From: Octopus sinensis
Taxonomy: Eukaryota
Reading direction: 5' to 3'
Length of the DNA: 64,000 nucleotides
Assembly: GCF_006345805.1 (NCBI RefSeq)
Contig: NC_043002.1
Location: 85,622,001 to 85,686,000, forward strand
Numbering within the stretch: position 1 is the stretch's first letter; the number at the start of each line of letters is the position of its first letter. Below the pieces are notes generated by a model. The model did no database searches and had not been told where the DNA came from. It saw nothing but the letters and a program-made list of their open reading frames with translations. Position numbers and translations under genes: made by a program. This document shows positions 1 through 64,000 of this stretch, piece by piece.

Positions 1-332
1 TTTTTTTTTTTTTTACTGTAGCCTTGGGTTTCTCCAAAGCCCAGTTCAATTAAGTAGAGAGAAACTATATAAGAACATACTGAAGAGACCATATTTATTC
101 TTGATTGGTTGGCTTAATCTGTTGCCCTGTTAAACACTCCCAACTTTAGCAACACCTATTGTGCTGCAAGGGTTAGAGCTAGGTCTCCAGCCTAAGGAAA
201 TCTCCCTCTCTTATTCCCACTGATTTCTAGAGTCCTAAAAAAGTTTGTAGATGTTGCCCTTCCATCACTGACTTATTCACCAAAAAAAAAACAAAAAAAA
301 AACCCCACCAAAAGGTCTTGAGCTCTCATTTG

Positions 333-537
333 CTTAATGCTACATTTAAACTGGTCATATCCAGCCAAAATATTCTACCATATCCAATCTCTCACACTTA
401 CCCAACAATGTCATTCTAAAAATAAACAATCCCATCATTGAAATCTCAAAGCTACAAGATAATGCATGATTAACTCAAAACAATGTGAATAAATAAGCAT
501 TATATTTGACAGTGTTATCTGAATGCTAAAGGGTTAA
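333..537. mobile_element. Non-autonomous TTAA-type MITE, left end degraded
   Basis: Right end aatgctaaagggttaa (to 537) has the same AAAGGG-TTAA terminus style as the intact MITE at 14715-14940. Left end (ttaatgctacattt) is diverged. Confidence 0.55.
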
Positions 538-699
538 CCTGAGTCTAGTCTGAAGAGCTTTTAATTTGTGAATATCAAAGTATCATAAAGAGAGGATTAA
601 CAAGCCTAAAAAGTTCTCGTTTTCAAGCACCATTGACTGTGTCACAACAAGGCTCTGTTGTGTCCAAGATTTAAATTTTATGTAATGTTCTAACATTAC

Positions 700-1003
700 A
701 TTACCAATGCTGGTGTGTTTACATCCCTGTAACTTAGCGCTTTGGCAAACGAGACCAACAGAATAAGTACTAAGCTTACAAAGAATACGTTCTAGGGTTG
801 ATTTACTTCCGCCGCTACCTCGTGCTAGCCGCAGTTTGTCATCTTTCGGGATTTTACGGGACGGACCACGTACTCCTATCGAGCGCCGGTATCTCGTGAA
901 CGCCTTCCGGCACCGGTGGCGGCTACGTCCACGCGTACGGGGGTCGACTAAAGGCAGTGCCCCAGCATGGCTACAGTCTAATGACTGAAACAAGTGAAAG
1001 ATA
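700..1003 (+). mobile_element. SINE family A, 3' half, interrupted by a GC-rich insert at 809-943
   Basis: Matches the 3' half of the other family A copies (gctggtgtgtttacatccc...gaataagtact...tcgactaaaggcagtgc...atgactgaaacaagt). Confidence 0.85.
809..943. other. Unidentified GC/CpG-rich insertion
   Basis: By hand count 86/135 G+C and 20 CpGs. Absent from the sister SINE copy at about 2140-2160. Confidence 0.85.
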
Positions 1004-1470
1004 TTATATTCCTAGAGCTTTCGTAGTTTCTCATCATTTTGGTTACATGAGTGTTGCATTCTATTAGATTTGAGCTTCAAAAGAAATAGGGATAAGGATG
1101 TTGTCAGCTAATAATTATAATAACGTGCATGGGAATGTAATAAAATGATTGTTATTCGCAAACAAACAGGACAGGATATTGCAGGGTAGTCAACTGTTTC
1201 TAAATATTGAACATAATTAGTTGTGTACATGCTTTAACAGAAACTATGATGGTTTCTGCTGTTTAATAAGATACATATTTGTTTGTTAAACTTCTGGGGT
1301 TTGACCTCTAATTGTGTGGGGAAAATGTTTTTATAGGCCAAAAACATTACTCTGAAGAGTAACATGTTGGAGTCTTACACAAATAAAATTTTCCTTGCTG
1401 TTATTGAAAACAGACATTAACTGAAGAAATGAACAAGCACATTATATTATATTATATTATATTATATTAA

Positions 1471-1950
1471 GTGCAGGCATGGCTGAGTGGTAAGGATTTT
1501 GCTTCTTAACCACATAGTTCTGGATTCAGTCCCACTGCATGGCATCTTGGGCAAGTGTCTTCTAGTATAGCCTCAGACTGACCAAAGCCTTGTGAATGGA
1601 TTTGGTAGATGGAAACAGAAAGAAGCTGTTGTGTGTGTGTGTGTGTGTATGTGTGTGTGTGTGCATGTGTGTGTCTTTGTGTATCTTAGTCCCCCACCAC
1701 TGCTTGACAGCTGGTGTTATTTACATCCCTATAACTTAGCAGTTTGGTAAGAAAGACCAATAGAATACATACTAGGCTTAAAATATAATAGGTGTTGGAA
1801 TGACTGTGTGGTAAGTAGCTTGCTTACGAACCACATGGTTCCCGGTTCAGTCCCACTGTGTGGCACCTTGAGCAAGTGTTTTCTACTCTAACTTCAGGCT
1901 GACCAAAGCCTTGTGAGTGGATTTGGTTGACAGAAACTGAAAGCCCATTG

Positions 1951-1983
<33 letters not shown>

Positions 1984-2276
1984 TGTGTGTGTGTGTGTGT
2001 GTGTATGTTTGTGTGTCTGTGTTTGTCCCTTTAACATCACTTGACAACCAATGCTGGTGTGTTTACATCCCTGTAACTTAGCACTTTGGCAAACAAGACC
2101 GACAGAATAAGTACTAGGCTTACAAAGAATACGTCCTAGGGTTGATTTGCTCGACTAAATGCAGTGCTCCAGCATGAGAGTATAAGAGTATAAGTCCTGG
2201 GTTCGATTTGACTAAAATTATTCAAGGTAGTACCCCAGCATGGCTACAGTCTAATGACTGAAACAAGTGAAAGATA
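1471..2276 (+). mobile_element. Two nested family A SINEs (inner copy about 1791-2176 inserted into the tail of the outer copy)
   Basis: Outer head at 1471 (gtgcaggcatggctgagtggtaag). A second head starts at 1791. The outer tail resumes at about 2187 (tcctgggttcgatttgac) and ends atgactgaaacaagtgaaag. Confidence 0.8.
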
Positions 2277-3226
2277 TATTTATTTGGAAGCTGAAAACTT
2301 CACTAATTTCAACTTTGAGTTTGTCATTTCCTGTCTTCATATGATTGTCCAAAGATAAATTTTCCAATAAGTATAATTCTTCCTTATACCTAACATCACT
2401 TAATAATACAAATGTTTTAATTTCTTTTTTCTTTCTTTCTTTCTTTCTTTCTTTCTAAGTATGTATCTATCTATATATACATATATATATGTACGTTTGT
2501 ATAAATATATATATGTGTTTTTGTATATATACATACATACATATACAAACACAATCTTACATGCATACATATATATTATATTATATTTATTAGATGCTGA
2601 AAATTTCACTAATCATTACTTTGAGTTTCTCATTTTCGATTTTCAGATGATTATTCAAAGATAAGAAAGTTTCCAATAAATATAAATTAGTAATTTTACA
2701 TTTCATATAGATTATTCTTTCCCCCCACCCTTGTTTGTGTAGTTTTCTTTTTTCTCTCTCTTTTTTTCTTGTTTTTGTTTTTGTACTTACCCCCCCCCCC
2801 CACCACCAGATACTTATGTCACATTTACTTACCAAAAGTATTGCTATTGATATCCTAATTGATCACTTCTCTTGAAGAAATACACAATCAATTGGCAGCT
2901 GTCTGTCATGTTTTATTTAACATAGATGATATCTACATACAGCCTTCCAACATAGTTCTTCGTTTATTTTGCTTCTTTTTATTTTTCTGCCTCAAAAACA
3001 AAAAATGTACAAGTCATATTTTCTTTCCAAACATTTCTTTGTGAGGCAACTTTAAGAGATGCCGGAACATTGGAAGATAGCATTTTTCTTATCAGCATTA
3101 AACTGAGCATTTTCCGAATTTTTTTAACAAAAACTTTCTCAAGCTCATATCATTGTAAGATGACAACATAGTCTACTAGATGTCTCTTCATGCCTTCATC
3201 ATTTGAAAGGCGGTGAGCTGGCAGAA

Positions 3227-3432
3227 ACATTAGCACACCGGGCGAAATACTTAGCGGTATTTTGTCTGTTGTTACGTTCTGAGTTCAAATTCCGCCGAAG
3301 TCGACTTTGCCTTTCATCCTTTCGGGGTCGATAAATCAAGTACCAGTTACGCACTGGGGTCGATGTAATCGACTTAATCCCTTTGTCTGTCCCCCTCTAT
3401 GTTTAGCCCCTTGTGGGTAGTAAAGAAATATA
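3227..3432 (+). mobile_element. SINE family B (tail type B1)
   Basis: ggcggtgagctggcagaa head; gagttcaaattcc B-box-like motif; cctttcatcctttcggggtcgataaa core; gccccttgtgggtagtaaagaaata tail. Confidence 0.85.
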
Positions 3433-3544
3433 TTTGTCTCTGTACAGGATTTCTAACCAAAAGTCATCAAAATGTGAAATATGTCGAAACTGCTAAATGT
3501 CATCATTGAAAACTTTTGGCTGATCACTGGTTTCTTTTTCTTTT

Positions 3545-4275
3545 TATCTTTTATCATTTACTCGTTTTAGTCATTGGGCTACAGCCATACTGGAGCACTG
3601 CCTTGAAGGGTTTAGTCAAACAAAGTAACCCCAGTACTTTTTTTTTTATTTCAGAGTCTGCTACTTATTTTATCAGTCTCTTTTACTGAACTTGCTAAGT
3701 GATGGGAATGTAAACAAACCAACACCAGTTGTCAAGCAGTGGGGAGGGAACAAACATTTGGTTGTCTTGAGGCTATAATCTTGGGTACAGTCTCACACAG
3801 TGAGACTGAACCTAAAGCCATGTGGTTAGGAAGCAAACCTCCTTCCATGCAGCCACACTCTCTTTATGCTTTTAATCTTTTACTTGTTTCAGTCATTTGA
3901 CTGCGGCCATGCTGGAGCACTGCTTTTAGTTGAGCAAATCAACCCCAGGACTTATTCTTTGTAAGCCTTATTCTATCAGTCTCTTTTGCTGAACCACTAA
4001 GTTATGGGGACATAACCACATCACCATCAGTTGTCAAGCAATGTTGGAGGGACAAACACAGACACAGACACACACATACATACATACATATATATATATA
4101 TACACATATTGGTTGGCGTTAGGAAGGGCATCCAGCTGTAGAAACATTGCCAAATTAGACTGGAGCCTGGTGCAGCCTTCTGGCTTCCCAGAACCCCGGT
4201 CGAACCGTCCAACCCATGCTAGCATGGAGAACGGACGTTAAACGACGATGATGATGATGATGATGATACATATAT

Positions 4276-4321
<46 letters not shown>

Positions 4322-4495
4322 TATACATATATACGACAGGCTTCTTTCAGTTTCTTTCTACCAAATCCACTCACAAGGCTTTGGTCAGCACGAGGCTATA
4401 GTAGAAGACACTTGCCCAAGGTACAATGCAGTGGGAATGAACCCAGAACCATGTGGTTGGTAAGCAAGCTACTTAACACACAGCCACACCTGCAC
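3545..4495 (-). mobile_element. Two family A SINEs (about 3545-3860 and 3875-4495); the second contains an inserted RTE 3' end at about 4088-4265 (+)
   Basis: Reverse-complement family A head and tail motifs. The insert ends in cgttaaacgacgatgatgatga. Confidence 0.8.
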
Positions 4496-4950
4496 CTAAA
4501 GTTTTATTTTATATTTTTATCTTGAAAAATTAATAATGCCATTTTTAAACAGAAGCCTTTCATGAAAATGAAGTTCCTTTCAGTTTTCTGCCAAATTATT
4601 TCTCAAGAGATTTTGTCCTTAATGGTTTTGAATAAAGATTGTTTCCAGTTGTGTTTGTCAAAACCAAATATTTGAACCTTTTAGTCTCTAATCAAAAGAT
4701 TTACAAACACAACCAGGTACAGGCTTGACTAAGGATCAGACATCACCATGTGGCTAAGAAGTTCTCTTCGCAACCGCATGGTTTTTAGTTCAGCTACACT
4801 GCATGGTACCTTGAGCGAGTGTTTCCTGCTAAAGCTGTCATCTCAGGTTGACCAATACTTTGTGGGTGAATTTGGCAGATCAAGATCAAATTTGGTAGAT
4901 CATGATATATGTATATCTATGTATCTGTTTATCTGTCTGCCTGCTTGCAC

Positions 4951-5018
<68 letters not shown>

Positions 5019-5029
5019 ATATATATTTC

Positions 5030-5670
5030 ATCTGTCTTTCTGAGTTCAAATTCCGCCAAGGTCAACTTCAGCTTTCATCCTTTCAGGGATGATAAAATAA
5101 GTACCAGTTGATTACTGGGGTCAGTGTAATCTACTAGCTCCCACTCCCAAAATTGCTGGCCTTGTCCCAAAATTTGAAACTAATATTATTATTATTGAAT
5201 AAGAGAACAGTGCATGCCATCGAAGTGACACTGTAGTAATATACAAAGCGCAGTATACCCATCATGACTACCCGTCTGATAGGGGTACACCAGGCACATG
5301 TATCACAACCATATGTGTGCATCATCGTGACCTCATATCAAAATAAACAGTGCATGACCTTATAGCTGAGGCTCTGTTGGATTTTTCTTCAGGTTGAGTA
5401 GCCCAACCAGCTCAAAAGGTCCCTGAATAAGGGTTGTTTAAGAATGCCGAATGACACACTCATGTTTCCAGAAGCGAGTTATCCAAACCCCAAGGAATCC
5501 CCCTCAAAACATGGCTATGATGCTCCCCATCTACTTCTGCTTGTAATCAGTGATGCACATATTGTCAGCCACTAAGGGACATGCTCAACTGGTTATGGTC
5601 AAATAACTGACAAACAAATCTGTGGTATTGAGCAGAATATTTGCTGTAGCCCATATTTTATACTAAGACA

Positions 5671-5723
<53 letters not shown>

Positions 5724-6015
5724 CATCATCATCATTATTACATGTTTGGTATTTGCTTTGTATTTGTATTATCATTATTGTTGTTGTTGTTGTTATTAAA
5801 GGCAGCAAGCTGGCTGAATGGTTAGCACATCAGACAAAATGCTTAACAGTATTACTTTCGGATTTATGTTCTGAGTTCATATTCTGCCTGGGTCAATTTT
5901 TGCCTTTCATCTTTTTGCAGTTAATAAAATAAACACCAGTGGAGCACTGAGGTTGATGTGATCGACTGGGCCTCTTCCCACAACATTTCAGGCTTTGCAC
6001 ATATAGTAGAAAAGG
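5030..6015 (+). mobile_element. Two family B SINEs (tail type B2; about 5030-5195 and 5805-6015) flanking an unclassified interspersed repeat (about 5197-5667)
   Basis: B core motifs present in both. The middle segment is bounded by (ATT)n; it is single-copy in this window, so its repeat status rests on recognition only. Confidence 0.55.
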
Positions 6016-6186
6016 TTGTTGCTGTTGTGCACACTTGTCATTAATCACAAAAAGTTTGTTTATCTCACTTGAATACATTGCAAATTATAACAAAAGAAAA
6101 GTTAAATTATAGAAAACTATGCTTGTTTTTAAATACAGATATTTACTTGGTACAATAGCCTTTGTATTGAACAATCTTGGGGTTTA

Positions 6187-6565
6187 GGCACAGGAGTGGC
6201 TGTGTGGTAAGTAGCTTGCTAACCAACCACATGGTTCCGGGTTCAGTCCCACTGTGTGGCATCTTAGGCAAGTGTCTTCTGCTATAGCCCCGGGCTGACC
6301 AATGCCTTGTGAGTAGATTTGGTAGACGGAAACTGAAAGAAGCCTGTCGTATATATGTATATGTGTTTGTCCCCCTAGCATTGCTTGACAACCGATGCTG
6401 GTGTGTTTACGTCCCCGTCACTTAGCAGTTCGGCAAAAGAGACCGATAGAATAAGTACTGGGCTTACAAAGAATAAGTCCCGAGGTCGAGTTGCTCAATT
6501 AAAGACGGTACTCCAGCATGGCCGCAGTCAAATGACTGAAACAAGTAAAAGAGAGTAAAAGAGAG
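6187..6565 (+). mobile_element. Full-length family A tRNA-derived SINE
   Basis: A-box-like tggctgtgtggtaag, B-box-like gggttcagtccc, gcaccttgggcaagtgtctt-type core, internal microsatellite, atgactgaaacaagtaaaaga tail. Confidence 0.9.
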
Positions 6566-7297
6566 AAAGAGAGTATAGTAGGAAAAAAATTATTTTCAGA
6601 TTTATATTAGCTGGTTGCATGTTTAGTCCCACTGTGCGGCACCTTGGACAAGTATCTTCTGTCCCAGGTTGACTAAGAGCATGTGGGTCAATTTTGTAGA
6701 TGAAAACCGTGTACCCCACTTGCCCCCCTCCCTAGTTATGCTACTGGGTATGACAACCTCACTAGGGCTGAAGGCATGGAAAAAAGACCGAATACATGTA
6801 AAGTGGTGTTAAAAATAGTATCTAGCTATAGAAACCATGCCAAAGTAGACACCGGGGTACAGTTCAGCCCTTGGATTAATCAGATCCTGTCAAATTGTCT
6901 GACCCATACCAATATGAAATATGGATGTTAAATGATTATATTGATGATGGTTGTATAGCAGGTTAATCTCTCCCAAACCACAGCAAATAAAGAACCAATA
7001 ATATATTGAGTTCAATACAATCAATTATACTCTTCCCCTAGAAAAACTGGCCTCTGTGTATAATGATGACTATAATGATAATGATAGTGGTGCGACTGCT
7101 GCTGTCGGTGACAATTTCTGTATATTTAAACTGTGATGGAAAATTTATCTTTCTAAAAATAAATTTTGGATTTCATGAAAACATCTAAATGAATACTACT
7201 CCATTCAATCAATCAATCAATCAATTAATCAATCATACAATCAATATGTGTGTGTGTTAGTGTGTGCCTCTTTTTGGATAGATGAATTACTAACTAT

Positions 7298-7331
<34 letters not shown>

Positions 7332-7676
7332 CCGGAGTAAGCACATAAATGTGTAACAAGGTGGAAAAAAGAGTACTCAAATACCAGAGGTAGAGTAATA
7401 TGCTATTATTTAAAAGCAGCAGAAATTTAACAAAAGCTGTTACTTCAAGTAAAACTCTGTGTTATCAAGTGATGTGAGGGAGAGTACAAACTCATACTGA
7501 AGCACACACACACTCATGCAAATATATATACAACAGGCTGCTACACAGTTTTTCTTTGCCAAATTCTCTTACAAAACATTAGTCAGCGTGGGGCTATAAT
7601 AGAAGAAACTATTATAATAAGTGAAACTCTGAGTAACAGCTTTTGTTAAATTTCTGCTGCTGTTAAATAATAGTAT
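7332..7676. mobile_element. Penelope-like terminal-repeat fragments in inverted orientation around a degraded SINE
   Basis: 45-nt inverted repeat (7400-7444 vs 7632-7676, 2 mismatches). gtgaaactctgagtaacag at 7621-7639 fits the 3' half of a hammerhead. Confidence 0.5.
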
Positions 7677-7859
7677 AATATATATATATTATACTATTAT
7701 TTTTATATATATATTATATTGTGTGAAATTTGATTTAGTATTTCTAAATTGAATTTTTTTCCTTGTAAGTTTTGGATTTTATTCCCTCAAATATTAATAA
7801 TTATATATATATACATACATACATATATACATACATACATACATACATACATACATACA

Positions 7860-7891
<32 letters not shown>

Positions 7892-8103
7892 CAAATATAT
7901 TCTTTATATAAATGTGTTTGTGTGTGTGTGTGTGTGTATGCATATATATATATATATATATATATACATGCATACATATATTAAAAATATGAGTATATTT
8001 GACTTTGAGGAAAATGTTTTTGATATTTCAATATTAATCCCTTAGGTTTAATTTTGGAAAACGGCATTAGACCATAAACATTTTGAAATCCTCACGGTCT
8101 CAC

Positions 8104-8293
8104 CAGCAGAATAAATCTGAGATAAGTTTCATCAATCACAACACAACTCTCATGATTCTGTGCAACCAGCAGAGAACCAAGCACCATTATTACAAACACT
8201 CTATTCTCATGATAGAATGTTCCTAAATCCATTACAGTATTGATGCCTTGAAATATTAGTGGATTAATGGATTTAGGAAATATGTTATCCAAA
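8104..8293 (-). CDS. Candidate internal coding exon of an unidentified gene
   Basis: Acceptor tttttttttatatttag, donor CTG|gtgaga, 190 nt with an open frame (phase 2 to 0): LDNIFPKSINPLIFQGINTVMDLGTFYHENRVFVIMVLGSLLVAQNHESCVVIDETYLRFILL. Confidence 0.55.
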
Positions 8294-8420
8294 CTAAATA
8301 TAAAAAAAAAAACTGATAAGAAAATATGAAAATTTTAACAAAAAGATCAAACCCAAACATAGTCATGTCTTTTTATGTCTACTTTAATACTTGAAAAGAA
8401 GTGTTTCCTTTTTACACATA

Positions 8421-9370
8421 GGCACAGGAGTGGCTGTGTGGTAAGTAGCTTGCTTACCAACCACATGGTTCCGGGTTCAGTCCCACTCGTAGCACCTTGG
8501 GCAAGTGCATTCTACTATAGCCTCGGGCTGATCAAAGCCTTGTGAGTAGATTTGGTAGATGGAAACTGAAAGAAGCCCATCGTATATATGTGTGTATGTA
8601 TATATATATATATATATGTATGTATGTGTGTGTATATATATATATATGTATGTGTGTGTATATGTTTATGTGTCTGTGTTTGTCCTCCCAAGATCGCTTG
8701 ACAACTGATGCTGGTGTGTTTACATCCCCATAACTTGGCAGTTCGGCGAAAGATAAAATAGAATAAGTATTAGGCTTACAAAGAATAAGTCCTGGGGTTG
8801 ATTTGTTCGACTAAAGGCAGTGCTCCAGCATGGCCGCAGTCAAATGATTGAAACAAGTAAAAGAGTATACACATATGCACACACATACTCATACATACTC
8901 ATTCACACACACACATACTCACACGTACACACATTTATACGTCATCCTTTATCTTTTGCTTGTTTAGTCATTGGATTGTGGCTACCTTGAGGTGCCTTAT
9001 TGGAGGGTTTCATCGAAGAAATTGACCCCAATACTTATGTTTGATTTTTAAATTTGATACTTGTTCTATTGGTCTCTATTGTCAAACCTCTAAGTTACAG
9101 AGATGTAAACAAACCAATGCCGGGTATCAAGTGGTGTGAGGGAGAGTACAAGTTCATACAGAAGCACACACACACCACACACACACACACACACACTCAC
9201 GCAAATATATATACAACAGGCTGCTACACAGTTTTTCTTTACCAACTTCTCTCACAAAGCTTTAGTCAGCCTGGGGCTAAAATAGAAGACTTGTCCAAGG
9301 TGCCACACAGTGGGACTGAACCCCAAACCATACTGTTGGGAAGCAAGCTTCTTAACTACACAGCCATATC
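8421..9370. mobile_element. Two family A SINEs (8421-8865 +; about 8945-9370 -)
   Basis: Family A head, core and tail motifs in opposite orientations. Confidence 0.85.
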
Positions 9371-9749
9371 TGTGTCTGTATTATTTTAGTATTTTGCTGA
9401 TTTCTATGATTGCACTGTGGCCACACTGGAGCACTATCCATCATACGTGCTTGTTTTAGTTGGTCTTATCAACCTCAGTGCTTATTTTAATCAGATACAT
9501 ATTTTATTGGTTACTATTTGTCAAATGGCCAAGTCATCTCTTTAAATTTACCATAAAGAAATGCAACTTTTACATAAGGTAAATATAAGTACAAACAAGG
9601 ATATAGACAAACTCATACACTCATACACACACATACACAAACACACACTCATACACGTACAGATATATATGTATACACACACTTACATACACACATGCAC
9701 ACTCACACACACATGTGTATGTTTATGTGTGTATGTATATATATACTTT

Positions 9750-9930
9750 GGCATGTAAAAAGCACCCACTACACTCTTGGAATGGTTGGCATCAGGAAGG
9801 GCATCCAGCTGTAGAAACCTTGCCATATCAGATTGGAGCCTGGTGCAGCCTTCTGGCTTCCCAGTCCCCAGTCAAACCGTCCAACCCATGCCATCATGGA
9901 AAACGGATGTTAAATGATGATGATGATGAT
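9750..9930 (+). mobile_element. Truncated RTE 3' end / SINE-like copy with (GAT)n tail
   Basis: ggttggcatcaggaagggcatccagctgtagaaac...cccatgc...gttaaatgatgatgatgatgat; matches the 3' end of the LINE at 45293-46915. Confidence 0.8.
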
Positions 9931-10073
9931 GTAGAACACAAGTGTGAACTTGGCAGTACCATAATCTTTTCAAACTGACAACTACTAATTAAATATAGGA
10001 ATATATAGTTTTACCTGTGTTTGAATATATATCCTCCTCTCTTTCTCTCTCTCTCTTTCTCACTTTTTTCCAG

Positions 10074-10115
10074 CTTTTCTTAAGTCTCACACTTACAAAT
10101 ATACACCAACATTAG
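10074..10115 (+). CDS. Candidate 42-nt exon (phase 1-1: FLKSHTYKYTPTL)
   Basis: Acceptor ctttctcacttttttccag, donor AG|gtgagt, frame-preserving length. The pyrimidine tract is partly a (CT)n microsatellite. Confidence 0.4.
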   Translation, partial: LFLSLTLTNIHQH

Positions 10116-11496
10116 GTGAGTGTACAAACAGCAAAAGTTATAAAAGAATTCTGGTAGTTTTTGTCACATTGCTAAAGGCACAAATTTGCAATAGTTTTAG
10201 AAATAGGAAACTGGCTTTGTTCAATGCACACAAAAGGAATGAACAGGGTTGTAAACCAGGTGACTTTGAGGTAGATGTGTACAAGAGGTGGTGTAATTGT
10301 ATTCCATGACATCTCCTACCACCTCATCCTTCTTTTTATGTAGATACACCGTTTTGCGATGTTTCTCTGGAACTGTAATAATATAAATGGAAACCTTAAA
10401 CTACAATAAAAATAAAAAGAAAAGAAGTCATTTGAAATTGTAATTAATGTTTTTTTTTTTTTTATGTCTGAAATACATCCTCTGAGACCTGGCTATTCAT
10501 GTCGAAGATGACTTAGTAATCAAAGTTTATTGCGACTATAAAGAATTCTGAGAAGTGTTCTTTACGATTGGTTCAGAAGCATTTTACTATATGTTTGAAA
10601 CAAATGCTTCTAATGTTCTGTGGCTATGTGTCGAAGATGTTAATTTAAATAACCATGGCATATGGTTTCACATATCTATAATATAGTTTGAAATTTTGTG
10701 AGTATGGTATAAAGGTCTTGGATGCAGTAACGTTTGTGTGGTTAACAAGTTCACTTTACAGATATGTGGTTTTGAGTTCAATCCTGTTGTATGGCACCTT
10801 GAAAAAGTGAGAATTTTGTACTATAATCTTGGTTAAATGTAAACCTTGGAAATTTAATAGAGTATATGGGAAACTGTGTGGAATCTTATTAAGAGGGACT
10901 GTTCCTGTTCATTTCAGTGTGGTAGATTTCATTTTTTACCCATTTTAACACCACCAACTGGCCCTTGGGTGCTTTAATGACATCTTAGTTGCAAGCTTTC
11001 AGACCAGCCGGATATCTGACCAGTGATATGTTACCCTTCTCCTTACCAGTTCCTTGATGTATACGAAAGTGAAAGAAGGGGGTACTATCACTCCCAACAT
11101 ACCTCTGCCATATTTTTTTGTGTGTGCATGGGAGGGGTTCACCTAAATCAGGCAATTACATTTGGCTTTCAATTATAATACAACTATTGCTATTGCCATT
11201 TCCAGCTATGCATTCAAATTTTATTGAAATGTGTATATATTAGGTTTCATATTTGCATTGGAATTCTAGTGAACTGTGTTTGAACTATTGCTCATTGTTT
11301 GTAAGTTCTAGACTGAAAAAAGAGTGGACATAAAGAGTTCCTTTGAATATTCCTCCTCTAATGGAGATGGGTTTTGTTTATAATTCTCTCTTCTGTGTTG
11401 TTTTTTACAGAATTATTTGTCAATTACTCATTATATGTTTTACTTATCTGCTTATTATTGGTGCTAATTTACTTGTAACTTGTGTTTCCAAGATTC

Positions 11497-11654
11497 ATAT
11501 ACAGGGAACTCTGTCAAAAGCTTTCTGATAGTCAATCTGTCCTATACTCTAACTATATTTCCCTATAGTCTTCAGATATACAGGGAACTCTGTCAAAAGC
11601 TTTCTGATAGTCAATCTGTCCTATGCTTTAACTACATTTCCCTATAGTCTTCAG
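11497..11654 (+). repeat. Two-copy 79-bp tandem duplication
   Basis: 11497-11575 and 11576-11654 are near-identical (atatacagggaactctgtcaaaagc...ccctatagtcttcag) with a few substitutions. Confidence 0.95.
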
Positions 11655-11991
11655 ATATGGTTTTACTGACCAGTCATCGTTTGTCATTGCCATTGCAACC
11701 ATTTAATAAACCTCATTATTATCATTGTTGTTGTTATTTTTGTGTTGATGTTCTATGCAATAATTCTTATCTCTTAGTACCTATCCTTTATGTTCACTCA
11801 CATTTACCTTTCATATTTTTGGTTTCCAAGTATCAAAACATAAGAAATAGACTGAATTGTTCCTTGTATTTTTGTACATAAAGGTTTTTTTTTTATTGAC
11901 TTATAGTCCCTCATTCACTCCAGTATCTTATATTTTGAACTCTCTGTCCAAACTTTGCAAATACCAACATGGAAACCAATAAATGCTATTA

Positions 11992-12225
11992 CCGGCGAGC
12001 TGGCCGAATCGTTAGCAGGCCGGGCGAAATGTGTAGCCATATTTCGTCTGCCATTACGTTCTGAGTTCAAATTCTGCCGAGGTCGACTTTGCCTTTCATC
12101 CTTTCGGGGTCGATAAATTAAGTACCAGCTACACACTGGGGTCGATGTAATCGACTTAATCCATTTGTCTGTCCTTGTTTGTCCCCTCTGTGTTTAGCCC
12201 CTTGTGAGTAGTAAAGAAATAGGTA
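11992..12225 (+). mobile_element. SINE family B (tail B1)
   Basis: Complete head, core and tail motifs as at 3227. Confidence 0.85.
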
Positions 12226-12249
12226 TTATATTCCTCTTCTTTTTCTTTG

Positions 12250-13085
12250 GTGGAGGAGTGGCTGTGTAGTAAGTAGCTTGCTTACCAACCACATGATTCT
12301 GGGTTCAGTCCTATTGCGTGGCACCTTGGGCAAGTGCATTCTACTATAGCCTCGGGCTGACCAAAGCCTTGTGAGTGGATTTGGGAGACGGAAACTGAAA
12401 GAAGCCCGTCGTATATATATAAAATAATGAAATTATTGTATACAGTGCTCAGGTGCACCACAACTTGTCAAAAGTGCGCATAAAGCATATGCAGTAATGT
12501 ACAAATGTATGGAAAGTGAACAGTGTATGAGTCAGATACATGCTTGCGTGTGTATGGAGAGGAGAAAATCAGGTGTAGTGTTGGCGAATTTCAGGAAGCA
12601 TGGAAGTTTTGAAGGATGCAGTGCTCCGACAACTAACAACTGATGCCGGCAGTTTGTTCCATGCTTCAGCAACTCTTAGCATGAAAAAATATTTTACGAA
12701 ATTCATGGGAGTTGTGCTGTTTTCTGACTTTGTAAACATGTCCAAGGGTGTTAGACAGGTGGAGTTTGAAAAGGTGCTCAGAGTTATTGTTTGTAAGATG
12801 GGTGTCTGCCAAGTCAGCTGCCAGACGTTGGAGTTTCAATATATATATATATGTGTGTGTGTGAATGTATATGTTTGTGTGTTTGTGTTTGTCCCCCCAA
12901 GATCGTTTGACAACCGATACTGGTGTGTTTACATCCCTGTTACTTAGTGGTTCGGCAGGAGAGTTTGATAGAATAGGTACTAGGCTTACAAAGAATAAGT
13001 CCTGGAGTCGATTTGCTCAACTAAAGGTGGTGCTCCAGCATAGCCGCAGTCAAATGACTGAAACAAATAAAAGAAAAGAAAAGAG
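12250..13085 (+). mobile_element. Family A SINE with a CR1-like LINE 3' end (about 12425-12838, -) inserted into its internal (TA)n
   Basis: SINE halves flank a segment ending (on minus) gtgcacctgagcactgtatacaataa. The same 3' end occurs at about 29150-29500 (-) and 32560-32820 (+). Confidence 0.75.
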
Positions 13086-13261
13086 TCCACAATTTTGGGA
13101 AATAAGACTCATGACCTGATTAGAATTATTTATTTAAATTTCTATTCAATAACTTGACTTCAGGTCAAAGTAAAAAATTTTTGATGTGTAATGATAGGGT
13201 AGACTAAAGGGTAAACTCTTGCCAAACTGTTTTACATAAGCTATCATTAAATTAAATGAAA

Positions 13262-13615
13262 TATCATCATCATCATCATCATCATTTAGTGTCTGCTTTC
13301 CATGCTAGCATGGGTTGGACGGTTCAACTGGGGTCTGGGAAGCCAGATGGCTGCACCAGGCCAAGTCTGATCTGGCAATGTTTCTACGGCTGGATGCCCT
13401 TCCTAACGGCAACCACTCCGTGAGTGTAGTGGGTGCTTTTCACGTGCCAGATGAGGCTGGCAAACAGCCACGATCGGATGGTGCTTTTTACGTGCCACCA
13501 GCACGGGGGCGAGGCGAGGCTGGCAACGGCCATGATCGGATGGTGCTTTTTACATGTCACCGGCACGGAGGCCCGTCGGGTCGGCTCTGGCCACATTCAG
13601 ATGGTTCGCTTATGT
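13262..13615 (-). mobile_element. RTE 3' UTR-type element with about 3 internal GC-rich repeat units
   Basis: (CAT)n tail on plus; units gtgccacc..gcacgggg..gaggctggcaacgg..ggatggtgcttttac. Confidence 0.8.
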
Positions 13616-14124
13616 GCCACTGTTTAATTATATATGTTAAATTATTGATAGTGTTGTGTTGGTAACATCTGCAAATATATTATTCATTGTTTATAGATGT
13701 CTATTGAGGCATGACTAACACCTTCAATTTTCTCTAACACCAAAACAACACCAAATCGGAATTTACACAGAATATATGTTGTCATAGTGTGTCTAATTAT
13801 AAATCAGGTGTTATACATTTGGTACCTGTGATACACTTCCATTAGCCAGTACAAAATCATGAAATGGTATTTTGCATATGTAATGAGGATTTTGCGAACA
13901 TTTCTGTATGTGAAAATGTATATGTGTTATTAAAGGAGCTAATTTATAGTGTTCTCTATAGTTGATAGTTAGGAATATCAACTGCACACACACACGTGTG
14001 CATGCATGCATGCATGTGCACATACACATACACACATATAATGTAATAATGGATGATATATAATGTGCATGAAGAGTAAAATTTTCCTGAAAGAAAAATA
14101 TGAAGTTTTTTTTTTTGCATGTGT

Positions 14125-14155
<31 letters not shown>

Positions 14156-14714
14156 CATCCATGTGTATGTGTGTATGTGCATTACTGGATGAGTGTGCAC
14201 ACTCATCACTGTGTTTTTGTATGTAGTTATGTGTGCATGTGTGTATAAAGCCATACACAGATACATACATGCATACACACACATATCATCTACAATAGAA
14301 CTAGAACTGTACATTATGTTTTTATATGGAAAGAAATCATTTTCAATATCCCAGAGGAGAGATGCTTTCTATTATGTATTATACACACACATACACATGC
14401 ACACACACATACACACACACACACACACATACATAGATGCTCGTACATGTCTATGTTTGTATGCAATTGAAAATGTTGATAATGTCTCATATCTGCAGAA
14501 GATATTACAGATATAACACTGCTCTTAAAAAATTCTGGTGCCTTGAAAGTTATTTTTTATATATAGGATATATTTGGGATGTTGGCATTCCATTAGGTTT
14601 ATCCTATCAGTTCTAGTTTTGGAAATACAGTATATCTCTTTATATGCTAATGTATCTACTCACAAACTAAATTAGGGATCTCAGTTGCCATAAAGATTTT
14701 GATGCCTTAGTTAT

Positions 14715-14940
14715 TTAACCCTTTCGTTACCAACCCGGCTGAAACCAGCTCTGACTCTGAGTACAAATGTCTCGTTTTCATGTTTTGAATCAAAATCTTC
14801 CACCAAACCTTAGTCACAATATATGTTTCTAACACTAGCTTAATGATAACTAAGTTATTTTACTAAATTCTTTATTATATTTAAAGTAATTGAAAGAAAC
14901 ACAGAGCATCTCAAAATAAATACAGTAACGAAAGGGTTAA
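14715..14940 (+). mobile_element. MITE with TTAA target duplication (piggyBac/Kolobok-like)
   Basis: ttaaccctttcgttac ... gtaacgaaagggttaa: perfect 16-nt inverted ends including TTAA. Second copy at 57729-57956. Confidence 0.9.
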
Positions 14941-15736
14941 CATTCTTGAGAAAATTTAGGGTATTAATTCCGAATACAGTACCAGTTTCACTTTATCAGC
15001 TCTTATCAAATAGTGATCAGCTGTTTTGATACAGAAATTGGTTATTATTATAAAGTTTTAAAGACTATAATTTTAAATCAATGTTAAGAATAATAACAAG
15101 ACATTTACTAACAGAGAAAATATTTAAAGTAGAATAAAATTTATTATTAGATTTTTTTTTTGATGGAGACAGTAATTTTCACCCAGTGGCTTATTCGAAG
15201 CCAAAAGGTGTAAACAAATTTCATAATTAATGTTATTAATATATCAGTTGTTATTATTAAAACAACCATTGAATTAGTATCTTTAATAACTGTAATCCAA
15301 AAATAAACATAAATTATATAAAAAGATCAGTTGTCATAACATAAGAAGCCTCTTTTTTTTATAGGCTTTTATCTGCTGATAGTTCATGCAGTAGTCAGCC
15401 AATATGTATATATTACTTTCATCTGTCTTTACATTCTGAGTTCAAATTCTGCTGAGGTTGACTTTGCCTTTCATCCTTTCGGGATCAATAAATTAAGTAC
15501 CAGTTGCATACTGGGATCAATCTAATTGACTGGCACCCTTTCCAAAAATGCCTTGTGCCTAGAGTAGAAAAGAATGTGTATGTATTGTATCATTTCTGGT
15601 ACTTGTTTATATACTCTGATAAAACCTTTCTTCTTCTTTACTTAATTCATCAAGCATTTTTTTTTTTTTTGGCAAACAATGGACATAAAAGATCTCTATG
15701 CTTGTGTTAACGCCAAGCATACTAAAATTGCTGAAT

Positions 15737-15895
15737 ATGCAGGCATGGCTGTGTAGTAAGAAGCTTACTTCTCAACCACATGGTTCTGGGTTCAGTCCCA
15801 CTGTGTGGCACCTTGGGTAAGTGTTTTCTACTATAGCCTCATGCCGACCAAACCTTGTGTGTGCATTTGGTAGACAGAAACTGAAAGAAGCCTAC

Positions 15896-15942
<47 letters not shown>

Positions 15943-16140
15943 ACTTGCTTGTGTCTGTGTTTGTCTCCCACCACTACTTGACAACTAGTGTTGGTGTTTT
16001 TACATCCCTGTAGCTTCGTGGTTCAGCAAAATATATCAATAGTATAAGTGCCAGGCTGGGTTGATTCATTTGACTAGAAATTCTTTAAGGAAGTGCTCTA
16101 GCATGGCCACAATCTAAATGATTGAAACAAGTAAACTGGT
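15737..16140 (+). mobile_element. Family A SINE (a family B2 fragment lies just upstream at about 15420-15575)
   Basis: Family head, core and tail motifs. Confidence 0.8.
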
Positions 16141-17676
16141 AAAAAAAAAGGTTATGTTTTCTCTTGGATTAGAGTAGTTTTCTGCCTTATGGCTGCCAAG
16201 AAACACTTGGTAACTAGAATATTGTCCATTGAATTCTTGAATGGTAACATTTTTATATGCTCTCTTATCTAGAGATTATAAAAATCCCTAATTAAATTTT
16301 GCCTTGCTCAATTCCAGGCAATTTACTGCATAAGTAGAGCATAAGCTTTCTTTGTTCAATGGTTTTTACTCTTAGCCTTTGTGATGAAATAAACTACTAT
16401 GATAATACGTTTTAATAGCATGCAATATATTGATAGTATTAGTACTGTTAGCATCTATATAGCAGGTCATTTGATACTTAGATCTGATACTGTTGCCATT
16501 TTTTGGTATCATTGCCTGATATATAGCAAAGAATAGGTTTAATCTCTAATGCACCAAAATGTAAAGTACACTTAGGTCTTTTGATACCGATCCACCCAAG
16601 ACCACTTCTGCTTCTATGGAGCAAACCTCATGTTTAAAGTTATCTAAATTAAATCCTTCTTTCAAAATTTCATGATTTATGTTCCAAACATCAGGTTAAT
16701 AACAACAAAGTTCATTTATTAAATTCTTTTCAAAATCAATTGAAACAAAGGCAGTGTTTTTCAACAGAAATATGGTTACAAAAAGTTAAGTTAAGGTCCT
16801 TAATTTCAATACATGAGTGGGTACATCACAATAGAAGGGCTGTATCAGCTGTACCTCCAAAACTAGAACTGGTAGAGAAATTCTGATGGTATATTTGGAG
16901 TCAATACCTAAAACATACCCAGTTTTAAGTCTCACTTCTAAGGCATCAAAATATGTGTTGGCCAGTGTTAGTGTAATTAGGTACTTTTGTATGGTGACTG
17001 TTAAAAGGCATAGGCATAACAGAGAACAAAAAGAAGTGACATCATAAGCACAAACTGTGATTTTTGGGCTCAGTGTCACCAAATTAGTCAAAAACAGTTT
17101 TTAGATACAAGTCAGCAAAAATTATGTTGCTTTAAAGTATCAATATTTCATTATTTCTGTATAACATGATTAGTAAGAAGCTTGCCTTGGGATAAACATT
17201 AAAAAATCCTCCTGTCATTAAGTATATTCATACATTTCAGCATAAAAGCTTTTGGTTTGTTAATGAAACCTCTGTGCAATTGTTCAATCTATAAGAAATT
17301 ACACCCATATATTCCTCAAATTATCATTTAGTTTTTTTTGGGGTTTTTTTTTATTAATAATTTAACTAGAAGAAATGGGTTGTTCTCATGTCTTTTACTG
17401 GCCCCCAGTATTCCTATGATTTATTTGGTTGATGGTCATCTCAAGTATCTGTTAATCAATAACTTCAAGGAAAAAAAATAAACAAAGCAGGAAATTCAAA
17501 AGGATTGATGCCTGGGAAAGAAGGGTAGGTTCAAGTGGCTAGTGTGAAGACTGGAAGAGTAAGAGGGTTGCAGACATTATGAACAAGATAAAAGGAGATA
17601 AATGTGTTGAAGAGGACACTTAGGAAAGAGATAAGTTGATTACACAAACTTGTTTTCCCACGTATTTATAACATAC

Positions 17677-17773
17677 CAATTCTTGGGCACTAATTTCCTT
17701 CATCTCCTCCATTGATGTAATGAGACAGGCATAACCCTGTTGACATTCATACTTTCTGGTCTCATCATTCATC
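17677..17773 (-). CDS. Candidate internal coding exon of an unidentified gene
   Basis: Acceptor ttcctgaagaaattctttccag, donor TTG|gtatgt, 97 nt with a single open frame (phase 2 to 0): MNDETRKYECQQGYACLITSMEEMKEISAQEL. Confidence 0.5.
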
Positions 17774-18058
17774 CTGGAAAGAATTTCTTCAGGAAAACAT
17801 TGAAGAAAATACTTAGCGACTTTGCTTCTAAGCTCAAAGGTTTTTCAAAGCCTGCTTCACCAAGGAAAGCATCAATGCAGTGATGAGCTATGTCATCACA
17901 TCTGCTCAGGATCAATAAATCCCTATATAAATTCTATTCTGATGTATACAGATGGCACTGAAATATTACTCCAATTATTTTCTGCAAGTACAAATTCTTT
18001 CTAATTAAATCATTAATCAGTTACAAATAAATATATAATTAAAAAATATCACCAAATT

Positions 18059-18490
18059 TGGATCTTTTCAGTTTGAACGGCAGTTTTTTCTAGCGGTGTC
18101 ATATGAAATTGTCACCCATAATTATGACCCTAGTATCGATCTATTGCATTTCAATCTGTTTTAGGGTTAGGGTTAGTTAATGTTAGGGTTAAGGGTGGGG
18201 GAAAGGTATCTTTTTTTCTTCACAAATGTAAATAAACCCAATCTGTTTCTTAAACGAGGGACATATATGGCACAGAATGTTTTTTTTACCTCAATAGACA
18301 TCACTGATTGGTTGAAATTGCAGAAATTGAAGGAAAAAAACAACAAATATCTTACAAACTATAGAAATTTCTCAATAAAGCCAAGAGAAAAAGATGCTTT
18401 ATAAACACATATTACCAGTATACGAAGTTTAAAATTTTTTAGTTGCCTAGAAATTATGTTAAAAACTGCCGTTCAAACCGAAAAGATCCC
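18059..18490. mobile_element. MITE with about 28-nt TIRs and an internal TTAGGG motif
   Basis: ggatcttttcagtttgaacggcagtttt / aaaactgccgttcaaaccgaaaagatcc; flanking caaatt on both sides; ttagggttagggttag at about 18162-18177. Confidence 0.85.
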
Positions 18491-19666
18491 CAAATTCTAA
18501 TTCACTGCTATGATGCTTGAAAATTAAAGGAACAAAAAGGAAGGCCAAAGAAATTTATTTAATAAACTGCAAAAACTAAATGTATATGTTGTAAACAAGA
18601 AGTATTTCGAATAAGAGGCTAAATTTTGTTTCTTTCACAGCAGAGTGCTTAGTTCCTGAACCCCAAACAACAACACTGCTTAAACTTCAGTTATGTGCAG
18701 TTCAGGTCTCAGCAAAAGTTGTGGTTACTTACAGTGCAGGTCTTTTAAGATTAAGCAGTAACTTTTAAGCTTAAGATTTCCAGGCAAAGAGAAAAAAAAT
18801 ATCTAATATATTGCCCTATTTTGTAAATGGGAAAGTAAAAGTATTCAAAACTTTCCAAAAGTTTAGCATGTGTAATTATCTTATTCAGAAATTATGCATT
18901 CAGAAATTTTGGCCAGTCAGTCATTTTAGCCAATCAGAAACTAGTAGTCTTTGGAGTCATATATTTTTGACTACGGGGGAAAATTTGCTCTGACTCACTG
19001 ACATTTTCTTGTGTCATACACTTGACACCAGACTAGTTGACCAGTTGTTCTTACTAGACTCATTTCTGCTTCAAATTTCTCTCAGTGAGGATGGGTAAGC
19101 TGTATTTTTTTTTATGTCCCTCTCTTTGAACTAAACACTAGCCTTAGTCTAACCTCAATAAAATAGTTTCTACCACTCCAAATACATATATGTTTAACTT
19201 ATTTTTTCTCTTTTTATCTAGTTTGCACATATTTGACTTTACAGCAAATTTTCCCATTGAGACAGAAACATACATTGTTTCATAAGATATTTCTATGACA
19301 AGTTAACTATATAATTACTGATGAACATTTTTCACAAATTTATGTAAACTTGCCTAGATTAATGTAGTAAATTAAGATCTGTAATGTTCTGTCTCTAAAT
19401 TCTGTTCTATTTCAGCCTGTATTCTCAAACCACATGCTTTGGGATTATTATGACATTATTTACCTACAAGTTCCACCAAGATCTGCTTTTGTTGGTATTC
19501 AGGAAATAAAAGAAAACATATGTGACTAATTCCTGTTATTACACCTATGAGCTCCTCATTATTGCATTCTTAAATTCTAGTGATGAAGCTGTCTATCTTT
19601 ATTAGCTACCAGCTCCTTCTTTATGACCTTAATTTGAATAATTAAAAAGAGAAAAACAACTTGCAT

Positions 19667-19702
<36 letters not shown>

Positions 19703-19941
19703 ACACACACACACACACCACACACACACACACACACACATATAGTAATTTCTTAACTGTTTACACATTGGCATGCTAGTTTAAACAATGATATAGATTT
19801 GGTAGAATAGTTACTGAAATATAAATATGCACAAACCAGATTCAAGATATCTACCTATCTCTCTGTGCATGTATTTATATGTTCACACACACACATACAT
19901 ACATATATATATATATATACATACATACATACATACATATG

Positions 19942-19983
<42 letters not shown>

Positions 19984-19985
<2 letters not shown>

Positions 19986-20320
19986 GGTGCATGGCTCAGA
20001 GGTTAGAGCATCGAGCTTACGATTGTGAGGTTGTGAGTTTGAATCCCGGACCAGGCTGCATGTTGTGTTCTTGAGCAAGACACTTTATTTCACATTGCTC
20101 CAGTTTACTCAGCTGTAGAAATGAGTTGTGACGTCACAGGTACCAAGCTGTATCGGCCTTTGCCTTTCCCTTGGATAACACTGGTGGCATGGAGAGGGGA
20201 GGCTGGTATGCATGGGTGACTGCTGGTCTTCCATAAAGAACCTTGCCCGTACTTGTGCCTGGGAGGGTAACTTCCTTGGTGCAATCACATGGTCTGTGTC
20301 ATGACTGAAGGGGATCTCAG
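19984..20320 (+). mobile_element. tRNA-derived SINE of a third family
   Basis: A-box-like tggctcagaggttag, B-box-like gagtttgaatcc, tcttgagcaagacacttt core. A related head fragment lies at about 43062-43128. Confidence 0.7.
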
Positions 20321-20352
<32 letters not shown>

Positions 20353-20415
20353 GAGAAGAAATGAAAAAAAGTTATGACCGCTTACAGAAATCAAAAGGTT
20401 TTGGAAACTTCATAC

Positions 20416-20591
20416 CAGTCATGGGCAAACTGTGGCCCACGGGCCCACATGCAACCCATAGGACATTCTGAATGATATGCCTAATGAAGAATTACTTTCG
20501 GTGTTTTTTTGGGTTTTTTTTAGCAGTGCAGCCTGATGACAATAAACCATATCTCATGTGGCACTCTTCTCATAAAAGTTGCCCATACCTG
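20416..20591. mobile_element. hAT-type MITE
   Basis: TIR-like ends cagtcatgggcaaact / aagttgcccatacctg; 8-bp TSD cttcatac / ctttatac (7/8). Confidence 0.8.
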
Positions 20592-20892
20592 CTTTATACC
20601 CTGCTAACCACTCCACCAAGGTGTTATCACCTGTGTTTAGACATAGGTACAGGTATGATTTTAAGTTCAGTCCAAGTGTATAGCATCTTGGATGGGTGAC
20701 ATATTCTGTAGACTCAGGCTGACCAAACCTTGTGAGTGGAATTGGTGGAAGGAAATTGTATGGAAACTCACCATCTCTTTCCTTCTCTCTCTCTCTCTTT
20801 CTCTTTCTTTGTCTTTCTCTCTTTCTTTCTGTCTGTCTGTCTGAAAATAAACAGCAGGGCATGTGTGTGTGTATATATATATATACATACAT

Positions 20893-21340
20893 ATATCATC
20901 ATCATCATCATCATACATCCAGTTTCCATACTGGCATGGGTTGGACAGTTTGACAGAAGCTGAGCTGCTGAAGGGCTGTTTAGGCTCCATGTCTGTTTTC
21001 CATGGTTTCTACAACTGGACACCGTTCCTAACATCAACCACTTTACAGAGTGTACTGGGTGCCTTTATGCAAGACCAGTATGGGTGCCTTTTATGTGGCA
21101 CCAGTACTTATGAGCCCTCAAGATTAAGAGTGCTCATTTGGTGAGGGTTACAAGGGATGAGCCTATATGCAAGGATGTCCATACTCTTACTTAGCTTGCC
21201 ATGTCTTTTCATGCACAGCAAACCACCAGGAGTTTTGGTCCCTTGTCATCCCCTCCATGAGTCCCAACATTTGTAGATCCTTTCTCACCACTTCATCCCA
21301 CTTGTACCTGGGTCTGCCACTTCCACATGTCTACCAGGTA
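20893..21340 (-). mobile_element. Degraded RTE LINE 3' end
   Basis: Minus strand gives W..VVRKDLQMLGLMEGMTRDQNSW, homologous to the ORF end at about 45963-46080; (GAT)n tail. Confidence 0.7.
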
Positions 21341-21454
21341 GCGTCACCTTACTGGCACTTGTGCCCGTGCTAGTAGGGTGCCGTACACTCAGTATACATT
21401 ATACGTTTTTACCCTGTATTTACAATACATTTTTGCATTTATTATATATATTCT

Positions 21455-21811
21455 TTTACTTGTTTCAGTTATTTTACCATTGCCATGCTGGGGCACTACC
21501 TTTAATCGAACAAATCGACCCCAGGACTTATTCTTTGTAAGCCTAGTACTTATTCTATTGGTCTCTTCTGCTGAGCTGCTAGGTGACGGGGATGTAAACA
21601 CACCAACTTTGGTTGCCAAGCAATGGTGGGGGGGACAAACGCAGACACAAATAGTACATACATACATACATGCATACATACATACATACGTACGCACGTA
21701 CGACAGGCTTCTTTCAGTTTCTGTCTACCAAATCCACTCACAAGACTTTGGTCAGCCTGAGGCTACAGTAGAAGACACTTGTCCAAGGTTCCATGCAGTG
21801 GGATATGTATG

Positions 21812-21842
<31 letters not shown>

Positions 21843-22076
21843 ATATATAACATATATATATATATATACACATATATATATATATATACACATATATATA
21901 TATATAACACATCATATATATATATACACATATATATATATATATACACAATATATATATATACACATATATTATATATATACACATATATATAATATAT
22001 ATACACATATATATATATATATATTATACACACAATATATATATATATATACACATATAATATATATATACACAAT

Positions 22077-22130
<54 letters not shown>

Positions 22131-22372
22131 TATATATATGCACATATATATATATAATATATATATATATCTTTTAGCTTTTACTTGTTATAGTCATTTG
22201 ACTGTGGCCATGCTAAGGCACCACCTTGATGGGTTCAACTGAACAAATTGATACCAGTATGTATTATTTTCCCTTTTCTTTTTGAGCCTGGTGTTTATTG
22301 TAATGGTCTCTTTTGCTGAACTGCTATTTGGTGATGGAAGACAAGCATAAACACAGGCACACAAGTATATGC

Positions 22373-22420
<48 letters not shown>

Positions 22421-23361
22421 TACACGCACATACACACATGCATATACACACACAATGAGCTTCTTTCAGTTTTTGTCTACCAAATACATTCACGAGGCAG
22501 TGGTCAGCCCAGGGTAGTTGTAGGAGGCACTTGCCCAAGGTTCCATAACATAGGGCTGAACCTGAAATGATAGCATTGAGAAGTGAGCATCTTAACCACA
22601 CAGCTATGCATGCACCTATAGCCATGCCCACACCTATATATATATATATATGTATACACACACACATATATACATACACAAACACACACACACACACATG
22701 TAGGATAATAGGGTAATTTTGGAAATCATATACTCAGCCGATGAGTTGTGATCATTTATTCGTAAACAGGCGATGATGATGATGAAGATGATGATGCCAA
22801 CAATGGCAACAATAGTAATAATGATTGGTGATTAGAGCAAGGTAATAGATAATTTGTAATTGTGGTGGCAGTCATGGCTGTTGTGAAGATATTAATGGTA
22901 GTGGTAATGTTGGTGGTGGTGGTGGTGGTTGTCTAGGGAAAGAAGACAATTTATTTGAAGAGGCATTCGATACTCACAAACCGCATGGTACTAATTGCAT
23001 ATCACTGTTGAAGTATATGGGGATGAAGAAATGAGAGGCTTTAAACTGTTTTGTTTAAAGACAAATTAATGCCTGCAATAGTAACAGACTTCAAGAAATC
23101 TGAGTGCTTTCCAAAGTGTACTGATACAAAAATAATCTTTTGCATACAGACAAACACACACACTCTCTCTCTCTCTCTCACACACACACACTCACATGTA
23201 CACATATGCACATATGCATACACACATGTACATGCACACACACACACAAACACATATATGAAAATCCTCATAATTTTATGCTCACTTTTCCATGCTGGTA
23301 TGCATGGGATGCCTTCCTTGGTGTGTACCATGCTCATCAACTTAGCAATGCATATATAAAT

Positions 23362-23394
<33 letters not shown>

Positions 23395-23456
23395 GTACAT
23401 ATGCATATGTATGTATGTACCTATATATGTATATATGTGTGTGATGATGATGGTGA

Positions 23457-23513
<57 letters not shown>

Positions 23514-24590
23514 TATGCATATGTTTGTATGTATATAGTGGCTGTGTGGTAAGAAGCTTGCTTCCCAACCACATGGTTCCAGGTTCAGTCCTGCTGGTTC
23601 GCACCTTGGGCAAGTGATTTCTACTATAGCCTCAGGCCGACCAACACTTTGTTAGTGAATTAGGTAGATGGAAATTGAAAGAAGCCCATCATATATAATA
23701 TGCATATAGGAAAGGGTGCTGGAAAGTTCTTGGTTTTAAGGGTATCACAAAAGGTCTGATTGGAGGCCCAGTCTTCCAAGTTCTTTTATAGGGCTTAGAG
23801 AAATGGAAGGGTCACTGCAATAAGTCTGTGAATCTGAGAGGGGAATATGTTGGATAAAATCATAATTAACTGATCCTCCTGTATTTTCTTTTACCCAAAG
23901 CCAGGAACTTTTCAGCCCCCACCCCTATATATTATCTGCTGTCTTAATAAACCTCAGTATAGACTTTTTGTAATCAACTTTATATGAACACTACTGAATT
24001 ATTTCTTCAATTATGTTGACCTTTCATAGAACCTTATAATTCATGACCAACTTCAATATTACATGCGCGATAAAATAATAGTTACTATTAAATGTTTGCT
24101 TGGTGTTCCTATGTAAGACATACAGCCTTATATGCATACCTACTATGCAACATATACTTTTTGTTTTTCTTATATGTATATGTTTTGTGTCTTTATGCTT
24201 ATACTCTTTTACCTGTTTCCGTCATTTGACTGTGGCCATGCTGGAGCACCACCTTTAGTCGAGCAAATCAACCCCAGGACTTATTCTTTGTAAGCCTAGT
24301 ACTTATTCTATCGGTCTTGTTTGCCAAACCGCTAAGTTACAGGGATGTAAACACACCAGCCTCGGTTGTCAAGCGATGTTGGGGTACAAACACATACACA
24401 CAAACATATACACACACATACATATATATACATATATATGACAGGCTTCTTTCAGTTTCTGTCTACCAAATCCACTCACAAAGCTTTGGTCAGCCCAAGG
24501 CTATAGAAGACACTTGCCCAAGGTGCCATGCAGTGGGACTGAACCCGGAACCATGTGGTTGGTAAGCAAGCTACTTACCACACAGCCACT
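21455..24590. mobile_element. Cluster of family A SINEs (about 21455-21805 -, 22170-22620 -, 23535-23695 +, 24200-24590 -) among (TA)n/(CA)n arrays
   Basis: Family A motifs; long degenerate (TA)n at about 21810-22170. Confidence 0.8.
23707..23927 (+). mobile_element. Internally deleted mariner-type element
   Basis: TA-flanked inverted ends (gggtgctggaaagttcttgg / ccaggaacttttcagccccc). Retains a transposase C-terminus-like LEKWKGHCNKSVNLRGEYVG*. Confidence 0.65.
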
Positions 24591-25166
24591 CTTTATGTGA
24601 ATTTCCAAACTATAAAATACTTGTGTGTATTTTTAATCATTCAAAGTCCATTTGTATGCTTACATGTAGTTGTGTATTTGTGTTTACTTATGTGTGCATC
24701 TGTTTGTATGAATGTCAGAATAAATATATATATACATGATCTGAAAGTGCATTGAAAAAAACTGCTTTAAACTTTAACAAGCTGAATGACAGTGAAAGTT
24801 GGTCAGTAGAATGTGATTTTTTCATTTGCAAAACCTATTTTGCCTACAACATACACAAAAATTTATTCAGCGAAACATTTTTTTACACTAAGTCTCTTTT
24901 ATATGAAAACTTTTTTTGTACATAGACTTTTGCCTGTGCAAAACTTTTCAGTAATATGCAATTCTCTCTCTTTTGTTTGTGTTGGTGTGTATGTGTGTGA
25001 AACTTATCCTGTAAAAACTTGCTCTAACATTTTTGCGGTAAAACTTTTATATGGAAACATTTGTTATGTGAACACATATCTTTGTATTTTTACTTTTATA
25101 CATATATAATAGATATATCTCCTCCTATGCTAAAAGTGTATAACTTATTGTATTCAAACAAATATA

Positions 25167-25534
25167 TCTTTATACATATAATCGGTAAAATGTCTGTCTG
25201 CATGTGTGTCCTTTATACAAATCCACAATTTTTCAATTAGAGGGCTCGCACTTTCTATGGTCATTCAAAACCGTTCAAGAGTGGGCGTGCACCTCTATAC
25301 ATTTCCCCAGTCACCCCGTAAAGCCATTAAAAAATCAATAGAAGTGCCTTTTTTGTGAATTTTCTATCCAAAACCCAATCAAAATGCCCGAAACTTGATA
25401 CGAAAATTGAATGCCAGCTAGCTGTATGTGATTGGTTGGAGATTTGGACAGTACTCGCGTGTATGTGCACACACACACAACTGTATATGCATGCACTTGC
25501 ACTATGACCAGGCGTTGCCGGGTCATAGTGCTAG
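25167..25534 (+). mobile_element. Non-autonomous Helitron-like element
   Basis: A|TC 5' end, CTAG|T 3' end, terminal hairpin gcactatgacc...ggtcatagtgc, no TSD. Second copy at 56806-57172. Confidence 0.8.
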
Positions 25535-25614
25535 TATCCTTAAATCCTTAAAAATGTTTTAACCCAAAGGCCGCGGCCATGCTGGGGCACCTATAAAAAT
25601 TTAGCATATTTTCA

Positions 25615-25931
25615 ACCCTCTCTTATTACATTATTTACATTTGACGGATATTTGTCCTCATCTTGTTTGTTGTTAACACAACGTTTCGACTGATATACCC
25701 TCCAGCCTTCATCAGGTGTCTTGGGAAAATTTAAAACCTGAGTTCTCATTTCTAAGGTAGTTGTTGTTGTTGTTGTTTTTGCTGCTGTTGCTGTTATTGT
25801 TGCTGTTGTTGTTGTTGTTGTTGTCGTCATCGTCGTCATCATTATTATCATTCAGGTCACTGCCTGGTATCGAATTCAGAATCTTGGGGTTAGTAGCCCG
25901 CACTCTTAACCACTATGCCATATGCCCATGG
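25615..25931 (-). mobile_element. tRNA-headed short element with simple-repeat spacer and hammerhead-bearing 3' part
   Basis: Minus strand: A-box TGGCATAGTGG, B-box-like GAATTCGATACC, anticodon-like loop CTACTAA, (AAC/GAC)n spacer, then a hammerhead. Confidence 0.7.
25675..25720 (-). ncRNA. Minimal type I hammerhead ribozyme (Penelope-type)
   Basis: GACAC-CUGAUGA-A-GGCUGG(loop)UCAGUC-GAAAC-GUU-GUGUU: stem I of 5 bp, stem II of 6 bp, palindromic minimal stem III. Confidence 0.75.
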
Positions 25932-25974
25932 GCAATTATGGAGTGAATTTTAGGACTTATAAATCTAATATTTT

Positions 25975-26560
25975 CCTATTCTTCCTTAATACCAGTTCCT
26001 ACATGCTATTCATATCTGCACTCGGTCTGCTTAGGGGGTTGTTGTGTCCTAGCATATGTGCTACTTCTTTTAGTTTTCGTATTTTCCAGTGGCGTTCTCT
26101 GTTTATTATTTTAACTTCATCATACAAGATCAGCTATACCCGATTTATCAATATCTCCTTGTGTCACAGCTTTGTGATGTTCCTCTACCCTTATTTTGAG
26201 GGGGCAGCATGTTTTGCCTTTGTATAACCTATGGAGTACGCATAATTTTTGGCCATATTCTCTTCTATTGGTGGTTTTACTCAAAGGAGACATTTGCGAA
26301 GTGCTGTATTACTCTTCAATACCATCCTGATGTCATATGGTCCGCATATCTTTTGTATCTTTTTGGAGAGGCCTTTCACACAGGGTAGATAGACTGTGGA
26401 CAGTTTATTTGTTTCATCCTCCCTTTCTCCCTTTTCTTCATAATTGGAGTGGCTAGTATGTTTTGGGGGTAGTTGTTGCTTAATAGATTGTTACTGAGCT
26501 TGATGATTTCTTTGTGGTGGACATCACAATCGCTTTATATTCTAGCCTTACCAGGAAGAT
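25975..26560 (-). mobile_element. Penelope-like element fragment (linker plus GIY-YIG endonuclease region), degenerate
   Basis: Minus translation TVYLPCVKGLSKKIQKICGPYDIRMVLKSN...YKGKTCCPLKIRVEEHHKAVTQGDIDKSGIAD, with stops and frameshifts. Confidence 0.75.
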
Positions 26561-27110
26561 GTCCGAGTGCTGTTAGATCATGTGAACTCAATAGAGCTAT
26601 CCATACAGTTCACAATGGAAAAGGAAAAAGACAATCAGCTAGCATTCCTGGACATATTAATAACACGCACCAAGTATGGAATCAGGACATGTGTATACCT
26701 ATTTCTTTATTACCCACAAGGGGCTAAACACAGAGGGGACAAACAAGGACAGACATAGGTATTAAGTAGATTACATCAACCCCAGTGCGTAACTGGTACT
26801 TAATTTATCAACCCCGAAAGGATGAAAGGCAAAGTCGACCTCGGCAGAATTTGAACTCAGAACGTAACCCAGACGAAATACCGCTAAGCATTTCGCTCGG
26901 CGTGCTAACGTTTCTGCCAGCTCGCCGCCTTACATGTGTATACCGCAAGTTGACCTTCACTAGACGATACCTCAACTTCAGTTTCCACCAGCCATACAGT
27001 GTAAAGAGAGGGATTGCTCAGTGCCTAAAACATCGAGCAAAGAATATAAGTAGTGAGCATGATACCCACCATGAAGTCCTGATATGGACTTGTGATGCAT
27101 ATGAATGATA
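26560..27110 (+). mobile_element. Penelope-like RT C-terminal fragment interrupted by a family B SINE (26700-26931, -)
   Basis: IQFTMEKEKDNQLAFLDILITRT...CVYRKLTFTRRYLNFSFHQPYSVKRGIAQCLKHRAK; the SINE has a 13-bp TSD acatgtgtatacc (26687-26699 and 26932-26944). Confidence 0.85.
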
Positions 27111-28049
27111 ACAGATGGATATCATTTGTTCAGAGCCACAAATCTTACACATTCAACAGAGCACAGATATGTAACGTCCTCTCAATTCCATGCCCATGTC
27201 TTGATACCATGCAGCATGGCACTTCTGATAAGTAGCATACAACCTAATCTTCACTTGGGGACAGAATCCCCTTGGTACCTGCAGAAATAACAAATCAATG
27301 AACTTTCCCCACACTGTCCTTATTCTGCTTCCTATGCTTTCAGAGCACCTACCGTCACTGCCTGTTAGGCTGCTTAAGTTATAATGTACGTGTGTCTGTG
27401 TTCTTGTTTGAGATTTTGTTTAGTGGTGTAAATTGACGTTGAGTTTGTCCGTTTATCAAAAATGTTAACTTAGCTTTTCAGTAAAAAGAAATCAATAAAA
27501 TAAACACTTAAACCAGATTAACTACTGTTGTCGATATGATTAACTAAAACTCTTAAAGGTAGTACACAACCACCATGGTTACTGTCTAACGATGGAAACC
27601 ACTGAAAGATAAGAGTAAAAGACTATACATATGCATACATACATACACACAAGTGTGTGTGCGTTTATATACATACACATACATAAACAAATATGTATGT
27701 ATACATATATATTCAGACACTGATATAATAAACACATATATCTACACATACACATACAGATATAACTACAAATATACATCAATAATCACTTATAGACACT
27801 CACAATTAAATCAACTCTGACTGAGCTACCAAACTATATTATACAGGGTTATATTGGTAATCAAATCTAGGTATTTAAATGCTTCCCATAATGTTTGTAC
27901 ATTTTTTTTTTTTAAATGGCTCCAAGGAAGCTATAAGATGTTGTAGAAGCAAGTAGCTTTGCGTGCAAGTTTCATATAACAGAAACAGGTGTAAAGTAAT
28001 AAAAGTGATTATGTAATTCTTTTTTTCTTTTTGCCATTCATTAATTGAT

Positions 28050-28206
28050 ATAATGACTGTGTGGTAAGAAGTTTGTTTCACAACCAATGGTTTTGAGTTC
28101 AGTCCCACTGTATGGTACATTGGGTAGGTGTCTTCTATTATAGCACCAGGCAAACCAAAGCCTTCTGAGTGAATTTGATACACAAAAACTGAAATGAGCC
28201 TGTCAG

Positions 28207-28267
<61 letters not shown>

Positions 28268-28470
28268 GTGTGTGTTTGTCCTCCCCACCACTGCTTGACA
28301 ACCAGTACTGGCGTGTTTACTATTCCATAACATAGCAATTCAATAAAAGGGACCAATAGAATAAGTACCAGGTTTACAAAAGAAAAAAAAGTAGTGGGAT
28401 TAATTCGTTCAACTAAAACCCTTCAAGGCAGTGCCCCAGCATGGCCATAGTCCAATGAAACAAGTAAAGA
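28050..28470 (+). mobile_element. Family A SINE
   Basis: Family motifs with an internal (TG)n. Confidence 0.8.
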
Positions 28471-28519
28471 AAACACACACACACATAGAGAGACTGATAG
28501 ATAAGTATGTATATATATA

Positions 28520-28582
<63 letters not shown>

Positions 28583-28625
28583 TAAATAAATGGAGTTAAA
28601 TGCAGATGTTATTAAAATTTTTTTA

Positions 28626-28708
28626 CTTTCGACATATGTTTCAAAGACAACATTGGTTTTATTCCAAAGGAATAAACGCTGTAAAATGCAATCTTCTCAT
28701 CAGGAAAG
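28626..28708 (-). ncRNA. Type I hammerhead ribozyme with extended stem II
   Basis: CUUUC-CUGAUGA-GAAGAU...GUCUUU-GAAAC-AUAU-GUC-GAAAG: all core nucleotides present, GUC cleavage triplet, internal hairpin UUUAUUCC/GGAAUAAA. Confidence 0.8.
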
Positions 28709-29659
28709 ATAGAGAGCCTATCTCAACAACAAGACATTATAGATATATATATGCTTATGTGTATCCTTGATGTGTTGTGGTAATGACCTTGTGTTGTTGA
28801 GAAAGTCAAAATCGCTGTGAGCAGAAGATGGTTTTAAGACTGCTCTGTTTATAGGATCAGTGCAGATTTGGGCTGAGGTCTCCTGGTTATGATGTGACAG
28901 GTAATTAATACTTAGGTTCAGAAAATTCAGAAGTATTGAAAGATAGTTTCATCCATGTAGGAATGGTCCACTATTTAGAGGTGGTAATATTCATAGAGCT
29001 GCTCAATCAAATCTTGCTTTGGGCTAAACGACAACAACAGCAACTACATCTTTATTCTAGATGAATTGTTTTTGATAGATTAACAGAAGTCCTGCCTCTT
29101 TTAATTCTTACTAAATCGTTTGTTATTCCATGTAAATAATAATAAAAATGAACTTGTATACAGTGCTTAGGTGCACTACAACCCATCAGGAAAAGTCAAA
29201 AGTGCATGAAAAATACATAGAATAATTCACAGGGTGTGAACACTGAATAAATTGGTCTTTTGCTTTAAAGAAAAAAGGTGGGGGATGTCAGGTGTGCGGT
29301 TGGTGAATTTTGGTAAGACTGGAAATTTTGAAGGATGTTGTGTTCCGACAGCTAACAACTGCAGATTGTTTATTCCATGCTTCAGTACTTCTGAGCATGA
29401 AAAAAATGTCATGGGTGCTGTGTTGTTTTTTGATTTTGTAATTGCATAATTCCATTTCCTGCCTGTTAAACTGTGTCAAGTAGATACAAGAATCTCGTCC
29501 AAGAATATCTCTAATAATTGCAGACTTTCAAAGATTTGTGCACAATGTAACCTGACACAGTGTAATCTTAAGATCAAACTTTGAGAAGGATTTTGGAGTT
29601 GACCTATATTTTACTCCCTCTTTTCATATGTTTCAAAATATTGTTCCTTATATTGATCT

Positions 29660-29672
29660 TCCCTTCACTTCT

Positions 29673-29754
<82 letters not shown>

Positions 29755-30740
29755 CTATCTATCTCTTTCTTCTTCACTCCTTTCATCTCTCTCTTTTCCT
29801 GTCTGCCTGTCTATCTATCTATCTATCTGTCTAGCTGTCTGTCTATCTATCTGTCTGTCTGTCTATCTATCTATATATCTATCTACCTATTTCTTTCTTG
29901 TTCATCTCTCTCTCAACTGTCTCTTTCTTCCTTCCATCTCTTTATTATTTTATCTCCCTTTCCCTTCTTCAGTCCTTCAGTCTCTCTCTTCTTCATTCTT
30001 TAAGTCTCCTCTCTCTCTCCTTAACTTCTATCATCTCTCTCTTCACTTCTATCATCTCTCTCTCTCTTTCTGTTTTCCTCTTCTTTCATCCCATATTCTT
30101 CCATCTCTCTCTTTCTCTCCTTCCCCTCCTCTTTTTCTCTATTTCCATTTATTCTTTATCTCTTACCTCTCCTCTTTTTCCTTCCTCTTAGCTCTCCCTC
30201 ATTCCTTCCATTTATTTTTCTCACCTTCTCTCCTTTTCTCTTATTCTATCTGCATTTTAGTTTTCTCTTTCTCTTCCATATCTCTTTGATCTCTCTTTTA
30301 TCCTTATCTCCTTCATTCCTTTCATCTCCCTCTGTTTCCCCTCTTCATCCATATCTCTTTTTCCCTTTCTTCCTCTCTTTTTTACTCCTTCCATTTCTTT
30401 TTCCACTTCTTCATTCACCTTGTTCTCCTTTCATCTATTTTTCTCACCTTTTTCACCTTCTCTTCTCTCATTTCACCTGCATTCTAATTTTTTTCTATTT
30501 TTCCTTGTTCTCTCTCTTTCTTTTTCTTTCTTCCTCATACAACCATACTCTCTGTTTCTTTCTCTCCTTTTCTCTCTCCTTCATACAACCATACACAATC
30601 TCCCCCCCCCTCTCTGACTTCTTTGCAACTCCGCTTTCTCACATCCCTTTCTCTTCAGTGCTTTCTTCCCTCCATTCTACCTCTTCATTTCTTTTCCATC
30701 ACCTTCCTCCTCATCCCAACCTCTCTCTTGAATTACCTTC
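29660..30740 (+). repeat. About 1.1-kb polypyrimidine low-complexity tract
   Basis: (CT)n/(TA)n/(TCTA)n followed by near-pure C/T sequence. Confidence 0.9.
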
Positions 30741-31499
30741 CAACTCCGCCCTATTATAAAGCAGCTAACATTTACATCAATAGTATATAACTGACACCCA
30801 TCAAACCCACAATCAGTGAATCAGATGCCAGGTGTTAGCATCAGACACCAGATGCTAGTAGCAGTTTACCTTAGCATTGCTCATCAGAATATTTTATCCC
30901 TCACTGAATTTTGTTGCTTCAGTAATATTTGAATCCTGACAAGTTTATTTATTTATTTTATTTCGTTTTCCTCCCACATAAACAATAATTGATAAAACAA
31001 ATGACAAAATAAATAAATAAATGAATAAATTTTCTGCAAATTCTTGAATATTTTTCATATAAAACAGAAAAAAAAAAAAATTCTTTCTTTTGTCTCGTGT
31101 AATATTTTGTTTTTCAATGGTTCAGTAAATTTATTCATGAAAAATATTTCTGATATTTACAATAGGATTTCAAAATATTCTTTGTAATTCACTGAAGCGA
31201 AAAAAAATCTATTACTAACTAAGAAAGCAAGCTCATTAGTAAACCACATGTAATTGGGAAAGAATTCAGAGTGTTAATGAAGGAAATGGATTTTGATTTT
31301 CAGTCCAGGAGCTGGAAGGAATTTTCATAAAACGTTTCCGTTTGTATTTTGTAAAATACAACGAGGACTGTTCGGCAGAAATTGTGTACTTCCAGAGGAG
31401 AGAAACCAAATACAAAATGCAAAGTGTGATGTGGGGAGGAAAAATATGCGTGTTGGATGTACCAATTTGTTCACCTATTGCTAACATTATTCTATAGCT

Positions 31500-31666
31500 A
31501 TTGTTGTTGTTGTTAGTATTATCATTGTAATCATTGTAGTAGTAGTTGTAGTACAGGTGATAGTGTTGGTGGTGGTGGTAATGATGCCAGTTGCAATAGT
31601 AGTAGCAGCAACAGCTGTAATTGTAGTGGTAGGAGTGGAGTGGTAGTAGTAGTGGTGGTGGTGGTG

Positions 31667-31707
<41 letters not shown>

Positions 31708-31904
31708 GGTGGTGGTGGTGGTGGTAGTGGTGGCAGTAGTAGTAGTAGTAGCAGCAGCAGTTGGATGGTGTGGATTGTAGTAGTAGAAGTAGTTGGATGG
31801 TGTGGATTGTAGTAGTAGTGGGTGGTAGTGGTGATAGTAGTAGTAGTAGTAGCAGTGAGGTGGTGGTGGTGGTGGTGGTAGTAGTAGTATTAGTAGTAGT
31901 AGTG

Positions 31905-31935
<31 letters not shown>

Positions 31936-31940
31936 TAACT
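31500..31940. repeat. Compound (GTA)n/(GTG)n trinucleotide array
   Basis: Directly visible. Confidence 0.9.
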
Positions 31941-32869
31941 GGTTACACTTAATTATACTTTTGATCTCGGACATCATTCTTAGCATGTAATTGTTGCTAT
32001 TAATATTAGCAGTGTTAACTGTTGGGTGAGCTGATGAAAACCCTGAGAAATTTAGCCACAAGCATTTCTATGCAACTTTATACATGATATAGTGCCAATA
32101 TATTGGAATGGTATTATAATTTAATGGAATTTCTTTCATTCATTCATCCGTTTGTTTGTTTTGTTTGTTTGTTTATTAAGTTCTGGTTTTTTCATGCTGG
32201 CAATGACTTTGGTGGGATATGATTTAAGCAAGGATTTTATGGTCAGATGCTCTTCCTGTTGCGTGGATGCCAGTCCCAAATTTGGAGAAAGACGTGTGAA
32301 GGTTAGGAGATTTGGTCACTGAACCAGCAACTTAGCCCAGCAAAAATCAGGATTTGCTAAAGAAACAGCAGAAGAAATTCATGAGAACAATCGACATGGA
32401 GAGAAAGACAGTTGAGAAACACCACTTAGGATGTATCCTAATGAAAGTCAGAAGGCAGTTAGGGCCTCAAAGAGCCTGATTCTGAGAACTTACCAGTGCA
32501 GTGCAGGAGAATCTGAAGCTAAGTAAAGTTCAACACAGCACCCATGATGTACAGAAACATTTTTTCGCACTCGGAATTGCTGAAGTCATGGAATAAACTA
32601 CCTGCATCAGGTGTTAGCAGTCAAAGCAATTACATCCTTCAAAACTTACATGCTTCCTGAAATTTGCCAACAGTACACCTGATGCCTCTCATTCTCATTT
32701 CCTCTTCTTCCCTTTTTTGTTTTAAGACTTTTTCACTGTTACTTTTCTGTAGATATTCTATTTTTTCTGATGCTTTGTAGTGCACCTGAGCACTGTATAC
32801 AATAAGTTCATTATTATTTTTTTCTGTTGCCAACCCTTGCTTGTTTTTTCAACTAGAGATTATCATATT

Positions 32870-34830
32870 CTACAAGTCTTCAAATGTGCAGTGTAGCCGG
32901 GAATAGTAAAACTGCTATTTCACTTAAATAGTGACAAGCAAGATATCTCTTCACTGGGGGACTGTATAGGGATGATGCACTTCTAGCTGTACATAGCCAG
33001 TCTAAAACTGCATTGAATAGATTGAGGAAATCCCTGTGAGATTTCTTAAAGGATTTCTTTAATCTTAACATTCTTTAATCTTTGATGTTAACTCCAGAGT
33101 GGTGAATTTCCTGGACATTACATTGTGTTTGGATACGGGTTTATACTACCCATTGAGTAAGCCAAACAAATCCATCTCATATATCAATGTATCGTCCAAT
33201 CACCCAAAATCCACTATAGATAACATCATTACCACTATTTCAATCAGAATCTCCAATTTATCCACAAATGTAGAAATTTTTTATCAACATGCACCAGTGA
33301 ACAACAATGCTCTAAAATTAAGCGGTTTTAAATCTAAAATCTCATATATACCTAACACAAGATTTAAAAACAAGGTGGTCGGAAAAAGTGCAATGCATTG
33401 CCTGACTGCAACCAAAATAAGTCATTAGAAACGTATTTAAAGAGGTTAGGAATAGGTATAAGAAGCGAAATAGTGGTAGTGGAGAGACAAGTAAAACCAA
33501 GAGTTCACATTCTAGAATAAGGGAAGTAATATGGTTCACCCCCCACCCTTTTTCTCTTAGAGTAAGAAATTTGCCAAGTTGTTTATTAGGATTCTGGAGG
33601 AGAACTTCCCAAAGACTACAACATTTGCAATAAGTCTTCTATCAAATTCTCTTACTCAGAAATGCTAAATTTGATCTCCATTATTGCATCTATAAATAGA
33701 AGCAAGTTAAATGGGCAAGGGCACTAGAGATGTTCTTCTGATGGAAACCCTGGTTCTGGGCAAGTAAGTTCTGATACGCCTAAGGTTAGTGATGCCAACA
33801 TTTTGCTCCCATCAGGTATATCAAACCCTAGTAATGAGTGAATGTGGGAAACCTGACAAGTACTGTTAGTAGTAGAAATAAGGTTAGGGATGGCCCTGGG
33901 AAATCATGTAATTATAGAAACCCTGGATTATGTCCCTTTGATGGGCTCTGTTTAATTACTAATGCAATTTATAAATGCATTGTTGAGGATGAGGATAATT
34001 TAGATAAGTTTTATATAGGTAGTACAGTAAATTTTAAGGCTAGGTATAGGGCCCACATGAGCTCATTTTCAAACAAAAAATACTGTAGCTCTACCACACT
34101 TTCATCTTATATACGCGATCTAAAGAGGAATAATAAGAGTTATTCTCTGGAATTGTTTATTTCGAGAGCCCCTCACTTCAGAGTAAATATAAATAAGTGT
34201 AAGTTGTGTGTAAAAGAATCCCTTGCCATCCTTAAGTCTTTTGGGCAAAAAACTTTGATTAAATTTACTGAGGTTGTCCCTTTTCACAACCATAGATTTT
34301 CATCCACCTTTTTGAAAGTATATAGAAATAAAATTAGATGTAATAAAATTGTTTAGCATTACAGGGATTTGAAACTGGTACGGTTAAATTTCTGTTAACT
34401 ACGGCCACCCAAGTGTTTAGCCATAGATTTTTTTTTTCTTTTAGAAAATTTGGACTGGTCCGTTGATAGGTTTTTCTTTTAAATTATACAAGTTTTTCAT
34501 GAAAAGTATAAGCTTTTCATAAAAAATGTTAATCTGTGAGTGTGTCCTGTTTCCTGTTTATCCTGATGAGGGGGTCATCACCGTGATGAACTTTATTGTA
34601 AATGAACTGCAGTGGTGAGCTCCCGGAATGGTCATAGATATATGTGAATGTTGAATTTGACATGTGGAGTCTGTTTATTATGAACTTTTGGATGTAGTTG
34701 TGTGAGGGGAGTAAAAGACTTTTTTTCAAGATGTATGTGAATTTGACCTGTGGAAGTCTATTTACTTATGAACTTTGGACGTACTTGTGTGAGGGAAGTA
34801 TAAGACTTTTTGCAAATATCAAAAAAATAA
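32870..34830 (+). mobile_element. Penelope-like element: RT C-terminus and GIY-YIG endonuclease, frameshifted
   Basis: VNFLDITLCLDTGLYYPLSKPNKSISYINVSSNHPKS (33099-); CPFDGLCL..AIYKC..FYIGSTVNFKARYRAHMSSF..CKLC (33838-34356); about 86-bp tandem repeat at about 34650-34815. Confidence 0.9.
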
Positions 34831-34986
34831 TAACTTTTTTCTAAATTTTTAAAAAGTATTTTAATCATCCAATAAAACTTTTTTAGTTGGTGGACATTTT
34901 TATTTTATTTTATTTTATTTTTATCTTTATTTTATATTTGTCTATTAGGTTTTACAAGCTTTGCCAGAAACATATCTGTGTCTGTC

Positions 34987-35038
<52 letters not shown>

Positions 35039-35404
35039 TCCCTCTCCTCCTTTCTCTCTGGCCGCATCATCCTTTGAAGACATTAATCAACAAATATTGC
35101 TCATTCCAGGAATTGAACCTGTAACCTTGCACTCAGGATTTCAACACTCTAACCACCAGGCTACATACTTTCACTTGGGTTGATAATCATTAGCTGTTGT
35201 TTTCACCCATATAATTAATTAATTGATTAGTGGTGACTTGTTTTTAACTTTTCATTTTTACATTTGTAGCCTAAGGTAAAAGGCGAAGTCCACAGCAGTT
35301 ATTACATTAAATAAAATAAGGACATTTGAGGAGGTTTGAAAGTCCCAGGGCCTGGTTTTAGCTTCCTTTTTCTTAGCTTCTGTTTCTTCATTGTCATTGT
35401 TGTC

Positions 35405-36110
35405 GTCGTCATCGTCATCATCATCATCATCATCATCATTTAACGTCCAATTTCCATGCAGACATGGATTGGACAGTTTGACTGGATCTGATTCCAAGCA
35501 GTACATCAGCAGTATCTTACTTTGGCATGGTTTCTACAGCCAGCTTTCCTTCCTAATACCACAGAATGCATTCTGTTTTTGTTTGTTCCACCAGCCCTAG
35601 TGAGGTCACCATGGAAACTGCAGATCCTTGTAAAATAATTACATGGTTACTCAAATTTGTGGGGAGAGAGTGAGAATGAATCAGTTAGTTGTATCCCCTT
35701 AATAGATAAACAGAGATGATAAGGTGCCTAGGTGGTACCTCAAGGTACAAGGTGAATAGTAGTGAGTGAGGACAGAGAAACTAGGAGTGTGTGGGGGTGG
35801 GAGTTAGCAAGTGTTTGGGGTGTGGGGACTTGGAAAAAGAGATAGGAGTAATAGTAGAGGGGAGATCAGCAACATCTGTAAAGACTGTGTAGAAATTCTT
35901 TTCTACTATAGGCACAAGGCCTGAAATTTTGGGGTAGGGGGCTAGTCAATTAGATTGACCCAGTGCACAACTGGTAATTTATTTATCGACCCCAAAAGGA
36001 TGAAAGACAAAGTCGACCTCAGCGGAATTTGAACTCAGGATGTAAAGACAGACGAAATACTGCTAAGGATTTCGCCCGGCATGCAAACGTTTCTGCCAGC
36101 TCGCCGCAGA
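35405..36110 (-). mobile_element. RTE 3' end (about 35405-35640) and family B2 SINE (about 35895-36110)
   Basis: Family motifs in reverse complement. Confidence 0.7.
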
Positions 36111-36355
36111 GAAGTAAAACTTCTGGGTAAGTCACCAGTGTATTTGAGGTACTCATTCTGATAATCTTGTTAACAACTCCCAACTGCTTAGTATGCTGTA
36201 GTAAGTATACAATTTCAATACACAATGAAGTATTTAGAGTGGGATTGAACTCCAGATCTACCAGGTAGTTGAGAAGTACTTTAACCACCCAGTCACTTTG
36301 CCAATGAGTAAAATACTGCTACTGATACTACTACTACTACTACTACTACTAATAC

Positions 36356-36406
<51 letters not shown>

Positions 36407-36570
36407 TAATAATACTTCTAGAAGGGGAGACAGAAGATGGAAATTATACATTGACATTGAGAGAGAAAGACAGAGAAACAGGCAGACAAAGAGAGATGAC
36501 CTGAGTGATGTTTGTGAGAGAGAGAGAGATAATTGGAGGGGGAAGAAGAGCATGAGATAAGAAATAGTTG

Positions 36571-36602
<32 letters not shown>

Positions 36603-36729
36603 AAGAGGGAGGGAAATGTATGTGTGCATGCATGTGTGTGTGTGTGAGTGTGTGTGTGCATGCATGTGTGTTTGATAATAGCAAACAAAGTGTGTTAGTG
36701 AGGGGGAATAACACAAAGCAAATACACAC

Positions 36730-36772
36730 ACACATGCATACATATATACATGCTTACATACATATGTTTGCA

Positions 36773-36803
<31 letters not shown>

Positions 36804-36921
36804 GCTTGCATACATACATACATACATACATCATACATACTTGCTACATACATACATACATACATCATACAACATACATATCTTGCATACATACATACAT
36901 ACATACATACATATGCTTGCA

Positions 36922-36952
<31 letters not shown>

Positions 36953-36997
36953 GCTTGCATACATACATACATACATACATACATATGCTTGCATACA

Positions 36998-37028
<31 letters not shown>

Positions 37029-37114
37029 GCTTGCATACATACATACATACATACATACATATGCTTGCATACATACATACATACATACATACATAATACA
37101 TATGCTTGCATACA

Positions 37115-37145
<31 letters not shown>

Positions 37146-37190
37146 GCTTGCATACATACATACATACATACATACATATGCTTGCATACA

Positions 37191-37221
<31 letters not shown>

Positions 37222-37232
37222 GCTTGCATACA

Positions 37233-37263
<31 letters not shown>

Positions 37264-37278
37264 GCTTGCATACATACA

Positions 37279-37309
<31 letters not shown>

Positions 37310-37456
37310 GCTTGCATACATACATACATACATACATACATATGCTTGCATACATACATACATACATACATCATACATACATACATACATACATACATAT
37401 GCTTGCATACATACATACATACATATGCTTGCATACATACATACATCATACATACA

Positions 37457-37487
<31 letters not shown>

Positions 37488-37489
37488 GC

Positions 37490-37521
<32 letters not shown>

Positions 37522-37573
37522 GCTTGCATACATACATACATACATATGCTTGCATACATACATACATCATACA

Positions 37574-37604
<31 letters not shown>

Positions 37605-37606
37605 GC

Positions 37607-37642
<36 letters not shown>

Positions 37643-37694
37643 GCTTGCATACATACATACATACATATGCTTGCATACATACATACATCATACA

Positions 37695-37725
<31 letters not shown>

Positions 37726-37727
37726 GC

Positions 37728-37757
<30 letters not shown>
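36730..37757. repeat. Compound satellite (CATA)n punctuated by CATATGCTTG
   Basis: About 1 kb, with about 20 exact CATATGCTTG motifs plus variants by hand count; explains the long HTYI/MYVC pseudo-ORFs. Confidence 0.95.
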
Positions 37758-37758
<1 letters not shown>

Positions 37759-37945
37759 GCTGTTTTCATATACGAGCAAAACTAGAAAGAATCCTTGGAA
37801 TAAGTCATTGATGATGCAATCTGAGGCCCTGGTATGACTCTTAAGCCCAGCCAAAGATTTGCACATTCTATTGCATAATGCACAGCTGTGCAGGCTGGTA
37901 ACTATATGCATGAGAATACAGACATGAAACATAAAAATCCGCACA
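37758..37945 (-). mobile_element. RTE-type LINE extreme 3' end
   Basis: Minus frame HSCALCNRMCKSLAGLKSHTR resembles the RTE C-terminal Cys/His finger seen at 44440-44500. Confidence 0.6.
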
Positions 37946-38771
37946 TACATACATACATACATACATACATACATACATACATACATACATACATACATGC
38001 ATATATACATACATACATACCGTGTTGTTGATGTTGAAATTCCAATGAAGGAAACTTGGATCTAGGTTAGAAACCAGCTCTTTCTTTATTGGTAAGAAAT
38101 CTTGAAATATACTGAATAATTACATACACACACACATACATACATACATACATACATACATACATACATACATACATACATACATACATACATACATACA
38201 TACATACATACATACATACATACATACATACATACATACATACATACATACATACATGTATGCATGCATACATATGTACATATAAACATGCGTGCATGCA
38301 TACATATGTACATATACACATGCATGCATGTGTGCATACATGCATGCATGCATGCATATGTACATATAAACATGCATGCATGTGTGCATACATACACACA
38401 TATATACATGCAAGCATGCACACATACATACATGCATACATATATACATGCATACATACATATTGACAGACATGCATGCAGACACATAGACAGAATGGAA
38501 GAGGGAGAGAGAGAGAGAGGGAGAAAGAGAGGCAGATACATGTATCCATCCATTAATCATACATAAATAAATATGCATAAACATACATGCATGCATACAT
38601 ACAGATATTACATACAGACAAACTGGCAACCATAGATATGGACACAACTTAAGATATCATGGGAGTGTTATAGAGAAAGGTAGATTTATATAATAACTGA
38701 TTACTTTATAGCAATCAATGGCATCAAGTTTCCATCCAGTAGAGATCCTGATGTATTTAACTATAATAATG

Positions 38772-38837
<66 letters not shown>

Positions 38838-39049
38838 CTCTTTCATCCTTTCTGTCTGTCTGAATTTCTCTCTCTCCCTTATATTCTTTCTTTGCATCTC
38901 TCTCTTTCTCTCTTGCACCTTCTCGCTATCTCTCTTTCTCTGTCTCACTACCTCGCTCCATCTCTGTCTGTCTGTCTCTCTCTCTCTCTCTCAGCTTCCT
39001 ATTTTGTCATCTACCCTAGTCATCCATCAATAGCTTCCTGTACCTGAAA

Positions 39050-39062
39050 TTATTCCACCACC

Positions 39063-39094
<32 letters not shown>

Positions 39095-40540
39095 CAACAA
39101 CAACACATTCACCACTATCATTCACCACCATCATCATCACCACCTCTTTACCACCACCACCGTCAAGACAACCACCATCAATATAACCACCACCACCACC
39201 ACCATGACTATCACCGACAACAAAAATAACAATACCCAACACTAAAACCACCATCACTATCAGCACTACCACTACCAACAACAACAACAGCAACAACAGC
39301 ACCCAACAACAACAACAACAACACCATACACACTTGATGGCATTTACCATCCAATCTTGAATCTTCAAATACTCTCTTTAAACATGTACTTGGCTTTTAT
39401 TCAGCATCTTTTTCACTGAACTTCCTCTCAAACACAGTGATAAGGTCTTTCCCTTCCCCAACGTCAGCATCTCTTCTTCTAGCTTTCTCTCCCTTCTTCT
39501 CCCACCTCTTTGCTCTTTCTTTCTTCTCTTCTTTTTTTGTATTAACTGTGCTTCTCTTTACTCTCTTCCTCTCTTTATCTTTGTCCTTACCTTTCTCTCT
39601 ACCTCTTTTTCAATATCAATTATTTGATATTTATCTTTATCTTCTCCTCAATCAGTCTTTTTCTCTCTCTCTCTTCTTCTCTGCCTCTCTCTCCATTTTG
39701 CTCTCTGTCTATCTCCCTCTATTTATCTCCCTTTTTCTCTGTTTTTCTTTCTCTGCCGCTCTCTACATTTTTCTCTCTGTTTCTCCCTCTCTATTTCTCT
39801 CTCTTTTTCTCTGTCTCTCTCCCTTTTTCTCTGTCTCTCTCCTTCTCTGCCTCTCTCTCCATTTTTCTCTCTGTCTCTCCCTCTCTCTTTATCTCCCTGG
39901 TTCTCTCTGTCTCTCTTCTGCCTCTCTCCATTTTTCTCTCTGTCCCTCCCTCTCTATTTCACTCCATTTTTCTCTTTGTTTCACCTCTCTCCCTCTCTCC
40001 ATTTTTCTCTCTGTTTCTCCTCTCTCCCTCTCTCCATTTTTCTCTCTGTTTCTCCTCTCTCCCTCTCTCCATTTTTCTCTCTGTCTTTCCCTTGCTATTT
40101 TCCCCCTTATTTCTCTCTGTCTCTCCCTCTTTACCTTACTTCAGTTCTGTGTCTTTTTCTCACTTTCCTGTCTCTCTTTTCTATATCTTTCTTTCTCTCT
40201 ATCTCTCCCACCCTTTCTCTCTCTTCTCTCATTATCTCCCTCACACAATCTTTTACTCTCCTCTCTCCCTCACACAATCTTTTACCTCTCTCTCTCTTCT
40301 CTCCTTATCTCTCCTCCCTCTCCCTCACACAATCTTTTACTTTTCTCTTTCTTCTCTCCTTATCTCTCCTATTTTTCCCTCACACAATCTTTCACCTTTC
40401 TCTCTCTTTTCTCCTTATCTCTCCTCTCTCTTCTCTCCTTATCTCTCCTCTCTCTTCCTCACACAATCTTTCACCTTTCTCTCTCTTCTCTCCTTATCTC
40501 TCCTCTCTCCTCTTCAGACAATCTTTTACCTTTCTCTCTT
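39050..40540 (+). repeat. (CAC/CAA)n array (about 39050-39330) and about 1.1-kb polypyrimidine tract with internal repeats (about 39440-40540)
   Basis: Recurrent ccatttttctctctgt and ctcacacaatctttta motifs. Confidence 0.9.
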
Positions 40541-40963
40541 TAAGTAATCATTATCAATACTGTCACCATTATCATCATCATCACCTTCATTGCCATTATC
40601 GTTCATGTTGTCGTCATCACTTAGATTATCGTTGTCAAGGGACTATTTTCGTCATCGTCTTGGAGAATTCCATGCTTCTATCCATTTATATATCTATTTA
40701 TTTGTCTATCAATCAATTAATTTATCTATCTATCTTTATCTGTCTGCCAATGTATGAATGTGCCTGTCTGCCTGTGTATCTAACTATCCATCTAGCTGAG
40801 TGGCAATCTATTAGTGTAGCTATTTATCTGGCTATCTCTCTGTATGTCTATCTATTAGTCAGTTTTTCTACTGGTCTGTCTGTTTACCACATCTATGCAC
40901 AGACCTTCTTCTTCTTTCTCACTTTTCCTTTCTCTCCTCTTATGTGTGCAGACTTACCCTAGG

Positions 40964-40995
<32 letters not shown>

Positions 40996-41025
40996 TATAT
41001 ATAGGGTATATATATATATATACAT

Positions 41026-41743
41026 ACAAAATAAGAAAATAGAGGAATAGATTCCTTTCAATCATCAACTTACAGATAATACCAATTCATATAATTTATT
41101 AACTAATTAAATAGGAACATCCAAATTCATTCTGTAACTAAGCTCTTTAATGTAGTGGTCCCTAGTTGGTATGGGCACATCCTTCATTGGTGAATTGATC
41201 CAAATCTTCTCCATTTTACCAGCAGTAATCATCCTGTGGAATTGATGTACTATACTTGGATGCATTCACTTATACCATCAACGCTTAAAGCATTGAATAG
41301 ATACTTCATGTACATAAGTATTGGCAATGCAAATTCCTCAGAAAATTAACTTAAAAGTACAAAGTGAGATAGGGGTTATGAGTGTAACCCACTATGGGAT
41401 ATCAGTTATCCAATATACTGCCAGTGAAGTACCCATACCAACTAGGGACCACTACATTAAAGAGCTTATTTACAGAATGAATTTGGATGTTCCTATTTAA
41501 TTAGTTAATAAATTATATGAATTGGTATTATCTGTAAGTTGATGATTGAAAGGAATCTATTACTCCATTTTCTTATTTTGTATTTTGAATTTGAGGTTAA
41601 ACATTTTACCTTCACCCATCTAATACAATAAATGAACTAACTGCATTGCAATTGTAAGCATTTATGTATTTGCCTTTTGGGTACTTCACTGGCAGTATAT
41701 TGGATAACTGATATCCCATAGTGGGTTACACTCATAACCCCAA
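41026..41743. mobile_element. Nested inverted-repeat structure, probably Penelope-like terminal repeats
   Basis: 41026-41175 vs 41432-41581 (about 150 nt, 3 mismatches); 41372-41435 vs about 41678-41741 (about 64 nt). Confidence 0.65.
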
Positions 41744-41854
41744 CCTCACTTTATATATATATCATCATCATCATCATCATTTAATGTCTGCTTTCCAAAC
41801 TGGCATGGGTTGGTATATATGCATATTATGCATATATGTATATATTCTTTTATT

Positions 41855-42850
41855 CTTTAAATTGTTTCAGTCATTTGACTGCGGCCAAACAAAGAAATCA
41901 AGCCCAGGACTTATTCTTCGTATGCCTAGTACTTGTTCTATTGGTTTCTTTTGCCAAACTGCTAAGTTATGGAAGTGCAAACATACCTACACGGGTTGTC
42001 AAGTGATGTAGGGAAGGCAAACACAGGCACAAAGACACAAATGCATAAATACACGCGCACACACACACACACACACCACACACACACACACATAAATAAT
42101 ATATATATGTCACCAACAGTAAACAACATGAAATACGAAAACAAATGAGTTCAATATGCAAACAATGAGAGAAACAAATGGAAAACAGGACAAGTAACAC
42201 AAAGAACAACCCTTCATCAGTTGTCGGCTGTCTATCTACTCCTCATTACGAGCACTGAACAACAATATGTCCCACTGCATGGCACCTTGGGCAAGTGTCT
42301 TCTACTATAGCCTTCGTTTGACCAAAAGTTTGTGAGTGGATTTGGTGGATGGAAATTGAAAGAAGCCTGCAGTGTATGTGTGTTTTTGATTGTCTCACCA
42401 ACACCAACACCACCATCTGTTTCTTTGCTACCCACAAGGGGCTACACACAGAGGGGACAAACAAGGACAGACAAATGGATCAACTCGATTACAGAGACCC
42501 CAGTGCGTAACTGGTACTTAATTTATCGACCCCATAAGGACGAAAGGCAAAGTCGACCTCAGCGGAATTTGAACTCAGAACGTAAGGACAGACGAAATAC
42601 GGCTATGCATTTCGCCCGGCGTGCTAACGTTTCTGCCAGCTTGCCGCCTTACACCAACACCACCATCACCACCCAACAACCAGTGTTGATGTGCTTATGT
42701 CTCCATAACATAGCAGTTCAGCAAAAGAGACTGATAGAATAAGTATCAGGCTTAATAAAATGTACTGGGGTTGATTCGCTTGACTGAAATTTTTGAAGGG
42801 ACTGCCCCAGCATGACCACATTATAATGACTGAATCAAGTAAAAGATTTA
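41855..42850. mobile_element. Nested SINEs: family A (-, about 41855-42365), family B1 (-, about 42415-42650), family A 3' half (+, about 42680-42850)
   Basis: Family motifs. Confidence 0.7.
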
Positions 42851-43009
42851 TGCATATATATGTGTGTGTATATGTATGTATATATATATGTACGTGTGTG
42901 TGTATATATATATGGATGTATATAAAAGTGTACATGTATATATGTGTATATATGTATACATGTATATATATATGTGTGTGTGTGTGTGACATATTTATAT
43001 TTATATGTG

Positions 43010-43040
<31 letters not shown>

Positions 43041-43198
43041 CTATATATGTATGTGTGTGTGTAGAGGTGCAATAGCCCAGTGGTTAGGGCAGCGGACTCG
43101 CAGTCGTAGAATCACGATATCGATTCCTAGAATATATATATACACATATATATATAATTTATATTATATATATATATATATATATACACATATATATA

Positions 43199-43229
<31 letters not shown>

Positions 43230-43399
43230 CCTGATAATTTCTTTTAAGTCCTTATTAAGAAGTTATCCTTAATTGTTAAATATATTTTATATATATACAC
43301 ATATAATATATATTTATATATATATATATACACAATATATATATTTATATATATATATATATAATATATATATATAAACATATATATATATATTTATAT

Positions 43400-43805
43400 A
43401 TATATATACACATATCATCATCATCATCGTTTAGCGTCCGTTCCATGCTAGCATGGGTTGGACGGTTCTACTGGGGTCTGTGAAGCCAGAAGGCTTCATC
43501 AGGCCTAGTCAAATCTGGCAGTGTTCTACGGCTGGATGCCCTTCCTAACACCAACCCACTCGAGAGTGTAGTGGGTGCTTTTTACGTGCCACCCGCACAG
43601 GTGCCAGACAGAGCTGGCAAACGGCCACGAACGGATGGTGCTTTTTATGTGCCACCGGCACGGGGGCCAGGCGAGGCTGGCAACGGACACGAAACGGGGT
43701 GGTGCTGGCAACGGTCGTGAAACGGAAGGTTCTCTTACATGCCACCAGCACTGGTAACACATCTGCAATTTCCATTGATCGATTTCCATTGATCGATTTC
43801 GATTC
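43400..43805 (-). mobile_element. RTE 3' UTR-type element with GC-rich repeat units
   Basis: Same structure as 13262-13615 and 45293-45955. Confidence 0.8.
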
Positions 43806-43871
43806 TGATATATATATATTTATATATATATATATATACACATATATATATATATTTATATATATATATAT

Positions 43872-44592
43872 AGAGTAGGGTGCTCAGCACGCAGGCTCGG
43901 TACATTGCGATCTTGGTGGTTATTGTGAGCACCCTACTCTACGGCAGCGAGAGCTGGACAACATACACCCGGCAAGAATGCCGCCTCAGCGGCTTCCACA
44001 TGCGGTGTCTTCGACGGATCCTTGGCATCTCCTGGAAGGACCGAGTACCAAACGGAGTCATCCTAGAACAGACTAATATGCCAAGCATGCATGCCCTCCT
44101 CGTGCGGAGACGACTGTGCTGGCTCGGACACGTCTTCCACATGCAGGATGGTCGCATGCCTAAAGACATCCTGTACAGCGAACTCACCACGGGATCCCGA
44201 CCCAAGGGACGTCCACAGCTACGATACAGGGATGTGTGCAAGCGCGACCTGAGGACTGCCAACATCTGTGTGGACACGTGGGAGGTAACAGCTGCTGACC
44301 GCTCTGCCTGGCGTCGGACAGTAAGGAAAGGCATTTCCATGGCTGAGGAAAGGAGAGCACAGCTGTGGTCGGACAGGCAGGACAGGAGGAAGACAACTGC
44401 AGCAACACCCCACACGTACCCATCGATGTTCGTGTGCAGCAACTGTACCAGGGACTGCCACTCTAGAATTGGACTGTTCAGTCACAGCAAACGCTGCTCA
44501 TCATCAAAGTAGGCCCCACCCTTGGCGCGACCCATTGTCTATCAAGACAGACGGGGGAAGAAAGAAAAAAAGAAGAAAGAAAAAAAGAAGAA
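43872..44592 (+). mobile_element. 5'-truncated, 5'-inverted RTE (BovB-like) LINE with an intact ORF 3' end
   Basis: [71 protein letters not shown]; (GAA)-rich tail; inserted in (TA)n. Confidence 0.9.
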
Positions 44593-44656
<64 letters not shown>

Positions 44657-45292
44657 TATACTTATATATTATTTATATATATATGTATATATGTATATAT
44701 ATATAATGTGTGTATATATATATGTATATTATATATATATGTGTGTATATATATATGTATATTATATATATGTGTGTATATATATATGTATATGTATATA
44801 TATATATGTGTTATATATATGTATATGTATATATATATATGTGTATATATATATATATGTATATATATATATGTGTGTATATATATATATATGTATGTAT
44901 ATATATATGTATATATATGTATGTATAGGCAAGGAAAAATTATAAAATGGCAGAATGCTAAATTGAAGGTAAATTTTAATGAAAATGGGTGTAGGGAAAA
45001 TTATTAAAAATTTTTTTAAAATATTAACTCTAATTGGTTTTCGTCGCAATGCGACTTTTCAAGAATTGTAAGGTGAAAAGAAAATTTTTTTATAATTGAG
45101 GAGGGGAAAAAAAGAAAATTACATTGTTTTTTGCAAAAAAATAATAAACATATACAAAAGTTAAAAAATAGGTACACCGATACATTCTAAAGTCTTTGTG
45201 TATCCCAATTTCAATGATAGTCCTTGGAAAAGTTACCTTGGAGGATTAAGATCCATGTGAATAAATCCATGTGGTGTTTAATTCAGGATGTT

Positions 45293-46915
45293 TGTCATCA
45301 TCATCATCATCATCATCATTTAGTGTCCATTTTCCATGCTAGCATGGGTTGGACGGTTTAACTGGGGTCTGTGAAGCCGGAAGGCTTCATCAGGCCCAGT
45401 CAGATTTGGCAGTCTTTCTACGGCTGGATGCCCTTCCTAACGCCAACCACTCCATGAGTGTAGTGGGTGCTTTTTACGTGCCACCTGTACAGGTGCCAGA
45501 CAGAGCTGGCAAACGGCCACGAACAGATGGTGTTTTTTTCGTGCCACCGGCACGGGGGCCGGGCGAGGCTGGCAACGGACACAAGCGGATGGTGCTTTTA
45601 CATGCCAATGGCACGGGGGCCAGGCGAGGCTGGCAACGGACATGAACGGATGGTGCTTTTACGTGCTACCGGCACGGGGGCCAGACGAGGCTGGCAATGG
45701 ACACGAGGAGATGGTGCTTTTATGTGCCAACAGCACGGGGGGGGGCCAGGTGGGGCTGGCAACGGACACGAATGGATGGTGCTTTTACGTGCTACCAGCA
45801 CGGGGGCCAGGCGAGGCTGGCAACGGACACGAGCGGATGGTGCTTTTACATGCCAACGGCGCGGGGGCCAGGCGAGGCTGGCAACGGACAAACGATTGGA
45901 TGGTTCGCTTAACCACATCTGCAATTTCCACTGATGTTGATTTGGTTTGATTTTGACTGTTCTCACTGGTCTTGCCGGGTCTTCTCACGCACAGCATACT
46001 TCCATAGGTCTCGGTCTCTAGTCATTTCCTTGGTGAGACCTAAAGTTCGAAGGTCGTGCTTCACCACCTCGTCCCAGGTTTTCCTGGGTCTACCTCTTCC
46101 ACAGGTTCCCTCAACTGCTAGAGTGTGGCACTTTTGCACACAACTATCTTCACCCATTCTCGTCACATGCCCATACCAGCGCAGACGTCTCTCTTGCACA
46201 CCACAACTGATGCTTCTTAGGTTCACTTTTCTCTCAAGGTACTTACACTCTGTCGATTATGAACACTGACATTACACATCCATCGGAGCATACTGGCTTC
46301 ATTTCTTGCGAGCTTACGCATATCCTCAGCAGTCACAGCCCATGTTTCACTACCATATAGCATGGCTGTACGTACACATGCATCATACAGTCTGCCTTTT
46401 ACTCTGAGCGAGAGGCCTTTTGTCACCAGCAGAGGTAAGAGCTCCCACTACTGACTTGGTCACCAAGATAACGGAAGCTATCAACTACTTCTAGTTTTAC
46501 CCCCTGGAAAGTGACGGAAGTTGTTTTCTGCAGACTTTCAGATGTTAATGCTCCCGAGCATCTGCCACATACAAAAACCATCTTCCTAGTTAGCCTTCCT
46601 TTGACATTGCTGCACCTCTTATGTGTCCATAGCTTACACTTGGTGCATCTTATAGAGTTTCTACCTACACCTTTTCTACAGATCGAGCAAGGCCATCTAC
46701 CTGAAGGCGTTTGTGATTTGTCTACCTTCCTACTTATTACGACTTTGGTTTTAGCTAGATTGACTCTAAGGCCCTTTGATCCTAAACCTTGCTTCCACAC
46801 CTGAAGCTTCTCCTCTCAGTTCTGATAGTGACTCAGCAATTAGAGCAAGGTCATCAGCATATAGGAGCTCCCAGGGGCATCCTGCTGAATCTCCTTCCTC
46901 CGTTGTTGCCTGGAG
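45293..46915 (-). mobile_element. 5'-truncated RTE-clade LINE with Cys-rich insertion after the RT core and a repeat-containing 3' UTR
   Basis: WELLYADDLAL (about 46840-46880); WPCSICRKGVGRNSIRCTKCKLWTHKRC; MLYGSETW; RRLRWYGHV; GRGRPRKTW; (GAT)n tail; internal deletion at about 46445. Confidence 0.9.
45478..45905. repeat. 61-bp GC-rich minisatellite, about 7 units, in the RTE 3' UTR
   Basis: Units start at 45541, 45602, 45663, 45724, 45789 and 45850. Confidence 0.95.
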
Positions 46916-46964
46916 GACTATTATATATAATATATATATATATTTATATTATATATATTATATA

Positions 46965-47013
<49 letters not shown>

Positions 47014-47047
47014 ATATATATATATATAATATATATATATATATATA

Positions 47048-47094
<47 letters not shown>

Positions 47095-47144
47095 TATTAT
47101 ATATATATTTATATATATATATATATATTGTATATATATATATT

Positions 47145-47177
<33 letters not shown>

Positions 47178-47183
47178 ATATAA

Positions 47184-47228
<45 letters not shown>

Positions 47229-47240
47229 TTATATATATAT

Positions 47241-47275
<35 letters not shown>

Positions 47276-47382
47276 TTATATATATATATAATTTATATAT
47301 ATGATATTTATATATATATTTATATATATATATATATTTATAATATATATATATATATAATTATATATATCATATATATATA

Positions 47383-50025
47383 AAGAATGCCTCAACCATT
47401 AGCTTTATTCACAGTGCATTCTAGCAACATCATGATGGGAGACTTCAATCTATCCTGTGTTGACTGGACTACAAACTGTTTGAAACCAAGCACTCCCGCC
47501 TCAACCGCTGACAAAGAAGCAGCAGAGTCACTTTTCGACTTTACGAATGAGTTTTTCTTGTCTCAACTTGTCCTTGCGCACCAACAAGACATCAGAACAT
47601 TTGGACCTAGTGTTTAGTAACCACACTAACACTATACATAACGTTACAGTGGAAAAAACCCTTCTTTCAGACATGACATGGTTCTCTGTAACATGAAATT
47701 CCACCAGCCGAAAGCTAATCCTAGTGACCTTCCTCCAGCCCACCCATTTGACAACATGGATCTCCATAATGCCAACTGGGATGCAATCAGGAACGAGCTA
47801 TCACATGTTGACTGGTCCTTTACATATACACACATCTCACCAACCATAAAACATCTTGGCAGATCTTTGTAGACACCGTCACAGACATATGTGCAAAACA
47901 CTCCCACCAAGACCTGTGAACAAAAAGTGCAGAATCCCCCAAAACAGAAAAACCATTATCAGAAAAATAAAAGAACAAACAAAAAAATTAACAATAAAGT
48001 ACTGCCAACAGCAACACACCCATTCGACGGCTATCGCACTGCTTGAATCCAAAAAATATAACCTCCAACAATGCATGAAGACCCTCATCAATAACCAAAG
48101 ATCAGCTGAGGAGAAGTGGGCCATTGAAAAAATCAAACTCAACCCCAAAGTGTTCTTTTCATTTGCGAGGAAACCAGGGGTCACTGTCTCCACTGTAGGC
48201 CCTCTAATTGACGAAACTGGCACTCTCCAAGATAATGCCAAATCCATGGCCGAGATACTGCAGAAACAATACTGCTCTGTTTTCAGCAATCCTGATATGG
48301 CCGATCTGGGCTGTATCAGTGATGTCAACCCCCAACACACTATATCGGACATAACATTTAGTGCCCTGATGTCTTAGCGGCGATAAACGAAATAAAACAC
48401 ATTCAGCAGTAGGCCCCGATAGGTTCCCTGCTTGTGTCCTGAAGGTGTGTCGACACCAACTTGCATCTCCCCTTGCTAATCTGTGGAGAAACTCACTGGA
48501 TGCTGGCTATATTCCAAAAAACCTTCTGTCCCAGTCTGTTGTCCCAGTTTTCAAAAAGGGAAACAAGTCCTTGCAGTGAATTACCGTCCGATCTCACTCA
48601 CCTCTCATATCATCAAGGTATTTGAGAGGGTGGTGAGATCTCGAATAACCCAATTTCTGGAAAGCAACAGACGGCTGATCTCCAACCAACATGGGTTCCG
48701 TAATGGAAGGGACTGCCTAACGCAGCTCCTGGATCACTTTGAGGACATTTTGAGAGCTTTGGGAGAGGGCTCCAACCCGATGTCATCTACCTTGATTCAG
48801 TAAGGCCTTCGACAGGGTCGATCACAAGATCCTATTGAAAAAACTATCCAACATTGGTGTCTCTGGAAAGTTACTGAAATGGATCAAGTGTTTCCTGACA
48901 GACAGATCTCAACATGTTGTAGTTGAAGGGGTAAAATCAAGCCCAGCCAAAGTCAGTAGTGGCGTTCCGCAAGGCACTGTGCTGGGCCCACTTCTTTTCA
49001 TCATTTACCTTAATGACATTAATGACATCATCAAGCACAGCAACATAAAAATCTTTGCAGATGACTCCAAGCTACAGAAGGTCATAATGAGGCGAGTGAC
49101 CGGACATGCCTTCAGTCAGATCTACTGGCTGTTATCCAATGGACAGAAAAAAACAATATGCTGCTGAACGAGGATAAATTTGAGCTAATCCACTTTGGAA
49201 AAGAGGATGCCTGAAGCTCCCATACTCCCTTCCGTCAGGTGAAACTCTCGCGGCGTCCAACAACATCAGAGACCTGGGAGTAATTGTGGACAACAACATA
49301 AGCTGGGCCACTCATATAAACACCAAAGTTGACATGGCCCAGCAGAAGTGTTCCTGGATTCTCAGAACTTTCCAGTCGAGAGATATCCACACCATTATCC
49401 TTCTCTTCTCCACTTTTGCCGACCCCACCTTGAATACTGTTGTCCACTGTGGTCCCCCACACAATACAAGGTATCATAAAAGTTGAAGCACCTCAAAGGG
49501 CAATCACAAAAAAGATAGATGGCATGACAGGCCTCGACTATTGGGGTCGACTAGAAAAGCTAAAACTCTATTCTCTCCAACGTCGTCGTGAGCACTACAT
49601 CATCTGCATGATGTGGAAAATATTCCATCAGCATTGCCCAAATGATGTTGGCATCACCTTAAGGTACATCCAAGGCTTGGGCCCCGTGCCATCCGCCCAA
49701 AACAAAAATTGCACTCTCATCTCATAACAACAATATGGCACAATTATTTCACCTCAATTGGCCCCGCTCTCTTAACATTACACCAAAACACATTAAAACA
49801 GAAACTGACCCTATAGGGTTCAAGAAGTCTTTGGACAGATTCCTTCAAGAAATCCCGGATAAACCCCCTACACCCGGATATGTCCTCTGTAAACAATAAC
49901 TCTCTACTTGAGTGGGCCATAGTGCCCAAATTCTGACTTGAAAGACTTCACCAGGTGGTGCTATTAAGTTAGAATGGCCTGGGCCAATAATGGCCGAAAC
50001 CTATCAAAGTATCAAAGTATCAAAG

Positions 50026-50028
<3 letters not shown>
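47383..50028 (+). mobile_element. CR1-clade LINE ORF2 (APE C-terminus plus RT), multiply frameshifted
   Basis: MGDFNLSCVDW; NYRPISLTSHIIKVFERVV; QHGFRNGRDCLTQLL; GVPQGTVLGPLLFIIYLND; IFADDSKL; (TATCAAAG)3 tail. Confidence 0.92.
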
Positions 50029-50061
<33 letters not shown>

Positions 50062-50078
50062 ATATATAATTTAATATG

Positions 50079-50109
<31 letters not shown>

Positions 50110-50405
50110 GTATATAGATAATATATATATGTATATATATATATATATATATATGTAGTATATATATATTTATATATGATTTATATATAATATATATGTA
50201 TATATATATATATATATAATGTATATAATATATATATATATATGTATTATATATATATATTTATATTATATATATATATGTATAATATGTATATGTATAT
50301 GTATATTATATATATATATATATGTATATATATGTATATGTATAGTATATATATATATATATATGTATATTAGTATATGTATATGTATTATATATATATA
50401 TATGT

Positions 50406-50436
<31 letters not shown>

Positions 50437-50508
50437 ATATGTATATGTATAATATATTGTATATGTATATATATATATATATGTGTATATGTTATGTATA
50501 TATATATG

Positions 50509-50539
<31 letters not shown>

Positions 50540-50554
50540 GTATAATATATATAG

Positions 50555-50587
<33 letters not shown>

Positions 50588-50824
50588 GTATATATATGTA
50601 TATGTATATATCTATATATATGTATTGTATCTATATATATGTATATGTTAATATTATATATGTATATGTATATATATATATGTATGTATATGTATATATA
50701 TATATATATGGATATATAATATGTATAGTATATATATATATATATATGTATATATATGTATAGTATATATATATATATGTTATATGTATATATATATTAT
50801 GTATATGTATATATATATATATGT

Positions 50825-50880
<56 letters not shown>

Positions 50881-51237
50881 GTAATGATATATATATATAT
50901 ATATGTATATTATGGATATATGTATATATATATTATATATATATGTATATATATATATATGTATATGTATATATATATATTTGTGTGTGTATATATTTAT
51001 ATGTATATGTATATATATATATGTGTGTGTATATATATATATATATGTGTGGGTATAATATATATGATATAATATATATAATATGTGTGTGTATATATAT
51101 ATATGTATATAATATAGTGTGTGTGTAATATATATATGTGTGTATATATATATGTGGTGTGTGTATATATATATATGTGTGTATATATATATGTATATAT
51201 ATACATATGTGTGTGTATATATATATATATATATATT
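50029..51237. repeat. About 1.2-kb degenerate (TA)n/(TATG)n array
   Basis: Directly visible; similar arrays at about 42850-43395, 44593-44930 and 46920-47380. Confidence 0.95.
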
Positions 51238-51580
51238 GGTGCAGGAGTGGCTGTGTGGAAAGAATCTTGCTTCCCAACCACATGGTTCCCGGTTCAGTCC
51301 TACCACATGGCACCTTGGATAAGTGTCTTCTACTATAGCCTCGGGCTGACCAAAGCCTTGTGAGTGAATTTGGTTGACGAAAACTGAAAGGAGCCTGCTG
51401 TATGCATACATATATATATATTTGTGTGTCTGTGTTTGCCCCCTGATATTGGTGTATTTATGTCCCTGTAATCTAGCAGTTCGGCAAAAGAACAATAGAA
51501 TAGGTATCAAGCTTACAAAGAATAAGTCCTGGGGTAAATTTGTTCAATTAGCCAGTCAAATGACTGAAATAAGGAAAAGA
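51238..51580 (+). mobile_element. Family A SINE
   Basis: Family motifs. Confidence 0.85.
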
Positions 51581-52002
51581 ATATATATATATTTATATAT
51601 ATATATGATGCACACATACACATACTTTCACATACTTTTGATACAATTTTGAATTCAATTCAAATATTTTACTTTGAATAGAACAATAAAAATCTTTTAT
51701 TCCTTTTTTCCCCACTTTTTTAGTCATTCCTAATTTTCTTCCAGAATACTGCAGTTTACTATTTTCCTTTTTTCAAAACTTTATCTTTTATTTATTTTTA
51801 TATCTGTGTGGGTGTGTGACAGCGGGAAATTACATTTATATCATCTTCCTTTTTTGCTTTGGTTTTATTTTCTCAATTGATTTCTTCATTATTACTGGAA
51901 ATTGCAGTCAAATCTCCAAATGATCTTTATAATTTCTGTGCTCGTAGTAATTTACCATTATTATTATTATTATTACTATTACTATTTTTATCATTATTAT
52001 TA

Positions 52003-52058
<56 letters not shown>

Positions 52059-52286
52059 GCTATTATTATTATTAACTTCTATTGATTCCCTTTTTTTAAA
52101 ATTTCATTTCTTTTTTTGCATTTTAATTGAAAGAATTCTTTGGAATGCCTTCTATGACTCAATATACCTCTGATGTAATCACGCAACCTAGCATCAATCT
52201 ATGTCAGGTTGTCTGTCTATATATCTGTATATATTTTTCTGTGTTTATCAATATCTACCTATCTGTCTGTCTGTCTGTCTGCACAT

Positions 52287-52392
<106 letters not shown>

Positions 52393-53070
52393 TTGTCTGT
52401 CTGTCTAACTGTCTATCTGACTGCCTCTTTCTGGCTGTATCTGTCCAACTATTTGTCTATCTGTCTGTCTCTCTCCCTCCTTCATTCTTTGTATATCTAT
52501 ACATATAAATTTGACATGGCCGATTCTTTCTTGTCTAGGGATTCACAGTCAAGCGGCTGGGTGGAATTGCGTGAAAAATTACACAGATGCGTACAATGAT
52601 CCAGTGGTGTTGTTGGGCTTTGTATTTTTTCATAGGTCCCAAGATTGCCGAGATAATCTACTATAATAATACCTGTTTTTTATGAATGAGAAAGGAAGGG
52701 GTGATGTCATACTTGGTAATGGGATGATGAAAAAATTTAATCAAACAATGCTTCAACTCTGTGTAAATATATGTGTGTGTATGTAGAAGGGGAGGTATGT
52801 GTGTTTGTGCGTGTGTGCGTGTGTGCAAGGGAAGTGGGATGGTTCATCTTTGTTCACTTAGTATTTGGGTTTATTTTTTGATTAGGTTGAATCTTGGTTG
52901 TTTTTTTTCTGTTGTTGTTGGTCAGTTATTTTTAGCGTTTTGACAGAAAACTGTCATTCTAAAAGTGATTTTTAACGTAAGCATGCCCAAACTAGTCGAA
53001 TGCTTACACAGAGCAGGTTTTACAGCCACATCATCCAAACCAACCGGGTGAAACTGGGCTTAGTTGATAG

Positions 53071-53109
<39 letters not shown>

Positions 53110-53714
53110 TATTATCTTCGTTTATTACTTTTGTTATCTTTGGCCGCTTGGTCACAAAAGCGGCCAAAGATAACAAAAGTAATAAACGAAGATAATAAAA
53201 TATATATATATATATATATATATAATGTGTGTGTGTGTGTGTATACATATCTTTCTGTATGCCTGTCTGTCTATATGCCTGTCTGTCTGTATGTCTGTCT
53301 ATCTTTCTACATTTGTTTTTCTACCTATATATATATATATACATATATATATTTATATGACTGCCTCCTATCTGTCTGCCTATCTATGTACCTGTCTCTG
53401 TATATGTCATTTACTATGTATCTATCAAACTGTCTGTTATCACGTGCATACACAATATGAAATTTTTATGCAATATTTATAATTCTTGTTAATAATTTGC
53501 TTGCTGCTGCTAAGCAACATTTAAATATATGTCTACCTAAAGTGAAATAGTACTCAATAATTTTAAAAGAAAAGACTCTGATTGAACAATCTTCTAAAAA
53601 TAATTTTGGCTCATTGAATGCACACATAGCTATATGTGCATGCATTTGTATATATGTGCCTATGGTAGTTTGTTTATTTATGTGTAAAGCACAATCCCTA
53701 CACATATTATAAAG

Positions 53715-54704
53715 AAACAATCATGTACTTGATCATCTCCAGTCATCAACAGCACATCAACAACAAATATGAAGAAGAAGAAGACACAACAAAAGCTATA
53801 AAACAAATGAAATCCAAACTAAAACTAGAACAGTAATGGACCATAATAAAACAATGGCAAGAAAAGCCCCTTCATGGTAAATACTGGACTAAACTAAATG
53901 CAAAAGAAATAGACAAAGAAAAATCCCAGCAATGGTTGAGAAGCTCAGGACTCAAAGCAGAGACGGAGGGATTTTTAATTGCAGCACAAGACTAAAGCCT
54001 CCCCACCAGAAATTACCAAAAACATATAATGAAAAGAAATATAACAAGTAGCTGCAGAATATGGACAAGAAACAATAAATCATATTATCTCTGGCTGCCC
54101 AGTCCTGGCTAAGAAGGAATATATTCACAGACACAACAGAGTTGGGAACTACATACACTGGAAGCTATGCCAACATTATGGAATAACAACAGAAAAAAGA
54201 TGGTTTAGGCACACACCAGAAAGGTCACAGAAAACGAGAAAGCAACCATGCTCTAGGATATGCCAATACACACAGATAGAGAAAATAAGGCCAACAGACC
54301 AGATATAGTTGTCAGAGATCATGAAGAAAATGCTTTCTAATTGATGTATTAATACCAGCAGATGACAACGTGTCTCTGAAAGAAATGGAGAAACTTTCAA
54401 AATACAAAGACCTAGAAATAGAGGTAACTAGAATGTCGAATTTAAAAACAGAAACAATTCCTATCATAGTAGGTGCATTAGGCATGATAAAAAAATATTC
54501 AAACAAATACATAACAAAAACACCAGGACTTACAACCACATATAACATACAGAAAATTGCACTACTGAGCACTGTACACATCCTACGCAGAACACTTTCA
54601 ATGCAGTAACCATCAGGAGCATCACAATAAATCACAGCACATACCCAAGGCACACAGAGCTGTGCTTGGTAGTGAAGTGAAAGCACGCTATAAAAATAAA
54701 ACTA

Positions 54705-54752
<48 letters not shown>
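53715..54752 (+). mobile_element. R4/Dong-type non-LTR retrotransposon 3' end (restriction-like endonuclease)
   Basis: GLKAETEGFLIAAQD; ETINHIISGCPVLAKKEYIHRHNRVG; ANRPDIVVRD; KYKDLEIE; TIPIIVGALG; NIQKIALL; (AAT)n tail. Confidence 0.88.
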
Positions 54753-54754
<2 letters not shown>

Positions 54755-55166
54755 TCCTTTCTGCTATAACCACAAGGCCTGAAATTTGGTGGAAGGGGAC
54801 TAGTTGATTACATCGATCCCAGTTTTTCACTGGTGCTTAATTTATTGACCCTGAAAGGATGAAAGGCAAAGTCAACCCCAGTGAAATTTGAACTCAGAAT
54901 GTAACAACAGGCATGGTAACGATTCTGGTAGCTTGAATGATAATAATAATCCTTTCTACTATAGGCACAAGGCCTGGATTTTGTGGGAGTGGGGACAGTC
55001 AATCAGATCAACCCCAGTGTTTCACTGATACTTAATTAAATTAACCAACCCTGAAAGGATGAAAGGAAAAGTTGACTTGGCAGAATTTGAACTCTGAACA
55101 TAGTGACAGATGAAATACTACTAAGCATTTCACCTGGCATGCTAACAATTCTACTAGCTCGCCACC

Positions 55167-55206
<40 letters not shown>

Positions 55207-55227
55207 AATAATAATAATAATAATAAT

Positions 55228-55260
<33 letters not shown>

Positions 55261-55710
55261 CATAATAATGTTTTTGATCTCAGTACAAAGCCAGCAATTT
55301 TGAGGTGAAAGGGGCTAGTCAATGCCATCAACTCCAGTACTTGACTGGTTCTTTATCTTATTGACCCTAAAAAGGACGAAAGGCAAAATTGACCCAGTAA
55401 GAATTTAAAGAACCTGAACAAATACTGCAAGGCATTTTTTTCAATACTTTAAAAATTTTGTCAGTTCACCATCCTCAGTGATTTCTGATTTGGGTACAAG
55501 GCCATCAGTTTTGAGGGATGGTGTTTAATCAGTTACATCAACCCTGGTATCAGAGTGGTTACTTTATTTTATTGTCACACGGAAAGTGAAAGACAAAGTT
55601 GACTTTGATGAGATTTGAATTCAGTATGCAGAGAACCAGGAGAAATATGCAAGGCATTTTTATGACACTTTAACAATTCTACCAACTTGCCACCTTAGCA
55701 ATAATAATTA
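54753..55710 (-). mobile_element. Head-to-tail array of about 4 degraded family B2 SINEs separated by (AAT)n
   Basis: Repeated cacaaggcc...gaaaggatgaaaggcaaagt...gaatttgaactc blocks at about 54753, 54950, 55270 and 55490. Confidence 0.75.
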
Positions 55711-55937
55711 ATAACATCAACAGTATTTATTGAAGAGAGGATTTAAAATTGTAAATATTTTTCCCAGCAATTTGTATTCAGTTTTTTTAAGTTATCAAAC
55801 CTTTAAATTATGATGCTTTTAGGGAAAAATAAATGATAAAAAAAGATAATGTTTATGATATTAAAAATAATAAGCTTGCTTCTTAATGAACCTTAACATG
55901 TTTAAGAATCTATATTTGATAAATATATTTCTTTACT

Positions 55938-56037
55938 ATTTTTCTTTTATTTTTCCAGGTAAGAACTTTTTCTCGTGAAAGATATTTCAAAGTTGCAGAT
56001 ATTTATATAATATAATTTGGATCAAAAGAAGGTAAAA
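55938..56037 (+). other. Juxtaposed 3'/5' splice site (candidate recursive splice site) with a 73-nt cryptic exon
   Basis: tttttcttttatttttccag|gtaaga at 55958/55959; downstream donor AAG|gtaaaa at 56031/56032; stops in all three frames. Confidence 0.4.
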
Positions 56038-56805
56038 ATGTTGTTACATATTTGTTTACTTTTTAAAATTTCTCTTTAAAATGTCATATCAAAATTAAAT
56101 TGAGAACAACAGGAAAATATGACAACAGTACTTCTATTGACATCATATCAGAGAGCAACTGTAATCTCATTTTCCTCATTTTTCTTTTCCCCTCACATTA
56201 TCTGATTGAGATGTTTGAATCCAATATGAAGCATCTGCACTATGCTATTTTAATGTGATGATTTCATTGTTAGATATAATGTGATATAATTGAACTGCTC
56301 AACCTCAACATATCTCTGGTATTTATGGCATGGCTATTTGGATACAGAGTTTGCTATGTAACCATATGGACAAGTCTTCTCTAAGCCTCAGGTTGATCCA
56401 TGCCTTGTGAGTGAAACTAATAGAGTGAAAGTATGTAGAAAACTGTTGTGTGTACATGTGTGTGTGTGTGTTTGTGAATGTTTACATTTTGCATTTTCAC
56501 ATGAAGCTATTTACACAAGAAGACAAGTGAAGCAGCAATGCTCTGTCAATATTCCCAGTTAATCAACCAACCATCTTGTAGCTCTGTGATTTTGAAAACA
56601 AATGGAATAAAAAATCTCTTATTTGAAAAATGGCTACGGGTTAGCAACAAGAAGGGCATCCAGCTGTAAAATTAATGCCTCAGTAATAAGTATTCACCCA
56701 ACTGATGCTAGCATGGAAAAAAAACAGATTTAAAAGGGATTTCAATGGATAAAAATTATTTTGTCAAATTTGAAATGAGATATTGAACAAGGATTTAATA
56801 AAATA

Positions 56806-57172
56806 CTAGCACTATGACCCGGCAACGCGGGGTCATAGTGCTAGTGCATGCATATACAGATGCGTGCATGCGCACATACATGCGAGTACTGTCCAAATCT
56901 CTGACCAATCACATAAAGCTAGCTGGCATTCAATTGGCATATCAAGTTTCGGGCATTTTGATTGGGTTTTGGATAGAAAATTCACAAAAAGTTACTGCTA
57001 TTGATTTTTTAATGGATTTGTGGGGTGACTGGGGAAATGTAAAGATGTGCACGACCACCCTTGGATGGTTTTGAATGACCATAGAAACTGCGAGCCTTCT
57101 AACTGAAAAATTGTGGATTTGAATAAAGGACACACACACAGACAGACATTTTGCCGTTTATATATATAGAGA
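56806..57172 (-). mobile_element. Non-autonomous Helitron-like element (second copy)
   Basis: Reverse-complement homologue of 25167-25534; 15-bp-stem hairpin actagcactatgacc/ggtcatagtgctagt; A|TC...CTAG|T. Confidence 0.8.
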
Positions 57173-57728
57173 TTCTGTTCATCAAAACTGCCTTAAAGAG
57201 TAGTTTATTATGTATATATACCATACAGAGTTGAATAAAACAAGATAGGATAGTATAACATGGAGCTATGTTTCTTCCAAGATAACTTGCGAAAGAAGTG
57301 GTTGGCGAATAACAAGCAACCTTGCCTAGCCTTTGTTAGGTAATCAAAAAGTGTGGCATCATAAAATGGTAAGTCAGCACTGAAATGAAAGCCATAGATT
57401 GCATGACTGGCCTATTTGGATATAGTAGACTTGTCCTGTTATTTTGGTGATATACTTAATACCAGAGATGTCGTAGTGGATAGAACTGAAGGAAAATGAA
57501 AATATATCAGAGAACTATTACATCTGTTAGCGACTGACTGTTATTTACTTCGACTATCAAAGACAAAGTATGTAAAGTAACTAGAGTTTTTATGATAACT
57601 TTTCTTTACAAGAAACATTAAATGTAAGCATGGTTTAAAAAATATGACTGCAAATCAAAGAATTTATCTCATATATGCAATATGGATATGTAATGTAAAG
57701 GGATGATGCATGATGGGTTAAAATTGTT

Positions 57729-57956
57729 TTAGCCCTTTCGTTACTGTATTTACTTTGAGATGGTCTGTATTTCTTTCAATTACTTTGAATATAACAAAGA
57801 ATTTAGTAAAATAACTTAGTTATCATTCAGCTAGTGTTATAAGCATAAAGTGTGACTAAGGTTTGGTGGAAGATTTTAATTCAAAACTTATGAAAACAAG
57901 ACATTTGTACTCAGAGCCAGAGCCGGTTTCAGCTGGGTTGGTAACGAAAAGGTTAA
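57729..57956 (-). mobile_element. TTAA MITE (second copy)
   Basis: Reverse complement of 14715-14940. Confidence 0.85.
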
Positions 57957-58429
57957 GGTAACAAGGGTATGAAGTACATTAATGAATTGGCTTGAAGTAG
58001 TTAAATTGTATTTCAGAAAGCTGGGCTACATAAATGAAATGGAACTAAAGCAAAAAAGGAAATAACTGTTTAAAATTTATCTCAGGATAGATACATTCCA
58101 CGTTGTACATAGATATTTATTCATTATTTAATCATATCATTAGTAAATGCTGGAAACAACTAAATCAAAGCATTATAGTTAAGTTCTGGTTTGTTTTTAT
58201 TTGAACAATGGTCTATTATAAGTACCCTTTGTGGACAGAATGATGAGTGGGTACTAGAAGTTTCTAATATATACTGCAATATGTATAAATATTAATTGTT
58301 TATACCAGATGATGCTATAATGCAGTCTTTCTCAATCTGTGCCATCATAGGAAAGAAAACAAGAAAATTATAGGATAAGAGAGATATAAAGAAGGAAAAT
58401 TGATAACACCCATGGAAGACAGACATTAC

Positions 58430-58460
<31 letters not shown>

Positions 58461-58924
58461 CTACATAAGGCTCTCATCATTCTTGTACGTAACTTGCCTC
58501 AGTATGTTATACCTCACAACTTTTCAAATCCCACTGTAATAGAAGTTATCACTTTGATGTTAACCAATCTGAAATCCTCTTTATCAGACTTTCATCTTCA
58601 TAATACTTAGATCCTATCTGGATTTCAATATTTAAAAAAAGTCGGTGTATAATTCAGAGCTACTATCTTTTCCAACTCACATGATGTCTGCAACTTATCC
58701 AAATCCTAAAGGCTTACCAGCAACATTTAAGAGCAATACAATAACAATATTTCAAAATACTATCCACCCTAACTAATCTATACAGACAAAAACCATATAC
58801 ATCAAACTTGTTGCAATATCATTTGTAAAAGTTCACAATGGAATAGAATAATGTACTAAACTTATTAACTGCTTCCAGTGAGTCTCAAATTTTCTCCTCC
58901 TCTTCCTGATTCTTCTTCAATAAG

Positions 58925-59565
58925 CCATCATGAACTGGCAGAATCATTAGCATGCTGGACGAAATGCTTAGCAGCATTTTGCCTGTCGATATGTTCTGAG
59001 TTCAAATTCCATCAAGGTCGACTTTGTCTTTCATCCTTTCGGGGTCGATAAATTAAGCACCAGTGAAACACTGGGATCGATGTAATCAACTAGTCCCCTC
59101 CCACCAAATTTCAGGCCTTGTGCCTATAGTAGAAAGAATAATGTAATAGCACATATGAGGGACCATGTGGAAGGGGTAGACCCAAGAAGATATGGGACAA
59201 AGTGGTGAAAAAGGATCTACAGATGTTGGGACTTACTGGGGAGATGACAGGGATGACAGTTGGTTTGCATGCTTTTACATCAAACTAACTAAAAGCATGG
59301 TTGCCCTAGCATACAGGCTTGTCCCTTGCAACTCTTTCTGGCTGAGCACCCCTGATCTTGTGAGCTCATAAGTGCTGGTGCCATGCAAAAAGCACCCATG
59401 CCAGTGCTGTGTAAAAGCATCCAGTACACTCTATAAAGTGGTTGGCATTAGGAAGGGCATCCAATTGTAGAAACCACGCCAAAACAAACATGGAACCTGA
59501 ACAGCCCTTCAGCTGGTCAACTCATGTCAGCATGGAAAAACAGATGTTAAATGATGATGATGAAT
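58925..59565 (+). mobile_element. Family B2 SINE (about 58925-59140) and RTE 3' end (about 59330-59565)
   Basis: Family motifs. Confidence 0.75.
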
Positions 59566-61949
59566 GGAAGCTTCAGAATCCCTATGTCATAATAGGGTCA
59601 TGCTAGGTTTGATCCTACTACCACATAGAATCTGATGTGACTCTTTCCTGCCATATGAACTTGGTAGATGGAAATTGTGCAAACAGCTGTCATATGTACA
59701 ATTAATAACACTATACTATAAATGAAAATTGAAAGTAAAGCAATGATGATAATAGCGGTTGTGATGATTGTTGCTGTTGTGGTAGTGGTGGTGATCATGG
59801 CAGTGGCAGTAATGGTGATGTGTGAATTATATTAAGCTAGAATATTATAATGCAGTGTGGTGTTGGCTACACAAATCAAGCATAAACAAACAGATGATAG
59901 TAATATGAATTAATATAGAAAACAAACCAGTACATCCTGTTGGAAACAAAACACACTTCCCTCGGTAGTCAACCAGGTGTGAAAACCCATTACACCATAT
60001 TTACTAAGAGCCATTCTTCCATTTATTTCCAAGGCCCCAATGAACACTGTCAACATGTATCACAGTTTTATGATCAGAACATTTTTCAAGTTTGTTTCCA
60101 GAAAATTAGGTTTATTTATTTAGAATACATTTCCCATTTTTAGTGTTTGTTATTCTGTACAGGTATTGATGGAATGGACGTCTGTTTACAGTATATCTCT
60201 GTTTATTTTGTTAAGTCAACTGTGAGACTTTTACTTCCTGAGATTCGAGCTCACTACTTCTTCACATGTTTTCCCATAATATTTCTCTTCAGACTGTCAG
60301 CATACAACACTTTTCTGCTCATCATTCATTCGTAGCACATGAAACACAAGAATTAGATATGGGTCCCTTGATGCATCTAGGAGAGTAGTAACTCCAAATA
60401 ACAACTGACTCAGCCTATGACGACCCAACTATTTGCATGACAGCATGAAAATCATCATCATCATGTCCACTTTCCCATTCTTCCAAGGATGTTGGACAGA
60501 ATTTAGCAAAACAAATTTTTCTATGGTCAAATGTCCTTCCTGTCAGCAGCCCTTACTTGTTTCCAAGCAAACTTATGACCAAAAGTGTTTCAGCTGTGTA
60601 TATACAATTTTTTTTATACAGCAAAGCCTGCATTGTTCAACGTGTCCTTAATTTCTTAAAGATGGTAGGGTGTTTTCAAGGAAATTTGATTGCTACTTTT
60701 AACAATTTAAGTAACTACACACAGGCTCTGTTAATGACTCGAATTGCTCAAGTTGGCAGTTTAAAGATGTGAAGAGGACATTTCCTAGTCAAGGTATTCA
60801 ACCACACTTTTTCTACATTGAAAATGTCACTCCATTACAGTATCATAAACAAAGAATTTTTGCAAAAGCCTCTTCATCTCTTATTTCACCAATTCTGACA
60901 CAATAAAGTCTGACATTCTTTTCCATTCTCCCAATTTAATAAATATATTTTTCTGAGATCATTAAAAATTATATTTTGTCTTAACCTGGACAATCCTAAT
61001 ATTTGAACTCTATAGAATATTTATGGCAGAATCGTTTAAGCCAAAGCTGTATGGCAGATCTTGTAACAGCAGGTAATTTTTATTTTATAGAATGGTTGAA
61101 ATTAGAGATTGCTTCATTAAAAAATTCCTACTGGCAGTAAGATGATTAACAAGAATGCAAGATAATCATGCCTGAAGCTTTAATTATTAAACTTTGGTTA
61201 TGAATAAACATTCAACTAATTTAATTCTATTTTTTTTTAAATATAATTTTAATATGATAAATGATTTAATTTCAATAAAAACAAACATCAAGAAGGAATA
61301 TCAAAAAGTTTAGCAAGTCTTCTATTTCATTTGATCTGGTTTGATCTTGTGCTCTGTGTGTGTATGTATATATATGCACATGTGTTTCTGTATGCATGTA
61401 TGTGTTTCTGTGTGTTGGATGTGTTGTGTGCATGCATGTGCATATGTGCATGCATCCATGTTTCTGTGTCTGAAGATTTGTGTGTGTACAGGTATGTGCA
61501 TGAGTGCACATATGTGTATGTATGTGGATGCAGGCATGCATGTGTGTATGTTTATTCATATACATACAGTGAGTTTCAACACTCAGCTGCCAGAAGTAGG
61601 AATCAGATTTCCATCAAATTACAACCTACCATATTAAAAACAAAGATCCATTGCATAATGTAATCTACATTACATTATGTCTGAAAGAAGAATGCATTCG
61701 ATCATAGGTCTGCAGGGTTAGGGTTAACCTTGAGGCTAAACAACAAGTGCAACATTTATGCAAGCTATACGTATGTATTCAAAAAAAACTACTAGGTTCT
61801 GGATCATTGTAAAAAGCATCTTGCTGCAGTGTATGTATTGTAAGTCAAATTACTGTAGAACCATGCCTCCACAGGCTTCATCCATGGACAGATTTGAGAT
61901 CAGTACAAGCTATAACTGAAACCCTTTTACTGGAGAAAGCAGTTTTATA

Positions 61950-62640
61950 TACCAATATTTATTTTGCTGAAGAACATGTTTAAAACTATTTTCTTTTGAA
62001 ATACGCCAAGTTTATTAAGGCAGCATGACTTATGGAAAATATCAATTCTAATTTTTTTTTTTGTTAGAAATCCAACATCAATACAAGAAATAACCCATGA
62101 AATTAAATTTTGCAGTGAAAGAGTTAAAGTTACACATCTCTTCACTTCAATGCATGAAATAGTTACTGTACAGTTCAAATAATCTGGCCTCCTTGAAACT
62201 TAGATAATACCAAAATTATCAAATATACTGGTTTATTAGAACTTGGCTTGAAAAAAACCCCGCAAAATTATGTCTCTTTAATGAGGCCACCAAATTTATA
62301 ATTATATTCTTCAGCAGCATCAATATCTTCCAGCTTCTTTTCACCAGACAAATTAAGTTTCTGAAAGCCTAAAGTTTCTAAACCACCCAGTTTTAAGCAC
62401 TCAGATCTATGCAATATCTTTGTGTAATTGCTTGATATTTTCAATGATCATTGAACCATAAAATATCACACTCAGATCTTGCAATTGAGCACTTAAATGA
62501 TATTGTCTAATTCTGAAAGGTTTTTTTATAAAATTTGTTGCACATTTACTTGCATCTAAGTCAGCCGTAAATTTCATTAACTTGTCCCTTTGTTTCTTAA
62601 TGTCATAATTTGTTGAAGAACCTATGTTATATTCATGCAC
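61950..62640 (-). pseudogene. Decayed Tigger/pogo transposase relic
   Basis: TGWFRNFR and LSGEKKLEDIDAAEEYNYKFGGLIKE resemble the Tigger HTH-to-DDE linker (GWF.NF...GE.ASAD..AAEEF); many stops. Confidence 0.55.
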
Positions 62641-62984
62641 AAAGTGTTCTAGTTTTCATCTCTTTTCAAATGCTATATTAATTCAAGTTTACAATATGAA
62701 AGATATTAGCATTCTTTACACACCTTTCCCAAACTGATTTGTCTTATTGACATTGCACAATATTTTCACCACTAATGGAGTGGATGATATATGAGGAGAT
62801 AAATGCAGATACAAAACCTTTGGGAGCTAACCACAATTCTTTTAAATGAGAATGGAACTAATGGACATCAGAAGCCAGCAATGGCATGTGGGAAAAATCA
62901 AAAGATTGAATGAAGCACAACAAAAAGTGCTGGACAATTGATTTTGTCAAACTGTTAGATAATGGATTAATGGGATTTACTCAT

Positions 62985-63440
62985 CATCATCGTTTAACGT
63001 CCACTTTCCATGTTAGCATGGGTTGGACATGTGACTGAGGGCTGGCAAACCAGAAGGCTGCACCAGGCTTCAGTCTTGATCTGGCAGAGTTTCTACAGCT
63101 GTATGCCCTTCCTAATGCCAACCACTCTGAGAGTGTAGTGGGTGCTTTTACGTGCCACCGTCACTGGGCCAATCAGGTGGCACTGGCAACGACCTTGCTC
63201 AAATCTTTTACACATGCCACCAGCACAGGTGCCAGTAAGGCAAAGCTGGTAATGATCCCGCTTGAATAGTGACTTTTACGTGCCACTGGCACGGAGGCCA
63301 GAAAGCTGTTCTGGCAACAATCACGCTTGGATGGTGCTCTTAATACCCTACTAGCACGGGGCTCAAGTGCCAGTAGTGCGACACTGGTAACGATCACGCT
63401 CAAATGGTGCCTTTTAAGTGCCACTGGCACGGAAGCCGTG
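62985..63440 (-). mobile_element. RTE 3' UTR-type element with diverged repeat units
   Basis: catcatcgtttaacgtccactttccatg tail; gtgccact..gcac..ggtgctttta units. Confidence 0.75.
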
Positions 63441-64000
63441 GCACCAAAATGGATCCTCTCACTAAGACTCAAAATATTCATGGACTTTAAAAGTAGTACA
63501 GCACCAGTGTTAGGATAGTAAACTCTTATTTTTAACCTGTTTTGCCAATATTAAATTAAGCCACTGCAACTCTTTATTAAATACAGTTTTTTGTTTTTAT
63601 TTTTTTTGTGTGTGTGTTTATGTGTGCATAACACATTTACAACTACATACTTTGGTTGTCATCATCTTTATTATTTTACATCCACTTGTCTTGCTGGTAA
63701 AGGAATTACTAAGTCTACTCCATGACAAAATCTGACCACTTGTGATTTCTTGTCAACTGTTTTTTTATGAATTCTGGCATGCTAAGATCAACTTTCACTG
63801 GTTTTTCACATGTCTTAATCCACAAACTCTTTCAAATGGGATCATATGACACTTCAATACCCATCTGTCATTCTTTAAGCACATCAAAAGTTGTACCAAA
63901 GCTATCTATTCTCCTGCATACAATGGCTAATTCCTCTAATGCACATATTTCCTCTCAGCTCAGATAACCTGTGTTACATCATTCGTGCATACTGACTTTA

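What the first reader, a model, noticed from the sequence alone, without database searches (positions are those of the whole stretch)
809..943. Foreign-looking 135-nt CpG-rich insert inside a SINE tail
Seen: the family A tail elsewhere reads gttgatttgc|tcgactaaa (about 2140-2158; similar at about 8797-8814). Here 135 nt intervene, with 86 G+C (64%) and 20 CpGs, in a window that is otherwise AT-rich and mostly CpG-poor outside young retroelements. It matches no other repeat in the window. There is no clear TSD (at most TC), no poly-A tail and no TIR. It has a 7-bp inverted pair (tagccgc 826-832 / gcggcta 919-925) and is stop-free in one frame on each strand (minus: PRTRGRSRHRCRKAFTRYRRSIGVRGPSRKIPKDDKLRLARGSGGS). 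Inference: a recent capture of non-host DNA (filler at a break, or microbial/viral origin), a structured RNA cassette, or an assembly or synthetic artefact. I do not recognise it.
Basis: partly seen in the sequence, partly recalled or inferred. Interest (0 to 1): 0.8.

Follow-up and report, generated by a model that had tools for sequence, protein, structure and literature searches.

The report
Orphan CpG-rich insert in a SINE
A 135-base GC- and CpG-rich stretch really does interrupt one copy of a common short repeat, but it has no detectable relatives, RNA structure or coding signal, so it is most likely a young, functionless piece of DNA pasted in at a break; its source cannot be named with the data available here.

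Summary
Window 809-943 is 135 nt with 86 G+C and 20 CpGs (CpG o/e 1.46, against 0.34 for the window). It sits inside one SINE-like repeat copy, and seven other aligned copies are uninterrupted at that point. No repeat base is missing at the junction, and at most 1-2 bases are duplicated.

Every test for identity was negative:
- Rfam found nothing.
- Folding energy is no better than that of shuffled sequence.
- There is no tRNA and no codon periodicity. Two open frames is the number expected by chance.
- No Pfam family and no protein homologue turned up. The three hits of one exhaustive search are chance matches amplified by repeat proteins.
- There was no significant DNA match in phages, plasmids, E. 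coli, viral contigs, prokaryotic genomes or metagenomes.
- Nothing elsewhere in the window resembles it.

A weak, gapped inverted repeat joins its two ends, but its significance depends on the scoring.

Young SINE copies in the same window also keep CpG o/e above 1, so the CpG richness marks youth rather than foreignness. My best reading, at about 0.4, is a recent patch of host-derived DNA or cDNA captured at a break. A small mobile element, an assembly or synthetic artefact, and foreign DNA remain open. No eukaryotic genome or read data could be searched. Interest is low.

The parts
809..943 (.). The 135-nt GC/CpG-rich insert. It is 137 nt if T807-T808 are counted with it.
   Evidence: 86 G+C, 20 CpG, unique in the window, and absent from seven other aligned copies of the repeat.
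703..808 (+). Left piece of the interrupted, 5'-truncated SINE-like repeat copy
   Evidence: 703-807 aligns to 2047-2151 at 94.3% and to about 14 other copies. One search gives the alignment.
944..1004 (+). Right piece of the same repeat copy, resuming at TCGACTAAA
   Evidence: 944-969 aligns to 2151-2176, 951-1004 aligns to 2224-2277 at 96.3%, and there are about 14 other copies.
809..832 (+). Left arm of a weak, gapped terminal inverted repeat
   Evidence: 19 matches, 2 mismatches and 3 indels against the reverse complement of 919-943. P = 0.0005-0.07 depending on scoring.
919..943 (-). Right arm of the weak terminal inverted repeat. It contains the exact 7-bp arm 919-925, which pairs with 826-832.
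2047..2176 (+). Closest uninterrupted copy of the repeat, used as the 'empty site' comparator. It is not part of the insert.
   Evidence: it reads continuously through the point where the insert sits.

Best explanation
This is a real, evolutionarily recent insertion of a short piece of DNA (135-137 nt) with no function.

Mechanism I commit to: a break or nick arose in an old, 5'-truncated SINE-like repeat copy. It was sealed by end joining with a short DNA or cDNA fragment caught between the ends, a 'patch' or filler. That leaves no target-site duplication beyond 1-2 bases, no tail and no loss of target bases.

The fragment most likely came from elsewhere in the host genome: either a young, CpG-rich repeat family not represented in this 64-kb window, or a CpG-rich transcript.

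Shown: the insertion, its clean junctions, its uniqueness in the window, its intact CpGs, and the absence of RNA, coding or homology signals.

Inferred: the break-repair mechanism and the host origin of the fragment.
For: - **Clean interruption of one copy of a repeat.** The two pieces, compared apart, abut on the closest uninterrupted copy with one shared T. A join of two unrelated loci would not restore the repeat in register, so this is an insertion event.
- **No retroelement or transposon hallmarks.** There is no TSD of 5 bp or more, no poly(A) and no simple-repeat tail. This is the signature described for class 2 templated sequence insertions at repaired breaks (PMC5110952).
- **Youth.** CpG o/e is 1.46 and TpG+CpA o/e is 0.58, so there is no sign of CpG decay. 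The window overall has CpG o/e 0.34. The flanking repeat copy reads TG/CA at all four CpG sites shared by at least 3 of the other copies.
- **The composition is not alien to this genome.** The other CpG-dense patches of the window are young copies of a second SINE family with CpG o/e 1.2-1.6. A dispersed repeat with 60-61% GC also occurs in the window.
- **No function-type signal.** Rfam finds nothing, the fold z-scores are +0.33 and +0.46, there is no tRNA, no codon periodicity and no Pfam family.
- **No homologue.** Four of the six reading frames find no protein homologue.
- **Not copied from nearby sequence.** No local similarity anywhere in the window exceeds shuffles.
Against: - No donor sequence was found. 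No eukaryotic genome, transcriptome or read set could be searched, so host origin is inferred only.
- Break-repair patches usually show microdeletion or added bases. Here no target base is lost, which fits enzymatic integration or an in-silico or library artefact at least as well.
- The ends show a weak inverted repeat, which a random patch need not have.
- CpG together with TpA enrichment (20 and 8, against 13.7 and 4.2 expected; joint P = 0.0005 in shuffles) is unusual for natural DNA and is unexplained.
Confidence: 0.4

Rival explanations
1. It is a copy, or a truncated copy, of a low-copy host mobile element that integrated by its own or a partner's enzyme. Two forms are possible. One is a tiny element with terminal inverted repeats (MITE-like). 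The other is the extreme 3' end of a non-LTR retroelement of a kind that leaves little or no target duplication and no A-tail.
For: - In animal genomes most insertions of this size nested in older repeats are mobile elements (established knowledge).
- The target is preserved to the base, as in enzymatic integration.
- The first 24 and last 25 nt form a gapped inverted repeat that starts at both exact ends (P down to 0.0005).
- Its CpG-rich, undecayed composition resembles the youngest SINE copies of this window.
Against: - There is no second copy in 64 kb.
- The flanking duplication is at most T or TT/TC. This is not the TA, TTAA or 3-9 bp expected of known cut-and-paste superfamilies.
- The inverted repeat needs 3 indels and falls to P = 0.04-0.07 under stricter gap penalties.
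- There is no tail.
- No protein-level similarity to any element protein was found.
Confidence: 0.22
2. It is not biology of this genome. It would then be an artefact of sequencing or assembly, or a contaminant or synthetic sequence that entered the record.
For: - It is featureless, as random sequence would be. It has no structure beyond shuffles, no periodicity, no internal repeats of 8 nt or more, and no relative in any collection or in the full text of 8.3 million papers.
- The junction is perfectly clean.
- The overall dinucleotide deviation from a mononucleotide-shuffle model is only P = 0.04.
- No independent record of any ORF across it exists in the protein collection.
Against: - A chimeric read or misjoin would not resume the same repeat copy in register on the far side.
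- There is no match to E. coli or plasmid sequence.
- There are no Ns or gaps in the window.
- CpG enrichment (P = 0.011) and the CpG+TpA joint excess (P = 0.0005) argue against plain random letters.
Confidence: 0.2
3. It is foreign DNA from a bacterium, parasite, symbiont or virus, captured at a break. That would be a small horizontal acquisition.
For: - 64% GC and full CpG content in a 35.5% GC, CpG-depleted window.
- No similarity to anything else in the window.
Against: - blastn against phages, plasmids and E. coli gives only chance-level hits, with E >= 0.1 and at most 33% coverage.
- Six 18-20-mers spread across the insert gave no exact match in viral contigs apart from one 19-mer hit that extends to only 22 nt.
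- The 18-mer hits in prokaryotic genomes (11) and metagenomes (12) are about the number chance predicts, and they extend to at most 22 nt.
- The peptide-pattern scans of viral contigs and tblastn of plasmids, each run for the two fully open frames, found nothing.
- There is no codon-position GC periodicity of the kind GC-rich microbial genes show.
- TpA o/e of 1.89 is the opposite of the usual TpA depletion (the comparison is from general knowledge).
Confidence: 0.1
4. It is a small structured or functional RNA gene or cassette carried inside the repeat.
For: - The two ends can pair.
- The size is in the range of small RNAs.
Against: - No Rfam family matches at E <= 10 with permissive filters, whether on the insert alone or with flanks.
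- The minimum free energy is no better than shuffles on either strand (z +0.33 and +0.46).
- There is no tRNA.
- The bacterial-type promoter and terminator consensus scan found no site in the insert.
Confidence: 0.03

Closest known systems
Class 2 templated sequence insertions (TSI/TSIP): patches of distant genomic sequence or cDNA used to repair double-strand breaks (Onozawa et al. 2014, reviewed in PMC5110952)
   Same: A short insertion of unrelated sequence. It has no target-site duplication of 5 bp or more, no poly(A) signal or tract, and is not derived from nearby sequence.
   Different: No donor locus has been identified. The junctions show no microdeletion, and any microhomology is at most 1-2 bases. 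The cited review describes human polymorphisms and induced breaks in cultured human cells, not this genome.
Filler DNA, or capture of extrachromosomal fragments (mitochondrial, plasmid, retroelement cDNA) at breaks by non-homologous end joining (PMC2567098, PMC1976456; titles and abstracts seen)
   Same: The outcome is the same: foreign-to-the-site DNA sealed into a break with no transposition hallmarks.
   Different: The composition (64% GC) does not fit the AT-rich mitochondrial DNA expected of such a host (my general knowledge, not tested by sequence). No plasmid, phage or bacterial source was found.
Miniature inverted-repeat transposable elements (MITEs)
   Same: The size is about 135 bp, the ends show inverted complementarity, and the target is preserved.
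   Different: The inverted repeat is gapped and statistically fragile. There is no proper target-site duplication. There is no second copy in the window.
Severely 5'-truncated non-LTR retroelement insertions
   Same: A short nested insert in an older repeat, young by its CpG content.
   Different: There is no A-tail or simple-repeat tail and no TSD. It has no similarity to either SINE family or to any other sequence in the window.

Membership tests
Class 2 templated sequence insertion (break-repair patch) | No target-site duplication of 5 bp or more at the junctions | tested here: met
   The pieces, compared apart, overlap by one T on the uninterrupted copy. The criterion comes from PMC5110952.
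Class 2 templated sequence insertion (break-repair patch) | No poly(A) tract or cryptic poly(A) signal at the insert's end | tested here: met
   The insert ends ...ACGGGGG on the + strand and ...GCGGCGG on the - strand. There is no A or T run and no AATAAA.
Class 2 templated sequence insertion (break-repair patch) | End-joining scars: microdeletion, microhomology or non-templated bases | tested here: inconclusive
   There is no deletion. One or two bases (T, or TT/TC) could be microhomology or added bases. Two substitutions lie within 4 nt of the left junction relative to the closest copy.
Class 2 templated sequence insertion (break-repair patch) | An intact donor locus elsewhere in the same genome | not testable with these tools
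   No eukaryotic genome collection is searchable. There is no donor in the 64-kb window.
MITE / cut-and-paste DNA transposon | Terminal inverted repeats | tested here: inconclusive
   809-832 against 919-943: 19 matches, 2 mismatches, 3 indels. P ranges from 0.0005 to 0.07 with scoring.
MITE / cut-and-paste DNA transposon | Target-site duplication of superfamily-specific length and sequence | tested here: not met
   The flanks read ...ACTT | insert | TCGAC.... At most T, or TT/TC, is duplicated. There is no TA, TTAA or longer duplication.
MITE / cut-and-paste DNA transposon | Multiple dispersed copies | tested here: inconclusive
   There is none in the window.
Non-LTR retroelement insertion (LINE/SINE) | 3' tail (A-rich or simple repeat) and flanking duplication | tested here: not met
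   There is no tail on either strand and no duplication above 2 bp.
Non-LTR retroelement insertion (LINE/SINE) | Similarity to a known element or its proteins; a tRNA-like head for SINEs | tested here: not met
   There is no tRNA, no Pfam family and no protein homologue. It has no similarity to the two SINE families of the window.
Described structured RNA family (Rfam 15) | Covariance-model match and thermodynamic stability above background | tested here: not met
   No match reaches a gathering score. The best E-value is 3, to a CRISPR-repeat model at 14 bits. Fold z-scores are +0.33 and +0.46.
Horizontally acquired microbial or viral DNA | Significant similarity to microbial or viral sequence at DNA or protein level | tested here: not met
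   Only chance-level matches were found. The prokaryotic genome and metagenome scans each used a single 18-mer seed, so diverged sources could be missed.
Horizontally acquired microbial or viral DNA | Coding signal (codon-position GC periodicity, a real open frame) | tested here: not met
   GC by codon position is 0.58-0.69 in every frame. Two open frames is about the number expected by chance.

The most novel reading that the evidence does not exclude
The insert is the first sighting of a small, recently active mobile element with GC-rich imperfect terminal inverted repeats and almost no target duplication, or else a very recent capture of DNA from an unsequenced associate (parasite, symbiont or virus) of the host. 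In either case it would be a family with no relative in the collections searched here.
Probability: 0.12. Interest if true: 0.45.

Novelty: new member of a known kind. Interest (0 to 1): 0.17.

Why it matters
If it is a break-repair patch or a stray repeat fragment, it matters little. It would be one more example of how repeats accumulate nested junk, though a dated one because its CpGs are intact. It could serve as a presence/absence marker between individuals or species.

It would matter more in two cases. If a genome-wide search showed a family of such units, that would be a new small mobile element. If a microbial or viral donor turned up, that would be a fresh horizontal capture.

The practical lesson for the scan is that CpG richness in this genome marks young insertions in general, not foreign DNA.

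Tried and rejected
- **Rfam.** I ran the whole window at gathering thresholds, then the insert with flanks and the insert alone at E <= 10. Only noise came back.
- **RNA folding of both strands.** Neither is more stable than shuffles.
- **tRNA scan and bacterial-type promoter/terminator scan.** Neither found anything in the insert.
- **Search within the window.** blastn-short and Smith-Waterman alignment against shuffles found nothing. This includes the GC-rich 61-bp minisatellite repeat, which shares a few 7-mers with the insert by eye but scores below the shuffle mean.
- **blastn against phages, plasmids and E. coli genomes.** Matches were chance-level or absent.
- **Exact 18-20-mer scans.**
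  - Six seeds went to viral contigs.
  - One seed each went to prokaryotic genomes and metagenomes.
  - Hits occurred at the number chance predicts and extended to at most 22 nt.
- **Protein level.**
  - Pfam on segments of all six frames found nothing.
  - The word-indexed search of 5.8 billion proteins found nothing for the -0, +0 and +1 frames.
  - Exhaustive HMMER on the +2 frame gave three hits. Each is a repeat protein, unrelated to the other two.
  - The best of those scores 78.7 bits only by summing 5 repeats. A single stretch scores 31 bits, which by my calculation is expected about 4,000 times by chance in that library.
  - I reject these three hits as chance.
- **Peptide-pattern scans of viral contigs and tblastn of plasmids.** Both open frames gave nothing.
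- **Exact look-ups.** I looked up the 136-aa ORF spanning both junctions and nine other window ORFs, hoping to find independent assemblies. None is on record.
- **Full-text literature search** for six 18-20-mers, both strands. No paper holds any of them.
- **Restriction-site clustering as a sign of a cloning vector.** Four 6-bp palindromes were seen against 2.4 expected (P = 0.23), so I rejected this.
- **Helitron and piggyBac-type ends and insertion sites.** I considered these by eye on the sequence and rejected them. The flanks are not A|T or TTAA and the ends do not fit.
- **The CpG-decay comparison** is only partial, because the aligner misplaced part of the right flank.

Full report
**1. 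The observation**

Window 809-943 is 135 nt with 86 G+C (63.7%), 20 CpG and 12 GpC, giving CpG o/e 1.46. The window as a whole has 35.5% GC and CpG o/e 0.34. No other 135-nt stretch has more than 14 CpGs. The CpG count exceeds mononucleotide shuffles (mean 13.7, sd 2.5, P = 0.011).

The stretch lies inside a copy of a short dispersed repeat. The 119 nt to its left and the 67 nt to its right each find about 15 other copies in the window, on both strands. In an alignment with seven of them the site is continuous in every other copy.

I compared the two pieces apart, without closing the gap. The left piece 703-807 aligns to 2047-2151 (94.3%). The right piece 944-969 aligns to 2151-2176, and 951-1004 aligns to 2224-2277 (96.3%) of the closest copy. 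The two pieces therefore abut on the uninterrupted copy, sharing one T. No repeat base is missing, and at most 1-2 bases (T, or TT/TC with a mismatch) are duplicated.

Both pieces resemble the same neighbour best, so they belong to one copy that resumes in register. This is an insertion, not a join of two loci.

The 7-bp inverted pair is real. The two open frames and the quoted peptide are also real. From the base counts, about 1.9 of six frames would be open by chance, so the open frames carry no weight.

**2. What it is not**

*RNA.*
- Rfam 15 gives nothing at gathering scores in the whole window. Only noise appears at E <= 10 on the insert, with or without flanks. The best match is 14 bits to a CRISPR-repeat model.
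- The minimum free energies (-47.1 and -45.3 kcal/mol) are no better than dinucleotide shuffles (z = +0.33 and +0.46).
- ARAGORN finds no tRNA-like unit.

*Coding.*
- GC by codon position is flat in all frames, between 0.58 and 0.69.
- Pfam finds nothing in any frame.
- The -0, +0 and +1 frames find no homologue among 5.8 billion proteins.

*The apparent protein hits.* The exhaustive HMMER search with the +2 frame returned three hits. All three are internally repetitive proteins that are unrelated to one another. The best scores 78.7 bits only because five near-identical repeats each add a match. A single match scores 31.2 bits. For a 40-residue query against 2.36e11 residues, I calculate that such a match is expected about 4,000 times by chance. 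I treat these hits as chance.

*Microbial or viral DNA.*
- blastn against 50,697 phage records and 72,556 plasmids gave only short hits at E >= 0.1. The search of 5,426 E. coli genomes gave none.
- Six 18-20-mers spread over the insert gave no viral-contig match, apart from one 19-mer hit that extends to 22 nt.
- One 18-mer gave 11 hits in 596 Gb of prokaryotic genomes, where about 17 are expected by chance for equal base frequencies (my calculation). It gave 12 hits in metagenomes. None extends beyond 22 nt.
- Peptide-pattern scans of viral contigs and tblastn of plasmids with both open frames found nothing.

*Known laboratory or published sequence.* No paper in the full-text library holds any of six 18-20-mers. 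Six-base palindromes are not enriched (4 against 2.4 expected, P = 0.23).

*Locally templated DNA.* The best local alignment to the rest of the window scores 23, against a shuffle mean of 24.4.

**3. What the sequence does show**

*It is undecayed.* CpG o/e is 1.46 with TpG+CpA o/e 0.58, the opposite of methylation decay. The window has TpG+CpA o/e 1.32. In the flanks, all four CpG sites shared by at least 3 of the other copies read TG or CA. The flanks hold 4 CpGs in 176 nt. That alignment is imperfect on the right flank. Some of these states are also shared with the closest copy, so they may be inherited. Either way, the insert is young relative to the decay that shaped the window, or it is unmethylated.

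*Its composition is not unique to foreign DNA here.* The other CpG-dense patches of the window (3237-3373, 11978-12127, 26793-26976, 42495-42661) are copies of a second SINE-like family, 85-91% identical to each other. Their CpG o/e is 1.2-1.6 and their TpG+CpA o/e is 0.70-0.84. A dispersed repeat with 60-61% GC is also present. High CpG therefore marks recent arrivals in this genome in general.

*The ends are weakly complementary.* 809-832 and the reverse complement of 919-943 align from the first base of each, with 19 matches, 2 mismatches and 3 indels. Against shuffles, P = 0.0005-0.02 with lenient gap costs. It rises to 0.04-0.07 with strict ones, and to as much as 0.68 when the arms are cut to 20 nt. 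I found this after looking at the fold, so I count it as a hint only.

*An unexplained oddity.* CpG and TpA are both enriched (20 and 8, against 13.7 and 4.2), and TpG is depleted (4 against 9.1). The joint P is 0.0005. The overall dinucleotide statistic is only P = 0.04.

**4. Mechanism**

The anatomy is as follows:
- a clean interruption;
- no duplication above 2 bp;
- no tail;
- no local template;
- no partner copies in the window.

This is the anatomy described for class 2 templated sequence insertions: patches of distant sequence or cDNA sealed into a double-strand break by end joining (PMC5110952). I commit to that reading with a host-derived source, at about 0.4.

Against it, no donor is known, and the complete preservation of the target is more typical of enzymatic integration.

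The rivals rank as follows.
- **Small or truncated mobile element (0.22).** Base rates, the clean target and the weak terminal inverted repeat favour it. The missing target duplication, missing tail and missing second copy count against it.
- **Artefact or synthetic sequence (0.2).** Its featurelessness and the lack of any independent record favour it. The in-register resumption of the repeat and the non-random dinucleotides count against it.
- **Foreign DNA (0.1).** Composition alone favours it, and nothing in the collections searched supports it.
- **RNA gene (0.03).**

**5. Limits**

No eukaryotic genome, transcriptome or read archive can be searched by DNA with these tools. The protein collection evidently holds no ORFs from this kind of non-coding DNA, since even the repeat-encoded part of the 136-aa ORF found nothing.

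Three things therefore could not be measured: copy number in the host genome, the donor, and read support. These are the three things that would settle the matter.

**6. Verdict**

This is a real-looking, young, orphan insertion of unknown source with no sign of function. It is an instance of a known kind of event. Interest is low (0.17) unless a genome-wide search reveals a family or a non-host donor.

Noticed in passing
window 2141-2277: The closest uninterrupted copy of the same repeat carries its own irregularity. After ...ccagcatg at about 2176, a stretch of about 50 nt repeats part of the repeat's tail in diverged form (...agtcctgggttcgatttgactaaa...) before the tail resumes at 2224. This looks like a partial internal duplication.
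   Followed up: partly
window 3204-3392, 11993-12179, 26742-26934, 42469-42653 and about 4 more: A second SINE-like family, 85-91% identical between copies, accounts for the CpG-dense patches of the window (CpG o/e 1.2-1.6). Young insertions in this genome keep their CpGs.
   Followed up: partly
window 13441-13622, 43574-43754, 45466-45904, 63141-63432: A GC-rich (60-61%) dispersed repeat built of 61-bp tandem units occurs in four places in the window, with 6.9 units at 45466-45890. It is unrelated to the insert.
   Followed up: partly
window 33838-34356 (+): A 172-aa ORF has a weak, sub-threshold match to the GIY-YIG nuclease domain (E = 0.003, 18.2 bits against a cut-off of 22.6). It may be a remnant of a Penelope-like retroelement. 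I did not pursue it.
   Followed up: no
window 36722-38462 and 39808-40569: Long (ATAC)n arrays of about 1 kb and 340 bp lie next to CT-rich 35/70-bp and 134/189-bp tandem arrays. These explain the strong negative GC skew at 38-42 kb and the many overlapping spurious ORFs there.
   Followed up: no
window 50026-51236; also 21803-22170, 44595-44927, 46922-47382: Very long (TA)n/(AT)n microsatellites, up to 1.2 kb, explain the 18.7% GC bin at 50-52 kb.
   Followed up: no
window 11497-11658: A 79-bp unit is present as 2.1 tandem copies at 96% identity, which suggests a recent tandem duplication.
   Followed up: no
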